This document shows, piece after piece, positions 1-64,000 of a stretch of 64,000 nucleotides of DNA. The translations under genes were made by a program, and so were the position numbers. The DNA comes from Nitrososphaeria archaeon (GTDB lineage: Archaea; Thermoproteota; Nitrososphaeria; Geothermarchaeales; JDFR-13): positions 768,001 to 832,000 of the forward strand of contig JALWXN010000004.1 of the NCBI GenBank assembly GCA_027078545.1. Direction: 5' to 3'. How positions within the stretch are numbered: the stretch's first letter is position 1; every line of letters starts with the position of its first letter. The notes beneath the pieces were generated by a model, which was given only the letters and a program-made list of their open reading frames with translations, was not told where the DNA came from and searched no databases.

Positions 1-183
1 CCCAGTTACATAGGCTCCTACAGCCACCCCGAAGGCCAGTCCGAAGTTCGGTATACCTGTATATCCATACTGGATGTTCAGCGCCGTAGCTACAAGTATG
101 TACACCGCCACGAAAAAGACCAGGTTTACTATGAAGTTTATGACTCCCTCGAGTGGGAGTTGGAGAACAAGGTCCTGGATCAT
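1..183 (-). CDS. livM: Branched-chain amino acid ABC transporter permease (LivM-like), partial; runs off the window start
   Basis: The ATG at 183-181 overlaps the TGA of the upstream permease. Manual translation gives MIQDLVLQLPLEGVINFIVNLVFFVAVYILVATALNIQYGYTGIPNFG, which contains the LN..YGYTG..NFG motif typical of LivM. Confidence 0.8.
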   Translation of the reverse strand, partial: MIQDLVLQLPLEGVINFIVNLVFFVAVYILVATALNIQYGYTGIPNFGLAFGVAVGAYVTG

Positions 184-1214
184 CAGACTATCCCCTCCGT
201 ACGGGCCTTAATCTTCCTCTCCCTATACTTCTCGAGGAGGCCATAGATACCCTCAGGGATGAACATGAGGGCGAATATTAGGAGTAGTAGGGGGATTAGG
301 GGCCTATAGGAGGCTGTAGAGACACCACCTATCTCGGGGATGATCGTTGATATCCACGCGGTACCCATGATCTCGACATATCCAATAATATATGTGGCGA
401 TGATGGCCATTGATAGGCTCCTGACCCCTCCTAGTATAGAGGCGGCGAAGACGTTGATGATGATTAGTGAGCCTATGGCCGGGTAGCTCCTGAACCATAG
501 TGGTAGGAGTGCACCCGCCACACCGGCCATGCCGCCTGTTAGGAACCATGAGACTAGGTTGACCATATCTACGTTTACACCGACCACCTCGGCCAGGTCA
601 GGATTTTCAACCGTCGCCCTCATAGCCATGCCGAACTTAGTCTTGTATAGCAGGAAGAGGAAGAAGAGGGTGAAGCCTAGGAGGAGGATAGGCGCCACGA
701 TTAACACACCGGGTGCGGTGCTGGGCGGGATCAGGGGGATGTTCAGCAGAATATCTACGCCCTCCTCGAGGGCGATCTCCTGGTCAAGGTTGAACCCGAT
801 AACTATATCCTCCTCCCTGAGTAGGAACCCCCTACTGTTGAGCTTATGGACATTCTGTATATAGTCAGCCTGGATGTTGAGGACGGCTATCAATATGATG
901 TCCACTGCTATAGTCGAGATGAGGAGTAGGATCTCAGGCGCACCGGCCCTCTTCAAAGTATAGATGACCCCCAGGTATACGGCGACCCCTATAAGTGCAA
1001 CCACTATGAAAGAGAAGATAACTGAGTAGTAAGTGGGCATCTCCCATACACGAGTCACCCATAAAGTCATGAATACACCCACAGCTGCGAATGTCCCATG
1101 TGCCCAGTTAGGTATCCTAGCAGTTTGATAGGTAAGGTTGAAACCCATCGTCAAGAACGCTATTAGGGTCGAGTAGATGAAGGCCTGTACAGCTACCGCT
1201 CCCCATGCAACCAT
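183..1214 (-). CDS. livH: Branched-chain amino acid ABC transporter permease (LivH-like)
   Basis: Multi-TM protein with NWAHG and TKFGMAMRATVENPDLAEVVGVN motifs. Confidence 0.88.
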   Translation of the reverse strand: MVAWGAVAVQAFIYSTLIAFLTMGFNLTYQTARIPNWAHGTFAAVGVFMTLWVTRVWEMPTYYSVIFSFIVVALIGVAVYLGVIYTLKRAGAPEILLLISTIAVDIILIAVLNIQADYIQNVHKLNSRGFLLREEDIVIGFNLDQEIALEEGVDILLNIPLIPPSTAPGVLIVAPILLLGFTLFFLFLLYKTKFGMAMRATVENPDLAEVVGVNVDMVNLVSWFLTGGMAGVAGALLPLWFRSYPAIGSLIIINVFAASILGGVRSLSMAIIATYIIGYVEIMGTAWISTIIPEIGGVSTASYRPLIPLLLLIFALMFIPEGIYGLLEKYRERKIKARTEGIV

Positions 1215-1400
1215 ATTCTACTGCCCTCCACTCAAGGGGGAATTATAATTATTTCTCTCACACCGCATCGCTATTAAATCCATCCCTTCTATGTAGGGGA
1301 TCTATCCCTACTATGTGGGGGAAATCTCCAAAATCTCGGGAACTATTTTTAATCTCTACACGGGTTATAGATTATCTTATAACATACTCGGGGTGGTTCA

Positions 1401-2714
1401 ATGGACAACAAGTCACTCCTGATAGCGGTAGCAATACTGATGCTACTCATCGGATTCTCTGCGGGGTACTTCTTCGGAATGTCCAGCGTAGCCCCAGCTG
1501 AGGAGGCCATGGAGCCAGGGGCTGGTGAGGAACAGCCAACAGCCCCTACAGAAGAACCCACAGGTTTGACCGGCACAATCAAGATCGGAGTAGTAATGAT
1601 TGGTAGCATCGCCCCTAGGGAGCTGCCACCACTTGAGGAGTGGGTGGAGGAGGAGGTCAACGACTTCCTCAAGGAGATTGGCTACGACTTCGAGATAGAC
1701 CTGCTATACGAGAATGCTGAGAGGAGCTCTGACCTAGCTGTAGAGAAGGTGCAGACCCTACACGCACAGGGTGTCCAGGTAATCCTCGGTATGAGGTGGA
1801 GCAGCTCTATACAGAAGTCCTATGACTATGTCGTTGAGAACAACATCGTAGTCATAAGCGAGGGTTCCACTAGTCCACTCCTCGCTATACCTGGCGACAC
1901 CGTATTCAGACTGCCACCTAACGATCTCCTACAGAGCAGGGCGCTTATCCAGCTCCACAAGGATCTAGGTACTGAGGCGGTAGTCCTCCTCTACAGGGGC
2001 GATGCCTGGGGTGATGGACTTAGGAACGAGTTTAGGAGGTTGGCTCAGCAGGAGGGCATAGTTGTATTTGACGAGATTAGGTATAGTCCAGAGGCCACAG
2101 AGTTTAGCGGTGAGGTGGCTAGCCTAGCCGACAAGGTCAGCCAGGCACTCCAGCAGTACGACAAGGTAGCTATACAGACTTTCGTCTTCGACGAGCTGGC
2201 AAATATCCTACAGCAGGCACAGGACTACGACGTACTCTTCCAGGTTCCATGGATCGGTAGCGATGGCACATCTGGAGTAGACATTATCATTGAGGACGCA
2301 GGAGAACTAGCTGCCCAGACGATACAGCTCAGCACGATATTCGCACCAACTGAGAGCCTTAAGCACCAGCAGTTCGTGGAGAAGTACGTCGAGCTAACCG
2401 GCTTCGAGCCCGGCGTGTATACAAAGTGTTTCTACGACTCTGTATGGCTGGCAGTCCTATCTATAGCGGCCGCCGGCGAGTATGACGGCGCCAAGATAGC
2501 CGAGAAGGTACCGCTAATAGCTGAGAAGCTCTTCGGCGTCACCGGCTGGCTACTCCTAGATGAGGCTGGTGACAGGGCAGCTGCATCCTACACCGTCCAG
2601 ATGGTTGTTGAGATCGACGGCGGCTACGAGTGGGTGAGGGTTGCCTCCATAGACGCATTGACTGGCGCCGTCTCCTGGGTTCAGAAGCCTGACTTCAGCC
2701 AGTTCGGCTGGTGA
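1401..2714 (+). CDS. ABC transporter substrate-binding protein, LivJ/LivK (periplasmic binding protein type 1) family
   Basis: N-terminal hydrophobic anchor and Pro/Glu linker; STSPLL...FRLPPND, D.WGDGL and GVTG.LLLDE.GDR motifs; liv gene context. Confidence 0.85.
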   Translation: MDNKSLLIAVAILMLLIGFSAGYFFGMSSVAPAEEAMEPGAGEEQPTAPTEEPTGLTGTIKIGVVMIGSIAPRELPPLEEWVEEEVNDFLKEIGYDFEIDLLYENAERSSDLAVEKVQTLHAQGVQVILGMRWSSSIQKSYDYVVENNIVVISEGSTSPLLAIPGDTVFRLPPNDLLQSRALIQLHKDLGTEAVVLLYRGDAWGDGLRNEFRRLAQQEGIVVFDEIRYSPEATEFSGEVASLADKVSQALQQYDKVAIQTFVFDELANILQQAQDYDVLFQVPWIGSDGTSGVDIIIEDAGELAAQTIQLSTIFAPTESLKHQQFVEKYVELTGFEPGVYTKCFYDSVWLAVLSIAAAGEYDGAKIAEKVPLIAEKLFGVTGWLLLDEAGDRAAASYTVQMVVEIDGGYEWVRVASIDALTGAVSWVQKPDFSQFGW

Positions 2715-2726
2715 TAACCCTATCCA

Positions 2727-2745
2727 CACCCCCCAACTTTTTATT
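2727..2745 (+). terminator. Archaeal C-rich/poly-T intrinsic terminator-like tract
   Basis: CACCCCCCAACTTTTTATT directly after the SBP stop; similar tracts follow other highly expressed genes (about 8490, 10750, 53366 on minus). Confidence 0.4.
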
Positions 2746-2765
2746 GATACTCTGGGTGTAGGGGG

Positions 2766-3536
2766 ATGGCGGCGATACTAAGCACTAAGGGGGTTACCAA
2801 GAGGTTTGGAAACCTCGTGGCTGTGGACAATGTATCGATAGATGTGGAGGAGAGGAAGCTCTCAATGATCATAGGCCCCAACGGGAGTGGTAAGACCACC
2901 CTGATAAACTGTATAACCGGCTACCTCAAGCCTGACGGTGGACGCGTCATATACAAGGGAAGGGATATCACTAGGATCCCGCCCCACAAGAGGGTGGAGC
3001 TAGGCCTAACAAGGACATTCCAGATACCTAGCCCCTTCCGCAAACTACCGGTTCTCGACAACCTACTGATCTCATATAGCAGGTTCAACCCTGGTGCAAA
3101 GGTCTACAACAGTATCTTTAGACCCCGCTGGCTAAGGAAGGAGAAGGAGGCCGTCAAGAAGGCCTACGAGGTCTTGAAGCTCCTGAACCTCCTACACGTG
3201 GCTGAGCAGCCGGCTGAGAACCTTAGCGGTGGACAGCTGAAGCTACTGGAGATAGGGAGGACTTTGATGACCAATGCGGAGACCATAGTCATGGACGAGC
3301 CGGTGGGCGGTGTAAACCCAACCCTTGCACACCAGATCTTCAGGCATATTAGGGACTTGATCGAGAATCATGGTAAGACCTTCCTGATAATTGAGCACCG
3401 CCTAGAGGTGGCTAAGCAGTATGTCGACCATGTATATGCCATGGCCTATGGCAAGCTGATAGCGGAGGGGAGGCCAGAGGAGGTCCTCACCAACGAGAGG
3501 GTCGTGGAGAGCTATCTAGGGACTACCGAGATCTAG
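2766..3536 (+). CDS. livG: Branched-chain amino acid ABC transporter ATP-binding protein (LivG-like)
   Basis: GPNGSGKTT, RTFQ, LSGGQ, MDEP and IEH motifs; V..SYLG C-terminus. Confidence 0.9.
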   Translation: MAAILSTKGVTKRFGNLVAVDNVSIDVEERKLSMIIGPNGSGKTTLINCITGYLKPDGGRVIYKGRDITRIPPHKRVELGLTRTFQIPSPFRKLPVLDNLLISYSRFNPGAKVYNSIFRPRWLRKEKEAVKKAYEVLKLLNLLHVAEQPAENLSGGQLKLLEIGRTLMTNAETIVMDEPVGGVNPTLAHQIFRHIRDLIENHGKTFLIIEHRLEVAKQYVDHVYAMAYGKLIAEGRPEEVLTNERVVESYLGTTEI

Positions 3537-5652
3537 CCCTATATATCACTACACCACCGTTGAAGTAGACCGGCTCATAGAGGTTCCTGAGGAAATAGTT
3601 CCTAGCGCCTGGGTCTCCATAGCTACTCCCCGGGGCCACTATATAGTCAACCCCATAGAGCTCTATCAGGCTATCAACGCCGAGTATCGTTATACCCTCC
3701 TCACCCGAGTCCTCACCCACGATCTCGAACCCTATCGAGAGCCCTCCCTCCGAGAGGAATAGCAGCTTATCCCTCTCCCATGGAACCTCATAGACGTCTA
3801 TGACTCCTTCGGAGGAGGCTACCACGTAGGATCCCCTAGCCATTATCATGGCGTCACCCTCCACAAGCCTGAAGCCCCGGTACTCACTACTCATCTTGAG
3901 GGGTATACCATACACTGAAGTGTTGATATCGAGCTCTGGATCGACCCATATCTTGAAGCCTGTCTCCGTGAAGCCGTAGATATATAGGTCTACATAGCCC
4001 TCCTCAAAGTAGAACCTATAGCCCAGCTCGCCAAGCCTCTCAGTGGAGAGGACAGGTGATAGTGGGAGGTGCCCACCAGTCCCCGGCTCGACACCAACGA
4101 TATCGGGTATTGGGAGGCTGAAGACCTCTCTATAGGCACCATATCCATAGGCCTCGAGTATCAGGCTGTGCCTAGGCCCTAGGTCACCCTGTATCAGTAG
4201 CCGGTAGTATGGGGTCGTAACGGCTAGATATGCATTCAGTATTGCGCTGGCTACGTAGTACTCCTCCACCTGGCCCTCCCTGAAGAGCCACCTGGGATGG
4301 ATACTGATCAGTGTATCCCTCAGTGTATAGCCCTCTATCCACCTCCCCATTACCTCGTCAGCGACAAAAACGCTCCCTATATCCGTATAACTATCTATCC
4401 ATTCGAGGGCATCTAGTCTGCTCCACGGGTCGTAGGGATCTATGACCTGGTACCAGGCATCGATGCTTGGAACTGTTGATACACCAGCCTCCACCGTGGC
4501 TGCTAGGGAGGCGGCTAGGAGTATTATCAATGTGATCGAGACCAGCTTCCTTCTCCAGTGTGCTACGATCTCAAGCCAGTGCCTAATATCTATCATCGAG
4601 ACTCCCACGCCCAGCGCGAGTGTCACGGGCTGGGCCAGGAAGAATATGAACCTGGCGAAGTCTATGGAGACTCCTATGAGGTATGCCTGGCTAAGTATTA
4701 ATGGGGTCGCTATCCATGAGAATAGTAGTGGAAAGAGCTTGGCATCGTCTAGCGAGAGGTATAGTATGTAGAGTACAGTGGCTGTAACCAGGAGGGCCAG
4801 GATATTCGTCTTATAGGCGTAGAGGAAGGTCTCGACTATATCGACCCGTAGGTCGTAGTAGGCCGCCTCGTTGAACCATACATAGTCCGAGAGGTATGAG
4901 AGGCCATATCTATAGAGCATGAAGGCTCCGAGTACGGATAGGCCTACCGCCCCAGAACCTATTGCGGCCCTCTCCTCACCTATCAGTAGGTAGATGACGG
5001 CCATGCCGATGAGCATCGTGATTAGGATGGCTGTTGAGAGGTGGTGAGTCATAACGACAAGGATGCCTAGCAAAACGGATCTGTAGATCCCCTCCCCACC
5101 CCTGATCCATCTATAGAGGTGTTTAACGGCGAGGGGTATGATAAGCAGGGCCGTCAGGTTTGGGTAGCCCCCCCAGGAGAACATCTCCATATAGATCGGG
5201 GCGAAGGATGTGACTATCCCCGAATAGATAGAGGCCTTCCATGACCCGGTGACCTCATAGACCAGGCTATACATCGGGATGGGTAGGAGGATGTATACGA
5301 GGATCCCATATAGATGGACACCCATTACATCTCCAAAGACATGTCTAAAGACGGCTATGCCTAGGAGGGAGAGGGGTGGGTATCCGAATACACTCTGACC
5401 ACCCATAACCCGCTCAACAGCCTCCACAAACTCGTTGTTGACCCCTAACATCCTTAGGAACAGCGCTTCATAGGCCTTTGAGTATTTCAGCCACTCGCCA
5501 GGGTCGGACCATAGGGGCATAGGCTTCATGATGGATAGTGGGTAGATGAGGGCTAGGGATATGAGTGGCAGGACTAGGTATGGCCTCACCCTTAGGAGGC
5601 CTATGAGGGTCTCGGCCACACTATCAACTATCTGCCTAGGTCTCAACGCCAT
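3523..5652 (-). CDS. Integral membrane glycosyltransferase, GT-C fold-like, with extracellular C-terminal domain
   Basis: About 11-12 TM segments; first-loop SDPGEW acidic motif, YPPL, WGGYPN, THH, and ALEWI...T..GSVFVAD in the C-terminal domain. Confidence 0.55.
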   Translation of the reverse strand: MALRPRQIVDSVAETLIGLLRVRPYLVLPLISLALIYPLSIMKPMPLWSDPGEWLKYSKAYEALFLRMLGVNNEFVEAVERVMGGQSVFGYPPLSLLGIAVFRHVFGDVMGVHLYGILVYILLPIPMYSLVYEVTGSWKASIYSGIVTSFAPIYMEMFSWGGYPNLTALLIIPLAVKHLYRWIRGGEGIYRSVLLGILVVMTHHLSTAILITMLIGMAVIYLLIGEERAAIGSGAVGLSVLGAFMLYRYGLSYLSDYVWFNEAAYYDLRVDIVETFLYAYKTNILALLVTATVLYILYLSLDDAKLFPLLFSWIATPLILSQAYLIGVSIDFARFIFFLAQPVTLALGVGVSMIDIRHWLEIVAHWRRKLVSITLIILLAASLAATVEAGVSTVPSIDAWYQVIDPYDPWSRLDALEWIDSYTDIGSVFVADEVMGRWIEGYTLRDTLISIHPRWLFREGQVEEYYVASAILNAYLAVTTPYYRLLIQGDLGPRHSLILEAYGYGAYREVFSLPIPDIVGVEPGTGGHLPLSPVLSTERLGELGYRFYFEEGYVDLYIYGFTETGFKIWVDPELDINTSVYGIPLKMSSEYRGFRLVEGDAMIMARGSYVVASSEGVIDVYEVPWERDKLLFLSEGGLSIGFEIVGEDSGEEGITILGVDSLIELYGVDYIVAPGSSYGDPGARNYFLRNLYEPVYFNGGVVIYRARSR

Positions 5653-5713
5653 ACACCTAGTATTTACACCCCCTTGTTTAATACTCGGTGTATCCCATGC
5701 TTCTAGGAGGCAT

Positions 5714-6376
5714 ATGGCTATGAGGAGCGTGGAGATCGCCAGATGGGTAATGGGGCCTCTGAAGACGAACTGCTACATGCTCAGGAGTGGCGAGGAGGTC
5801 ATCCTCATAGATGTAGGATTCCCACGAGAAGCCCTGGAACTAGCTGAGTTCCTCCTTGAGAGGGGGTGGATACCGAGGTATATAGTCGCCACCCATGGCC
5901 ACTTCGACCACGTAATGGGTGTCGACGCACTCCGTAGACGAATTAAGCGTGAGATCCCCCTATACATACATATAGCCGACGTAGAGCTCCTCGCAAGGGC
6001 TGGGGAGGCCCTAAACAAGTATTTCGGGATCGAGATGGAGCCGCCCAGGCCCAACCACCTACTAGAGGATGGTGAGATCCTAAGGGTTGGGGAGCTGGAG
6101 ATCCAGGTCATACACCTCCCGGGCCATACGCCAGGAAGCATAGCCCTATACCTCCCCAGCGAGGACATCGTCTTCACCGGGGACACACTGTTCCGGAGAT
6201 ATGTGGGGAGGTGCGACTTCCCGGAGAGCAGCTGTAGAGACCTGGCCAACAGCCTCAGACGCCTCTTCCAACTCCCACCCCAGACAAGGGTTTATCCAGG
6301 CCACATGGAGGAGACGATCCTTGGTGAGGAGATGCATATAAACCCATTCGTAAAGGAGCTTCTGGAGCGGTACTAG
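5714..6376 (+). CDS. MBL-fold metallo-hydrolase (glyoxalase II-like)
   Basis: THGHFDH, PGHTPGS, FTGDTLF and YPGH motifs; start moved to the ATG after GGAGG. Confidence 0.88.
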   Translation: MAMRSVEIARWVMGPLKTNCYMLRSGEEVILIDVGFPREALELAEFLLERGWIPRYIVATHGHFDHVMGVDALRRRIKREIPLYIHIADVELLARAGEALNKYFGIEMEPPRPNHLLEDGEILRVGELEIQVIHLPGHTPGSIALYLPSEDIVFTGDTLFRRYVGRCDFPESSCRDLANSLRRLFQLPPQTRVYPGHMEETILGEEMHINPFVKELLERY

Positions 6377-6425
6377 ACGTTCCAAACGATTGACTTATTA
6401 TATACTCCCCCATGAAATAAGGTGT

Positions 6426-8483
6426 ATGAAACAACAATTCCTAACACTGATCCTAGTGGCCCTATTACTAGTCCCAGTCATCACCATCACGCCTGGAAAC
6501 CCGGTCCCGGTCAGTGCACAGCAGGACGCAGTCCCCGGTGCAGAGGTATCCATAAGGGCTGGGAATCCTGACTCTAGCTACGAGATGTCGATGTATACAG
6601 ATGAGACTGGATCCATATCAGTGGATATCGCCCCTATTGATAACCACTTTATAAGGGTAGATGCTAGGGGCTATATGCCAGTTACACAGATGGTTGCTCC
6701 CAATGGGACTCAGCCTATAAACCTCGCTATACAGCTGAACCCACTACCAATGGTGGAGGGATATGTCAGAACCCCTGACGGCCGCCCAGTATCCGGCGCG
6801 CTCATCCGGTCATCTGTAGATAGCGTTCTCACGGATGAGAGAGGGTATTATGCCCTATATGTACTCCCCAATGAGACCAGCCTAGCCGTAACCACACCTC
6901 TGGCCAATACCCTCCCACTAGCGGTTGCAATAATAATGAACCAGTTCCAGTATAGAGACGTCGAGAGGGTATGGGCATTCAACCTGAACGCTCATAATGA
7001 TAACGTGGTATCCAGGATTGTGAATATCAATGTCAATGGGCCTGTGACCAATGTCGACATAACCCTCGACTGGAGCGCAAGGATAACGGGTACAGTCACA
7101 TTCCAGAATGGGACGCCCGTTGTGGGAGCTGGGGTATCGGCATTCCCAGACGATGTTAGCAACCTATTGATGATTCCACTCGGCTCAACAGATGAGAACG
7201 GTAGGTATGTACTCGATAATGACGTTACAAACGGTAGGTTCAACCTAAGTGTGACCATCCCTACGCATAATGGGAGTGGATCACTACACTTCTCCAATAT
7301 CGGGACGATATACATCAATACCAGCAACCCACTCAACGACACCTTCAACCTAGATATCACATTGCCAGAGGTGGTTAGGATAACAGGTAGGGTCTTATCA
7401 TCCAACGGTAGGCCCTTCGAGAACTTCATGGTAATGTTTATAAGGAATAATTATGACCCACCCTTCTGGACCGCCATAGACTATACTGACTCTGATGGCA
7501 ACTTCGAGCTGCTGGTCCCCAAGGGGGCTGATGGAAACATCGTAGTGGCTGCAGGTACATTAGTCACAGCCTATGTCACCAGTATACCGGTAACAGCTAA
7601 CGCCAATATGGATCTAGGCACGATAAACACCAATGTCGGCCTCTACTACGTCAGTGGTATCGTATCGCCATACGACCCTAATGACCCGATGTTCCGTGGT
7701 ATGAACGTAGTAGTGGAGACCGTGGTATCACTAGGCTTCTTCCAGACAACATATAAAATGGTGGCCACCATAGAGGAGGACGGAAGCTTCACCGGCTACG
7801 TATTAACCGGCCTTACAGGGCCTGGTGACCAGCAGCTCCAGGTAAGCCATAGGATCAGGCTAGAGGGCGGCTACCTAGCCGGCGATGGGATGAGGATTCC
7901 TCCCCAGGATCTAGGCACAGTTAATAGTGACACCTCAGGGGTTAACATCAATGTCCCACTGCCGCCCGAGAGGGCTAGGCTGACAGTAACTGTGACCAAG
8001 AGTGGGGATGCACAGAGAGCCGGTAGCCAGGTCTTCGTCTTTAGGACGGTCGTCAATGGTGAGGAGTTCTTTGTAACTATAAGAAAGGCTGCCGGCGAGT
8101 ATCCACTACCAGGTATAGGTATGGTCCTGGCCAAGAGGACCAACACTGGTATGCTCAACCTCTTCATGGAGCCAGTCGCTGGTAGCATGACCCTAAACAT
8201 AACTATTCCTAAGAGGCTTCTAGCACCGCCATTCGCAGTCAGCACTATAGACCCCAATACAGGTACTCTCGAGCCTACACAGTTCTCTACACAGGATCTC
8301 GGTGACTCGGTATCGATAATGGTGACGGTCTCAGGTACTGTTATGCTACAGATCGAGAGCCCCAACGTAATACCTGACCTCCCGGCACCGATACTGCTAG
8401 TGGCTTTGGTGGCTGGGGCAGTAGTGGCTACTAGGGTCGTGAGGAATAGGCTGGCCCTAAGGTCTCTCAGCGGGAGGCCCTAG
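6426..8483 (+). CDS. Secreted/cell-surface protein with repeated carboxypeptidase-regulatory-like beta-sandwich domains and a C-terminal sorting-type anchor
   Basis: Signal peptide MKQQFLTLILVALLL; repeated G.V...G.P..GA...TD..G.Y/F units; many N-x-S/T sequons; C-terminal VIPDLP + TM + Arg-rich tail. Confidence 0.7.
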   Translation: MKQQFLTLILVALLLVPVITITPGNPVPVSAQQDAVPGAEVSIRAGNPDSSYEMSMYTDETGSISVDIAPIDNHFIRVDARGYMPVTQMVAPNGTQPINLAIQLNPLPMVEGYVRTPDGRPVSGALIRSSVDSVLTDERGYYALYVLPNETSLAVTTPLANTLPLAVAIIMNQFQYRDVERVWAFNLNAHNDNVVSRIVNINVNGPVTNVDITLDWSARITGTVTFQNGTPVVGAGVSAFPDDVSNLLMIPLGSTDENGRYVLDNDVTNGRFNLSVTIPTHNGSGSLHFSNIGTIYINTSNPLNDTFNLDITLPEVVRITGRVLSSNGRPFENFMVMFIRNNYDPPFWTAIDYTDSDGNFELLVPKGADGNIVVAAGTLVTAYVTSIPVTANANMDLGTINTNVGLYYVSGIVSPYDPNDPMFRGMNVVVETVVSLGFFQTTYKMVATIEEDGSFTGYVLTGLTGPGDQQLQVSHRIRLEGGYLAGDGMRIPPQDLGTVNSDTSGVNINVPLPPERARLTVTVTKSGDAQRAGSQVFVFRTVVNGEEFFVTIRKAAGEYPLPGIGMVLAKRTNTGMLNLFMEPVAGSMTLNITIPKRLLAPPFAVSTIDPNTGTLEPTQFSTQDLGDSVSIMVTVSGTVMLQIESPNVIPDLPAPILLVALVAGAVVATRVVRNRLALRSLSGRP

Positions 8484-8517
8484 GGTCGGCACCCCCTATT
8501 TTTTAGACATTGTTAGT

Positions 8518-9597
8518 CTACAATATGGCCTTACCAGTCGCCTTGTCAAATATATGTATCCTCCGGAGGTCGAAGTCGAAGGGTATCTCACGCCCCTCGG
8601 ATATCCTGCTCCTCGATGATGTCAATGCCCTTATGTTGAGGCCGTCGACGTCTAGGTGGACGATCTTCTCCCGGCCCATAGGCTCCACGATGACTACCCT
8701 GCCTGTGTACGACCCCTTACCCAGCCTTATATGCTCAGGCCTCACACCTATGACGACGCTGGACATGTCTAGGTGGCTGGGTATAGCCTCGGCATAGCCA
8801 TCCCTAAGCCCGATCTTAAGTGGGCCGGCGTCTATCAATACCGTGCCATCCACCCTCTTGAGGTAGCCCTCGATCAGGTTTATCGGGATGTTTCCTATGA
8901 AGCCCGCCACGAATAGGTTTGCAGGCCTGTTGTAGAGATCCTCGGGCGGAGCATACTGCTGTAGACGCCCCTCGTTAAGCACGGCTATCCTATCAGCCAT
9001 CGTCATGGCCTCGAGCTGGTCATGAGTCACGTAGATAGTCGTTATTCCAAGCTCCCTCTGAATCCTCTTGATCTCAGCCCTCATCATCACCCTGAGCTTT
9101 GCGTCTAGGTTGGAGAGCGGCTCATCCATCAGGAAGACGTCCGGCTGCTTCACGATCGCCCTCGCTAGGGCGACCCTCTGCTGCTGGCCACCGCTGAGCT
9201 GGCTGGGCTTCCTGTCTAGGAGCTTGTCTATCCCAAGTATCTTGGCGACCTCTTTAACCCTTCTCTCAATCTCCTGTCTAGGCACCTTCTTCAGCTTTAG
9301 TGGGAAGGCTATATTGTCGAATACCTTCATATGTGGGTAGAGGGCGTAGCTCTGGAAGACCATCCCGATATTCCTATCCTTGGGTGGTACGTCGTTCATC
9401 ACCCTGTCGTCGAAGTAGATGTATCCCGATGTGGGCTTGTATATCCCGGCTATCATCAATAGCGTGGTGGTCTTCCCACATCCACTAGGCCCTAGGAGGG
9501 CCACGAACTCCCCATCCCTAATATCTAGGTTTAGATTATCAACTGCAACAACATCGCCGAATCTTTTATTTAGGTTCTCCAGCCTAATCCTAACCAT
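8518..9597 (-). CDS. malK: Sugar ABC transporter ATP-binding protein (MalK/MsmX family)
   Basis: GPSGCGKTT, VFQSYALYPH, LSGGQQQRVALARA, DEPLSNLDAKLR and a C-terminal TOBE domain. Confidence 0.9.
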   Translation of the reverse strand: MVRIRLENLNKRFGDVVAVDNLNLDIRDGEFVALLGPSGCGKTTTLLMIAGIYKPTSGYIYFDDRVMNDVPPKDRNIGMVFQSYALYPHMKVFDNIAFPLKLKKVPRQEIERRVKEVAKILGIDKLLDRKPSQLSGGQQQRVALARAIVKQPDVFLMDEPLSNLDAKLRVMMRAEIKRIQRELGITTIYVTHDQLEAMTMADRIAVLNEGRLQQYAPPEDLYNRPANLFVAGFIGNIPINLIEGYLKRVDGTVLIDAGPLKIGLRDGYAEAIPSHLDMSSVVIGVRPEHIRLGKGSYTGRVVIVEPMGREKIVHLDVDGLNIRALTSSRSRISEGREIPFDFDLRRIHIFDKATGKAIL

Positions 9598-9662
9598 TAT
9601 TGGACACCCCCCCTAGAAGGTGGATATGGGAAACATGGGGAACGGGGCTTATAGGGGGTCTA

Positions 9663-9688
9663 TTCAAAACCCCCTCTAATGACAAATA
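9663..9688 (-). repeat. Dispersed intergenic motif, copy A (TATTTGTCATTAGAGGGGGTTTTGAA on minus)
   Basis: Near-identical to copies at 19595-19621 and 30151-30173. Confidence 0.55.
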
Positions 9689-9950
9689 ACTACTACTTAC
9701 ATTCTACGAGGAGACCTATAAATCCATCCCCTGATCAGAGTGGGAGGTACGGCTATCTATCCACCCATAACTATCTCCTCCTCTATGTCCTAACCTGTTA
9801 TGTCATGGGCATGGCCAATGCCGTGGATGGGTTATATGTTGCATATACATCTGTGTAGCCCCATCCTCAAAGGGTTATGGAGATACATATTGACCTATAC
9901 ATCGTGACTTGTGTATATACAGATTATACTATACCCGGGGGTGGTGAGAA

Positions 9951-10424
9951 ATGGCGGCACCACCCGGACTAGCATCTGACCTACACGTCTTCTTCGCTCT
10001 CATGGGTATGCTAGCCTCCTCCGCGGGGCTAGGCGTGTTGTTGGCTGGCTCTGATACGAGATGGGTTAGGAGGTTCGCCTTATTGGCTACACTCTTCATA
10101 TGGCTCTCCTGGATATCCTCCGCACCCGTATACATGTACGAATATGGTGTGGATAAGGCTGTAATCAAGTCTTATGAGGAGCTTAGGGCTGCCCACTCAA
10201 TAGGTATGGAGACGAAGGAGCATATCTTCTACACCGGGCTGATGCTCTCCACAGCCCTAGGCCTGATCGCATATGTCCTCGACCCCCTGGACCCCTTCTC
10301 CCGTAGGCTCTACCTAGCCATCTTCATCATAATTATCGTTGGCGGGATACTCCTAGACGCGCTGGGCGCCTGGATAGGGATCTCAGCCAAGCTCGGCTGG
10401 TACTACGGGGGTGGTGGGGGATGA
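9951..10424 (+). CDS. Hypothetical 4-TM membrane protein with His residues (HSIGMETKEH)
   Basis: ORF with an RBS (GGTGGTGA) and hydrophobic helices; translationally coupled to the next gene. Confidence 0.6.
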   Translation: MAAPPGLASDLHVFFALMGMLASSAGLGVLLAGSDTRWVRRFALLATLFIWLSWISSAPVYMYEYGVDKAVIKSYEELRAAHSIGMETKEHIFYTGLMLSTALGLIAYVLDPLDPFSRRLYLAIFIIIIVGGILLDALGAWIGISAKLGWYYGGGGG

Positions 10425-10738
10425 GGGAGAAGGTTGTATATGGAGCCGGCCTAGGATTCTTCGTCAGTAGTATGGTGAACGCCCTGCTTGTCATAGCCAA
10501 GGAGTATGACGAGGGGTTTAAGGAGTGGCTCAAGACAGTCTTTACCCACCACTGGCTTGGACATGGGATACTGGTGATACTCACATTCATAGTCTTCTAC
10601 CTACTAGGCTATGCAGCCTATCGAGGCGGCTTGGGAGTGGCTGTTGGTAGGACCTATGTATATGTGATCCTAGGATCTATACTCAGCCTAGTAATTATCT
10701 GGGGCTTCTACATCCTCCACTTCCTAGGGGTGGCCTAG
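10421..10738 (+). CDS. Hypothetical 3-TM membrane protein (HHWLGHG motif)
   Basis: ATGA overlap with the previous gene; hydrophobic helices; followed by a poly-T tract. Confidence 0.6.
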   Translation: MREKVVYGAGLGFFVSSMVNALLVIAKEYDEGFKEWLKTVFTHHWLGHGILVILTFIVFYLLGYAAYRGGLGVAVGRTYVYVILGSILSLVIIWGFYILHFLGVA

Positions 10739-10785
10739 CCACCCAACCCCTCTCCCTTTTTATAGGCTTTTGGATAGGCCCCGTG

Positions 10786-11169
10786 CTAGAGAGTCACTGT
10801 ATAGACCTTCTTTATCCCCCTAAGGCTCCTCAGCCTCCTAACCAGGCTCCTCCACTCCTCTCCATCATCCCTCGTTATGGCGACGGTTATACAGTACGAC
10901 CCGTCTAGGAGCTGGTGGTAGAGTCCCTTTAGATCCTCGCTGTAGCCGTGTAGGAGGGTCACTATATTCCTATCGACATACATCGTCTCCCCATGGTCGC
11001 TCAGCACTGCTATGAATCGATAGCTCCCATTGCTATCCCCCTCGTCCTCTAGGAGCTTCTCCACCGCATGTCTGATCAGGTCCGACCTACTGCTGAAGCC
11101 ACCCTTATGTACAGCCTCGTCCAGCCTCTTCAGTAGCCTATCTGGTATGGAGACTGATATTACCGCCAT
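10786..11169 (-). CDS. CopG/NikR-family ribbon-helix-helix metal-responsive regulator
   Basis: N-terminal ISVSIP..LL..LD......GFSSRSDLIR RHH domain plus an ACT-like C-domain with H-x10-H-x7-C. Confidence 0.8.
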   Translation of the reverse strand: MAVISVSIPDRLLKRLDEAVHKGGFSSRSDLIRHAVEKLLEDEGDSNGSYRFIAVLSDHGETMYVDRNIVTLLHGYSEDLKGLYHQLLDGSYCITVAITRDDGEEWRSLVRRLRSLRGIKKVYTVTL

Positions 11170-11281
11170 ATTATCAACCCATTATTAATAGTTTGTAGAA
11201 GGGTTTTTAATAAACAAACCCCTAAAAAGGCCGGATTCTTATTAATGCTTAAATAGTCTAGAGAGTCCTGTTATTAAGGAA

Positions 11282-13069
11282 ATGAGTGGAGAAGGTAGGA
11301 TATTCATAATGCTTGGGCTCGCCTCTATAGCTGGTGTTGCCCTATACCTGTTGGGACAGGAGACCCTGGCTCTAGGCCTATACCTACTCGGTATTGGGCT
11401 ATTGACACTGGCTAGTCTGAGGGAGCTCATCCTCGAGCGGCACCTCACGGTCGAGCTGCTAATGGCTATCGTAGGATATATCCTCGTCTTCCATGGTGTC
11501 GTGTTTGAGGGTCTAATCATCTATGTGTTGTACTCGATAGCCGAGACGATGGAGGTACAGGTTAAGAGGCTCGCCCTACGGAAGATCGAGAAGGCTAAGA
11601 AGCTTATACCGCGTAGGGTCAGGGTATACCGCGACGGCGGATATGTAGAGGTGGACGCTTCCGAGGTTGCCCCTGGTGAGAAGATACTTGTGAGGAGGGG
11701 TGAGGTCGTCCCAGTCGATGGAGTCCTCCTGGGCAGGGGTGTCTTCGACACCAGCCTCATCACGGGTGAGTCTGTACCTATAGAATATGACGAGGGTGAG
11801 CAGGTTGAGAGTGGATATATAAACGTGGGTGACCCCGTCGAGGTACGTGCGGTGAAGAGCCCGGCGGAGTCTACTCTCCAGCAGCTTATTCTCAGGGCTA
11901 CCGAGCTGTTGGAGAACAAGGGGCGGGTGCAGAGGCTTATAGAGAGGCTTAGCCCCTACATGATAGTGACGGTTCTAGGGGTATTTGCACTCACATATTT
12001 CTTTGCCCAGGAGAGGGCTGTAGCTGTGCTCCTTGCTGGGTGTCCAAGCGCCCTGATCATAGACTCGGCAGCCACCACATCATATACAGTCTCCCTACTA
12101 GCCGGGCGTGGAGTAGTCGTCAGGGGAGGGGCAGCCCTCGAGTCGGGCTCCAAGGTGGGGAGGATAATCATCGATAAGACGGGTACACTGACGATGGGAG
12201 TCCCTAGGCCGGTCAGGGTAGTTCCGCCCGACGGGATGGATGTGGAGGAGTTTAAGGCCCATGTATCCGCAGTGGCGACGACCAGTCTACACCCAATATC
12301 CCGGGCAATAGCCACGAGTTGGCACGACTCACTAGTAGCTGAGGAGGCTAGGGAGTATCCTGGGAAGGGTGTCGAAGCCAGGGTGAACGGTAAGAGGGTA
12401 TACCTTGGGAGTAGGGAGTTCATCTCAAACCTAGGGGTGGAGCTCCCCGGTGAGGAGGCCTGTGGAGACGCGGATCTAGTGGTATATGCATATGTAGAGG
12501 GGTATGGGGCCGCCGGAGCAATATGCCTCGAGGAGTCTATAGATGAGGGGGTAGCCAACGCCGTAAGGGAGCTTCGTGGTATGGGTGTTGAGGTGGCTAT
12601 AGCGAGTGGAGATAGGGAGGAGCGTGTTGCCAAGGTTGCTGAGAGGCTGGGTATAGAGGAGTACTATGCCCAGCTGAAGCCCTGGGAGAAGACCGAGCTT
12701 GTGAGGAGGATGAGGAAGGAGTGTGGATGTAAGGTCTCGATGGTGGGCGACGGGGTCAACGACTTAGAGGCATTGGCTGAGAGCGACTTTGGAGTGGCTA
12801 TAGGCAATATAGACGCGGTGTCCAGCGTCTCCGACGCCGTATTGATCCATGGCTTCAAGGACCTTCCAAGCCTGCTGAAGAGGGCGAGGGCATATGTCTC
12901 TGGCCTATATGTCGGGTTCGCCGTGGCTACGGCTGTGAAGATCGTCACCATCGTCTTCGGACTCACAGGGATATTCCCACTATGGCTCGTAGCCCTGATG
13001 GGGGATGATGGCTCCACACTGCTCTCAACACTTGCCTCGGTGTTGACGGTCTATCTCCGTGGGAGATAG
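11282..13069 (+). CDS. Heavy-metal-translocating P1B-type ATPase (Zn/Cd-like)
   Basis: TGES, CPS, DKTGT, HP and GDGVND motifs. Confidence 0.9.
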   Translation: MSGEGRIFIMLGLASIAGVALYLLGQETLALGLYLLGIGLLTLASLRELILERHLTVELLMAIVGYILVFHGVVFEGLIIYVLYSIAETMEVQVKRLALRKIEKAKKLIPRRVRVYRDGGYVEVDASEVAPGEKILVRRGEVVPVDGVLLGRGVFDTSLITGESVPIEYDEGEQVESGYINVGDPVEVRAVKSPAESTLQQLILRATELLENKGRVQRLIERLSPYMIVTVLGVFALTYFFAQERAVAVLLAGCPSALIIDSAATTSYTVSLLAGRGVVVRGGAALESGSKVGRIIIDKTGTLTMGVPRPVRVVPPDGMDVEEFKAHVSAVATTSLHPISRAIATSWHDSLVAEEAREYPGKGVEARVNGKRVYLGSREFISNLGVELPGEEACGDADLVVYAYVEGYGAAGAICLEESIDEGVANAVRELRGMGVEVAIASGDREERVAKVAERLGIEEYYAQLKPWEKTELVRRMRKECGCKVSMVGDGVNDLEALAESDFGVAIGNIDAVSSVSDAVLIHGFKDLPSLLKRARAYVSGLYVGFAVATAVKIVTIVFGLTGIFPLWLVALMGDDGSTLLSTLASVLTVYLRGR

Positions 13070-13114
13070 CTATAGATCCACGATTTATCAGTATATATCG
13101 ACTATATTATCCAC

Positions 13115-13993
13115 ATGATCCTGTTCGACTGGGGCACATATAACGGGCTCTCGAAGCTCAGGACGGCGGCACTACTCGGGACTAGGCTTACAGAGATACC
13201 CCCTAGGGACTTCAGCAGGAAAGCCATAGACAAGTCCTACTTCGAGAGGTATAGGGAGGCGGCCGAGGGGGTCTTCACAACCATAACGGCCCACGCACCA
13301 TACTACAACGTCGTCTCCCGAGACCCAGGAGTTATGAAGAGGAGCCAGGAGGCCCTCCTAAAGGCGGCCGAGATGGCCGTCGTGGCTGGCGCCGAGATCT
13401 ACAACCTACACCTCGGGTGGCGGGCCGGTAGGGAGGAGGACGACCTGAAGAGCGTCATAGACTTCGTCAACCAGGTCCTGGAGATCAATAATGACCTCGT
13501 AGTGAGTATAGAGGTTCCATACACCCCATCGATGCTAGGTACATGGGAGGAGATAGAGATGATTAGGAGGGCTACGGATAGGGAGCGTGTAATAGCCAGT
13601 CTACAGCTAGAGAATGTATGGATGCTGGAGAAGGGTGTCTATAGCAGCGGACTCTTCGAGGCTATGGATAGGGAGACGGACAAGGCCTTCTGGATGGGGA
13701 TATTTGAGAGGCTTACTGGCCTGACCCCCCACTACCTATCCCTACGCTTCAGCCAGATAATAGGCTTCGCAGTTGGGAGCAAGATCCTGAAGAAGCGTGT
13801 ACCACTTGGTAGGGGATACCCGTCACTCGAGCCGTTGGCCGAGGCCCTTGCAGAGTATATGGTGCGTAGGATGAGGAGTGGGGAGGAGCCTCTTAGGATG
13901 CATATAATCTACACGGGCCCCACTGAGACCAAGTATGCCGACACATTGAGGCTATACTCAGAGATCATGTCACGGGCAGTGGCACATCTATGA
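13115..13993 (+). CDS. TIM-barrel AP endonuclease 2 / endonuclease IV-like protein (divergent)
   Basis: TAHAPYYN and NLHLG motifs resemble the EndoIV HAPYxIN and xxHxG motifs. Confidence 0.55.
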   Translation: MILFDWGTYNGLSKLRTAALLGTRLTEIPPRDFSRKAIDKSYFERYREAAEGVFTTITAHAPYYNVVSRDPGVMKRSQEALLKAAEMAVVAGAEIYNLHLGWRAGREEDDLKSVIDFVNQVLEINNDLVVSIEVPYTPSMLGTWEEIEMIRRATDRERVIASLQLENVWMLEKGVYSSGLFEAMDRETDKAFWMGIFERLTGLTPHYLSLRFSQIIGFAVGSKILKKRVPLGRGYPSLEPLAEALAEYMVRRMRSGEEPLRMHIIYTGPTETKYADTLRLYSEIMSRAVAHL

Positions 13994-15717
13994 AGAGGAT
14001 TGAGAGGAGGAGGTATCAGGAGGAGGCCTTGGAATGGGCCCTTAGACACGACGGAGCAGTAATATGTATGCCCACCGGGACGGGGAAGACGGTCATAGCC
14101 GGGCTATGGATAAAGAGGATACTCGACAGGGGAGGTAGGAAGGTACTTGTACTAGAGCCTACGAGGATCCTGGTGGAGCAGACGAGCAGGGTCTTCAGGG
14201 ATATGGGTATCCCGGCCAAGCCGCTACACGGTAGCCTAAGCAGGGGGCTGAGGAAGGAGGCTAGGAAGGCTAGGGTGGTTGTAGCCACGCCCGAGATAAT
14301 CGTCTCGGAGGGCCTGGAGGAGGAGCCCGACGCACTAGTCGTCGATGAGTGTCACCACACGACTGGGCAGGACCCATATAGGATAGTGGTGGAGCGCATC
14401 AGGCCCAGGAGGAGGCTCGGCCTCTCGGCATTCATACCCCCTAGTAGGAGGGGCCTGATAGAGAGGAGCATAGGCGTGATACGCTGCTGGAGCTGGGAGG
14501 ATGAGGAGATACGTAGATACATGCCGCCCCTCGTGGCTGAGGTCTACGAGGCCCCACTGAACCAGGAGGAGTCGAGTCTCTACAAGACCCTCGAGAAGAT
14601 GTGGATCATGAGTAGTGGGAGGGAGAGGATGATGCTCGGGAACAGCCTGAGATGGTACGTCAGGGACGGTGCAGAGGCCCTCAGGGAGACCTATAGATCC
14701 TCGAGGAATATCCGGGAGATACTGGAGCCGCTGGGGGAGCAGCTCTTCAGCCCCGGGGTCAGGCCTGCACATAAGCTTGAACACCTGATCCGGGTGCTCT
14801 CTGACCATGAGGGCTTTAATAAGGCATATGTATTCGTGGACCGGGTGGTCATAGCGAGGCTCATCAGGGATAGGCTTGGTAGAGACTCGACTCTACTCAT
14901 CGGTAGGAGGCATGGGAGCATAGCCGCTAGGCTGGAGGAGGTAAGGTCTAGTGAGAAGAGGGTAGTGATATCCACCAGCGTGGGTGAAGAGGGGATCGAC
15001 CTACCTGAGGCGGATCTCCTAGTCGTTTGGAGCCAGGTCGCCAGCCCACTACGATTTATACAGCGTATGGGCCGTCTGCTACGGCCTGGGCAGACAGGTC
15101 AGAAATACCTAGTATTCATAGCTACGCCCGACACCATCGATATGGACAGCCTGGTCGACGGCCTAGCAACGGTGGAGAGGCTGGGCGTAGCCACACCAGT
15201 ATCGAGGGAGGTCCTCGAGGAGCTAATCATGATGAGTAGCCGACGCAGAGTACTGGAGGCCCTTGAGGATAGGCCCATGACCCTTGAGGAGCTGGCAGAA
15301 GCCACCGGTGGCGACACCGCCAGGACTAGGCAGGCCCTTAGGAGCCTATTGGAGGCCGGGATGGCAATCTACATATATACTGATCGGGGCAGGCTATACA
15401 CGGCGAGGCATGGGCTGGAGAGGCTCTACCAGGAGTATCGGGAATATCTGAGCCCTAGCCACGAGCTCGAGGCATATATAAACTATGAGGGTGCGAGCCA
15501 GGGTATAACGGGGAGGTATGACAGGGGGTGGAGCCGTCTACGCAGGGCCCTCCAGAGGCACGGCGTCCTAAGGAATATACATGGATATGTGAAGATTCTT
15601 AGGGGAGGGGTTCTACACCTGGCTAGGTATAGGTATTCATACCCGGTCTCGGAGGCGGAGGTTCTCGACGTGATCATCGACAACATCTACTCCGCGGACA
15701 AGTGGTTCAGGAGGTGA
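13990..15717 (+). CDS. SF2 DEAD/DEAH-box helicase, Hef/Mph1-like helicase core with C-terminal wHTH
   Basis: PTGTGKT, PTR.LVEQ, ATP, DECH, STSVGEEGIDLP and QRMGR motifs. Confidence 0.82.
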   Translation: MKRIERRRYQEEALEWALRHDGAVICMPTGTGKTVIAGLWIKRILDRGGRKVLVLEPTRILVEQTSRVFRDMGIPAKPLHGSLSRGLRKEARKARVVVATPEIIVSEGLEEEPDALVVDECHHTTGQDPYRIVVERIRPRRRLGLSAFIPPSRRGLIERSIGVIRCWSWEDEEIRRYMPPLVAEVYEAPLNQEESSLYKTLEKMWIMSSGRERMMLGNSLRWYVRDGAEALRETYRSSRNIREILEPLGEQLFSPGVRPAHKLEHLIRVLSDHEGFNKAYVFVDRVVIARLIRDRLGRDSTLLIGRRHGSIAARLEEVRSSEKRVVISTSVGEEGIDLPEADLLVVWSQVASPLRFIQRMGRLLRPGQTGQKYLVFIATPDTIDMDSLVDGLATVERLGVATPVSREVLEELIMMSSRRRVLEALEDRPMTLEELAEATGGDTARTRQALRSLLEAGMAIYIYTDRGRLYTARHGLERLYQEYREYLSPSHELEAYINYEGASQGITGRYDRGWSRLRRALQRHGVLRNIHGYVKILRGGVLHLARYRYSYPVSEAEVLDVIIDNIYSADKWFRR

Positions 15718-15721
15718 TTAG

Positions 15722-16927
15722 ATGGGTTCACCCTTCCCCACATCGAGGATAACTATGTCGATACTCCTCCTTACAGCCCCACTCCTCATATACGGGGTAT
15801 ACGTCGGGATGATGTGGCTAGCCAACTTCTGGGGCCTGGCACCTGTGGATACGAGGATCATCCCTACACATCCCTCCACCATGCTATACCCAGTCCTCAC
15901 ACTATTCGTGATGGGAGTTGCATATACACTCCTACCCGGGTTCTGGGGATATAGGCCTAGTAGGGCTGTGGCATCCATATCAATAGCCCTATTTCTAGCG
16001 GGGGAGGCTGGGGCGCTCCTCCTATACCTACTGGGGAACCCGGCACCCCATCCACTGGTACTGGGCTTCCTAGGAGTCCTCGTCTACGCATCCTATATAG
16101 CGAGCCGGGTGAGGCTTAGATACCCGGTCTTCACATATGCCGATCTATACATCCTCCTATCGATAGCTATGCTCCTCCTCGTCTATGGATACAGGCTATG
16201 GATAGCCTTTGATAGGGGGCTGGTCTTCCCCACAGGCCTAGACTCCTACCACCTAGCCGTGATACTCGGCTTCGCCGCACCCATGATCTATGGGGTATCG
16301 GTCAGGACTATGAAGTTCAAGTTCACAGTCGTTGATAACAGGCTCCTAGCCCCATCCCTACTACTACATCTGGCAGGCCTCACGGCGCTACTTCTAGACA
16401 TGACCGGCTCCAGGCCGCCGTCACCACTAGCTATGACACTCCTACTGGGCTCCTCAGCACTCTATGCACTGGCCTACAACGTCTTCGAGCATAGGCCCGG
16501 GAAGCCCTATGAGGATAGGATGTCCCATAGGGACTGGAAGAGATATCTCTATTTCCGGAGGCATATAAATATGGGTGGGGCCTGGCTACTGGCCAGCCAT
16601 CTACTCCTACTCCTATACAGCCTTGGTGGGGACAGATATCTCTGGGACGCCGGGCTCCACAGCCTGACCCTCGGCTTCATAGCCAACTACATCGTGGCCT
16701 ATGCAGGTGTGATGCTACCCCCAATAACCGTTAGGAGGGCTCCCTACAAGGCCCTGAACCCCATACCCCTCGCACTTCTAAACATGGGAGTGGCCCTGAG
16801 AGTGTCTATAGACCTGCTCCCGCCCCTAAGGACTATGCAGGCCGCCCATCTACACGCGATGCTGATATACCTAGCCTATGCAGCCTTCATAGCCACTATG
16901 ATCCTCCTTTACAGGGAGGAGACCTAG
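15722..16927 (+). CDS. NnrS-like polytopic membrane protein
   Basis: About 12 TM segments; HLAVILGF..PMIYGV and DAGLHSLTLGF, LN.G..LRV motifs. Confidence 0.5.
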   Translation: MGSPFPTSRITMSILLLTAPLLIYGVYVGMMWLANFWGLAPVDTRIIPTHPSTMLYPVLTLFVMGVAYTLLPGFWGYRPSRAVASISIALFLAGEAGALLLYLLGNPAPHPLVLGFLGVLVYASYIASRVRLRYPVFTYADLYILLSIAMLLLVYGYRLWIAFDRGLVFPTGLDSYHLAVILGFAAPMIYGVSVRTMKFKFTVVDNRLLAPSLLLHLAGLTALLLDMTGSRPPSPLAMTLLLGSSALYALAYNVFEHRPGKPYEDRMSHRDWKRYLYFRRHINMGGAWLLASHLLLLLYSLGGDRYLWDAGLHSLTLGFIANYIVAYAGVMLPPITVRRAPYKALNPIPLALLNMGVALRVSIDLLPPLRTMQAAHLHAMLIYLAYAAFIATMILLYREET

Positions 16928-17247
16928 CCCTGGGAGACGCTATCCAAGACCCAGTTCAGATACTTCTCATAGATGTGTATAGGCTCCAGGACGATTATCT
17001 CGGGAACCTCATAGGGATGTATCTCAAGGATCCTCCTCTCCAGCTCACCAGCCATGTCGCGGGAGGTCTTGATGATCAGTAGGCTCTCCTCATCGTCATG
17101 GACCTCCCCCTCCCACCAGTAGATACTCCTGATATCCACGATGTTTACACATGCAGCCAGCCTCTCCCCAACCAGCTTCCCAGCCAATTCCCTAGCCACG
17201 TCCCTAGGGGCTGTGCATAGGACGACTACACCCTTACCACTCGTCAT
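16924..17247 (-). CDS. cutA: Divalent-cation tolerance protein CutA
   Basis: LAACVN, SIYWWEG and HPYEVPEI motifs. Confidence 0.93.
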   Translation of the reverse strand: MTSGKGVVVLCTAPRDVARELAGKLVGERLAACVNIVDIRSIYWWEGEVHDDEESLLIIKTSRDMAGELERRILEIHPYEVPEIIVLEPIHIYEKYLNWVLDSVSQG

Positions 17248-17284
17248 GGGTAATTGGTTCGGCTTCCCGAGGATATAAAGCGGA

Positions 17285-18709
17285 TTAGAAGAGCCCCGCT
17301 CTAAAGCTCTTTACGAGGCTGTTCCCTGTCTCCAGGTACTCCGACCCAGCCTTCTCCACCAGGTCCTCCCCAGCCTTCTGAGCCTCCTCCAAGACCTCCT
17401 CCTCATCCATAACCAGTACCCTACCCTCCTCCACATAGGGCTTGCCGTCGATGAAGACGTGGGTAACCTCGGATCCATATATGCTGTAGACCAGGTTCGA
17501 GGTGTAGTTCCTGATAGGCCTGCTGAGGATGGGCATCGTGTGGGGCCTCCATAGATCCACGATAACCAGGTCACCGGCATAGCCCTCCTCGATAACCCCG
17601 TTCCCAAAAGCCCTGACAACCCTGCTAGAGTCGGCAGTCGCCAGGCGTAGAAGCCTCCAGTGGGGCATAACGGTCGGGTCGGACTCATACACCTTGCTCA
17701 GCAGGGCTACATAGCCAAGCTCCTTGAAGATACTCTGGTTACCCGGTCCCACAGCGTTGTCGGTACCTAGAACAGCTCTACCACCCAGCTTTAGAAACTT
17801 GGTGAGCGGGGGGACGATCCCGTCTATCGAGGCTATGGAGCGGTGGCAGCTCACCATAGTGGCCCCCATAGAGACGACCTTGGCCAACTCCTCATCCGTA
17901 GTGTCGTGGAGATGGGCAGCGAATAGTAGGGGGTTTAGGAGGCCCTCCCTAGCCATGAGGTCTACGGTCGAGGCGCCGTAGCGACGCATCATCTGCCTCC
18001 TCTCCCTACCACCCTGGGCAACATGCATATGGACATATGTGCTGTTTTCAGCCGCCCTCATAAAGCTGTTCCTAACCACCTCGAGGGGGACCATATCCAT
18101 CGCCTGGGGCCCATAGAGGATACGGATATTCCTATCCCCCCGATACTTCCTGATCAACCTATCCGTCTCGTCGAGAGCCCTATATCCCAGCTCAGCATCT
18201 AGGGGATACAGCTTACCAGCCACCCTATGCATAGGCTCCGAGATAGCGTTGAAGAGATAGGCCCCAAAGACCTTCAGCCCGATAGGCCTATACACCTCGT
18301 CGATCTGCCTCTCAAGGTGGCGGCTATACTCGCCATAAACAACTGTCCCACCACGTAGAGCCTCGAGGACAGCTAGCCTAGTAGAGGCCTTGATATGCCT
18401 CCACTCCATCTGGCTCCTCAGGGGAGAGACGCCAAGCTCCATCCACTCACTCTCAGGCATATCATTGGCGAACCCCTTGAGGAGATTAATATCGGTATGC
18501 ATATGGAGGTCGTAGAACCCGGGGAGGACCACCCCGGAACGGCTAACATTAATGTAGTAGTCATCCTTAGAGGCATGCTTAATCACATCTCCATACCTAC
18601 CCACACAGGTTATGATACCATCCTCCACATAGACAGCGCCATAGTCAATCACGCCGAGACCCGGGCCCGACATCGTAACAACGGCCCTAGCCCTGATCAA
18701 CAGCCTCAA
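17285..18709 (-). CDS. Amidohydrolase family protein (MTA/SAH deaminase/TrzA-like)
   Basis: LPGFYDLHMH, HMHVAQ, AAH, LGTD and G.IEEG..GDLV motifs. Confidence 0.82.
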   Translation of the reverse strand: MRLLIRARAVVTMSGPGLGVIDYGAVYVEDGIITCVGRYGDVIKHASKDDYYINVSRSGVVLPGFYDLHMHTDINLLKGFANDMPESEWMELGVSPLRSQMEWRHIKASTRLAVLEALRGGTVVYGEYSRHLERQIDEVYRPIGLKVFGAYLFNAISEPMHRVAGKLYPLDAELGYRALDETDRLIRKYRGDRNIRILYGPQAMDMVPLEVVRNSFMRAAENSTYVHMHVAQGGRERRQMMRRYGASTVDLMAREGLLNPLLFAAHLHDTTDEELAKVVSMGATMVSCHRSIASIDGIVPPLTKFLKLGGRAVLGTDNAVGPGNQSIFKELGYVALLSKVYESDPTVMPHWRLLRLATADSSRVVRAFGNGVIEEGYAGDLVIVDLWRPHTMPILSRPIRNYTSNLVYSIYGSEVTHVFIDGKPYVEEGRVLVMDEEEVLEEAQKAGEDLVEKAGSEYLETGNSLVKSFRAGLF

Positions 18710-18923
18710 ACCACCATCCCCTCACAACCCCAGGGAATTCGTGAACACACCCTATACACTACAGAGAAATACTTAATACTATATAATGTACCCAGGATAG
18801 ACACGATGCCCATATACCACCAGCCTAAGACCCCCTCCACCACAAGGAGCGACACACTAGAGATCAGCTCCCTAGACACTGATTGACAACGCTACTTCAG
18901 GGCAAACCCCCATTCTGACGTCG

Positions 18924-18997
18924 AGGCTCCCCCGGTAAAGCCAGATTTCTATGCCCGATATCTTTTTTACCATATAGTTTATAGCTAAGAAGTAAAA
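18924..18997. repeat. AT-rich pseudo-palindromic intergenic element, related to 26187-26281
   Basis: 18971-18997 matches the reverse complement of 26255-26281 at 24/27 nt; both sites are also preceded by AGGCTCCCC. Confidence 0.45.
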
Positions 18998-19090
18998 AAC
19001 ATGATGAGGCTCAGACCAATTTAGGGGCCTATTTCCCGACCCCTGGCCACGGGTTTAATCAGTTGGAGACAGTTATTCATTGGGTCTGGG

Positions 19091-19558
19091 ATGGCTGTGG
19101 AGACTGTGTGTCTCGAGCTTGGGTTCTTCCCTGGCTATCTCAGGCTGGAGGTGGAGGGTGATAAGTTGTTGGGGAGTGATTATGAGCCCCAGTGTATGGG
19201 CAGTCGCTCCACCAGCTCAGTAGTCGTGGAGAAGTTCCGTGTATACCTTGCTGGCCGTGACCCGGGCTTCACTCTGGAGGAGCTGGATATGGATCGCCAT
19301 GCCCTGCCCAGCTATACCAGGAGGGTCTTGGAGCTCGTCGCGACTATACCCTTCGGCGAGGTGAGGACCTATAAATGGGTAGCCCAGCTTGTAGGCGGAT
19401 CTCCAAGGGCTGTTGGGCAGGCACTGGCTAGGAACCCCTTCCTGATCGCGATACCCTGCCACAGGGTTGTCTCAAGTAATGGCCTTGGAGGCTTCACCTC
19501 GCTGGGCGGCCTCGACCTGAAGAGGGCGCTCCTACGCCACGAGGGTATAGAGATATAG
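19091..19558 (+). CDS. ogt: Methylated-DNA--protein-cysteine methyltransferase
   Basis: IPFGEVRTY, RAVGQAL..NP and IPCHRVV active-site motif. Confidence 0.93.
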   Translation: MAVETVCLELGFFPGYLRLEVEGDKLLGSDYEPQCMGSRSTSSVVVEKFRVYLAGRDPGFTLEELDMDRHALPSYTRRVLELVATIPFGEVRTYKWVAQLVGGSPRAVGQALARNPFLIAIPCHRVVSSNGLGGFTSLGGLDLKRALLRHEGIEI

Positions 19559-19594
19559 CGTGGCGAAGCCTCGGGAGGCCTCTGGGACGCAGAA

Positions 19595-19621
19595 TTGTTT
19601 TCATTAGGGGGGGCTTCTGAA
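19595..19621 (+). repeat. Dispersed intergenic motif, copy B (TTGTTTTCATTAGGGGGGGCTTCTGAA)
   Basis: Lies between the convergent ogt and ACT-domain genes; matches copies A and C. Confidence 0.55.
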
Positions 19622-19729
19622 ACTGGGTCAGACCCTTTACATAACCCTCTGTTTTGAAGCGGTTTCCTATCATTTCCCCCATATGAAGATTCAAGGCCCC
19701 TGATCCATGATCCCCGGGGTATGGATGCC

Positions 19730-20410
19730 TCACCTCACATCCCTGGCCAGTGTCTTGGCAGTCTCTATATGCTCCATCAGGAGGGTGAAGGCCTTCTCCA
19801 TCTCGTGTCTATCCACGATGAGGATCGTGTCTGTGTAGCATGACTCGATGTGGATTATGTTGATATTGTTTAGTGCTAGTAGGTTGGATATGTAGGCTAT
19901 GATGCCCGGGACCTTCATCACGTCTTCTGGACTGACTATGACGATTGCTGCGTAGCCCCTCCCCATCCCGAGGAGCTGATCCCGACCGATCTCCCCGAGT
20001 ATCCTCTCCACAAGTGTGTCGTCAATAGCTAGGGTCACGGCTAGTACGCTGTGCATCACGGCGAAGAACCTCGCCCTCGGAGCTATCTCGGGTAGGAGTG
20101 GGTAGAGCCTCGGGAGTGCGTCGGGCCTGAGGCTCAGTACAGATACTCCCGTCCTCACCTCTATGCTCGAGCCTGCCAGAACCCTGAGCACGTCATCCCC
20201 GGGGTATTCACCTGCACCTATCCTCTGGGCGAGGCGTATCAGCGCCATCTTTATCGAGTCGGTCGAGACCTCCCTACCCAGCTCCCTGGAGACGGGTCTC
20301 CTGAGTAGCCTCGCTATCCTCGAGTAGTTGGCTATCCCCCTAGCCAGGCATTGGCGCAGCACTGGGTCTCCAAGCACCAGTTCCTCCACAACTTCTGCCA
20401 CTGACCTCAT
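19730..20410 (-). CDS. ACT-domain protein (archaeal, amino-acid-binding regulator-like)
   Basis: L..GIANYS.IAR N-domain; C-terminal ACT with VPGIIAYI...LA..NINI..IESCYTDT; start moved to MRSVAEVV. Confidence 0.8.
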   Translation of the reverse strand: MRSVAEVVEELVLGDPVLRQCLARGIANYSRIARLLRRPVSRELGREVSTDSIKMALIRLAQRIGAGEYPGDDVLRVLAGSSIEVRTGVSVLSLRPDALPRLYPLLPEIAPRARFFAVMHSVLAVTLAIDDTLVERILGEIGRDQLLGMGRGYAAIVIVSPEDVMKVPGIIAYISNLLALNNINIIHIESCYTDTILIVDRHEMEKAFTLLMEHIETAKTLARDVR

Positions 20411-20520
20411 GTTCCAGGTATAACAATCTATGTTCCCACCGTTATATCTGGATTCGGGGCTTGATTGGACTGTTCCATGTAAAGCATTATTTCCCACGGG
20501 CTGTACGGGGTGGACCGGTG

Positions 20521-21714
20521 TTGAAGGTTGTGCTTGCCTATTCCGGCGGTCTCGACACCTCGACCATCCTCGTCCTACTCAGGGAGGAGTATGGCGCCGA
20601 GGTGGTTACCGTCACCGTAGATGTTGGGCAGGAGGAGGAGCTGGAGGGTGTTGAGGAGCGTGCCTATGAGCTGGGCGCCTCTAAGCACTACCTGATCGAT
20701 GCTAAGGATGAGTTTGCCAGGAACTATCTCTTCCCGGCGGTGAAGGCCAACGCCCTCTACGAGGGGAAATACCCGTTGGGAACAGCCCTGGCGAGGCCCC
20801 TGATAGCCTCTAAGCTGGCGGAGGTTGTGTTGAAGGAGGGTGCCGACGCTGTTGCCCATGGATGCACTGGGAAGGGGAATGACCAGGTCAGGTTCGACAT
20901 AACCCTGAGGGCTCTCCTGGGGGATGACGTTAAGATCATCGCGCCCGTGAGGGAGTATAACCTGACCCGTGCGAAGAGTATGGAGATACTGGCTAGGCAT
21001 GGATACAGCGTTCCTAGCATCCATAAGAAGTATAGCGTCGATGAGAACCTCTGGTCTAGGAGTGTCGAGGGCGGCGTCTTAGACGACCCAATGGCCGAGC
21101 CTCCTGAGGAGGTCTTCCAGTGGACTAAGCCGCCGAGCGAGGCGCCTGACGAGCCGCTATACCTAGAGATAGGGTTTGAGGAGGGTGTCCCAAAGACGCT
21201 GGACGGTGTGGATATGGATCCTGTGGAGATAGTTAAGACCCTGAACAGCCTGGTCGGGAGCCATGGATATGGGAGGATAGACTATATCGAGAGCAGGGTT
21301 GTCGGCCTCAAGAGTAGGGAGGTCTATGAGGCGCCCGCAGCCCTAACCCTCATAGAGGCTCATAAGGAGCTTGAGAGGATGGTCCTCACACCCGGCGAGC
21401 TCAGGCTGAAGTGGATGCTAGACGCCATGTGGAGCGACCTTGTATATCAGGGGCTATGGATCGACCCGTTGAAGAGCCACATCGACAAGGCTATAGACTC
21501 GATAAACAAGTATGTAACCGGGACGGTAAGGGTCAAGGTGTATAAAGGCGGACTATCCATCGTGGGGAGGGAGAGCCCATACAGCCTATACTCAGAGAAG
21601 CTCATAGACTACGACAAGGGCTGGTACCCAGACCCCAAAGAGGCAGAAGGCTTCATAAAACTCTACAGCCAACACCAACTAACAGCACTCAAAACAAGGA
21701 GAAAGAACACATAG
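20521..21714 (+). CDS. argG: Argininosuccinate synthase
   Basis: KVVLAYSGGLDTS, HGCTGKGNDQVRF, YS.DENLW.RS.E and KSREVYEAP motifs. Confidence 0.97.
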   Translation: MKVVLAYSGGLDTSTILVLLREEYGAEVVTVTVDVGQEEELEGVEERAYELGASKHYLIDAKDEFARNYLFPAVKANALYEGKYPLGTALARPLIASKLAEVVLKEGADAVAHGCTGKGNDQVRFDITLRALLGDDVKIIAPVREYNLTRAKSMEILARHGYSVPSIHKKYSVDENLWSRSVEGGVLDDPMAEPPEEVFQWTKPPSEAPDEPLYLEIGFEEGVPKTLDGVDMDPVEIVKTLNSLVGSHGYGRIDYIESRVVGLKSREVYEAPAALTLIEAHKELERMVLTPGELRLKWMLDAMWSDLVYQGLWIDPLKSHIDKAIDSINKYVTGTVRVKVYKGGLSIVGRESPYSLYSEKLIDYDKGWYPDPKEAEGFIKLYSQHQLTALKTRRKNT

Positions 21715-21867
21715 CCACGGATCAGGAAAACCCCTTTATAAGGGTTTAAATACTTTTCTGCGTCACATCTTTATAAACCCCCTGCAGGATCAGAGGTTTG
21801 ACACACACAAAACTTAAATAAAAGAAACACAAGAAATACCTATATAGAAACAGAAGAAAACCCACGG
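21715..21867 (+). promoter_or_regulatory. CRISPR leader (AT/A-rich, with TATA-like boxes)
   Basis: About 150 bp non-coding and A-rich, with TTTATAAA and CTTAAATA, immediately before the first repeat; the degenerate repeat is at the opposite end. Confidence 0.75.
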
Positions 21868-24800
21868 GTTAAAACCAGACTAGGAAGGGTTGAAAGCTTG
21901 ACGATGAAGACATAGAGCCACTCCTAATCAACGCAAAGTTAAAACCAGACTAGGAAGGGTTGAAAGTTTTTCTGTCTATTCTATATAGAAGGTATATTAT
22001 GACGGAGGTTAAAACCAGACTAGGAAGGGTTGAAAGTGAGAAAGTTTATAAAGCTCTTGTGGTCAGGAAACTCGGCAGTTAAAACCAGACTAGGAAGGGT
22101 TGAAAGTGTTGCCGTACTGGCTCTGGCAGTACTGGATGACATCATCGTTAAAACCAGACTAGGAAGGGTTGAAAGGGCCACCAGGCCGCCTCCTTCCACA
22201 CTACTTTCCAGGCCGTGTTAAAACCAGACTAGGAAGGGTTGAAAGTGAACTTTACCAGCAGGTCCAGTAACTCCTTTATGTCAAAGGTTAAAACCAGACT
22301 AGGAAGGGTTGAAAGGATCTCTGTTGCGTTTACGTAGATGTTGCTTAGCGAGACCAGTTAAAACCAGACTAGGAAGGGTTGAAAGGTATATGGATACTCG
22401 ACAACGTATCGACAACACTAAAAGTTAAAACCAGACTAGGAAGGGTTGAAAGTAGACAAGCGCCAGAAACATCCCAGCCAACATCAACACAAGTTAAAAC
22501 CAGACTAGGAAGGGTTGAAAGCAAAGTACTTTCTGAGCATGTTTGCGACAGCGTAGGCGGTGTTAAAACCAGACTAGGAAGGGTTGAAAGAGTACTGCTG
22601 GTCTCCAAGCAACGCTTGGGTGGATAATTCTGGTTAAAACCAGACTAGGAAGGGTTGAAAGGCTCCTCGACGAAGAGGGAGTACCACTCGAGAAGGTCAT
22701 ACAGGTTAAAACCAGACTAGGAAGGGTTGAAAGACAGGCGATTAGTCTAGTCGTCCCAAGCACCATAACCATGTTAAAACCAGACTAGGAAGGGTTGAAA
22801 GAGTGTTACTAGACCTTGGGCTGGTGGATGGCGTATTCTACCGTTAAAACCAGACTAGGAAGGGTTGAAAGACAGCATAAGCGGTGGGACACATCAGGTA
22901 AATGTGAGGAGTTAAAACCAGACTAGGAAGGGTTGAAAGCCCATATATCATGTACATTACTGTGTCATATGTGTCGACACGTTAAAACCAGACTAGGAAG
23001 GGTTGAAAGTCACCGATCCATGCTGCAAAGTCCTCAGACGCCCATGATTCAAGTTAAAACCAGACTAGGAAGGGTTGAAAGCCACGAAAAATGCGTGATA
23101 GTTTATGCTCACAGTTAAATTGTTAAAACCAGACTAGGAAGGGTTGAAAGGCAAGACCCAGCCCCCCAGCCTCAGAAGTGGTCTGAGGAATAGTTAAAAC
23201 CAGACTAGGAAGGGTTGAAAGCTCGATTGCTTGTGAGCAAAACGAGTGTTTAGAGGCGTATTCATGTTAAAACCAGACTAGGAAGGGTTGAAAGGTAACT
23301 CAGTCACATCCCGTGACTCATTCTTCACCATGTTAAAACCAGACTAGGAAGGGTTGAAAGATTCGGAATATGGAGGACTACATAGCATACATGAGTCTAA
23401 TGAGTTAAAACCAGACTAGGAAGGGTTGAAAGGAGTCTGGGGCGGTCTATGGAGTCGTCAGCAACACGGGGCGTTAAAACCAGACTAGGAAGGGTTGAAA
23501 GCCACTCCCTGATGACTAGTGGTATGTTGATGTAGAACACGTTAAAACCAGACTAGGAAGGGTTGAAAGAGTTCAGGGTCGACAGGGATACAGAGGCCAA
23601 CACACAGGTGTTAAAACCAGACTAGGAAGGGTTGAAAGCATATTTTGCACCTCCCTATTGAGTTCCGTCCTCGATCGATGGTTAAAACCAGACTAGGAAG
23701 GGTTGAAAGACTTGTATTTTGACATGATTTCGCTGACATCCATACCAGTTAAAACCAGACTAGGAAGGGTTGAAAGTGTCTTCCTAGCATCGCTTCTCCT
23801 CTTAGCTATATTTGTTAAAACCAGACTAGGAAGGGTTGAAAGAGTCGCAAAAAGACCGAACCAACCGTCAAAGTAGCAAGACCCAAGTTAAAACCAGACT
23901 AGGAAGGGTTGAAAGGTAGTTGCGTGGTAGCTCTATCGTCCCCCGTGAATTCGGCAAAGTTAAAACCAGACTAGGAAGGGTTGAAAGTCCCTGGGGGGTG
24001 GGGGTGACGTTCTCTTCACTACCTCGGTGTTAAAACCAGACTAGGAAGGGTTGAAAGGGGAAACGCCACGATCAGCGTGAACACTGGGAACGCCATCGGT
24101 TAAAACCAGACTAGGAAGGGTTGAAAGAGCACAGCCAAGAAACTCATAAAAGCCCTTGAAGAGATGTTAAAACCAGACTAGGAAGGGTTGAAAGGATAGA
24201 CTACCTCAGAACCCTGACACTCAACGAGATCATCGTTAAAACCAGACTAGGAAGGGTTGAAAGTAGGGCTCATCCATCTAAGCACCCCTATCTTTTTATA
24301 TGTTAAAACCAGACTAGGAAGGGTTGAAAGGAACTCTATGACTAGGTTCATGGTGTTGGTGATGATGGGGGTTAAAACCAGACTAGGAAGGGTTGAAAGA
24401 TGAGCTTATACCCCCCGACCTCGCTGGGGGGTAGCTCATGGTTAAAACCAGACTAGGAAGGGTTGAAAGCTCTACAGCCTATATGTTGCTGGCGACTTCA
24501 TATCAGAGTTAAAACCAGACTAGGAAGGGTTGAAAGTGACGATCATTTCCTCGCCGTGCTCCTCACACCAGAGCTCAGTTAAAACCAGACTAGGAAGGGT
24601 TGAAAGTTTTGATAGCACTATCCACTCGAGCCTATCTTCGTCACGATGTTAAAACCAGACTAGGAAGGGTTGAAAGTGTCTCTATTTGGCTGTCTTTTGC
24701 AAGGCTTCTCGCCCATGTTAAAACCAGACTAGGAAGGGTTGAAAGCATTCCGCAAAAAGAGACCGATTCCACCTAGGAGACCCATCAGAATAGTTAAAAC

Positions 24801-25094
24801 CAGACTAGGAAGGGTTGAAAGGGTCATCAATGAACTCTCGAACAACGCCGAGATAACTATGTTAAAACCAGACTAGGAAGGGTTGAAAGGCTCCTCGCAT
24901 CAGCGTACCATGTCGCATCACAGATCCTGTTAAAACCAGACTAGGAAGGGTTGAAAGTTACATACTCTATGATGTCTGGTAGGAAGATGAATGCTAGGTT
25001 AAAACCAGACTAGGAAGGGTTGAAAGCAAGCTCAGAGGCTACACGGGATACGAGGCGGGATGTGAGTTAGAACCAGACTGGGAAGGGTTGTTTG
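21868..25094 (+). CRISPR. CRISPR array: repeat GTTAAAACCAGACTAGGAAGGGTTGAAAG (29 bp), 46 perfect repeats plus 1 degenerate terminal repeat, 46 spacers of 37-47 bp
   Basis: Counted directly; 3' GAAAG end typical of archaeal type I/III repeats; terminal repeat GTTAGAACCAGACTGGGAAGGGTTGTTTG at 25066-25094. Confidence 0.99.
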
Positions 25095-25181
25095 TTGGAT
25101 CTTGATTGTTGTTTGGCTTGGGTGTATTTTTTATTTTTGTTGGTGGGTTTACCTTTTGGTAGTATATTGGGGGTGACCGTT

Positions 25182-25403
25182 TTGGGCTACGTTACTGTGT
25201 CCGCCAAGATCCCTAGGGAGTTGAAGAGGTTGTTAGAGAGGTATGGTATACGTCCCGGCCCTGTTATCCGTGAGGCTTTGGAGGAGGCTGTCCGGAGGAG
25301 GATGGCTGAGGAGCTTGAGAGCCGTGCAAGGAGGCTTGCCGGTAAGGCTGGGGCTGGGGATGAGGATGTAGCTAGGTATATCAGGGAGGATAGGGAGAGG
25401 TGA
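25182..25403 (+). CDS. vapB: VapB-type antitoxin (RHH/CcdA-like)
   Basis: YVTVSAKIP.ELK..L..YGI....VIREALEEAV and C-terminal IREDRER; overlaps the PIN gene; TTG start after GGGGTGA. Confidence 0.78.
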   Translation: MGYVTVSAKIPRELKRLLERYGIRPGPVIREALEEAVRRRMAEELESRARRLAGKAGAGDEDVARYIREDRER

Positions 25404-25810
25404 GTGGATACCTCTTCGACACCAGCTCCATAATAAACATCCTCCTGAGGGGGCGTGTAAAGCCCCTCGTGAACGGCTATACACTCGACCTGGCACGGTA
25501 CGAAGCGCTCAACACTGTGTGGAAGATGGTTAGGAGGAGGGAGGGCTTAACACCAGGGGAGGCGGGTGAACTCGTCTCCATACTTGTCGAGCTCCTAAGC
25601 AACATAATGAGGATCATATCGATAACTGGTCATGAGGAGAGGGTCTACCAACTAGCATTGGATGAGGGTCTAACCGTCTACGACGCGGCATACCTATACA
25701 TGGCTATGGAGAAGGGCTTAACACTAGTCACGGACGACGAGAAACTGCTCCAGAAGGCTGAGAAGCATGTAGAGACGATGACCACGAAGATATACCTTGG
25801 CGAAGAATAG
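25400..25810 (+). CDS. vapC: PIN-domain toxin VapC
   Basis: YLFDTSSI, YEALN..WK, LTVYDAAY and LVTDD motifs. Confidence 0.88.
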   Translation: MSGYLFDTSSIINILLRGRVKPLVNGYTLDLARYEALNTVWKMVRRREGLTPGEAGELVSILVELLSNIMRIISITGHEERVYQLALDEGLTVYDAAYLYMAMEKGLTLVTDDEKLLQKAEKHVETMTTKIYLGEE

Positions 25811-26290
25811 TAGAGAGCATTACAAAGCCTAGGATTGAACTTGAATCAAATGACACAGTTAGGAATCCTGTCAGAGGACATCCAGCCACACAAAGCCATT
25901 AAGCTACAAAGACACTCCGAAGAATGACGAGTAAAGTCTAGAGTCAAGCGAAAAAGAGAGGGTCGTGTAATATTGATCTCACAAAAATACTGGAGGAAAC
26001 CAGTTATTAAACCCTGAAAACAGGAAAATATCGTACTAAAAACATAGATCACGAGAAATATACATCGACACCACCCCAATAATAAGAAAGTAACTACTAT
26101 CTCACTCCGCCACGAAATATCCGTAGATATCAACCGAAAAACAAAAACTATGGGAAATTTTCGAACATTTCCAACACCAATGTGTCAGGCTCCCCTAGTG
26201 GGTAATATTATACCATTGGGGGTTGGCGATCTAGATTTTAATGTCGGGAGTTAATTTTACTTTTTAGTTTTAAACTATATGATTTAAAAT
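25811..26290 (+). pseudogene. AT-rich decayed coding/mobile-element remnant
   Basis: Sharp GC drop, A-skewed coding-like sequence broken by stops, ends in an element also seen at 18924-18997; identity unknown. Confidence 0.3.
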
Positions 26291-26405
26291 TTACTATGGC
26301 CTCCACGGAAAAGTGGGGACATTGGGAGGTGGATGGGTAGGGGATGAGCGTTGGATTACCAACGGGGGTATATGCTGTTTGTGCTTTGGCTGTGGGTCCT
26401 GGTGT

Positions 26406-28004
26406 TTATCTGTTTCCCATGCTTCTTCTTTGGAGTTTCCTCCGGGTTGATATGAGCCTTTCCCTTAACCTTGTCTTCCCTGATGTGTATTTGGGCTTAC
26501 GGTCTCTTAATAGCTGCTTGTCTATATGGTCGGTTGGGAGTCTTCCGTCGATGTCCTCGGGTATGGGTGTGTCGGCCAGGTATAGTATTAGGGGGGCTAT
26601 GTCCATTATCGACAGTTTCCCTCCTAATCCCTTCCTGAACCCTCTCCCTCCAAATGCGTAGAACCCCTCTCTTATGTGGAAGGATGGGGCTATCCTTATC
26701 GCTCTGAGATCGTTTACTTTGGAGAGGCTTGGCTGGCTGGGCTTGAATAGCTTCTTTCCCGTGCCTCTTGAGGCGAACCACAGTCTCTCATCTGGCTCTA
26801 GTAGGATGTCTGGGATGTCTGGCTCGGGATTTGGATTGCTTATAACCTGTTTAAAGAGCTTTACCCCGTCCACCTCCAGGTTCCGAAGCCTCTCCACAGC
26901 CTCATTTACAAGTTTTTCATGTTCCGATGCGTCTACGAATCCCTTTCTAAATATGCCTCTCAGGTTGGCTTTTAGACCCCCTACATTTACTAGGGGGAAT
27001 ATCTCTGTTCTCTCCCAGTCCACCATTGTCTGCATCTCCCTCGCTGGACTCTCGAGTATCAAGACACGGTTTATCCCCACATTTAGCCTCCTTTTAATGC
27101 TTTGCGGTAGTATCCTCCATATCCTCCTGACGAGGCGGTTTCTCCTCAGCCATGTTGCCCTTATCCTCCTAGTCCTCCTCAACTGTAGATATCCTAGATC
27201 CGCCAGTATCGTCAGCAGGTCTATAAGCTTGTCCTTCCTCCTATGTCCATGATCCGACATTATGATGTAGCCCGCCTCCTCCCCTAGATGATCCATATAT
27301 CTGCCTAGCCAGGTGTCGAGTCTCGCGAGGCATTTATAGACGTATTCCATGTAGTCGGGGTCGTCCATAAACATGTGGAGGAGGATGTCGGGGGTCATGG
27401 CTATGTAGAGGTGTAGGGTATAGTCCCCACGCCTCATCAATTCATACATTGCTCTGAGCCTCTCCTCCTCTACCTCCATCACCCTCCTGTAGTAGTCCTC
27501 AGGCCTACCGCTGTAGAATGGGTATCCGATCCTATAGCCCAGCCTGTTAAGGGTCTCGAGGATCTCGGCTGGGTAGATGTTCTCCGGCCTCGGCCTGGAG
27601 GGGCCTACGAATTCCTGCTCCTGCCCTATCCATACACCCTCCACCCTTGGTGCTGGGGTGCTTATAGGAATGTTCATGTAGAGCCCTCTATGCCCATGCC
27701 TACCGAGCCTCTCCCAGACCCCCTCTACACGTAGATCCTTTATCGACATGTATCGTAGGCTATAGTCCGTATCTATCACTACGAAGTTTATCAGGCCGTG
27801 CCTCGTAGGCCTATACCCGGTCAACGCTGCATACCAGTTCGCCGGCGTTACTATAGGTGGCTCCGCCAGTAAACCGTCCATACCACCCATCCCGACCAGG
27901 TCTCCCAGGTTGGGCGTATAGCCAGTCTCGACCGCCTCCCTAGCCACGCCGAGTGGCACACCGTCCCAGCCGAAGAATAGGATCTTCACCCCCTGCTTCA
28001 CCAC
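26406..28004 (-). CDS. Alkaline phosphatase superfamily, type I phosphodiesterase/nucleotide pyrophosphatase
   Basis: GWDG, PP.TP.NW....TG..P..HG, D...H, MSDHG, PDI and H..EG...DIAP.ILYL motifs. Confidence 0.8.
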   Translation of the reverse strand: MVKQGVKILFFGWDGVPLGVAREAVETGYTPNLGDLVGMGGMDGLLAEPPIVTPANWYAALTGYRPTRHGLINFVVIDTDYSLRYMSIKDLRVEGVWERLGRHGHRGLYMNIPISTPAPRVEGVWIGQEQEFVGPSRPRPENIYPAEILETLNRLGYRIGYPFYSGRPEDYYRRVMEVEEERLRAMYELMRRGDYTLHLYIAMTPDILLHMFMDDPDYMEYVYKCLARLDTWLGRYMDHLGEEAGYIIMSDHGHRRKDKLIDLLTILADLGYLQLRRTRRIRATWLRRNRLVRRIWRILPQSIKRRLNVGINRVLILESPAREMQTMVDWERTEIFPLVNVGGLKANLRGIFRKGFVDASEHEKLVNEAVERLRNLEVDGVKLFKQVISNPNPEPDIPDILLEPDERLWFASRGTGKKLFKPSQPSLSKVNDLRAIRIAPSFHIREGFYAFGGRGFRKGLGGKLSIMDIAPLILYLADTPIPEDIDGRLPTDHIDKQLLRDRKPKYTSGKTRLRERLISTRRKLQRRSMGNR

Positions 28005-28062
28005 CCTGTCCAGTAAGACCCACCAGTCATCACTACTAGATAGTTGTGCGGGGCATAATTAT

Positions 28063-29244
28063 TCACTGCCCAGTTACGATGCCTATAAACCTGCTGAAAA
28101 TAGCAGGGGCTATCTTGAGTGGTGGTACGGCGAGGACTGAGAGTCCACTTATCAGGGCTAGGATCGCGGCGGCCTCGAACGCACCTGTATATGACGTTGT
28201 GGAGGCGAGTATCCTGAGAATTATCCCAATGTTCAGCGCCACGGTTGCGAGGTAGCTCCTCCCGAGGTCTAGGCCGGTGACTGCTCTGAAGACTATTGGT
28301 GCATGGCCCAGCAGCATGTTCCCTATATATCCGAGTGCGGCTGTATGTAGCACTATGTCTGTGTAGAACCACTCGCGTGACAGTGAGGTGTAGAGGTAGG
28401 TTGCCAGGGAGATCGCAAGCCATAGGTAAGAGGCCATGAGATGGTTATGGAGGTATGGGTCGACCCCTGGACTCCCCCTTAGCCTATAGTCCCTATTGAT
28501 GAGTAGGAGTAGTAGGGCTGACATAACCACTATGTAGTAGCCCCTACCCAGCATAGGCATGTCGAGAACTGAGGAGGCCATGATCATGAGGGGGATGCTC
28601 GGCGAGGCTATGGAGAGCATCGTAAGTAGCCTCCCAGGGCCGCCTAGGAACCTGGTCAGCTCGACCCTCTCACCCATTATGAAGAGTATGGGGTATAGGA
28701 GGAGGATCGTCCCATAGAGGTCGTAGGGCAGGACCTGGAAGAGAACCATGTTGAGAATGGCGAGGAGTAGGGATAGGTATGCCGCTAGGAACAGGATGAG
28801 GCTTGGGAAAGGTGTGTAGCGCCTCAGACCTATGTAGAAATAGGCCATCGAGAGAGTGCCAAGCAGGAGTGGATAGGATAGTAGGGTCACGGGTAGGCCG
28901 AGCTCTAAGAAGCGGTTGGCGAGGAGTAGGAGTGTCCCCGATACGAAGGATACTAGGGCTATTAGGAGGATATACCTAAACATCTCCACACCCCTGGGGA
29001 GGCCGGAGATACGCTCAACAGTTATCAGTACTGCGATGAAGCCTATGATTATGAGGCTGGAGTGGTAGTCATACACCATGTAGAGCCTCTCATGTAGAAG
29101 ACCTACTATCCCCCCTGTGTATCCCGGCGAGTATATGGTGACTAGCCTGGGCAGACCCACCAGGATGCCTAGGACCATGGATATTACCGCTACGCCCATG
29201 GCGGGGAATATCTTCCTATCGATCCGTCTCCACGGGGTGACCAT
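28063..29244 (-). CDS. NnrS-like polytopic membrane protein
   Basis: H..LIIIGF...LI..ER repeats; D..LH...LGY..NM..GHAP motif. Confidence 0.5.
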   Translation of the reverse strand: MVTPWRRIDRKIFPAMGVAVISMVLGILVGLPRLVTIYSPGYTGGIVGLLHERLYMVYDYHSSLIIIGFIAVLITVERISGLPRGVEMFRYILLIALVSFVSGTLLLLANRFLELGLPVTLLSYPLLLGTLSMAYFYIGLRRYTPFPSLILFLAAYLSLLLAILNMVLFQVLPYDLYGTILLLYPILFIMGERVELTRFLGGPGRLLTMLSIASPSIPLMIMASSVLDMPMLGRGYYIVVMSALLLLLINRDYRLRGSPGVDPYLHNHLMASYLWLAISLATYLYTSLSREWFYTDIVLHTAALGYIGNMLLGHAPIVFRAVTGLDLGRSYLATVALNIGIILRILASTTSYTGAFEAAAILALISGLSVLAVPPLKIAPAIFSRFIGIVTGQ

Positions 29245-29344
29245 GACACTCTATATAAGGGTCACACCGAGGAAATAACCGTGTTATAAGTAATATTATC
29301 AATGACATATTGCCCAATAAGTATTGTTAAGAGGTGTCACACAG

Positions 29345-29506
29345 ATGGATGTCGAGATCCTTAAGGTAGGTGTTCGGGGCGAGATCTACCTGAAGAAGAG
29401 TCTGAGGGAGGAGCTGGGGATAGAGCCTGGGGAGTATGTCAAGGCCTATGTGGAGGACGGGAGGCTTATCATAGTCCCCCTTAAAGAGATCTTGAAGCCC
29501 CTCTAG
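29345..29506 (+). CDS. AbrB/MazE/SpoVT-family DNA-binding protein (short, possibly truncated)
   Basis: KVG.RGEI.L.K.LREELGIEPG..V.....DGRLII.P motif. Confidence 0.75.
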   Translation: MDVEILKVGVRGEIYLKKSLREELGIEPGEYVKAYVEDGRLIIVPLKEILKPL

Positions 29507-29880
29507 CCCATTGCCCGGCTGAAGATAACGTGTATCACCATCGAGGATATCCATAGCGTGGGTATCAGTATAATGAGTAGGGAGGTGGCTAGGCTTAGCC
29601 CCCTACCAACCATGTCCTGGGCCAGGTAGTATATCAGCGTTACAGCCACGGGTATAAATGTGGATACGGCTAGGCATAGGAGGAGCGTCCTAGGCCTCTC
29701 ACTGGCCATCCCGAGTAGGAAGCCTATGAAGACGGTGGCCATAACCAGTGGGACCGGGCCGAAGAAGAAGTACATCGCCAGTATGACTATGCTCCCCACC
29801 AGTGAGAGGGCTAGTGGCAGGGAGCTGTCCAAACCCCTCCTCACCTCCGCCGAGACTCCCTCATAAACTTCTTTGTCCAC
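29503..29880 (-). CDS. Hypothetical 4-TM membrane protein
   Basis: Hydrophobic ORF with host-like codon usage. Confidence 0.5.
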   Translation of the reverse strand: MDKEVYEGVSAEVRRGLDSSLPLALSLVGSIVILAMYFFFGPVPLVMATVFIGFLLGMASERPRTLLLCLAVSTFIPVAVTLIYYLAQDMVGRGLSLATSLLIILIPTLWISSMVIHVIFSRAMG

Positions 29881-30071
29881 TTACCCCTTAGGCTGGGGGT
29901 TATCTTCACATCCCTAGCTATATCCCTCTCAACCCTGACCATTGCGACGCCCGCCTCCTCATCGACCTCCCACACCAGTATATCCCCGACCTCGATCCCC
30001 AGCGCATGCCTAACCTCGGAGGGGACTACAGTGGCCCCATTGCCGTAGACCCTGCTCCACGACTCGGCCAT
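29841..30071 (-). CDS. AbrB/MazE/SpoVT-family DNA-binding protein
   Basis: SRV..NG.TVVP.EVR.ALGIEVGD.LVW motif. Confidence 0.75.
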   Translation of the reverse strand: MAESWSRVYGNGATVVPSEVRHALGIEVGDILVWEVDEEAGVAMVRVERDIARDVKITPSLRGKWTKKFMRESRRR

Positions 30072-30150
30072 GTATAACGAGATTATACCGCCGCTGTAAT
30101 AAAGACCTCTCGATGTACCTCCCATGCCTACACGGGGGTTACAGGCCCAA

Positions 30151-30173
30151 TATTTTCATTAGGGGGTTCTGAA
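30151..30173 (+). repeat. Dispersed intergenic motif, copy C (TATTTTCATTAGGGGGTTCTGAA), just upstream of the serine recombinase
   Basis: Matches copies A and B. Confidence 0.55.
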
Positions 30174-30191
30174 TTCTAGGTGGGGAGGCCG

Positions 30192-30920
30192 ATGAAGGCG
30201 GTGGTATACAGCAGGGTATCCACCGAGGAGCAGACACCCGAGTCCCAGCTACAGGTGGTCCTCGACTATGCCAGGAACAGGGGCTACGAGATAGTCAAGA
30301 TATTCGAGGAGAACATCTCTGGGAGTGTCGACCCCCTGGAGAGGCCCGTCTTCAAACAGGTCCTAAGCTACCTCCGTGAGCATGAGGTGGATCTCCTACT
30401 CCTCCACGACATGACCCGTTTCTACAGGCCTCCCCCCGGCCAGGCGTCGAGGGCGCTCAGCATTATGAGGCGTATAATGGATGAGTATAACGTGTTGATC
30501 GAGTTCGTCAGCGAACCTCAGATCGATGATCCTATGCTCTCGGAGCTGTGGCGCTTCCTGAAGAGCTGGATCTCCGCCTATGAGAGGCTCCAGATAAGTC
30601 TACGTACACGCTACGGCCTCCTAAGGGTTAAGAGGGAGGGCCGGCTATACCATAAGCCAGACATAGTTTACTACTACGCCGCATGGATATTCAACAAGGA
30701 TTTGAAGGATGTTTCGAGGACGGAGTATGAGGTTGCTAAGAGGCAGCTGACCGAGATAGTCTCGAAGTACTGGCGGGACTCGGCACTAAAGAAGACGAGG
30801 ATCGGTGAGCTCCTGAGGAAGAATGAGCTTAACGGGCTATACTTGAGGTTTCCACACGCCCCTAAGAGCTACCTAACGTTCTACAGGCTGGTTATGGATA
30901 AAAAGGCTGTGGGTAGCTAG
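30192..30920 (+). CDS. Serine recombinase (resolvase/invertase family)
   Basis: AVVYSRVST..Q catalytic motif; ISG....ER, D.TRFYR and ER..IS.RT..GL motifs. Confidence 0.9.
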   Translation: MKAVVYSRVSTEEQTPESQLQVVLDYARNRGYEIVKIFEENISGSVDPLERPVFKQVLSYLREHEVDLLLLHDMTRFYRPPPGQASRALSIMRRIMDEYNVLIEFVSEPQIDDPMLSELWRFLKSWISAYERLQISLRTRYGLLRVKREGRLYHKPDIVYYYAAWIFNKDLKDVSRTEYEVAKRQLTEIVSKYWRDSALKKTRIGELLRKNELNGLYLRFPHAPKSYLTFYRLVMDKKAVGS

Positions 30921-31855
30921 GGAACGACGAGGGAGAGGACGGCCTTCTCAGTATGCATCCTGTTCTCCGCCTGGTGGAAGACGACGCTGTTCGGCCCCTC
31001 GATTACCTCGTCCGTCATCTCCTCACCCCTGTAGCCCGGTAGGCAGTGCATGAAGATATAGTCCTCCTTCGCGACTGAGACGGTCTCGAGGTTGGCCTGG
31101 TAACCCCTCCAGTCTCTCAGCCTCTTCTCCTTCTCCATTTCCGGGCCGCCCATGCTGTGCCATGTATTGGCGTAGATCACATCTGCATCCCTGAATGCCT
31201 CATAGATATCCTCTGTGAAGACTATGTTTGCACCGGTCTTCCTCGACATCTCCTCCACGAAGTCTAGGATCCTCTTGTCTGGCTCGTAGCCCTTCGGCCT
31301 AGCTATCCACATCTCGTAGCCGAAGATGCTGGAGATGATCATTAGGCTATGGCAGACGTTCCATATATCCCCTACATAGCCTATCTTAACCCTCCTGTTA
31401 CGCCCTTTAAACTCCCATATTGTCATGAGGTCGGCTAATCCCTGCATCGGGTGTGTAAGGTCTGTCAATGCGTTGATAACGGGGTTCTCCATATACTCGG
31501 CATACTCCTCCACAATCTCCTGGCCGAAGGTCCTGATAACCAGTGCGTCGAGATACTTGTCAAGGACACGTGCCGTATCCTTAATCGGCTCTCCACGGGA
31601 GAGCTGCATAACATTCGGATTCAGCTGTAGCGGCGTAGCCCCGAGATGCGCAATAGCCGCCATGAAGGAGACCCTCGTCCTCGTAGAGGGCTTCTCGAAG
31701 AGGAGGCCTATCACACGGCCCTCCAACGACCTATGCGGGACACGTGAGCTCCACAGCCGCTTAAACTCCATAGCAACCTCGACTACGAACTCTATCTCCC
31801 TCCTACTGAAGTCCATGAGGGTTAGGAAGTCCCTACCCCTGAAACGTGTCCTCAT
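30917..31855 (-). CDS. argF: Ornithine carbamoyltransferase
   Basis: FEKPSTRTR, HPMQGLAD, HSMG, FMHCLP and QAENR motifs. Confidence 0.95.
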   Translation of the reverse strand: MRTRFRGRDFLTLMDFSRREIEFVVEVAMEFKRLWSSRVPHRSLEGRVIGLLFEKPSTRTRVSFMAAIAHLGATPLQLNPNVMQLSRGEPIKDTARVLDKYLDALVIRTFGQEIVEEYAEYMENPVINALTDLTHPMQGLADLMTIWEFKGRNRRVKIGYVGDIWNVCHSLMIISSIFGYEMWIARPKGYEPDKRILDFVEEMSRKTGANIVFTEDIYEAFRDADVIYANTWHSMGGPEMEKEKRLRDWRGYQANLETVSVAKEDYIFMHCLPGYRGEEMTDEVIEGPNSVVFHQAENRMHTEKAVLSLVVP

Positions 31856-31971
31856 GGATAGTTACTGAATAGCAGGCCTATCAATATAAATAGGGATATC
31901 TACACCCAAATCCATACATCCTCTCCCTAGAATTTAGCCGAATACCTAATTCGTACAACAGCTCTTCCAAA

Positions 31972-31982
31972 GCTTAAATATA
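31972..31982 (+). promoter_or_regulatory. TATA box of the DUF2589-like operon (likely leaderless transcript)
   Basis: GCTTAAATATA about 25 nt upstream of the ATG at 32005. Confidence 0.5.
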
Positions 31983-32004
31983 CCTCACAGGAAGTTACCT
32001 ACCC

Positions 32005-32592
32005 ATGAGCTTCAACCTCGGTAATGAGTTGGCATCCCTCCCGATCGACGTCCTGATCGCGAGGCCACTCGACGCAGCGGTGAGGGCCCAGGCATTCGCA
32101 GCGGAGACCACTGTACGCTTCGTGAAGGAGGTCGGCCTAGATGATAACGGGAATGTAAGGATGACCACTATGAGGTTTAGCTACACCTATGTTACCGACG
32201 AGGGTGAAGAGGAGGAGGTTGAGAGGGAGATATCCGTCCCGTTCCTCACGATGGTCCCAATACCCTTCATCAGGATCAGCGAGGTGGATATTGACCTCAG
32301 CTTCAGGATAAGGAATATCGTGGTTGACAGTAAAGAGAAGTCACTATCCGTCTCAGCCGGCGCAGAGGCCAACTGGAAGGTCTTCAAAGTATCGGTTAAC
32401 GCATCATACTCCTCAAAGAGGACTACCAAGAGCAAGATAGACAGGAGCGCCGAGGTCGATATAAGGGTGAAGGCTGTCCAGGACGAGATGCCGGAGGGGC
32501 TGAGGATACTGCTCAACATACTCAACGAGGGTCTACGTGCACAGGAGGTTGGAGCACCTGCTGGCCAAGGAGGAGGTGGCCAGACAGAGTAG
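32005..32592 (+). CDS. DUF2589-family protein
   Basis: LP...LI..PL.AAV.AQ...A..T..F...VG, I.VP.L..VPIP...I....I...F and V.A.Q...PEGL..LL..L pattern. Confidence 0.75.
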   Translation: MSFNLGNELASLPIDVLIARPLDAAVRAQAFAAETTVRFVKEVGLDDNGNVRMTTMRFSYTYVTDEGEEEEVEREISVPFLTMVPIPFIRISEVDIDLSFRIRNIVVDSKEKSLSVSAGAEANWKVFKVSVNASYSSKRTTKSKIDRSAEVDIRVKAVQDEMPEGLRILLNILNEGLRAQEVGAPAGQGGGGQTE

Positions 32593-32604
32593 GTGTAGAG
32601 AAAA

Positions 32605-33072
32605 GTGGTCCGGGCAGGTGATATGGCCCAGCTCCTAGCAGGGATACTCAGAGCCGTCGTGGAGGCGGATACACAGGCCCGTGAAGCCTTCCTAGAGGAG
32701 CTGGGTAGATACTTCACGGAGACGGAGGAGGGGTTGGAACCGATATACCTGACCCTCAGATACTCCACACAATACGTCGACGACGAGGGACGTCTACAGA
32801 GGAGGAGGGAGAAGGTTGAGATCCCCCTACTGACACTGGTCAACCCCTCCCACATAGGTGTTGAGAAGGCGGAGATCGAGCTATACATGGACGTCGTGAC
32901 CACTAGGGAGGAGCAGGGGGTCCAGAGGCTCTTCACAGTCTTCAGAGCAGCGACAAAGACCAGGTCTGAGAGTGGGATGAGGATTAGGGTCTTGATGACT
33001 AGGAGCGAGGTAGGCGAGGGCCTGGCCAACGTCATATCCACACTCGTCAATAAGGGGGTTGTTGTTGAGTGA
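32605..33072 (+). CDS. DUF2589-family protein (second, shorter paralog)
   Basis: LL.GI..AV..A.......L..YF, V.IPL.TLV.P........I and EGL..VI pattern. Confidence 0.7.
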   Translation: MVRAGDMAQLLAGILRAVVEADTQAREAFLEELGRYFTETEEGLEPIYLTLRYSTQYVDDEGRLQRRREKVEIPLLTLVNPSHIGVEKAEIELYMDVVTTREEQGVQRLFTVFRAATKTRSESGMRIRVLMTRSEVGEGLANVISTLVNKGVVVE

Positions 33073-33497
33073 GCGGTCCAAAGATACCTAAGAAGCCGGA
33101 GAAGCCGATCAAGCCCTCAAAACCCTCCAAGGACCTGCCCAAGGAGGTTAAGGAGATTGATATCAGGGATGTAGAGGTCAGCGGTGCCGAGCCTAAGGGC
33201 GCTCCACAGTCTACCCCCGAACGTATAGAGGGTATAGACAAGATTGTCAGGAGCATTGCACAGGCACTCAACACAGCCAGGCTTGAGGCCACGAAGACGG
33301 CTACAAAGAAAGTCATTGAGGTGGGTAAGGAAAGGGTTGAGATACAGTCCTTCCTAGACCTTGAGGAGGCCGAGGTGGAGATAGAGATCGGTGTGGAGCA
33401 GCGTGGAGACGTGCTCATGGCCAAGATGGCACCTATGACGGAGGGGCCTAGGGCGAGGCTACGGATGGTGTTTAGGCTTAGGGAGGAGGAGGTCTAG
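33069..33497 (+). CDS. Hypothetical protein: Pro/Lys-rich N-tail plus DUF2589/Trypco2-like helix-hairpin core
   Basis: GTGA overlap with the previous gene; I..IV.SIA.AL..A helix followed by L.LEE.EVEI.I strand. Confidence 0.55.
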   Translation: MSGPKIPKKPEKPIKPSKPSKDLPKEVKEIDIRDVEVSGAEPKGAPQSTPERIEGIDKIVRSIAQALNTARLEATKTATKKVIEVGKERVEIQSFLDLEEAEVEIEIGVEQRGDVLMAKMAPMTEGPRARLRMVFRLREEEV

Positions 33498-33500
33498 GGG

Positions 33501-35042
33501 CTAGGGCTCCTGGATCCTCACCTCGTCAAAGATTAGGGTGCCGCCCTGGAGCGTAAATATTCCGTATAGCCTACCCCTATAGTTGATGAGGAATGACGGG
33601 TTTACCCTCCCAGCCCAGTTCACACGTACCTGTATAGGCTCACTATCGGGTGATACCCTGTACATCTTGATGCCACCAGATACGACTCCACCAGACTCGG
33701 CCCTCTCTATCCATAGGATGTAGAGCCTGTCGCCGACCTCGTAGAAGCTGTACCCTCCGTAATAGGTGGTTACCGGTATGAAGAGGGCGAGGGCTGAGCC
33801 AGTGCCGCCCCAGCCATTCCTCCTCCAAAGCTCCTCACCATCCCTATAGGCCGCTATAAAGGCTTCAGAGACGTAGTATACACCGTCACGGTAGATGGAG
33901 GTTACGTAGCCTACGCTAGCGTTGTCCTCCGTCCTGGTGTACATCCCCTCTATGCTCCATACCTTGGTTAGAGACGTTAGGTCCCACTTCTCGACCTGGT
34001 AGTCCCTCCTATTAAACAGCTCAGTATTAGTCTCGTTGGCCTCGACGAGGAAGTCGTATGAGTAGTAAACATATAGATCATTCCCATCCAGATATGCCGT
34101 TGCATAGGCCAGCCTAAGAGGTGCTGATACGAGCTTGGTTGGCCAGCCCTCAATCATGAATTCGAATGTGTTTAGATCTATCTCCACATACATGATGTAG
34201 ATGTCTCCCCTCCCCTGCTCGGTAACGCTGGACATCACTATGACCGCCCTAACCATATCCTCGCCACGCTCGACATACGCCAACTTCTTAGGATCATTTG
34301 GCCTGAGGCTGTAGAAGAAGTCGGAAGCATCTTGATAAGCCTCGAAGACTACTGAGCCCGTCTCGAGTCCATATACACGTAGGATGATATTCATCTTCTC
34401 ATAGTCGATGTCTAGGGTGAGGTATTTATCGCCGTAGAAGCCTAGGCCTAGACCCCTGATATCCTCTATGGTGTTACGCATAACGACGCCCCTACCGGGC
34501 TCGACAATATAGTAGTAGAGATCGATCTCTCCAAACTCGATGAAGATGAAGGGGAAGGGTAGTGGAAGTGGGAATGGTATTAAAGCCCTCTCCCTAGCGA
34601 CGCCTCCAAACACGTATCGGTTGGAGTAGACCGAGACGAGCTGACCACTTATGGGGTCGGACTCACCCGAGGGAACCTCGAAGATCTTCTCTACAGAGAG
34701 GATCTCACCACTGGAGAGGGACATTGTTATGATATAGTGATCCTTCCGGAGTAGCTGGGTATTATTTTCATCCATGATGGATTTGACGCCATATATGTAG
34801 AGCCTATCCCCATCGCTGAGGATACTTAGTATAGAAGTCAGGTTGAAGGTGAGGGGGCCCTCCTGAACAGCCTCATCACCAGGCTCTCCCCCCTCCTCCC
34901 CCTGAGCCGGGGCTTCTCCACCGTCTCCACCATCACCGCTGAATATACTCCCTATTATGACCAGCCCAAGGAGGAGTATGATGACAATCAGAATGGCTAC
35001 AACTATCTTTCCCACGCCACCCTCCCGCCCAGTCATTTTCAT
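33501..35042 (-). CDS. Membrane-anchored extracellular protein, beta-propeller-like
   Basis: N-terminal TM helix, Gly/Glu linker, repeated beta-strand units (..GD.LY.., G...W). Confidence 0.55.
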   Translation of the reverse strand: MKMTGREGGVGKIVVAILIVIILLLGLVIIGSIFSGDGGDGGEAPAQGEEGGEPGDEAVQEGPLTFNLTSILSILSDGDRLYIYGVKSIMDENNTQLLRKDHYIITMSLSSGEILSVEKIFEVPSGESDPISGQLVSVYSNRYVFGGVARERALIPFPLPLPFPFIFIEFGEIDLYYYIVEPGRGVVMRNTIEDIRGLGLGFYGDKYLTLDIDYEKMNIILRVYGLETGSVVFEAYQDASDFFYSLRPNDPKKLAYVERGEDMVRAVIVMSSVTEQGRGDIYIMYVEIDLNTFEFMIEGWPTKLVSAPLRLAYATAYLDGNDLYVYYSYDFLVEANETNTELFNRRDYQVEKWDLTSLTKVWSIEGMYTRTEDNASVGYVTSIYRDGVYYVSEAFIAAYRDGEELWRRNGWGGTGSALALFIPVTTYYGGYSFYEVGDRLYILWIERAESGGVVSGGIKMYRVSPDSEPIQVRVNWAGRVNPSFLINYRGRLYGIFTLQGGTLIFDEVRIQEP

Positions 35043-35461
35043 CTATACAACCCCTCCATACCACTAATAAATTTTTCGTAATGGTTCTCTAGACCCATGT
35101 ATGGACACGCCTCACCCTCCTGAATAGTTTCACCGATGTATCTCTCCCCCCACATGTATTGTTACAGGGGTTTTGAAGACATTTTTAATGTGTATTGCAC
35201 GTGGCATATCTAGATGTGTGTAAACCCGGTTTACACCGGGCTTAACATGATGTAAATCCATTGCCACGGATACGCCACGGCATGTGTAACCAGCTATATA
35301 CCCTGTGGGCCACTCCACTTATACACCCCGGCCAAACCGTTTTATAGCCGCTGTGGATGATGCGTAGCCTGGATAGTCACAGTGAGACCCATTTTTAAAC
35401 AGTATAGTCGGTATATAATATTGTCCCTCAAACCGGATACTAGTGGGAGCGTGGGGTCTCA

Positions 35462-36064
35462 ATGACGAGTGAGCCCAGGGTCGGAGAGGCCGGCGACGGC
35501 TGCAGATACGTGATCCTAAGGATTGATGGGAGGCCACTCGTCCTACTACATGGATACAGCTTCACCCATGAGGTCTGGGAGGAGATAGGCCTGCTCAAGA
35601 GGCTGGCCGAGGAGGAGATCCCATACCTAGCGCCCGACATGCCCTACGGCGCCAAGACCAGCTGTAGAACCAAGTCTAGGGCGAGGGAGGACAACATAAA
35701 CTTCCTCAGGGGGCTCTATAGGCAGAAGTTTGGTGATAGGGTTCCAATAGTCCTTGGGGCGAGCCTAGGCGGCTACATGGCCCTGCTATATGGTATGATG
35801 TATCCAGTCGCCGGCCTCATACTCGTCGCCCCCGTCTGGAGCACCAGGGGCGACATACTAGGGTATTATAGTGAGAGGGAGATACCCATCCTCCTAATCT
35901 ATGGAGAGAAGGACGACATCGTCTCGATAGACGAGATGTGGGAGTTCAAGGAGATGGTCCCCACCGCTGAGCTCAGGGTATATGAGGATGCTAGGCACCC
36001 CGCCTATCTAGACAAGCCCGAGAGGTTCAACGAGGACGTTGTCGAGTTCTGTAAAAAGGTTTAG
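35462..36064 (+). CDS. Alpha/beta-fold hydrolase
   Basis: LLHGYS, GASLGG nucleophile elbow, GEKD and H.AYLD motifs. Confidence 0.85.
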   Translation: MTSEPRVGEAGDGCRYVILRIDGRPLVLLHGYSFTHEVWEEIGLLKRLAEEEIPYLAPDMPYGAKTSCRTKSRAREDNINFLRGLYRQKFGDRVPIVLGASLGGYMALLYGMMYPVAGLILVAPVWSTRGDILGYYSEREIPILLIYGEKDDIVSIDEMWEFKEMVPTAELRVYEDARHPAYLDKPERFNEDVVEFCKKV

Positions 36065-37440
36065 GGTTTGAGGTACCCCCTATCCACAAGCTCCCTCAAC
36101 ACCTTCTCCGTCTTCTCAAGGGTGGTCTGGACATCCTCCTCGCTATGGGCTAGGCTTAGGAAGTATGGCTCGCCATCCGGCGGCCCCCTGAGTAGGACGC
36201 CCCCCACCATCAACATGCTCCAGAAGCGTCTATAGCTTGTGAAGTCATAGTTGGTCATGACATCCCTGAAGTCGCGTGGCTGCCTATCCATGAAGTGCAC
36301 CGCCCCAGCGCTCCCTACATAGCTCACCGTCAATGGTAGGCCGAGCCTATCAATGATCTCAGCCAGACCCTCACCCATTATTGATCCTATCCTGTCCAGC
36401 CTGCGGTACGCCTCAGGCGAGAGTATCCTCGTTAGGTTTGCATAGGCGCCGGCCACACCTATGACGTTCCCATTATATGTCCCGGCGAAGGCGTATCTAC
36501 CCTCGGGGTATACAACACCCCTGACCCTACTATTCATGATCACGGCTGAGATCGGAACCCCACCTCCCAACGCCTTTGCAACCACGACGATGTCCGGCCT
36601 CACATTATAGAGTTCAGAGGCGCCTCCATAGGCCACCCTGAAGCCCGTCTTCACCTCGTCGAGTATCCATATAACCCCGTACTCTCTGAGGAGCTTACCC
36701 ACCTTCTCTAGATAGCCCTTCTCAGGGGGGATCAGGCCGACGTTGTTCATCATTATCGGCTCCATAATCATACAGGCAACCTCGTCACCATGCTCCGCCA
36801 AGACGTTCTCCAGGCTCTCCAGGTCGTTGAACCTGACTATGTAGGTGGTCTCCGCCGTCGCCCTCGGTACGCCTGGTGCTAGGACGCTCCTAGGCCTCTC
36901 CGGCGGGCCCCACTCACCCGGCCTGACATACTCACTGGCCTTTACAGCGTCGTAGCCACCGTGGTAGCCACCCTCGATCTTGATCACTCTCTCCCTACCA
37001 GTCGCGATCCTCGCTATCTTTATGGCGTGGGTAACTGCTTCAGTCCCAGTATTACTGATCCTCACAGCATCCATCCATGGATATCTCCTAAGGATCTCCT
37101 TCACCAGCTTTATCTGCAGCTCATAGGGCATCGTAAAGAGTGTCCCGTCCTGGATAACTTCTATGATCCCCTCGATAATGGGTCTCGGGGCATGCCCCGC
37201 TATCAATGCCCCGTAGCCCATGACATAGTCGATATACTCGTTTCCATCGATGTCCCATATCCTGCTACCAACACCCTTCTTGACGAAGAATGGGTATGGT
37301 GGGAACCACCTATAGCTACTATGCACCCCTCCGGGATTGTATCTAGAAGCCTCCCTGTAGGCCTCTGCAGACCTAGGCGTCATGGAGAGATACTTCTTGT
37401 AGATATCCTCGTCGAAGAAGTAGTTTAGGAGGCTCTCCAA
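36061..37440 (-). CDS. Class III PLP aminotransferase, glutamate-1-semialdehyde 2,1-aminomutase-like
   Basis: DIDGNEYIDY, GTEA, EGGYHG, DEVKTGFR, AKALGGG and GTYNGN motifs. Confidence 0.85.
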   Translation of the reverse strand: MESLLNYFFDEDIYKKYLSMTPRSAEAYREASRYNPGGVHSSYRWFPPYPFFVKKGVGSRIWDIDGNEYIDYVMGYGALIAGHAPRPIIEGIIEVIQDGTLFTMPYELQIKLVKEILRRYPWMDAVRISNTGTEAVTHAIKIARIATGRERVIKIEGGYHGGYDAVKASEYVRPGEWGPPERPRSVLAPGVPRATAETTYIVRFNDLESLENVLAEHGDEVACMIMEPIMMNNVGLIPPEKGYLEKVGKLLREYGVIWILDEVKTGFRVAYGGASELYNVRPDIVVVAKALGGGVPISAVIMNSRVRGVVYPEGRYAFAGTYNGNVIGVAGAYANLTRILSPEAYRRLDRIGSIMGEGLAEIIDRLGLPLTVSYVGSAGAVHFMDRQPRDFRDVMTNYDFTSYRRFWSMLMVGGVLLRGPPDGEPYFLSLAHSEEDVQTTLEKTEKVLRELVDRGYLKP

Positions 37441-37745
37441 ACGGGATCACCCGCCTACTAATCGAGATTCCATCTGAGATGCGGGTTAATAAGGGGGTAT
37501 ATAGATAGCCCTTTAAACCATGAGTAGAAACACGTACTTATTTTCAACGACAAAACTCAACACGTTTATATATACGTCTCTACACCGGTATCCAAGCCAC
37601 ATATCCATACACGTCAACCGACTAGCCGCCATAGAACCGTTGATACATATATACTTCTTGACACCCCCACGATTTAGGCACAAACCTTAATACATAGCCA
37701 CTGGGGCGAGAGACCTACAAATATGTAGGTGTATTGACCTGATAG

Positions 37746-39707
37746 GTGCCTAACATGTCGTCGGAGGCCCTACCCTTCGAGGAGCGTTACTGGCCCGGCC
37801 TAGGAGCCTACCAGGACTACTACCGGAGGAGCGTCGAGGATATCGAGGAGTTCTGGGCTGAGAGGGCTAGGAGCCTCGTCTGGAGCAGGACATGGGACAG
37901 GGTGTTGAACAGTGATAACCCACCCTTCTACAGGTGGTTCGAGGGTGGGAGGACGAACATCAACCTCAACGCATTGGAGAGGCACGGTTCATATGGTAGG
38001 GGGAGGGTGGCCTACTACTGGATAGGTGAGGACGACACTAGGAAGGTGATCAGCTACGACGACCTAGCAAGATACGTCAACCGGGTGGCCTACCTACTCA
38101 GGGAGGTCCTAGGCATGGGTAAGGGGGACACGATAACCCTATACCTACCAATGATCCCAGAGCTACCCGTCTTCATGCTGGCCGCGGCACGTATAGGGGC
38201 TATACACAGCGTCGTATTCTCAGGCTTCAGCAGCGGAGCCCTCGCAGACAGGATCGTAGATGCAAACTCTAGGATCCTAGTCACGGCAGACGGCTTCCCG
38301 AGGAGGGGTAGGACGATTAACCTGGTAGAGAGGGCGAGGGAGGCCGTAGCCAGGGCGAAGGAGCTGGGGGTGGAGGTTGAGAAGATAGTGATTGTGAGGA
38401 GGCTGGGCCTAGGTCTGGAGCCTGGGAAGAGGGAGGCATGGCTAGACGACCTCCTGAGGGAGGTTCCAGACAAGGTATATGTCAAGCCTATGGAGATGGA
38501 GAGCACCGACGTCTTCTTCATACTCTACACCAGTGGAACCACAGGTAAGCCTAAGGGGATCATGCATGGTGTAGGGGGATACATGACCTATGTCTACAAC
38601 GTATTCAAGTGGAACTGGGACCCGAGGCCAGGCGACGTATACTGGTGCGCAGCCGACATAGGCTGGATAACCGGGCACACCTACATCGTCTACGGCCCAT
38701 TGATGCATGGGATGACCTCGATAATGTATGAGGGCGCCCCGGACTATCCCGACCCAGGGAGGATATGGAGCATAGTAGAGGAGTATGGGGTGACCACGTT
38801 CTACACAAGCCCGACACTACTCAGGCTCCTCAGGAAGTATGGGGACCAGTGGGTAGAGGGGCATGACCTGAGCAGCCTACGCCTACTAGGCACGGTCGGC
38901 GAGCCCATAAACCCAGATGTATGGAAGTGGTACTACGAGAAGATCGGAGGCTCATCAGCAGCGATAGTCGACACCTGGTGGCAGACAGAGACTGGAGCCG
39001 CGATGATAAGCCCCGCACCAGGGATATCACTAGTCCCGCTGAAGCCCGGCAGCGCCACCCTCCCACTCCCAGGCATAGTGGCTGATGTCCTTAGGGACGA
39101 TGGATCTAGAGCCGAGCCTGGCGAGAAGGGCTACCTAGTCATACGTAGACCCTGGCCAGGGATGCTGATGGGTATATGGGGCGACCCCGAGAGGTATGTG
39201 GAGACCTATTGGAGGAGGTTCAGCGACCCCGACAGCGGTGTATGGATCTACTACCCAGCTGACTACGCAGTAGTCGATAGGGACGGCTACTTCTGGGTAC
39301 TCGGTAGGGCCGACGAGGTACTGAAGGTCGCGGGCCACAGGATAGGGACGATAGAGCTCGAGGACGCCATACTCACACATCCAGCCGTGAGCGAGGCCGC
39401 GGTGGTAGGCGCCCCAGACCCGGTGAAGGGTGAGGTCCCACTCGCAGTCGTCACCTTGAAGGAGGGCTATGAGCCCAGTGATGAGCTGGAGAAGGAGATT
39501 AGGGAGAGGGTGCGTAGCCTGGTAGGCCCCATCGCGGAGCCTAAGAAGATAGTCTTCGCCTCAAAGCTCCCCAAGACGAGGAGTGGGAAGATCATGAGGA
39601 GGATAATCATCTCACTGATACAGGGCAGGCCTATAGGCGATACATCGACGCTCGAGGATCCCAGCGCTGTGGAGGAGCTTAGGAAGGTGCTTGGGACGGG
39701 GTCATAG
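37746..39707 (+). CDS. acs: Acetyl-CoA synthetase (AMP-forming)
   Basis: YTSGTTGKPKG, ADIGWITGH, DTWWQTETG and LPKTRSGKIMRR motifs. Confidence 0.95.
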   Translation: MPNMSSEALPFEERYWPGLGAYQDYYRRSVEDIEEFWAERARSLVWSRTWDRVLNSDNPPFYRWFEGGRTNINLNALERHGSYGRGRVAYYWIGEDDTRKVISYDDLARYVNRVAYLLREVLGMGKGDTITLYLPMIPELPVFMLAAARIGAIHSVVFSGFSSGALADRIVDANSRILVTADGFPRRGRTINLVERAREAVARAKELGVEVEKIVIVRRLGLGLEPGKREAWLDDLLREVPDKVYVKPMEMESTDVFFILYTSGTTGKPKGIMHGVGGYMTYVYNVFKWNWDPRPGDVYWCAADIGWITGHTYIVYGPLMHGMTSIMYEGAPDYPDPGRIWSIVEEYGVTTFYTSPTLLRLLRKYGDQWVEGHDLSSLRLLGTVGEPINPDVWKWYYEKIGGSSAAIVDTWWQTETGAAMISPAPGISLVPLKPGSATLPLPGIVADVLRDDGSRAEPGEKGYLVIRRPWPGMLMGIWGDPERYVETYWRRFSDPDSGVWIYYPADYAVVDRDGYFWVLGRADEVLKVAGHRIGTIELEDAILTHPAVSEAAVVGAPDPVKGEVPLAVVTLKEGYEPSDELEKEIRERVRSLVGPIAEPKKIVFASKLPKTRSGKIMRRIIISLIQGRPIGDTSTLEDPSAVEELRKVLGTGS

Positions 39708-40280
39708 GCCCCTCCTCCCCCACTCCTCACTATATATAAGGTCCTCCAACCGATACCTACCTGGGAAGCTGGGCACCTCCTCTGGATAGCCAATAGGTAT
39801 GATCGTCTCCAGCCCCCATCCATCTGGTAGTCCGAAGAATTCTTTGGCCCACCTAGTGTCTGAAGGCGTATATGTAAGGGTAGCCAAACCACGCTCCTCC
39901 GCAGCCAGCAGGAGGTAGCCAATCATTATCCATACACTCTCCTTCCAATGGGGGCTCTTCCTATACCCAGCCACCACAATCAATACGGGGGCATCCGTCA
40001 GGTGTGGCTTCCTCCAGGTAATCCCACGGGAACGGGCGAACTCCAGGAACCATTGGGGAACCCTCTCATAGAACCTCTTCTCAACCTCCTCACAGATCTC
40101 CCTGATCCTCCGCTTCCTCCCAGGATCCCGTACAAGTATGTAGCGCCAAGGCTGCCTATTAGCACCGGAGGGGGAGTAGTGGGCCGCCTCTAGAACATAT
40201 CGGAGATCCTCCTCACTGATAGGATCACTCCTGAAACGCCTTACTGAACGGCGCCTCCTAGCAAGGCCAAGTATATCCAT
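39702..40280 (-). CDS. Nitroreductase family protein
   Basis: RRSVRRF, SPSGANRQPW and IGYP motifs. Confidence 0.88.
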   Translation of the reverse strand: MDILGLARRRRSVRRFRSDPISEEDLRYVLEAAHYSPSGANRQPWRYILVRDPGRKRRIREICEEVEKRFYERVPQWFLEFARSRGITWRKPHLTDAPVLIVVAGYRKSPHWKESVWIMIGYLLLAAEERGLATLTYTPSDTRWAKEFFGLPDGWGLETIIPIGYPEEVPSFPGRYRLEDLIYSEEWGRRGL

Positions 40281-40355
40281 AAGAATATCTAAGTGGCGGG
40301 GAGGCCCTATAAACAGGGGCTCTATAAGCCAGGTAGACATACAGATATATACGGT

Positions 40356-41708
40356 ATGAACACCGGCAGATTCCTCGAGGAGGTAAAGAGTGAGGAGCCA
40401 CGCCTCATAGAGGAGGTAAGGGAGTTTCTTAGGATGCCCAGCATCTCAGCCACTGGCGAGGGGATAGAGGAGACCGCTAGATTCCTGAGAGACTTCATAG
40501 TAGATAGGCTCGGCGGCGAGGCGGAGCTCCGCCGCTACGGTGGCCACCCAGTCGTATATGGCAGGATAGGGAGTGGGGAGAAGGGGATATACTACGGCAT
40601 GTACGACGTCCAGCCGGTTGAGCCGCTGGATGAGTGGATAGCCCCGCCATTCGAGGCCAGGATAATCGATGACAGGATAATCGCAAGGGGAGCATTCAAC
40701 ACGAAGGGAGCATTGATGAGCTCACTCCTAGGGCTGGAGAAATACATAGAGACTTGCGGCGAGCCACCGGGCGAGATCCACTTCATAATAGAGGGGGAGG
40801 AGGAGCTTGGGAGCCCATCCATGCCGAAGGCTGTGGAGGACCTTAGGGATGTGCTCAGCGGGGCGGAGACAGCCCTATTCACAATACCCAGCGAGTTTAG
40901 ACGTGGAGTACCCAGCATAATCCTGGGGAACAAGGGTATAATCTACATAGACCTCTACGTAAAGACGAGTAGATACGACATACACAGCAGCTACAGCAGG
41001 GGCATAATAAACCCAGCGGCAGTACTAGCCAGGATAGCATCGGAGCTGATAGACCCACTAGGAGGCCCAAAGCCCGAGTGGCTATACAAGGGGTTCCGAG
41101 AACCTACAGACGAGGAGCTCGCCACCATAGACGAGATCATGGAGGCACTACCCCCGGAGAGGGTGATAGAGGAGTATGGAGTGGAGAGGATAAGGATAGC
41201 CGATAGGAGGAGGCTAGTGGAGGAGATCTTCTTCCACCCAACAGTGAATATAGACGGGTTCTGCAGCGGATACTGTGGAGAAGGTACAAAGACCATCATC
41301 CCCCACGACGCCAGGATGAAGATAGACTTTAGACTAGTCCCGGAGATGAGGCCGGAGGAGATCGTGGAGGCCTTCAAAGAGATGATTAGGAACCTAGGCC
41401 TCGAGGAACTAGTCGAGATAGATGTCAGGGATATGTATCCATGGAGCCAGACACCCCTAGACTCACCATCCACCAAGGCGGCGGAGGAGGTCTATAGGGA
41501 GATGGGCCTAACACCCAAGAGGGTACTCAGGCTGCCCGGCTCAGCCCCGATGTACCTATTCACACAGGTCCTCGGTGTAGACATAGTCTCGACCGGCCCT
41601 GGGAACGGTGGGAGGGCCCACGCACCCAACGAGTACATAACCCTAGACACGGTCTGGAAGACAGCCTTCTACACACCTACCTACTTCCACAGGGTGCTCA
41701 GGGCATAA
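40356..41708 (+). CDS. M20/M25/M40 metallopeptidase (ArgE/DapE-like)
   Basis: YGMYDVQP, ARGA..TKG, EGEEE.GS and AHAPNE motifs. Confidence 0.85.
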   Translation: MNTGRFLEEVKSEEPRLIEEVREFLRMPSISATGEGIEETARFLRDFIVDRLGGEAELRRYGGHPVVYGRIGSGEKGIYYGMYDVQPVEPLDEWIAPPFEARIIDDRIIARGAFNTKGALMSSLLGLEKYIETCGEPPGEIHFIIEGEEELGSPSMPKAVEDLRDVLSGAETALFTIPSEFRRGVPSIILGNKGIIYIDLYVKTSRYDIHSSYSRGIINPAAVLARIASELIDPLGGPKPEWLYKGFREPTDEELATIDEIMEALPPERVIEEYGVERIRIADRRRLVEEIFFHPTVNIDGFCSGYCGEGTKTIIPHDARMKIDFRLVPEMRPEEIVEAFKEMIRNLGLEELVEIDVRDMYPWSQTPLDSPSTKAAEEVYREMGLTPKRVLRLPGSAPMYLFTQVLGVDIVSTGPGNGGRAHAPNEYITLDTVWKTAFYTPTYFHRVLRA

Positions 41709-42646
41709 TGTCGAGCCGTAGGAGAGTCCCGAGGATAGCCTTGATAGGCCTTGGACACATGGGGATGAACCATCTAAAGATGCTCCTAATGCATAGGAGG
41801 AGGGGACTAGTAGAGATATCGGGGATCTACGACATCGACCAGGAGAAGGCTACGGAGCTATCCCAGAGATACAGGGTGAGGGCATATACATCACTGGAGG
41901 AGCTGGTGGAGGACAAGCCTGACGGAGCGGTGATAGCCACACCCACATCGACACACCTAGAGGTTTTCAGGGAGGTTGTGGAGGGTGTGAAAAACATATT
42001 GGTGGAGAAGCCCCCAGCAGCCACGTCAGATGAGGCGGAGGAGATGCATCGCCTGGCGCTGGAGAAGGAGGCCACCGTCATGGTTGGAATGATCGAGAGG
42101 TTCAACCCAGCAGTGGTACACATGCTACGATACATAAGAGTGATGGACAGAGGCCTAGTCTTCACCAGCTGTAGAACCTCTAAGCCTAGGAGGCCCGAGA
42201 CAGGGGTGACCCTCGACCTAACCATCCACGACCTACACATACTCTCACAGCTCGTGGAGCTCGACAAGGTAGATACCAGTGGATGGAGGGTCGTTGATAG
42301 CATGGGCCGTGAAGTGGCCTCAAACCTAGTGCTCAGAGGCGAGAAGCTAGACGCCAACCTATACAGCTCCTACATCCACGGATCAATGGTTAGGAGGATC
42401 GACATACTCATCGAGGACACGAAGATATATGTCGACATGATCGGTAAGAAGGTCGAGGTATATGGCCCGGGCGGGCACCAGGAATACATACTGGAGGGAG
42501 ACGCGTTGAGGAATGAGCATCTACACTTCCTATCCGTCATAGATGGATCGATAGAGCCAGCCACACCCCTCGAAGACATAATACCATTGATGAGGCTGGT
42601 TGAAGAGGCTGGGAAAAGCTTTAGGGAGATATCCCTAGAGAGGTGA
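41708..42646 (+). CDS. Gfo/Idh/MocA family oxidoreductase
   Basis: IGLGHMG, IATPT..H, LVEKP, ERFNPA and DL.IHD motifs. Confidence 0.88.
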   Translation: MSSRRRVPRIALIGLGHMGMNHLKMLLMHRRRGLVEISGIYDIDQEKATELSQRYRVRAYTSLEELVEDKPDGAVIATPTSTHLEVFREVVEGVKNILVEKPPAATSDEAEEMHRLALEKEATVMVGMIERFNPAVVHMLRYIRVMDRGLVFTSCRTSKPRRPETGVTLDLTIHDLHILSQLVELDKVDTSGWRVVDSMGREVASNLVLRGEKLDANLYSSYIHGSMVRRIDILIEDTKIYVDMIGKKVEVYGPGGHQEYILEGDALRNEHLHFLSVIDGSIEPATPLEDIIPLMRLVEEAGKSFREISLER

Positions 42647-43977
42647 CGAGACAGATGTGGGTATCATGGTCCGGTGGGGAGATCGATAGGGACGACCTGA
42701 TAAGGCTACTGACATACACCGATGTAGAGGGTGTACCACCAGCAGACCTAGAGATGTTGCCCGAGGCAGTAGCCACAGAGTATGCCTACCTAGCAGGATA
42801 TAATCAGGCCGGACTCTTAGGAAAAAAAGAGTTGGAGAAGGCCCGTGAAACACTTAGAAACCTGATGAGTATAACTCCTAACGAGCTCAGAAAATATGAG
42901 GACATCCACAGCCTGATTGAGCACCGCCTATCAGAGGAGATAGATTTTCCCTACATATGTAGGAGCCGGAACGAGACTGTCAACGTTGTTGAGAGGCTAT
43001 ATCTAAGGAGGATATGGAGTCAGACCCTCTCCTCATTATACTGGGTAGTTGACACCCTCGAATATGAGAGGAATCGGGTTGCTAAGAGAATACCCGTCTA
43101 TACCCATTACCGCAGGGCCGACTCAGTTATAGATCATAGCCTCTACGACTCATACTTAGAAACCCTCGACAGGATACTCCGGGAGCTAAGACTCTTCACA
43201 GACCTATTAATGACCTCCCCGATGGGAAGCGGTCCAATAGCCGGCTGCATATCAGGGGAGATGGATATAGTATGGAGACATGCATCTATGATGCTCGGGT
43301 TTAGACATAGCCACAGAACAACACTCGACGCCGTGAACAGTAGAAAGGAGCATATAAGAAGACATCTCTACCTAGCCTCACGACTACTAGGCCTATACAC
43401 CCGTATGGCGAGGGACATATACCTGTTGGAGGATGAAGGATTCTTCAGATTATCCGAGGAGGCCCACACAGGGAGCAGCGCCCTTCCACATAAGGAGAAC
43501 CCAGATCTAATGGAGATACTAGAGGCAAAGAGGCTATATGCAGCTAGTTCATCGGCTGCCGCATCTGCACTAGAGAGTGATATGACTGGGTACCAGAGAA
43601 CCAGCCAGGAGTTTAAACACATGGTTGTTAAGACCTCTCTTGACCTTATACTATCAACGAAGGCGATATTTGAGAATCTATTGACCAGCATAGCAACGCC
43701 ATATGAGGACTACACCATATACCCCCATTGGATAGCTACTAGACTGTCTATAAAGATGGGCATACCATATAGAGAGGCTTATCACATGGTTAAGGAGAGG
43801 CTGATAAGTGGAGAGGAACCCCTCGACCTATTGGATGAGAGATTCTCGTATCAAGATGGACCGACGGGATACGTAACCTGGGGCGGGGATGATGTGAGGA
43901 GGATAAGCCCGAGAACCATACAGAGGCTACTCAGCCCAACAACACGGAGAATACTCAAAAATATGGGCATCCTATAG
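42643..43977 (+). CDS. argH: Argininosuccinate lyase-like (fumarase/aspartase superfamily), divergent
   Basis: EDIH..IE, RSRN, P.YTH, SP.GSG..AG, TGSS.LPHK.NP and G.P.REAY motifs. Confidence 0.68.
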   Translation: MTRQMWVSWSGGEIDRDDLIRLLTYTDVEGVPPADLEMLPEAVATEYAYLAGYNQAGLLGKKELEKARETLRNLMSITPNELRKYEDIHSLIEHRLSEEIDFPYICRSRNETVNVVERLYLRRIWSQTLSSLYWVVDTLEYERNRVAKRIPVYTHYRRADSVIDHSLYDSYLETLDRILRELRLFTDLLMTSPMGSGPIAGCISGEMDIVWRHASMMLGFRHSHRTTLDAVNSRKEHIRRHLYLASRLLGLYTRMARDIYLLEDEGFFRLSEEAHTGSSALPHKENPDLMEILEAKRLYAASSSAAASALESDMTGYQRTSQEFKHMVVKTSLDLILSTKAIFENLLTSIATPYEDYTIYPHWIATRLSIKMGIPYREAYHMVKERLISGEEPLDLLDERFSYQDGPTGYVTWGGDDVRRISPRTIQRLLSPTTRRILKNMGIL

Positions 43978-44018
43978 ACTCCGAGTTAAATTGTGGTTAT
44001 AGCTATAAAGGGTGTGGA

Positions 44019-45311
44019 ATGTCACGAGAACTGAGGGGGATACCGGAGGAAGCCTTCAAGAAATTCCTAGACACACTGGGAACTATCAAGAGGATCGAGG
44101 GGGTAGAGTCGCCCCTCCCCCTGAAGTATGAGGAGTATATAGATATCGGGGGGATGGACCCATCGGTCTACAGCCTACTATACACTGTCTACAGGCTCTA
44201 CAGGCCATCCAGCCCAGAAGAGCTCATGGAGGAGACACATAGATACCTCGAGAGGCTGAGTAGATGGATGGAGAGCCGTGGCCCGATACACACCGAGACA
44301 GACCCTAAGAAGGCAGCACTACTCATACTCCCATCGGAGAGACAGTTCAGCAGGGTTAGGACTGACTGGAGGGGCTGGCTATGGAGGAGCAGGACACATA
44401 CTGGGGAGGAGACACCGACGGCCGAGGGCTGGATGAAGGATATACTAAGGATAGCCGACGCTCTCAGGGGCGAGGGTGTAGAGCCTGTAATAGCCGCTGA
44501 CAAGGGTATCTACGAAGAGGTCAGCCAGATATATAGTGGGAGGCTAATAGAGGTGGACATACCTGAGAACCTACCCAAGACGGGCTACGCCAGGGACCAG
44601 AGCCTTACATGGTGGCGAGAGCCGATAATAGGCCTAATGGCCCTACACCTGAGGAAGGGGGAGGAGGACGTCCTGATAAGGATCTATAGAGAGCTCGGGC
44701 TGGACCCTATATACGCCGTGAGCCCAGAGGAGGTCTGGGGAAGGGTCTACATGCCCCACGTAGAGGGTGGGAACTATATAGTCGTGGATATGGATGGTGA
44801 GACCACAGTCTTCACAGGGGTCGGTGTAAGAGGCACAAACCCACCCGCCTTCAAGAGCCTCTCCAGGATACTCCCTAGGGATGTAAGGTTCATTGGAGTA
44901 CCGATCTCCGCATATATAAATGATTGGGAGACGGGAGCCGTACACCTAGACGTGGTGATGATGTATATCGAGCTGGACGGCGGAACCTTCCTAATAGACC
45001 CTTCACGGATGGGGTTATACAGCTTCCTAGAATACGACAGGGAGCGGGGCGAGTACAGGATACACAACGGGGTGGAGCTCCTAACCGAGAAGGGATACAA
45101 CATGATAGAGCCTCCTAGGAAGGGTGCCAGCAGGATAACCATGGTCAACGCCTTCAACCTAGGTGGGGACAAGATCCTGGTGGACAGCTATAACAGGGAG
45201 ACAAACAGGTTCCTCGAGGACCTAGGTGCCGACGTGGTCGAGGTGGAGATACCGCATATAGAGGCGGGTGGCGGAGGCATACGCTGCGCCACGAAGGAGC
45301 TATGGATATAG
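44019..45311 (+). CDS. Arginine deiminase / amidinotransferase family protein
   Basis: YARD, EGGN, HLD and C-terminal GGGIRCAT catalytic motifs. Confidence 0.8.
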   Translation: MSRELRGIPEEAFKKFLDTLGTIKRIEGVESPLPLKYEEYIDIGGMDPSVYSLLYTVYRLYRPSSPEELMEETHRYLERLSRWMESRGPIHTETDPKKAALLILPSERQFSRVRTDWRGWLWRSRTHTGEETPTAEGWMKDILRIADALRGEGVEPVIAADKGIYEEVSQIYSGRLIEVDIPENLPKTGYARDQSLTWWREPIIGLMALHLRKGEEDVLIRIYRELGLDPIYAVSPEEVWGRVYMPHVEGGNYIVVDMDGETTVFTGVGVRGTNPPAFKSLSRILPRDVRFIGVPISAYINDWETGAVHLDVVMMYIELDGGTFLIDPSRMGLYSFLEYDRERGEYRIHNGVELLTEKGYNMIEPPRKGASRITMVNAFNLGGDKILVDSYNRETNRFLEDLGADVVEVEIPHIEAGGGGIRCATKELWI

Positions 45312-45376
45312 CTGGCTAGAGTGGTATACAGGAATAACCACAGATTTATACCTAGCATCCAACCAGGATTATACAT

Positions 45377-46486
45377 ATGGATCTCAACAGGTTCGCCCAG
45401 CTGATAGTGGATTACTGCGTATCCATAGGTACAGGGGACGAGGTCTATATTGGGGCCAGCCTAGAGGCATTCCCCCTAGTGAAGGAGATCTACAAGGAGG
45501 CGGTCAAGAGAGGTGGCTACCCAAGATTCAACGTGAGGGATGAGGAGCTGACCGAGATCTTCTACCGATACGCCCCCGACGAGCTCCTCGACTACCTCTC
45601 ACCAATAGACGAATACATAGCAGAGAAGATGGATGTGAGGATCTCCATCATATCCAGTACACATACAAAGCCGCTGGTCGCCATACCACCCGAGAAGATA
45701 CAGAGGAGGAACAAGGCCCAGAGAAGACTCGTGGAGATCTTCTTCGAGAGGGATGGGAGGGGAGAGATCAGGTGGACCGTCACGGCATACCCAACCAGGG
45801 CAATGGCTCAGGAGGCGGGGATGTCTATCCTAGAGTTCCAGGAGTTCGTGGAGAGGGCGCTCAAGCTCCACAGGCCAGACCCCGTGGAGGAGTGGCGTAG
45901 ACAGACGGAGTGGCAGGAGGATATCAGGGAGTTTTTGGAGAAGGTGGATGAGCTACGCATAGTGGGGGAGGAGACAGACATAACCTTCAAGGTCGGTGGG
46001 AGGGCATGGATAAACGACGATGGACGTAAAAACATGCCTGGGGGCGAGGTCTTCACAGGCCCTCATGAAGACGCCACCGAGGGAACCATATACTTCGACA
46101 TACCAGTCCTATGGAGAGGCATGGAGATTAAGGGTGTGAAGCTCAGGTTCGAGAGGGGGAGAGTCGTGGAGGCAAAGGCGAGGGAGGGCCAGGAATACCT
46201 GGAGAAGATAATCAGCGTCGACGATGGTGCCTCCATACCTGGGGAGCTCGCCTTCGGCCTAAACTACGACATTACCAGGCCGATTAAAAATATACTCTTC
46301 GACGAGAAGATAGGCGGCACGATGCACATGGCCCTAGGCAGTGCATATCCATCCACAGGTGGTAGGAACAAGTCCTCAATACACATGGATATGGTGAAGA
46401 ACATGGAGGGGGCCAAGGTATATGCAGATGGAGACCTGATATACAGGGATGGAAGGTTCGTCATCGATGAGCTACAGAGGGAGTAA
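45377..46486 (+). CDS. Aminopeptidase, M29 (AmpS/AmpT) family
   Basis: NMPGGEVFT, GELAFG, LFDEKIGG..H.ALG and S.IH.D motifs. Confidence 0.9.
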   Translation: MDLNRFAQLIVDYCVSIGTGDEVYIGASLEAFPLVKEIYKEAVKRGGYPRFNVRDEELTEIFYRYAPDELLDYLSPIDEYIAEKMDVRISIISSTHTKPLVAIPPEKIQRRNKAQRRLVEIFFERDGRGEIRWTVTAYPTRAMAQEAGMSILEFQEFVERALKLHRPDPVEEWRRQTEWQEDIREFLEKVDELRIVGEETDITFKVGGRAWINDDGRKNMPGGEVFTGPHEDATEGTIYFDIPVLWRGMEIKGVKLRFERGRVVEAKAREGQEYLEKIISVDDGASIPGELAFGLNYDITRPIKNILFDEKIGGTMHMALGSAYPSTGGRNKSSIHMDMVKNMEGAKVYADGDLIYRDGRFVIDELQRE

Positions 46487-46913
46487 TGGGCTTAGTAGAG
46501 CCACCCAGCTAGTCGCGCTAGGCATATGGATAACCTCTATACTCCTCACGCTAGAGACGCTTGGGGGTGAGACGGGGGTATGCACACCTGGATGGGGATG
46601 TCAAGTCCTACTCGCAACCCCCTTCTCACGTGTAAGCGGGCTACCAATATCAGTCTTCCCACTCCTAGCATCCATCCTATATCTACTGGGTAGCGTGAGG
46701 GAGGACACCAAGCTACGTAAGATAGCCGTCTCAGTCTTCATACCTATGCTACTCCTCGGGCTACTACTCACCTACATATCTATAAAGGACTATGGCACAC
46801 TATGCCCACTATGCGAGGCGACCAAGGCATTGATAGCGAACCTACTAGGCCTTGAATACCTAGATATAAGGATGGAGAAAAAGGGGGATGGGATGGCTAG
46901 AACCAGCCAATAA
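46467..46913 (+). CDS. Vitamin K epoxide reductase (VKOR) family membrane protein
   Basis: C.....C..VL loop, G.P and CPLC redox motif; 4 TM segments. Confidence 0.75.
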   Translation: MSYRGSNGLSRATQLVALGIWITSILLTLETLGGETGVCTPGWGCQVLLATPFSRVSGLPISVFPLLASILYLLGSVREDTKLRKIAVSVFIPMLLLGLLLTYISIKDYGTLCPLCEATKALIANLLGLEYLDIRMEKKGDGMARTSQ

Positions 46914-49014
46914 ACCGTATAGGCCCTGGGATCCAGACAGTCCTATCCATGATATTCACATAGATAACTGTCTCCACCAATCCAGAGTCGATCCTCATAA
47001 GCCCCCTTAGAACGGCGTAGTATGGAGACCCCCTGACCTCGGTTATATAGATCTCTATCCTCGTGGAGGGGCTGGACCAGTCTAGATCGATGGGCACCTC
47101 ATAGAAATATCCATATAGATACGCCTTGGTACCGCCTATTATAAGCCTCGCAGCACCCAGCTCCTGTGAGAAGCCGTTGGCCACCAGCCCAATAGCATCA
47201 ACCCTAAGCGTGATCCTTCCGTACCAGTATGGGAGAGTAGTGGTTATCCCCAAGTCGCTATAGATGTTTAGGATGGAGGTTCCTGGGCCAGACACCCCTA
47301 TACGTAGAAGCTCCGTCACCGGGTCGTCACCAAGCCTATACTCAAATGTGTATAGTGCCAGGCCAGATATTGAGGACTGTACCGTGGCTAGCTTGAGACC
47401 GTCTAGGTAGTAATCCACGGGGATGAATGGGGCTGGAGCGCCTAGATAGTTGCTCAGAGTCTCCACGGCCAATGTCCACCTAGAGTAGGAAGTGGCGTAT
47501 GGCGAGATTATTGAGAGGTCTTCCCGCATAACGGTCTCAGTAAAGTTTAGATATGTGGCGTCGCTGAGTGACACCCTATCCACAACGCTATATGCGACCT
47601 CACCCCTAATCCCGATCTGCCCAGGCACTAGTGATGCGATTACCCTGAAGGCGAGGTCTATGAGGACATCGTCATCTACGAACCATCTATAGATGCCCAG
47701 CCTAATCTCGGCCTGGTAACTGACAAGGAACTTATTGACGTAGAAGAGTGCATCTATACCGGTCGGGACGGATGTATAGATGTCACTGAAGTTGGCATTG
47801 GTCATAGCGTTGTGACTCATCCTAATCTCCACACCCCTATAGACAGCCGATATGGTTGCGTCCCTCAGTACTAGCTGGTTAAACGTGGTTAACCAAGACT
47901 CTAGGTATAGCCCCCACCATGCGCCGGTACAGCTCAGCCCCGATACGGAGAAACTATTCACCGTGTCCCTAGAAACTATGTTGACACACCTCGCGAAGGT
48001 GGTCGTTGGGAAGGATCCATAGACATTCCTGACCTCCGCATCCATACCCACTGGTGTCGTCAATGGGGTGGGGCCGTAGGAATATAGGCTAACCACCCAG
48101 GGATTATTCGTAGAAGTGGACAGCCTCACATCCTCGACAAGCACGGTTGCATTACTCTCGAAGGCATAGACCGTGACGCCACCAGTCCTACCATCCTCAA
48201 CCACTACATTGGAAACAGTTATGCTCGGCTCATTCCTAGACACCGCGATATGTATTCCTGAGGTCGCGAACCTGGTGTATATCGCCTCCACATCCCGTAC
48301 CACTATGCTCTGCTCTACGAAGCTGTCCAACACATAGAGGCTTATCAACCCGTCTGCCCTTACATCACTGATATAGACGTCTAGGGGGTACCCCGACGAA
48401 TATAGATAGATGGTTGTCCCCGCGCCAATACTCTCCAACCCCTCGACCCGGAAGAGCCTCGCATCGGCCTGGGACATCAGGTAGATACCCGTATAGGCGT
48501 AGCCCGCCAATGGTATGTCTATCACGACATTGCTAAAGTTGTATACGTGGTCAGTCCCCCCATAGACACGTATAAAGAATGGTCCTCCAAAGATTCCTGG
48601 AGCGACAGCTGTAAACCTGAAGTTCTCAACCCTGACATCCACGTCGCCTATGAGACTAATGAAATAGTTCGTCGGGTTCCCACCAGCCATCACCGCCTCC
48701 AGATCCCTGATGACAAAGTCGAGCGTGGCCAGGCCTGAGAAGATGTATACCGAGGGCGACGGGTCATTATAGATCCAGCGATAACCATTCCCATTAATAA
48801 CTATCTGGCCACCAGTAAGGCTAAGTGTAATATCAGAGTCCTCCACAACATCCGAGACAAAGTTGATGACTGTGCATCCAGCACCCAGCGCGGCGGATAC
48901 ATCTGGATAATCCGTTGGAACGTCACAGCTGAGAGCCACACCTGGTTCGGTGATAAGCGCTGGGACAAATATAACTGAAACCATTATTAGAACGATGGGG
49001 ATGAGCCGCGTCAT
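46897..49014 (-). CDS. Secreted beta-rich (parallel beta-helix-like) protein, paralog 1
   Basis: Signal peptide; VPTDYPDV.AAL cap helix; repeated V.NV/I.DV strands; paralog of 49188-51311. Confidence 0.6.
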   Translation of the reverse strand: MTRLIPIVLIMVSVIFVPALITEPGVALSCDVPTDYPDVSAALGAGCTVINFVSDVVEDSDITLSLTGGQIVINGNGYRWIYNDPSPSVYIFSGLATLDFVIRDLEAVMAGGNPTNYFISLIGDVDVRVENFRFTAVAPGIFGGPFFIRVYGGTDHVYNFSNVVIDIPLAGYAYTGIYLMSQADARLFRVEGLESIGAGTTIYLYSSGYPLDVYISDVRADGLISLYVLDSFVEQSIVVRDVEAIYTRFATSGIHIAVSRNEPSITVSNVVVEDGRTGGVTVYAFESNATVLVEDVRLSTSTNNPWVVSLYSYGPTPLTTPVGMDAEVRNVYGSFPTTTFARCVNIVSRDTVNSFSVSGLSCTGAWWGLYLESWLTTFNQLVLRDATISAVYRGVEIRMSHNAMTNANFSDIYTSVPTGIDALFYVNKFLVSYQAEIRLGIYRWFVDDDVLIDLAFRVIASLVPGQIGIRGEVAYSVVDRVSLSDATYLNFTETVMREDLSIISPYATSYSRWTLAVETLSNYLGAPAPFIPVDYYLDGLKLATVQSSISGLALYTFEYRLGDDPVTELLRIGVSGPGTSILNIYSDLGITTTLPYWYGRITLRVDAIGLVANGFSQELGAARLIIGGTKAYLYGYFYEVPIDLDWSSPSTRIEIYITEVRGSPYYAVLRGLMRIDSGLVETVIYVNIMDRTVWIPGPIRFIGWF

Positions 49015-49187
49015 ATGACTCACCCCCACCAACTCCCCATGTAAGTTGAATCATGTATAACACGGTATATTTAATATTACCCGGATGTATAGTGGCAATG
49101 AACGTGAATAAACCCCTTATATGGCCGGGTGCATAGGCAACTCTTCATCACTTGGTTGAGTTAGGAAAAAAGGGGAGAAGGTTGTAG

Positions 49188-51311
49188 TCAGTACCAGCCC
49201 ATGAAGCGGATGGGGCCAGGTATCCACACAAGCCTATTCATGATGTTAACATAAATCGCAGTTTCAACAAGGCCGTGGGGTGTCTTCATATATCCACGGA
49301 TAACGGTATACCACGGAGATGCCGATACCGAGGTGATGATTATCTCTACCTTACTACTATATGGATAGTCGGATATGTTTACAGGATTGATGGAGTAGTA
49401 TCCATACAGCACAGCCCTCTTATGACCAAGGATTAGCGTCGCAGTACCTATCTCCTGTGAAAAACCGTTGGCTACCAGCCCTATTGACTCCACCATAAGC
49501 GTAACATCATCATACCAATATGGTATCGTCCGATCAATACCAAGATCAGTAAACAGGTTGAATATGGGTAGATCCTCAGCAGACACTCCGATCCTCAACA
49601 GCTCTGTGACTGGATCGTCACCTAGGCGGTAGAAGAACGTGTAGTAAGCTTGTCCAAAGGTATTGGTCCAGATAGATGCTAGGCTGGAGGCATCTAGGTA
49701 GTATTCAACAGGATAGAAGGGGATGGGTGCCCCTGTAAATTTACTAATTACATTGACCCTAAGCGTCCATTTAGAGTATGAAATAGCTGTTGGTGCGAAT
49801 GTTGAGAGGTGTTCCTCCATCACCGTCTCTGTAAAGTTGACATTTGTATAGTCACTTAGTGAGACCCTGTCGACCTTGCTATACCTAAACTCTCCCCTTA
49901 CTGGGAAGTCTGCAGTTGGGGAGGGGGATTGTACCTCAAAATTAAAGTCAAATCCTGGGTCGTCAGAGACTATCCACCAATCGGCATATACACTTATGTT
50001 GGCCCTATCACTACCAGATACTCTACGAACCACAAAGGACCCGTCCCATTCAGGGAATACAGATGTGTTCACTCTCTTCACGAAAATTGTTACATTTGAT
50101 GAGAAAGTCGATATGGCTGATATACCCCCTCTTCTGGCATTGATCCGGGAATCAAAAATGGATATTGTGTCGTTAGCCGAGAGGATTGACGATATATAGA
50201 CCCCATAGTCACAAGTCGTACAAGTCAAGTTATCTATATTTATTACGTTATTAGTCGATGCTATAGATATCGATACTCCTATCCCAAAGGAAAATAGGGG
50301 ATATCTAGCGTAGATGTTGGATACTGTTCCGGTCATTGATCGCAGCGTAGGATATGCGGGAGAGCTGTATGAAAATATGAATATGGCTTCCCCGAAGTTA
50401 TTGGTGGAGTCAACCCAGACATTTCTCACATCTATAGACGCTATGCAGGAGAAGCATGCTATAACTACTCCTCCCGATCTGTAACCAGTAGCCACGACGT
50501 TATATACATTGATGTTAGGCTCTCCACGGACAACATATACTTGTACAGCATGAGGGAAATAATCGGTGTAATATGCAAATACATTGTTGATATACACATT
50601 GATAGGGGAGAAACTATTGAAAACCGTTACAGAGACTCTTCCATCACTTACTACATTCTCCACATATATATTATCTACACCACCCGACGACGAAAAGAAG
50701 GAAACAGGGTTATCCACACCCTCAGATGTGATATTTACCGCGATGAAGAGCGAAACCTTAGTCTGAGCCCAAACACCCAACCCAGTCGAAATCAGGAGTG
50801 GTGTGGGGGCTGTCAGCGAGACATTTGTAAAGTTGAATACATGATCCATACCGAGGACAGCAGTTATAAATGTGAACCCAACAAAGTTGCTCATCACCGT
50901 GGAGACAAACTCCACATTGTACATAGACACATCAACATTGCCATCAATAGTGATGAACCAGGTTATTGGTGCTCCGCCCACTATCTCAATCCTAATATCT
51001 CTAAATATAACCTCGAGAAGTGATAGAGTAGATGTTATTGAAACGAGAGGATCTGGATCCGTGTGTATCCATCTATATCCATTACCATTAAATATCAGCT
51101 GACCACCAGACGCCGTAGAGAAGGTCACATCAGAATCTTCAAACACATCCGAAACAAAGTTGATTATCGTACATCCAGCAGCCAACGCAGCGTCAACATC
51201 TGGATACATTGTCGGCACATCACAGGCGACGGCCTGTACATTCGTAATCCCGGTAAGGGGAGCCACAAGGGGTAAGATGAACAACAGTAGTAGGTAGGTG
51301 AAGATCCTCAT
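49188..51311 (-). CDS. Secreted beta-rich (parallel beta-helix-like) protein, paralog 2
   Basis: Same architecture; shares CDVPT.YPDV.AAL.AGCT.INFVSDV.EDSD and C-terminal WIPGPIRF.GW[FY]. Confidence 0.6.
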   Translation of the reverse strand: MRIFTYLLLLFILPLVAPLTGITNVQAVACDVPTMYPDVDAALAAGCTIINFVSDVFEDSDVTFSTASGGQLIFNGNGYRWIHTDPDPLVSITSTLSLLEVIFRDIRIEIVGGAPITWFITIDGNVDVSMYNVEFVSTVMSNFVGFTFITAVLGMDHVFNFTNVSLTAPTPLLISTGLGVWAQTKVSLFIAVNITSEGVDNPVSFFSSSGGVDNIYVENVVSDGRVSVTVFNSFSPINVYINNVFAYYTDYFPHAVQVYVVRGEPNINVYNVVATGYRSGGVVIACFSCIASIDVRNVWVDSTNNFGEAIFIFSYSSPAYPTLRSMTGTVSNIYARYPLFSFGIGVSISIASTNNVINIDNLTCTTCDYGVYISSILSANDTISIFDSRINARRGGISAISTFSSNVTIFVKRVNTSVFPEWDGSFVVRRVSGSDRANISVYADWWIVSDDPGFDFNFEVQSPSPTADFPVRGEFRYSKVDRVSLSDYTNVNFTETVMEEHLSTFAPTAISYSKWTLRVNVISKFTGAPIPFYPVEYYLDASSLASIWTNTFGQAYYTFFYRLGDDPVTELLRIGVSAEDLPIFNLFTDLGIDRTIPYWYDDVTLMVESIGLVANGFSQEIGTATLILGHKRAVLYGYYSINPVNISDYPYSSKVEIIITSVSASPWYTVIRGYMKTPHGLVETAIYVNIMNRLVWIPGPIRFMGWY

Positions 51312-51437
51312 GGCCACCCCCCAAAGCGGGTATAAAAAAGATAGTATTTATGTTGTACTTATAAATGTATAGTTCTCAAGTAGAAGGCTTCCGAGAATTT
51401 TACATTTGTTGAGCATCCAGGGATGAGTGTTAAATTG

Positions 51438-52295
51438 CTAGGCTCCTCCTTTACCTATGAGCTGTATCCTGAGTAGGTATTTCTGGGCGAATAGGAAGAA
51501 GAGTATGACTGGTATCATGTAGATTATGGCTACCGCGGCGGTTATGCCTGGGTTGGTGTAGCTATACTCGCCCGTGGTGAAGGCGTAGACCAGCATGGAG
51601 AATGTCCAGAACCTCTGCTCAGCTATGAATGTTAGTGCATATATGAACTCTGCCCATCCGCTTAGGAAGCCGAATATCAGTACTGCCATCAAGCCATTCC
51701 TGACATTGGGCATGACCACCCTCCACCACGCGCCGAGCCTTGTACAGCCATCAACCAATGCCGACATCTCCATGTCCCAGGAGATACCGTCGAAGAAGCC
51801 CTTCATGATCCATATGCCCAGTGGGAGGTCTAGCGCAACCTTCACGAGTACTACTCCTATCAAAGAGTTGTATAGCCCAAGGTAGTTTAGGACGAAGAAG
51901 AGTGCTATCAATAGGGTTATTCCGGGGAAGGCGTGTAGGATAAGTATCATCGTCAGGATTGCAGAGCGGCCTCTAAACTTGAATCTTGATAGGCTATAGC
52001 CGGCTAGGCTAGATATTACAACCTCCAACCCGGCCACCAGCACGGCTAGAACAAATGTGTTGAGAGCTACGAGGTATAGGTTTGGATATTCATACTGTGC
52101 TCCGGGAATTGGTATCCTACCATCCAACACTTCTAACCAGTGGTCCAGCGTGAGGCCTGTGGGGAATATACCATCCATATCCTCCGCTATGCTTATCAGG
52201 CCTAGGTAGAAGTAGAGGATGATGACTGGAACCACGAGTAGAGCCGTCACTATGTAGATCCATATACGGTCTAACAACTCTCTTATCCCTGCCAT
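51438..52295 (-). CDS. Carbohydrate ABC transporter permease (MalG-like)
   Basis: AGYSLSR..F.G and KGFFD.I....E.SA.VDG (EAA loop) motifs. Confidence 0.9.
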   Translation of the reverse strand: MAGIRELLDRIWIYIVTALLVVPVIILYFYLGLISIAEDMDGIFPTGLTLDHWLEVLDGRIPIPGAQYEYPNLYLVALNTFVLAVLVAGLEVVISSLAGYSLSRFKFRGRSAILTMILILHAFPGITLLIALFFVLNYLGLYNSLIGVVLVKVALDLPLGIWIMKGFFDGISWDMEMSALVDGCTRLGAWWRVVMPNVRNGLMAVLIFGFLSGWAEFIYALTFIAEQRFWTFSMLVYAFTTGEYSYTNPGITAAVAIIYMIPVILFFLFAQKYLLRIQLIGKGGA

Positions 52296-52299
52296 GGTT

Positions 52300-53340
52300 C
52301 TACACCTCTATCTTGGGCTCAACCATCATCTCCTTGAACTTGAAGACTCTCCAGTAGATCAGCGACATTATTACGCCTATGATTACGAGGATCGTTGCAA
52401 GGGCAGCGCCATAACCGATCTCGACCGTTCCACCGTAGGATCTAAATGCCTTATGGTAACTATAGAGACTCCAAACCTCTGTCGTATATAGCCCGGGTCC
52501 ACCATCAGTCAGAATAAGTATGTATTCAAAGCTTGTTAGTAGGCTGAGAGTCTGGTAGGCTGTAACGAATAGGAGTGGCCACTTAATCATTGGAAGTTCT
52601 ACATATCTTATGATATCCCACGTCGATGCCCCGTCAACCTTAGCAGCGCGATAGTAATCCTCAGGGATACTCTTAAGTGCGGCTGTGAAGACTATCATGC
52701 CGAAGCTTGTACCTACGAAGCCGTTTACCAATATGACTATAACCCAGGGATCATCAAGTATCCATGTCCGTGTGGGGATCACCATGGATAGGCCGGTAAC
52801 TGTCAGGAACCAATTTATAAGGGCGTTTTCCTCACCCCTAGCCGCCCATAGCCATAACAGGGCATAGACGGTGGAGGGAGTTATACGTGGAAGTAGCCAT
52901 ATCCCTCTTACCGCAGAGCCTATATGGTCAGGGATATGGTTGGTTATTAGACTGACAACTAGTGCCATCCCGACATTGAAGAGTGTAAGTGTGGTGAAGA
53001 CATAGAATAGTGTGTTACCCATTATCTTGGGTGCGAAGCTGTCGTTGAGGATCCTTATATAGTTGGCTAGGCCGACCCACTCCCATTTAAAGGTGAAGTC
53101 CATAGCCGTCATACCGATTAGGAAGGTGAGTATGAATGGGACGAGGTAGAAGAGGGTTATGAAGCCTAGGCTCGGGACGAGGAAGACATAGATGGCGAGT
53201 TTGTATCCAAGCTTCGATATGAACCGTCTAATCGGATCAATTATATACTTGGCTAGGGATATGAACCCCCTTCTCAGGAGGCCGAAGACCTTCAATATAT
53301 CCTCAGCCGTAATCTCCTTCTGCCATATACTATCCGACAT
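52300..53340 (-). CDS. Carbohydrate ABC transporter permease (MalF-like)
   Basis: VGLANY, AALKSIP...Y.AA.VDGA and LTDGGPG motifs. Confidence 0.9.
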   Translation of the reverse strand: MSDSIWQKEITAEDILKVFGLLRRGFISLAKYIIDPIRRFISKLGYKLAIYVFLVPSLGFITLFYLVPFILTFLIGMTAMDFTFKWEWVGLANYIRILNDSFAPKIMGNTLFYVFTTLTLFNVGMALVVSLITNHIPDHIGSAVRGIWLLPRITPSTVYALLWLWAARGEENALINWFLTVTGLSMVIPTRTWILDDPWVIVILVNGFVGTSFGMIVFTAALKSIPEDYYRAAKVDGASTWDIIRYVELPMIKWPLLFVTAYQTLSLLTSFEYILILTDGGPGLYTTEVWSLYSYHKAFRSYGGTVEIGYGAALATILVIIGVIMSLIYWRVFKFKEMMVEPKIEV

Positions 53341-53389
53341 CTAGGGGTCACCCCACAACCAGATGTAAAAAATGTGGGGGGTGGAGGGT

Positions 53390-54901
53390 CTACTCTACAA
53401 ATTCGACTGAGTCTGGGATCTGGCTCTGAAGCTCGTTGACCATGAAGTCCAAAGCCTCCTGAGGCGTCATGTCACCGGTCTCCACAGCTCTGAGGGCGTC
53501 GAACACAACCCTGCTATACTTACCCCAGTCTGGATGGTTCGGTATGAAGGTGGTGTACTCCAGCATGTAGGCCACATCAGCCAGGAACCAGTCCTCGGAA
53601 TACTTTGTCTCGCTTATCTGGCTCCTCGCGATGGCTAGGTGTGCACTCTGGACCGCGTGGATACTGTTGAATGTCGGTAGGCTTACCAGGGTGATCATTA
53701 TGAAGGCCAGCTTATCAAGACCCCTATCCCTAGCCTGTGTGGTGATTGTGTAGACCAGTGGGTGGCTCAGCGTGACTGGCTTCCCACCAGGCTTAGCCGC
53801 TGGGTGTAGGGCGTAGCCCACAACCTCTATGAACTCCTCCTCAGTCAATAGGCCCTTGTTTATCCACTCACCCTTGTGCCAAGTACCTCCTGATAGGAAT
53901 AGTGCCCTACCCTCTGTGAATGGTCCGTGGAAGTCGGCGTCCCAGTCACCGCTGAACTGGTTGGGGCTTATCACTCCATACTCCCAGACAGCCCTGTAGA
54001 ACCAGTCTAGCGTGAGGCCCCAAGCAGTCGTGTTGAAGACCATCTTACCTGTCTGTGGGTTGTATAGCTGGCCGCCATATGCTAGGTAGAACTGTAGATA
54101 GTCATAACCCTCCTTCACCCTGTGTACCAGTCCACGCTCGACGAGGCCTGCGTCAACAGCCTCCTTAGCGACCTGTAGGAGATCCTCCAGAGTAAACTCG
54201 CCGTTCTTAATCTTCTCTGGGAGGGCGTTGATCTCCTCCTCCGACCAGCCTAGCTGCCTCAGGACATCCTTCCTGAAGTATAGTGGCCTAGCCTCAGTGT
54301 CCTGTGGGACGCCCCACTTCTGCCCTGCATACTCAACGGACTTCCAGAGTGTCGGGAAGAAGTCGTAGTAGATCAGGTCCCAGTACTCCTCGATATAGTC
54401 GTCGAGCGGTATGATGAAGTCATTGGCGGCTAGGTAGCCGATGTCCTCATGTCCAGTCAGATATACGTCTGGAGCCTCACCAGCGGCGAAGGCCTGGTAG
54501 AAGTTCTGCCTATACTGCTCCCACTCCACAGGCCTAGCGAAGAACTGACCCTCAATCTCCACAGTCACGTTGGCGCCGAGATCCTTGAGCATCATGTTGA
54601 GTATATCCGCTGCCAGCTCGAAGTTCTTGTACCTGTACTCTGAGGGTGGGTCTGGTCCGATCGCCCAGACCTTAAGCGTTATCGTTGAGCCCTGCTTGAG
54701 CTGCTCCAGCTGATCCTTGATCTCGTTGAGCTCGTTCCTCAGCTGTTCGATGAGCTGATCCTTCTCGTTGAGCTGATCCAGCAGTGTAGGATCTCCCTTG
54801 GGAGCGGCGAAATAGCCTATCGCAGCACCTACCAACAGCCCTATTATCAGGAATACCAATGCCTGAACCGTTACCTGACCCTTCCTCCTCATAATAACCA
54901 C
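53390..54901 (-). CDS. Carbohydrate ABC transporter substrate-binding protein with class III signal peptide and coiled-coil stalk
   Basis: RRKG|Q + hydrophobic helix; APDV, G...GVPQD.E.RPLY.RKD motifs. Confidence 0.88.
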   Translation of the reverse strand: MVIMRRKGQVTVQALVFLIIGLLVGAAIGYFAAPKGDPTLLDQLNEKDQLIEQLRNELNEIKDQLEQLKQGSTITLKVWAIGPDPPSEYRYKNFELAADILNMMLKDLGANVTVEIEGQFFARPVEWEQYRQNFYQAFAAGEAPDVYLTGHEDIGYLAANDFIIPLDDYIEEYWDLIYYDFFPTLWKSVEYAGQKWGVPQDTEARPLYFRKDVLRQLGWSEEEINALPEKIKNGEFTLEDLLQVAKEAVDAGLVERGLVHRVKEGYDYLQFYLAYGGQLYNPQTGKMVFNTTAWGLTLDWFYRAVWEYGVISPNQFSGDWDADFHGPFTEGRALFLSGGTWHKGEWINKGLLTEEEFIEVVGYALHPAAKPGGKPVTLSHPLVYTITTQARDRGLDKLAFIMITLVSLPTFNSIHAVQSAHLAIARSQISETKYSEDWFLADVAYMLEYTTFIPNHPDWGKYSRVVFDALRAVETGDMTPQEALDFMVNELQSQIPDSVEFVE

Positions 54902-55038
54902 TCACCTCCGTAGGGGAAATCCCTAAAAGGGTGGTTTCAGAATGGGGGGTATTGATAGAAAATCCTTTAATTAGACGTATTATACAATACTGAGACCACC
55001 TATTTAAATTGTTCACCCAGACCCCAAGCTCTCTATGC

Positions 55039-55557
55039 CTATCCCCCTACATCACTATCCATAAGCGTGTCTAGGTTGATCCTCTCCATCATCTTGTCTA
55101 TATAGACCTCGTAGTCGGCAGCCCTATACTTCTCCCCAAACTCCGATATCAGTTTGAAGAGCTCCTTTGCAGAGGGGAAGACATAGGGGTTGTAGACCTC
55201 TATCCTGGTCACCCCACTCCTCTTCTCAACCACATGCCCCTCCGCCGAGACTGGTAGGTCTAGGAGCGTCTCCGCACTCTGGCTGGGCAATACCTTGCCG
55301 GAGAATGTATATGTCCTCCTTGTGCCATCCTTATAGTCCACGACTATGATTGCGAATACTGAGCCACTCTCGAGGAACATGTTTAGGAGGAGCTCCCTAT
55401 ACTTCCTACCCGCCCTGGGCTCCGGTATCCTCCCAAGCCTACTGATGTTCTGCGTATTTGATAGGTCCTCCTCCAGCCTCTTGATCAGGTCAACCACGTT
55501 TCCAGGCCTGTATATGGTCTCCACAGGCGCCACCAAAGGATTATTACCCCTAGCCAC
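55039..55557 (-). CDS. Hypothetical protein
   Basis: 172-aa ORF with host-like codon usage; no recognised motif. Confidence 0.55.
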   Translation of the reverse strand: MARGNNPLVAPVETIYRPGNVVDLIKRLEEDLSNTQNISRLGRIPEPRAGRKYRELLLNMFLESGSVFAIIVVDYKDGTRRTYTFSGKVLPSQSAETLLDLPVSAEGHVVEKRSGVTRIEVYNPYVFPSAKELFKLISEFGEKYRAADYEVYIDKMMERINLDTLMDSDVGG

Positions 55558-55611
55558 GTGATAAAACGGTCTCCATCCTTAATTATACAGCCTTGGAGAA
55601 TAACTCTATTT

Positions 55612-55672
55612 GCCGATGAATGGGTCTGCATCGGCTGACCCTGAGGATGATGACCGGTATGCTTTATGAGGC
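55612..55672 (+). ncRNA. Candidate C/D box sRNA
   Basis: ccGATGA - guide - CTGA - ATGATGA - 12-nt guide - ATGA arrangement, with a TATA-like element about 25 nt upstream. Confidence 0.35.
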
Positions 55673-55679
55673 GTCCGAG

Positions 55680-56546
55680 ATGTCGTATGGGATCGAGATA
55701 CTTGACGCTACCCCCGACTGGCTCGACATCCCCTTCATATCGATATATCTCGTCTATGGAGAGGGGGATAGGGATCTCCTGGTAGACGTGGGGCCAAGGT
55801 CCTCGTCCACCAAGGTTTTAAAGCTACTCTCTGGGAGGGGTTATGTGTCGCTCGACTACTACATAACCCATATCCATCTCGACCATGTAGGGGCGCTTGG
55901 CGAGGTCCATAGAACCCTTGAGGGAAATGTCTATCTCCATCCCAGGGCGGTCAAGCATGTTGCCGATCCGGCTAGGCTATGGGAGACGGCCCTAGCCTCC
56001 CTAGGCGGCTTTGCGGAGATGTATGGGGAGCCCCTACCAGTTGCTAAGGACTTCCTAATTGGTGTCGAGGATGGGTATGTACTCGAGGAGTATGGCCTTA
56101 CCCTGATCCACACCCCTGGCCACGCCTCACACCACGTCAGCGCCTATCATGAGGAGTCGAGGGGGATCTTCGTCGGCGACTCGGCGGGGATCTATGTGGA
56201 GGAGCTTGACTATGTGATACCCACGACGATCTACCCCACAAGGCTTGACAGCTATATGGAGAGCCTGGAGAAGATGCTTAGCTATAGGCCCAGCCTACTA
56301 TACTATAGCCACTACGGGATAGCCGAGGATGGGGTGGATAAGCTTAGCAGGCTGATCAAGACGCTGGAGACGTGGATATCCATTGCTAGGGACTCTGGGA
56401 GTGAGGATGAGTATAAGGACTACCTGGTCTCGGGGGACGAGGAGTTTAGGAGTATCTATACTAGGCTTGAGGAGATACCCCTAGCTAAGACGCTGGTCGA
56501 CCTCGCCATAAAAGGCGTGTATGAATGGGTGAGGGAGAGGGGCTAG
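55680..56546 (+). CDS. MBL-fold metallo-hydrolase
   Basis: VDVGP, THIHLDH, TPGHASHH, GDSAG and SHYG motifs. Confidence 0.88.
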   Translation: MSYGIEILDATPDWLDIPFISIYLVYGEGDRDLLVDVGPRSSSTKVLKLLSGRGYVSLDYYITHIHLDHVGALGEVHRTLEGNVYLHPRAVKHVADPARLWETALASLGGFAEMYGEPLPVAKDFLIGVEDGYVLEEYGLTLIHTPGHASHHVSAYHEESRGIFVGDSAGIYVEELDYVIPTTIYPTRLDSYMESLEKMLSYRPSLLYYSHYGIAEDGVDKLSRLIKTLETWISIARDSGSEDEYKDYLVSGDEEFRSIYTRLEEIPLAKTLVDLAIKGVYEWVRERG

Positions 56547-57382
56547 GTAAGGCTATGCGGCGACTCTAGGTAGTCGAGCCCCTTCTCCAACGCCTCGACA
56601 AGCCTCTCGAGGGTATTGAATAGCTCCGGGCCATAATGGGCGAGGGTGTCCGGACCCATTAATAGGATCCTCCCATTCTTAACCGCCTCTATATTGTCCC
56701 AGCCCCTCTCCCTAAACATTCTGAGCACCTTCTCCCTGTCAGGCTCCTCACCCGGCTTCAACTCATACAGGATGATCTCGGGGTTCTTCTGGGCTACGTA
56801 CTCGTTGCTCGGCTGGATCCATGGTGAGGCTTCGGAGCCATAGATGTTATCAAGCCCGATATGCCCTAGGACCGCGTGGATATATGAGTATCGCCCAGCC
56901 GTTATCGGGCCGCCCAGGTCTATCTCGTAGTAGACCCTCCCGCTCAGCTTATCCCTGACTCTCTCCAGACTGGCAATCATCTTCTTCGACGTCCTCACCG
57001 CCTCGTCAACCTTGTCGAGCACCCCTGCCACCTCAAAAGTATTCTCAATTATCCCGCCAGGCGAGACTGGGAGCTTCACGGGATAGACGTTATAACCCTT
57101 CTCGAGTAGTTCGAAGGTGGTCTGCCTCTGGGCACCTGTAGTGGTGAATATGATGTCCGGCTCCATCTCCTCAAGCCTCTTATACATAACCTTTAGATAT
57201 GCACCCACCCTAGGCTTCTCCCTAGCCTTACTGGGAATGTTACAATATATGCTTACACCCACCACGTTGTCCCAGGCACCAATCCTGTACAGGATATCTG
57301 TTATCGAGGGGGCGAGGCTCACAACCCTAGGATTCTCAGGGACTTCGATATACCTACCAGTAACCTCGTTGAAAACCCTCAT
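56543..57382 (-). CDS. Cobalamin/Fe-siderophore-binding protein (BtuF-like helical-backbone receptor), no signal peptide
   Basis: P.RVVSLAPS.TDIL..IG....VVGVS..C, PDII and W....AVKNGRI motifs. Confidence 0.8.
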   Translation of the reverse strand: MRVFNEVTGRYIEVPENPRVVSLAPSITDILYRIGAWDNVVGVSIYCNIPSKAREKPRVGAYLKVMYKRLEEMEPDIIFTTTGAQRQTTFELLEKGYNVYPVKLPVSPGGIIENTFEVAGVLDKVDEAVRTSKKMIASLERVRDKLSGRVYYEIDLGGPITAGRYSYIHAVLGHIGLDNIYGSEASPWIQPSNEYVAQKNPEIILYELKPGEEPDREKVLRMFRERGWDNIEAVKNGRILLMGPDTLAHYGPELFNTLERLVEALEKGLDYLESPHSLT

Positions 57383-57470
57383 GATAATATGAAGGCACCC
57401 AGCAACCTATATCTCCTCTCCCTAACTGCTCAGAAGGCGCATATGCTTCCAATTATCAGTCCATATGCAC

Positions 57471-57501
57471 TGTATACAATCTGTTTATATCCCTGTATAC
57501 A
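57471..57501 (+). promoter_or_regulatory. Promoter/operator of vapBC: two TGTATACA palindromes flanking a TATA box
   Basis: TGTATACA at 57471-57478 and 57494-57501 around TTTATAT; antitoxin ATG at 57520. Confidence 0.55.
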
Positions 57502-57519
57502 CAATCATATACGATTGGA

Positions 57520-57741
57520 ATGACGGTTGTAAGCGTCAGGATAGAGGAGCGGGTAAAGAAGATTCTTGAAGAGGCAGGCATAAACATCAGCGAGGCCGTC
57601 AAGAACTATCTTAGAGAACTTGCCTGGAGGATAGAGCTGGAGAAGAGGATAGCTAGGTTCGAGGAGGTTACTAGGAATATCCCGCCAGCCGAGAAGGGTT
57701 ATTCAGAGAGATCCGTGAGGGAGGACCGTGAGGGTCATTGA
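57520..57741 (+). CDS. vapB: VapB-type antitoxin (RHH/CcdA-like)
   Basis: VVSVRI...VK..L...GINISE.V and C-terminal SVREDRE; overlaps the PIN gene. Confidence 0.8.
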   Translation: MTVVSVRIEERVKKILEEAGINISEAVKNYLRELAWRIELEKRIARFEEVTRNIPPAEKGYSERSVREDREGH

Positions 57742-58123
57742 CGCATCAGCCCTAGCAAAATATGTGCATAGGGAGGAGGGGTGGGAACGGGTTAGGCAAT
57801 ACCTACTGGAGGGCTGTATCTCCATTGAACTGGCGGTAAAGGAGGTTACCAACTCGATATGGAAAAGGGTGAGGAGGGGCGAGCTCACTCCTGAGGAGGG
57901 GAGGAGGCTGTACAGGGCATTCAGGGAGAATCTCATGGTGAGGCTCCATCCACAGGAGGAGATATACGATACGGCCTTCGAGATAGCTGTCGATATGGGA
58001 ATAACTATTTATGACGCTATGTACATTGCGCTATCCAAGAAGACTGGCTATATACTCATAACCTCCGACAAGTCCCAGGCAGAAGCAGCCATCAATATAG
58101 GTGTCGACACACTAATAGTCTAG
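57728..58123 (+). CDS. vapC: PIN-domain toxin VapC
   Basis: VIDASAL, EV.N.IWK, ITIYDA.YIAL and LITSD motifs. Confidence 0.88.
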   Translation: MRVIDASALAKYVHREEGWERVRQYLLEGCISIELAVKEVTNSIWKRVRRGELTPEEGRRLYRAFRENLMVRLHPQEEIYDTAFEIAVDMGITIYDAMYIALSKKTGYILITSDKSQAEAAINIGVDTLIV

Positions 58124-58182
58124 ACCCAGCATACACATGGAATCCTCAACGTTAAATTGGATAGTTGCGATATACTGTATTG

Positions 58183-59880
58183 ATGACCGACTATAGAGAG
58201 GATTTCCTAAAAAAGCTTAGGGACAAGGTTGAAAAGTGGGAGAGGGAGACCCTACCCAAGTCGCTGAGCCGCTACCCCGAGAGGATGGAGAGGTTCACCA
58301 CATTGTCCGGGATAGAGATAAAGCGGATATACACCCCCCTAGACATAAAGGATACACACTACCTCGAGAGGATAGGCCTACCCGGGGAGTATCCCTATAC
58401 CCGTGGGATCCACGCCACCATGTATAGGGGCAGGATATGGACGATGAGGATGTTCAGCGGCTTCGGAACGGCGGAGGACACGAATAAGAGGCTGAAGTTC
58501 CTCGTCGAGCATGGGGAGACAGGGCTAAGCCTGGCATTCGACTACCCCACGCTACTAGGCATAGATAGCGACGACCCCATGGCCCATGGCGAGGTGGGGG
58601 TGACTGGCGTCGCGGTCGACACGCTCAAGGACATGGAGATAATATTCGACGGGATAGACCTAGGGAAGGTGACGACCAACATGACGATAAACCCTCCAGC
58701 ACCGATCCTATACTCCATGTACCTCGCCGTTGCGGAGAAGCAGGGCGTACCCAGGGAGAAGATCGGGGGGACAACACAGAACGACCCGTTGAAGGAGTTC
58801 ATAGCCCAGAAGAGCTACATCTTCCCACCAGAGCCGGCGGTAAAAATAGCCATGGACCTCGTGGAGTATAGCGTGCGGAACACACCCAAGTGGAACCCCA
58901 TAAGCATAAGTGGATACCACATCAGGGAGGCGGGTTCAACAGCGGTCCAGGAGCTGGCCTTCACCCTGGCTGATGGGATAGCCTATGTCAGGCACCTAGT
59001 CGAGAGGGGACACGACGTCGACAGCTTCGCCCATAGGCTAAGCTTCTTCTTCGATAGCCACATCAACTTCTTTGAAGAGATAGCCAAGTTCAGGGCTGCG
59101 AGGAGGATGTGGGCAAAGATAATGAAGGAGTGGTTCGGCGCGAAGAAGGAGAGGAGCCTCTGGCTAAGATTCCATACACAGACCGCTGGAGTATCACTTA
59201 CGGCCCAGCAGCCATACAACAACATCGTGAGGACAGCTATAGAGGCTTTGGCAGCCGTGCTCGGAGGCACACAGAGCCTCCACACAAACGCGTTGGACGA
59301 GCCATATAGGGTTCCAAGCGAGTTCGCAGCAAAGATCGCCCTGAGGACCCAGCAGATAATAGCATACGAGACAGGTGTAGCAGACGTTGTGGATCCACTT
59401 GCGGGTAGCTACTACGTAGAGTGGCTCACCGACAAGATCGAGGAGGAGGCCTGGAGATACATCGAGAGGATAGAGAGGATGGGTGGGATGATAGAGGCTG
59501 TTAGGAAGGGATATCCACAGAAGGAGCTGACCGAGGCCAGTTACCGCTTCCAGAAGGAGGTGGAGGAGGGTATAAGGAAGATAGTAGGGGTGAACATCTT
59601 CACCGAGGAGGATGAGGAGGAGGTTAGGAACGTGCCACTTCTAGACATAGACCCCAACGAGGTGGAGGAGAGGCAGATCAGGAGGCTACGTGAGGTCAAG
59701 AGGGGTAGGGACAGTGCACGTGTAGAGTCTACCCTAAACAATCTACGCGACGCCGCGAGGAGGGGTGAGAACATCGTGCCATACATCCTTGAGGCTGTCA
59801 AGGCATACGCCACAGAGGGCGAGATAATGAATGTCTTGAAGGAGGTCTACGGCGTCTGGACCGAGCCAATAATATACTGA
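58183..59880 (+). CDS. B12-dependent acyl-CoA mutase large (substrate-binding) subunit, methylmalonyl-CoA mutase family with isobutyryl-CoA-mutase-type residues
   Basis: PG.YPYTRG...TMYRG..WTMR, GLS.AFD, SISGYHIREAG, EEIAKFRAARR and LGGTQSLHTN motifs. Confidence 0.92.
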   Translation: MTDYREDFLKKLRDKVEKWERETLPKSLSRYPERMERFTTLSGIEIKRIYTPLDIKDTHYLERIGLPGEYPYTRGIHATMYRGRIWTMRMFSGFGTAEDTNKRLKFLVEHGETGLSLAFDYPTLLGIDSDDPMAHGEVGVTGVAVDTLKDMEIIFDGIDLGKVTTNMTINPPAPILYSMYLAVAEKQGVPREKIGGTTQNDPLKEFIAQKSYIFPPEPAVKIAMDLVEYSVRNTPKWNPISISGYHIREAGSTAVQELAFTLADGIAYVRHLVERGHDVDSFAHRLSFFFDSHINFFEEIAKFRAARRMWAKIMKEWFGAKKERSLWLRFHTQTAGVSLTAQQPYNNIVRTAIEALAAVLGGTQSLHTNALDEPYRVPSEFAAKIALRTQQIIAYETGVADVVDPLAGSYYVEWLTDKIEEEAWRYIERIERMGGMIEAVRKGYPQKELTEASYRFQKEVEEGIRKIVGVNIFTEEDEEEVRNVPLLDIDPNEVEERQIRRLREVKRGRDSARVESTLNNLRDAARRGENIVPYILEAVKAYATEGEIMNVLKEVYGVWTEPIIY

Positions 59881-59915
59881 CTTATCACCCCTAGAGCCAA
59901 TAATAATTAGCCGGT

Positions 59916-60344
59916 ATGACCATAACAGAGACGGAGAGGATAAAGGTACTCGTCGCAAAGCTGGGGCTGGACGGCCACGATAGGGGGGCGAAGGTCGTCG
60001 CCCGGGCCCTTAGGGATGCGGGCTTCGAGGTGATATATACAGGTATTAGGCAGACCCCTGAGCAGGTGGTCGAGGCGGCTATACAGGAGGATGTCGACGT
60101 GATAGGTGTCAGCATCCTCAGCGGTGCCCACATGACCCTTATGAAGAGGCTTATGGAGCTCCTTAGGGAGTATGGAGCCGACGACATCCCCGTATTCCTA
60201 GGGGGAACAATACCCGTACCCGATATCGAGCCGATAAAGAGGATGGGTGTTAGGGAGGTTTTCCTACCAGGCACCTCCCTAAGGGAGATAGTGGAGATGA
60301 TTAGACAGGCCGGGCTGGAGAGGAGGAAGAGGAGGGGCTGGTAG
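59916..60344 (+). CDS. Cobalamin-binding small subunit of the acyl-CoA mutase
   Basis: [16 protein letters not shown] and GG.IP motifs. Confidence 0.93.
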
Positions 60345-60346
60345 GT

Positions 60347-61294
60347 ATGGACTATAGTAGGCTTATCGAGAAGGCTCTCAAGGGTGATAGGTTGGCTACT
60401 GGGAGGCTCCTAAGCATAGTAGAGAGGGATCCACGGGGAGCCAGCATGGTCCTCGAGAGCCTACCCGAGAGGGAGGGCTACCACGTCATAGGGGTAACAG
60501 GGATAGCCGGGAGTGGTAAGAGCACCCTCTTATCGAGGCTCCTGACACACTATGCTGACAAGGGTTATAGATGCGCAGTGGTAGCTATAGACCCGAGTAG
60601 CGCATACTCCAGGGGGGCGCTCCTCGGAGATAGGATAAGGATGCAGATGCACGCCACGAATCCAAACATCTTCATAAGGAGCGTCTCGACTAGGGGGTTG
60701 AAGGGAGGCCTCTCATTCGCAGGGGTCGCGATGATAGACGTTTTCGGCAGGCTGGGCTACGACAAGGTCTTCATAGAGAGCATCGGGGTGGGCCAGGCAG
60801 ATGTAGACATAATGAGGATTGCCGACACCATAGTGGTGGTGACCGTTCCAGGCTTGGGGGACGATATCCAGGCCCTCAAGGCAGGGGTCATGGAGATAGG
60901 TGACATATATGTGATCAACAAGGTGGATAAGGACCGTGAGGGAGCCAACAAGACGATGGAGTACCTCCTATTCGCCATCGAGGCTGGTGAGCTGGGGCAT
61001 AGGGGTTGGAGACCTAGGATCGTGAAGACCTCCGCAGTCCTCGACGAGGGGATCGATGAGCTTATCGATGCGATCGAGGAGCATTACAGGTTCATCCTCG
61101 GGACTGGTAGGTATGGATCTGGGAGGGAGAGGCGTAGAGAGATACTTGTCCGCCTCCTAGCAGAGAAGATGTTGATCGACGCCCTAGAGAGTATAGAGAT
61201 AGAGACTGGCAAGGATCTCTATGAAGGGGCGCTGGAGCTTCTTAGGAGGGTCACAGCGAGATACGTGGATACCACTGGGGGTGGAGAGGCCTAG
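60347..61294 (+). CDS. meaB: MeaB/ArgK-family GTPase chaperone for the B12 mutase
   Basis: GVTG..GSGKST, DPSS....GALLGDRIRM, E..GVGQ, GDDIQ..KAG.MEI and NK.D motifs. Confidence 0.92.
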   Translation: MDYSRLIEKALKGDRLATGRLLSIVERDPRGASMVLESLPEREGYHVIGVTGIAGSGKSTLLSRLLTHYADKGYRCAVVAIDPSSAYSRGALLGDRIRMQMHATNPNIFIRSVSTRGLKGGLSFAGVAMIDVFGRLGYDKVFIESIGVGQADVDIMRIADTIVVVTVPGLGDDIQALKAGVMEIGDIYVINKVDKDREGANKTMEYLLFAIEAGELGHRGWRPRIVKTSAVLDEGIDELIDAIEEHYRFILGTGRYGSGRERRREILVRLLAEKMLIDALESIEIETGKDLYEGALELLRRVTARYVDTTGGGEA

Positions 61295-62469
61295 CCGATG
61301 ACGAGCCTCTCCCCAATCAGCCTACCCTTCTCGAAACGTGTAGGTAGGAAGGCCTCCATATCCCTATGAACCTCACCCTTCAGGATATGCCTAGCCATAA
61401 GGTACCCGGTGTAGGGAGCCATCATCAAACCATGCCCACTGAAGCCCGTAGCTACATATAGCCCCTCGGGCCAGTCGGGGCTCCTACCCATTACATGGCT
61501 ATTGTCTGGTGTGACGACATAGTTCCCGCTCCACACACGCATAACGGTTGTAGAGGCTATCATCGGCATGAGCCTAGCCGCGAGATATGCATAGCGCCTA
61601 TAATGCCTCAGAGTGGTTCCATGGCTATGATCCCCCTCAACATGTGGATAGTCCAGGCTACCCATCAACTCACCCCTCAGGGTCTGGGTTATGTAGAGGC
61701 CATCAGCATCAGCCCTAGTATCGATCAGGAGGGGTTCTAGGAAGGGTCTATACGGCTCAGAGACATAGAGCTCCTTCCTCACAGCCCTTATAGGCAGCTC
61801 AATCCCTATGGGGTCTAGCAGCTCCTTGGTATACTCCCCAGCGGCTACAACCACGTGCTCCGCCTCCACCTTCCTATCCCCTAGATCCACACCGACAACC
61901 CTGCCAGACTTCACTACTATCCCGAGCACCGGCCTATAGATCTCTACCTCGCCACCCCTACGTCTAAACCCATCCATATATCCATATACCAGTATGTCGT
62001 GGTGGAGCTTCCCATCCTGTGGAGCATAGACGGCGTGACTGAAGCCCTCGAGGTTCAGGTATGGATATCTACGAGCCACCTCCTCTATACTGGGGTACTC
62101 CACGCCAACGCCTAGGCCACGCCATATCTCCCTGTCATACCTCTCGAAGGCCTCCAGGACCTTCTCATCATTGATTAGCCATAGATAACCACCCCTTACG
62201 ATGGTGGGGTTCCACCCCGTCTCACTTGGGAACTTCATAAGCATCTCAATGCTCTTAATGGCGTAGACAGTGTTCTCACGGCTCCAGAAGTGGACCCTGA
62301 AGTGCCCAGCATTCCTCGTAGAGCCTCCACGCCCCGGATAGCGGCTCTCATATACAACTATGTCGAGGTCCCTCTCCATCTTCTTAAGGTGGTAGGCTAT
62401 GGAGAAGCCTATCACGCCGCCCCCTACTATGGCTACGTCGTATCTATGCTTACGCTTCACCACCCTCAC
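61291..62469 (-). CDS. FAD-dependent oxidoreductase (proline dehydrogenase/sarcosine oxidase beta subunit family)
   Basis: IVGGG..G, G.STRNAG, R.WSG....TPD and GFSGHG.MMAP motifs. Confidence 0.88.
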   Translation of the reverse strand: MRVVKRKHRYDVAIVGGGVIGFSIAYHLKKMERDLDIVVYESRYPGRGGSTRNAGHFRVHFWSRENTVYAIKSIEMLMKFPSETGWNPTIVRGGYLWLINDEKVLEAFERYDREIWRGLGVGVEYPSIEEVARRYPYLNLEGFSHAVYAPQDGKLHHDILVYGYMDGFRRRGGEVEIYRPVLGIVVKSGRVVGVDLGDRKVEAEHVVVAAGEYTKELLDPIGIELPIRAVRKELYVSEPYRPFLEPLLIDTRADADGLYITQTLRGELMGSLDYPHVEGDHSHGTTLRHYRRYAYLAARLMPMIASTTVMRVWSGNYVVTPDNSHVMGRSPDWPEGLYVATGFSGHGLMMAPYTGYLMARHILKGEVHRDMEAFLPTRFEKGRLIGERLVIG

Positions 62470-64000
62470 CCATGAAGATGCCTAGTGGATGGGACATGTA
62501 TGGGGGTCTGATCCTATGGTGGAGATTCCTTATGACCCCTCCATGCACCTCGTGGAGATACTTCAACGTATTGCTTAGACAGATCTTCCCCTGACACCTC
62601 CCAGTAGCTAGGCCGGAGTACCTCTTGATCAGGTCTATATCCACATATCCCAGCCTCTCAATGCTATGCCTCAGATCAGCTAGGCTAACGTCTAGGCAGG
62701 GGCATACCATGACATCCTCCTCATCGCTGTAGAAGCGGCGGGTCTTAGCAGGTATCACGCTCTCCCTCCTATAGACACTACCCATCAACTTGTCGAAGAT
62801 AGGGTCGTTATCCAGCATCTTCCTAACCTCTGCTACATACTTCTTCCTATCCTCCTCCACATCCATGCCTAGATACTCGGCCGCTGATAACCCGGCTATC
62901 AACCCGCTATAGACGTCGTACTCCGTGGTGTATACCCCTCCACAGGCCCCGGCTATGAAGATCTCCTCCCTCTCCGTACGCCCCTCGATGTCGTGCCATG
63001 GTATGTATCCACCCAGGCCATAGACATATACATGCGTCATCCCCGTCTGCATCGAGACCCAGGAGTTGGCGGTCATCTCATAGGCGTAGAGGAAGAGGTC
63101 GGCCTCATAGACATGCTCCTCATCACCACGCCAGAAGCGTACACGCTCCACCTTCTCACGGCCCTCCAGGCGTAGCCGGTAGCCAACCCTATCCTTCTTC
63201 GGGTCTAGGGTGTTAAAGCTTATCACTATAGGCTCCCTACCCAACGACTCGAGGAACTCCTTAACAGGCGTGACCCACCTATCGAGGCCGAATAGGACGA
63301 TCCTCCTAGGAGGCTCCAGCCCCATCCTCTTAACCATCTTTAGGAATGAGCCCATGGGCATGGAGCCCGGCAGATCTATGTTCTCGGCTAGGGGAGGGTT
63401 CTCATAGAAGCCCGTAGCCAGTATGAGGGCCCTATACCTGATGTATACAGCCCTCTCACCACCCCAGTCATAGGCATATACACCATCCTCATGGAAGCCT
63501 TGGAAGACAGTCCTCCTAAGTATCCTGGCACCCCTAGCCTCCACAGCCTTTGCAAGCCGCTCAAGGCCTGAACCATCCATATCCTCAGGGCTGTAGAGGG
63601 GGCGCCTCCCACCGACCCAGTAGTCCATCTCGAGGATGAGGGGCTTAACACCCTTACCCACGGCTGAGAGAGCCGCGTGGAGGCCGGATATCCCGGCACC
63701 CACGATGAGTAGATCCGTCTCCAGCTCCACTGGTGGGCCAGGCCTGTATCCATCCCTAGGCGGCCCAGGCTGGCGGAGATTCTTCTTGACCCATCTCGAG
63801 GCTAGTCTCCAGCCAAGGCCGCTCCTAACAGGCCACTTATCGATACCCCCTACTCGGAAGAGGGGCTTGAAAACCGTGTTTAGGAGCCTCTCACCAGTAC
63901 CGGGCCTCTCCACCCTGGCCTCCAACCCGTCCGAAGGGGTTAGATATGGATTCACCCATCCCCTATCAGTCTCCACCCTCTCAGGTGTCCATGGCTCTAG
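62450..64000 (-). CDS. FAD/NAD-binding alpha subunit (proline dehydrogenase/sarcosine oxidase alpha-like) with C-terminal Cys cluster; 5'-partial
   Basis: IVGAG.SGL, LATG..E and CPC.DV...KRY.G...G.CQG..C motifs; the frame stays open to the window end. Confidence 0.82.
   Translation of the reverse strand, partial: LEPWTPERVETDRGWVNPYLTPSDGLEARVERPGTGERLLNTVFKPLFRVGGIDKWPVRSGLGWRLASRWVKKNLRQPGPPRDGYRPGPPVELETDLLIVGAGISGLHAALSAVGKGVKPLILEMDYWVGGRRPLYSPEDMDGSGLERLAKAVEARGARILRRTVFQGFHEDGVYAYDWGGERAVYIRYRALILATGFYENPPLAENIDLPGSMPMGSFLKMVKRMGLEPPRRIVLFGLDRWVTPVKEFLESLGREPIVISFNTLDPKKDRVGYRLRLEGREKVERVRFWRGDEEHVYEADLFLYAYEMTANSWVSMQTGMTHVYVYGLGGYIPWHDIEGRTEREEIFIAGACGGVYTTEYDVYSGLIAGLSAAEYLGMDVEEDRKKYVAEVRKMLDNDPIFDKLMGSVYRRESVIPAKTRRFYSDEEDVMVCPCLDVSLADLRHSIERLGYVDIDLIKRYSGLATGRCQGKICLSNTLKYLHEVHGGVIRNLHHRIRPPYMSHPLGIFMGEGGEA

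Follow-up and report, generated by a model that had tools for sequence, protein, structure and literature searches.

A three-gene DUF2589 cassette of an archaeon carries a pore-like β-hairpin in one subunit and is a candidate regulated membrane pore

The window, that is, the whole stretch of 64,000 nucleotides from a Nitrososphaeria archaeon that was analyzed, contains an operon of three small co-oriented genes (Table 1), which together encode fewer than 500 residues. It is divergent from the gene for ornithine carbamoyltransferase (OTC) and convergent with that of a 513-aa membrane-anchored protein, and its GC content equals that of the surroundings. The spacing given in the preliminary description, a 12-bp gap between genes 1 and 2 and a 4-bp overlap between genes 2 and 3, agrees with the ORF coordinates; gene 2 starts with GTG, an alternative ATG being located at 32623. 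The TATA box proposed to belong to the operon is present as well; its spacing is identical in the related loci L003, L105, and L107, and a TATA-like element with the same spacing was found in a relative with diverged flanks. The transcript of gene 1 is probably leaderless. Compared with L003, synonymous changes outnumbered amino-acid changes in gene 1 (48 vs 20 codons), gene 2 (35 vs 6), and gene 3 (33 vs 14). Compared with the more distant L105, this was again true for gene 1 (53 vs 33) and gene 2 (57 vs 26); for gene 3 (62% identity), amino-acid changes outnumbered synonymous ones (53 vs 38). Thus, a conserved TATA box and mostly synonymous divergence establish the three genes as a real operon. 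The closest named relative, a Candidatus Geothermarchaeota bin, is 92% identical and has the same gene order. A 287-aa antisense ORF overlapping genes 1 and 2 (32187-33050, minus strand) was rejected as a gene; similar shadows run over 78 loci, and it is probably a by-product of codon use.

Table 1. Features of the operon and its surroundings (window positions; residues refer to gene 1).
Feature	Position	Strand	Remarks and evidence
CRISPR array, 47 repeats	21867 to ~25070		29-nt core, spacing about 70; ends about 7 kb 5′ of the operon
PIN gene	25092-25810		CRISPR array is followed by a probable antitoxin ORF (weak RHH match) and this gene
Two AbrB/MazE-type genes, small membrane protein, serine resolvase	29324-30920		Resolvase overlaps OTC end
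Archaeal TATA box TTAAATATA	31974-31982	+	22 nt 5′ of gene 1 ATG
Gene 1 (subunit A, DUF2589)	32005-32592	+	195 aa; Pfam PF11655, AF2 model
Gene 1 elements			Helix 14-44, hairpin 53-79, long hairpin 90-158, helix 164-179, Gly/Gln-rich tail; AF2 model
Gene 1 long β-hairpin, residues 90-158	32272-32478	+	Column profile, 88 homologues; weak covariation
Putative membrane-spanning tip, residues 114-137	32344-32415	+	Column profile, hairpin score
Gene 2 (subunit C, DUF2589 paralogue)	32605-33072	+	155 aa; Pfam and alignment with archaeal C proteins
Gene 3 (probably diverged subunit B)	33069-33497	+	142 aa; position as Archaeoglobi B, hhalign, collinear alignment
513-aa protein gene	33501-35042	-	N-terminal membrane anchor, β-rich body, no Pfam family

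Genes 1 and 2, which had been suspected to belong to the DUF2589 family (PF11655), matched it with E-values of 1.6e-30 (106.9 bits) and 4.4e-12 (47 bits), respectively, both above the gathering cut-off of 23 bits. All sequence motifs quoted earlier for the three proteins were found. Hydrophobic moments of 0.33 (gene 1), 0.42 (gene 2), and 0.57 (gene 3) were calculated for the N-terminal helices. As the highest 19-residue Kyte-Doolittle means are only 1.41, 1.32, and 0.32, respectively, none of the proteins contains a transmembrane helix; on inspection, none shows an evident signal peptide either, as had been noted earlier. The operon matched none of the PADLOC system HMMs (2023 library). In 8.4 million papers, DUF2589 is mentioned twice, in passing, and a pore reading was not found in the literature searched; examples of the family are BF9343_2744 of Bacteroides fragilis (PMC11402942) and the DUF2589-related AF0414-AF0417 of Archaeoglobus fulgidus, which are up-regulated on lactate (PMC3949148). 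The DUF2589 cassette is widespread but unstudied.

The composition of the cassette was derived from 80 related GTDB loci, a sample in which close relatives of gene 1 are overrepresented, by clustering the neighbors. Subunit A (about 195 aa; gene 1 in the window) is joined by a second protein, B, in 71 of these loci; eight of the nine loci missing B stop at a contig edge, and in the remaining one, the window's close relative, gene 3 takes the place of B. As third member, 47 loci have a helical protein, and 27 non-redundant cases a second DUF2589 protein (C; gene 2 in the window). The family, which the preliminary description took to occur usually as bacterial gene pairs, forms triads. Their order in bacteria is mostly A-B-helical or A-B-C. 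The order A-C-B was found in 10 archaeal GTDB loci (nine Archaeoglobi and one unassigned archaeon) and three metagenome contigs; these archaeal cassettes have no helical partner, and archaeal B proteins are shorter (130-157 aa) than those of most bacterial cassettes (225-275 aa).

Within the sampled rows, triads come from about 19 phyla. In the phylum of the window, 2 of 301 genomes yielded the family, as did 2 of 31 close relatives, both being samples that include incomplete genomes. At least three related assemblies have the cassette at the same position. Genome G360, which is unpublished, underlies none of the conclusions. In a tree of A proteins, the bacterial phyla are scattered and the archaeal proteins cluster; as this archaeal grouping is weakly supported and on long branches, no donor is claimed. 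Two viral proteins in BFVD matched the gene 1 model (A0A516MP19, E 6e-11; A0A516L4Y6, E 4e-3) and a human-gut phage record (MT839761.1) encodes a homologue of A, so some viruses carry the family; scans of IMG/VR gave zero confirmed relatives.

Several loci depart from, or extend, this arrangement. Another genome of the same phylum (G162) has a bacterial-type A-B-helical cassette (L124:5821-7791), which was probably acquired independently. In a member of the Hydrothermarchaeota (L057:7230-9719), the genes are arranged C-A-B, a helix-hairpin-helix domain (DUF4332) is fused to C, and a fourth gene of 218 aa is present; the fusion hints at nucleic-acid sensing by C. Seven mostly alphaproteobacterial A-B-C loci (L036, L052, L056, L058, L060, L063, and L071) are followed by a small zinc-ribbon protein; a 325-365-aa protein of no Pfam family also follows in six. 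Five actinobacterial, planctomycete, and acidobacterial loci (L017, L018, L023, L031, and L054) share a conserved gene of ~150 aa directly 5′ of A.

The assignment of gene 3 depends on remote similarity. Its product starts with the disordered Pro/Lys tail that had been described (57% Pro+Lys in the first 28 residues), followed by a helix and a short hairpin. It has no match in Pfam, NCBIfam, PADLOC, or PHROG, was unmatched by hmmsearch with subunit B, and its relatives in large homologue searches were near-identical copies and one more. Against archaeal B, hhalign returned an E-value of 0.002, a probability of 13.5%, and a score of 24.7 (shuffle maximum, 17.4). Gene 3 also aligns collinearly with Archaeoglobi B proteins at 15-24% identity, and resembles them in position, size, and the charged Lys/Pro N-tail. 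It is probably the diverged third member of the cassette, beyond detection by HMMs. Its tie to DUF2589 is an indirect chain from gene 3 via archaeal B and bacterial B to A: the profiles of A and C match with 99.9% probability, those of archaeal and bacterial B with 98%, and that of bacterial B in turn reaches 67-69% (E 5e-5) with A and with C. This linkage of archaeal to bacterial B, and of the latter to A and C, makes it probable that the three subunits are paralogues. The profile chain and the collinear alignment also favor the relationship among the three proteins that had been suspected from the window, so that genes 1-3 are probably of common ancestry, the gene 3 step being the weakest link. 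Were gene 3 merely an unrelated neighbor, a profile probability of only 13.5% would be no surprise; however, B accompanies A wherever the contig extends far enough, and its slot is the one that gene 3 occupies.

The surroundings of the cassette were surveyed through 58 downstream and 45 upstream co-oriented genes and their top 25 Pfam families. Nothing was conserved beyond the triad, and no conserved protease, lysin, or defense gene emerged. The commonest family was papain-like C1 (4 of 58 downstream genes); a caspase was found once among the 45 upstream neighbors. The papain-like C1 peptidase, the only recurring protease neighbor, adjoins the triad in five Chitinophagaceae loci (L068, L069, L073, L077, and L080; about 2.1 kb 3′ of A) and in L020 and L047. 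The idea that the system is gated by proteolysis was not sustained, as a protease is absent from the operon and none is conserved beside related loci.

In archaea, the genes beside the cassette are AFOR, an AIR-synthase-like gene, TldD/PmbA, FEN1, TFB, L10e, and other housekeeping genes of this kind. The accessory zone postulated around the operon does exist insofar as resolvase, AbrB/MazE, PIN, and CRISPR are encoded there (Table 1), and the gene set between 29324 and 30920 is kept in L003, L105, and L107; but these features are local to the lineage, and as the other archaeal copies sit among housekeeping genes, a CRISPR/toxin-antitoxin context is unsupported. The 513-aa protein diverges faster than the proteins around it (78% and 62% identity to relatives, compared with more than 90% for most flanking enzymes), and distant homologues occur in two genomes of the same genus in which the cassette was not found. 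A functional linkage to this convergent propeller gene was rejected, since the two are linked only in this lineage, and so was one to OTC, which has other neighbors in relatives G308 and G312, neither with a cassette match.

Housekeeping flanks, together with the substrate-dependent expression in A. fulgidus (PMC3949148), would suit an everyday function in physiology or stress, such as membrane remodeling or a scaffold, with no link to conflict. However, the flanking genes vary among lineages and thus connect the cassette to no pathway, and the family was not found in 299 of the 301 phylum genomes searched. That either such a role or an unrelated gene 3 accounts for the operon is quite improbable.

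The feature that sets subunit A apart is its long hairpin, which was analyzed with an AF2 model and a column profile built from 88 sequences. The core of the model consists of helix 14-44, hairpin 53-79, and the paired strands 90-105 and 144-158; pLDDT is 76-92 over residues 21-100 and below 50 over residues 104-147, which would be expected of a pore element modeled in a monomer. According to the column profile, the base of the hairpin (residues 94-102 and 149-157) is hydrophobic and alternating, the stem mostly polar (about 8-10 residues per strand), and the tip again alternating over residues 114-124 and 127-137. Within 116-124 and 129-135, the outer face of the tip is 67-100% hydrophobic across the 88 homologues and rich in small residues (Ala, Val), whereas the inner face is only 0-5% hydrophobic and rich in Lys and Ser. 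Position 124, at the turn (W124 in gene 1), is aromatic in 99% of the homologues, and position 135 (Y135) in 73%. Base and tip share a common register (i+j about 251), at which a weak covariation peak (i+j 249-251) is, with an Neff of 49, a hint at most. The length of the hairpin is fixed, with 72-84 residues between conserved anchors in 82 A proteins.

A hairpin score of at least 9 of 11 was reached by 84% of A proteins, 0% of C, and 0% of B. Among 568 host ORFs the fraction was 0.7%, with a single top score, which matches gene 1's own; as the pattern was derived from A and the score is therefore partly circular, only the contrast with C, B, and the host ORFs is informative. This agrees with the preliminary description, in which gene 1 carries a long alternating hairpin that genes 2 and 3 lack, and with gene 1 as the candidate inserting subunit, being the only one with a membrane-type amphipathic hairpin. 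A polar stem bearing a transmembrane hairpin with an aromatic girdle is the layout of β-pore formers, and by this analogy the gene 1 hairpin resembles in shape the segment with which pore-forming proteins span the membrane.

Alternating hairpins also form soluble tubes, which counts against a pore, and polymers typically have paralogue sets with one major subunit. The cassette could encode a polymer, soluble or at the surface (a tube, filament, or cage), likened to tail-tube or gas-vesicle-type polymers, in which the hydrophobic face packs on neighbors, B and C are terminators or adaptors, and no pore is formed. The Ala and Val on that face and the match of the gene 1 model to viral A0A516MP19 point in this direction. 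Yet the amphipathic segment, which is roughly 12 residues long and placed on a polar stem, is aromatic at each end, as suits a membrane girdle, none of genes 1-3 matches a PHROG family, and the loci surveyed are not flanked by virion or contractile-system genes; we regard such a polymer as rather unlikely. If, on the other hand, the barrel is in the membrane, it might be a non-lethal or holin-like conduit releasing signal-less cargo such as lysins, toxins, or nucleic acid. The hairpin anatomy would be identical, a Lys-rich lumen face would be in keeping, signal-less enzymes (papain-like C1) occasionally adjoin bacterial copies, and A is carried by the gut phage record and the viral model. Because no lysin family is among the top 25 listed for the 58 downstream and 45 upstream neighbors, the operon of the window lacks a fourth gene, and the convergent propeller gene shows no linkage elsewhere, we consider cargo release plainly unlikely.

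A possible model for a regulated membrane pore is Pepco (Trypco1/2), a small helix-plus-hairpin protein that forms 9-10-mer β-barrel pores and kills after proteolytic trimming of its C-tail (Evans et al., bioRxiv 10.1101/2025.11.14.688446). Its hallmark is a barrel of 9-11 subunits that resists denaturation and is activated by cleavage at the C-terminus. Its families are Trypco1 (PF19493) and Trypco2 (PF19631; Pfam cut-off, 24.2 bits). In profile comparisons, Trypco2 scored 27.1 against bacterial B (E 6e-4; shuffle maximum near 17) and 22.7 against archaeal B (E 0.004; above shuffled and reversed controls), both higher than the Trypco1-Trypco2 control (17.7). Against subunit A, neither Trypco2 (E 0.14) nor Trypco1 rose above shuffles. 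In Pfam, gene 1 reached 12.1 bits with Trypco2 (E 0.25), below the cut-off, and genes 2 and 3 were unmatched. The gene 1 hairpin is the whole genome's only Trypco2 match at E ≤ 1 (0.22), but 5 of 14 control genomes give a match at this level too. An Atlas cluster with 19% Trypco2 (score < 0.9, low recognition) is no more than a lead, and a profile search of the PDB did not find a Pepco structure. As the scores are below the cut-off and a protease is missing, the proteins are not assigned to Pepco; a remote relationship of the cassette is plausible. Of the tie to Trypco2 proposed earlier, the remote link via B thus stands, whereas gene 3 itself is not a Trypco2 member (no Pfam match; profile score 16.4, E 0.05).

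Because gene 1 has a conserved pore-type hairpin that its two partners lack, the three genes are read as probably building a regulated membrane pore, for which we infer the oligomer, its insertion, the roles of B and C, and the biological purpose as follows. Three cytoplasmic paralogues of one helix-plus-β-hairpin superfamily would be synthesized, and many copies of A would join edge to edge, their 69-residue hairpins forming a β-barrel whose base packs on the helices and whose polar stem extends outward from the base. The two roughly 12-residue amphipathic tip strands would cross the membrane from the cytoplasm and line the lumen with Lys and Ser. B and C would keep the polymerizing core without the tip, act as caps, inhibitors, or nucleators, and control the insertion of A by occupying strand edges, in place of Pepco's licensing protease. 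The most likely use would be that of a conflict or cell-death pore. A complex prediction with genes 1, 2, and 3, including alignments, gave scores of 0.40, 0.07, and 0.25 (mark, 0.32), to which we attach no weight in either direction.

We lean toward a membrane barrel of one use or another, be it conflict pore or release conduit; for a Pepco-like three-subunit membrane β-barrel without linked protease that serves specifically as a conflict or death pore, the chances appear to fall somewhat short of even. In its favor are the patchy distribution (2 of 301 and 2 of 31 genomes) and the scattered phyla on the tree, as for mobile conflict genes. Against it are the lack of an adjacent protease or sensor and of a PADLOC match, the housekeeping flanks, the stable single site per lineage, and the substrate response of A. 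fulgidus AF0414-AF0417, which hints at routine expression (PMC3949148). A more far-reaching proposal, which we hold to be possible yet doubtful, is that DUF2589 triads constitute an undescribed, protease-free class of three-component β-barrel pores of bacteria and archaea, in which A would provide stem and hairpin and the partners switch and cap, the archaeal A-C-B cassette being the minimal thermostable form and inserting into ether-lipid membranes.

The window contributes a minimal archaeal A-C-B cassette that comes without regulator, cargo, or protease, a probable place in it for the otherwise orphan gene 3, and figures showing that the membrane-type hairpin is confined to A. If the cassette forms a pore, it would add a self-regulating multi-subunit branch to the Pepco-type β-barrel effectors and be a rare β-pore candidate for archaeal membranes. 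The minimal, presumably thermostable three-gene version is convenient to express and solve, and cultured A. fulgidus, with its DUF2589-related region, is a native test case.

Among known systems, holin-endolysin pairs and type 10 secretion differ in that genes 1-3 encode no transmembrane helix, and a cell-wall hydrolase is neither part of the operon nor a conserved neighbor of the sampled loci. With gasdermin, MACPF, and aerolysin, subunit A shares an amphipathic β-hairpin on a polar stem that is disordered in the monomer model, and hairpin-less partners recall multi-component pores; however, the DUF2589 protein is much smaller, it lacks a receptor-binding domain, a signal peptide, and a cleavage partner, and neither a sequence nor a fold match to these proteins was found. 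To DUF2589 (PF11655) itself, genes 1 and 2 belong as members, whereas gene 3 has diverged beyond HMM detection. Pepco is one gene, whereas the cassette comprises three paralogues without linked protease or sensor, and in subunit A, hairpin 53-79 and a C-terminal helix are additional and the main hairpin is much longer. Like Pepco, the cassette proteins would be cytoplasmic, with an amphipathic N-terminal helix, an E-x-E-L-type strand, an aromatic-tip hairpin, and a return strand; in gene 1, the combination of amphipathic N-terminal helix and amphipathic β-hairpin that characterizes Pepco is found at the level of sequence and model.
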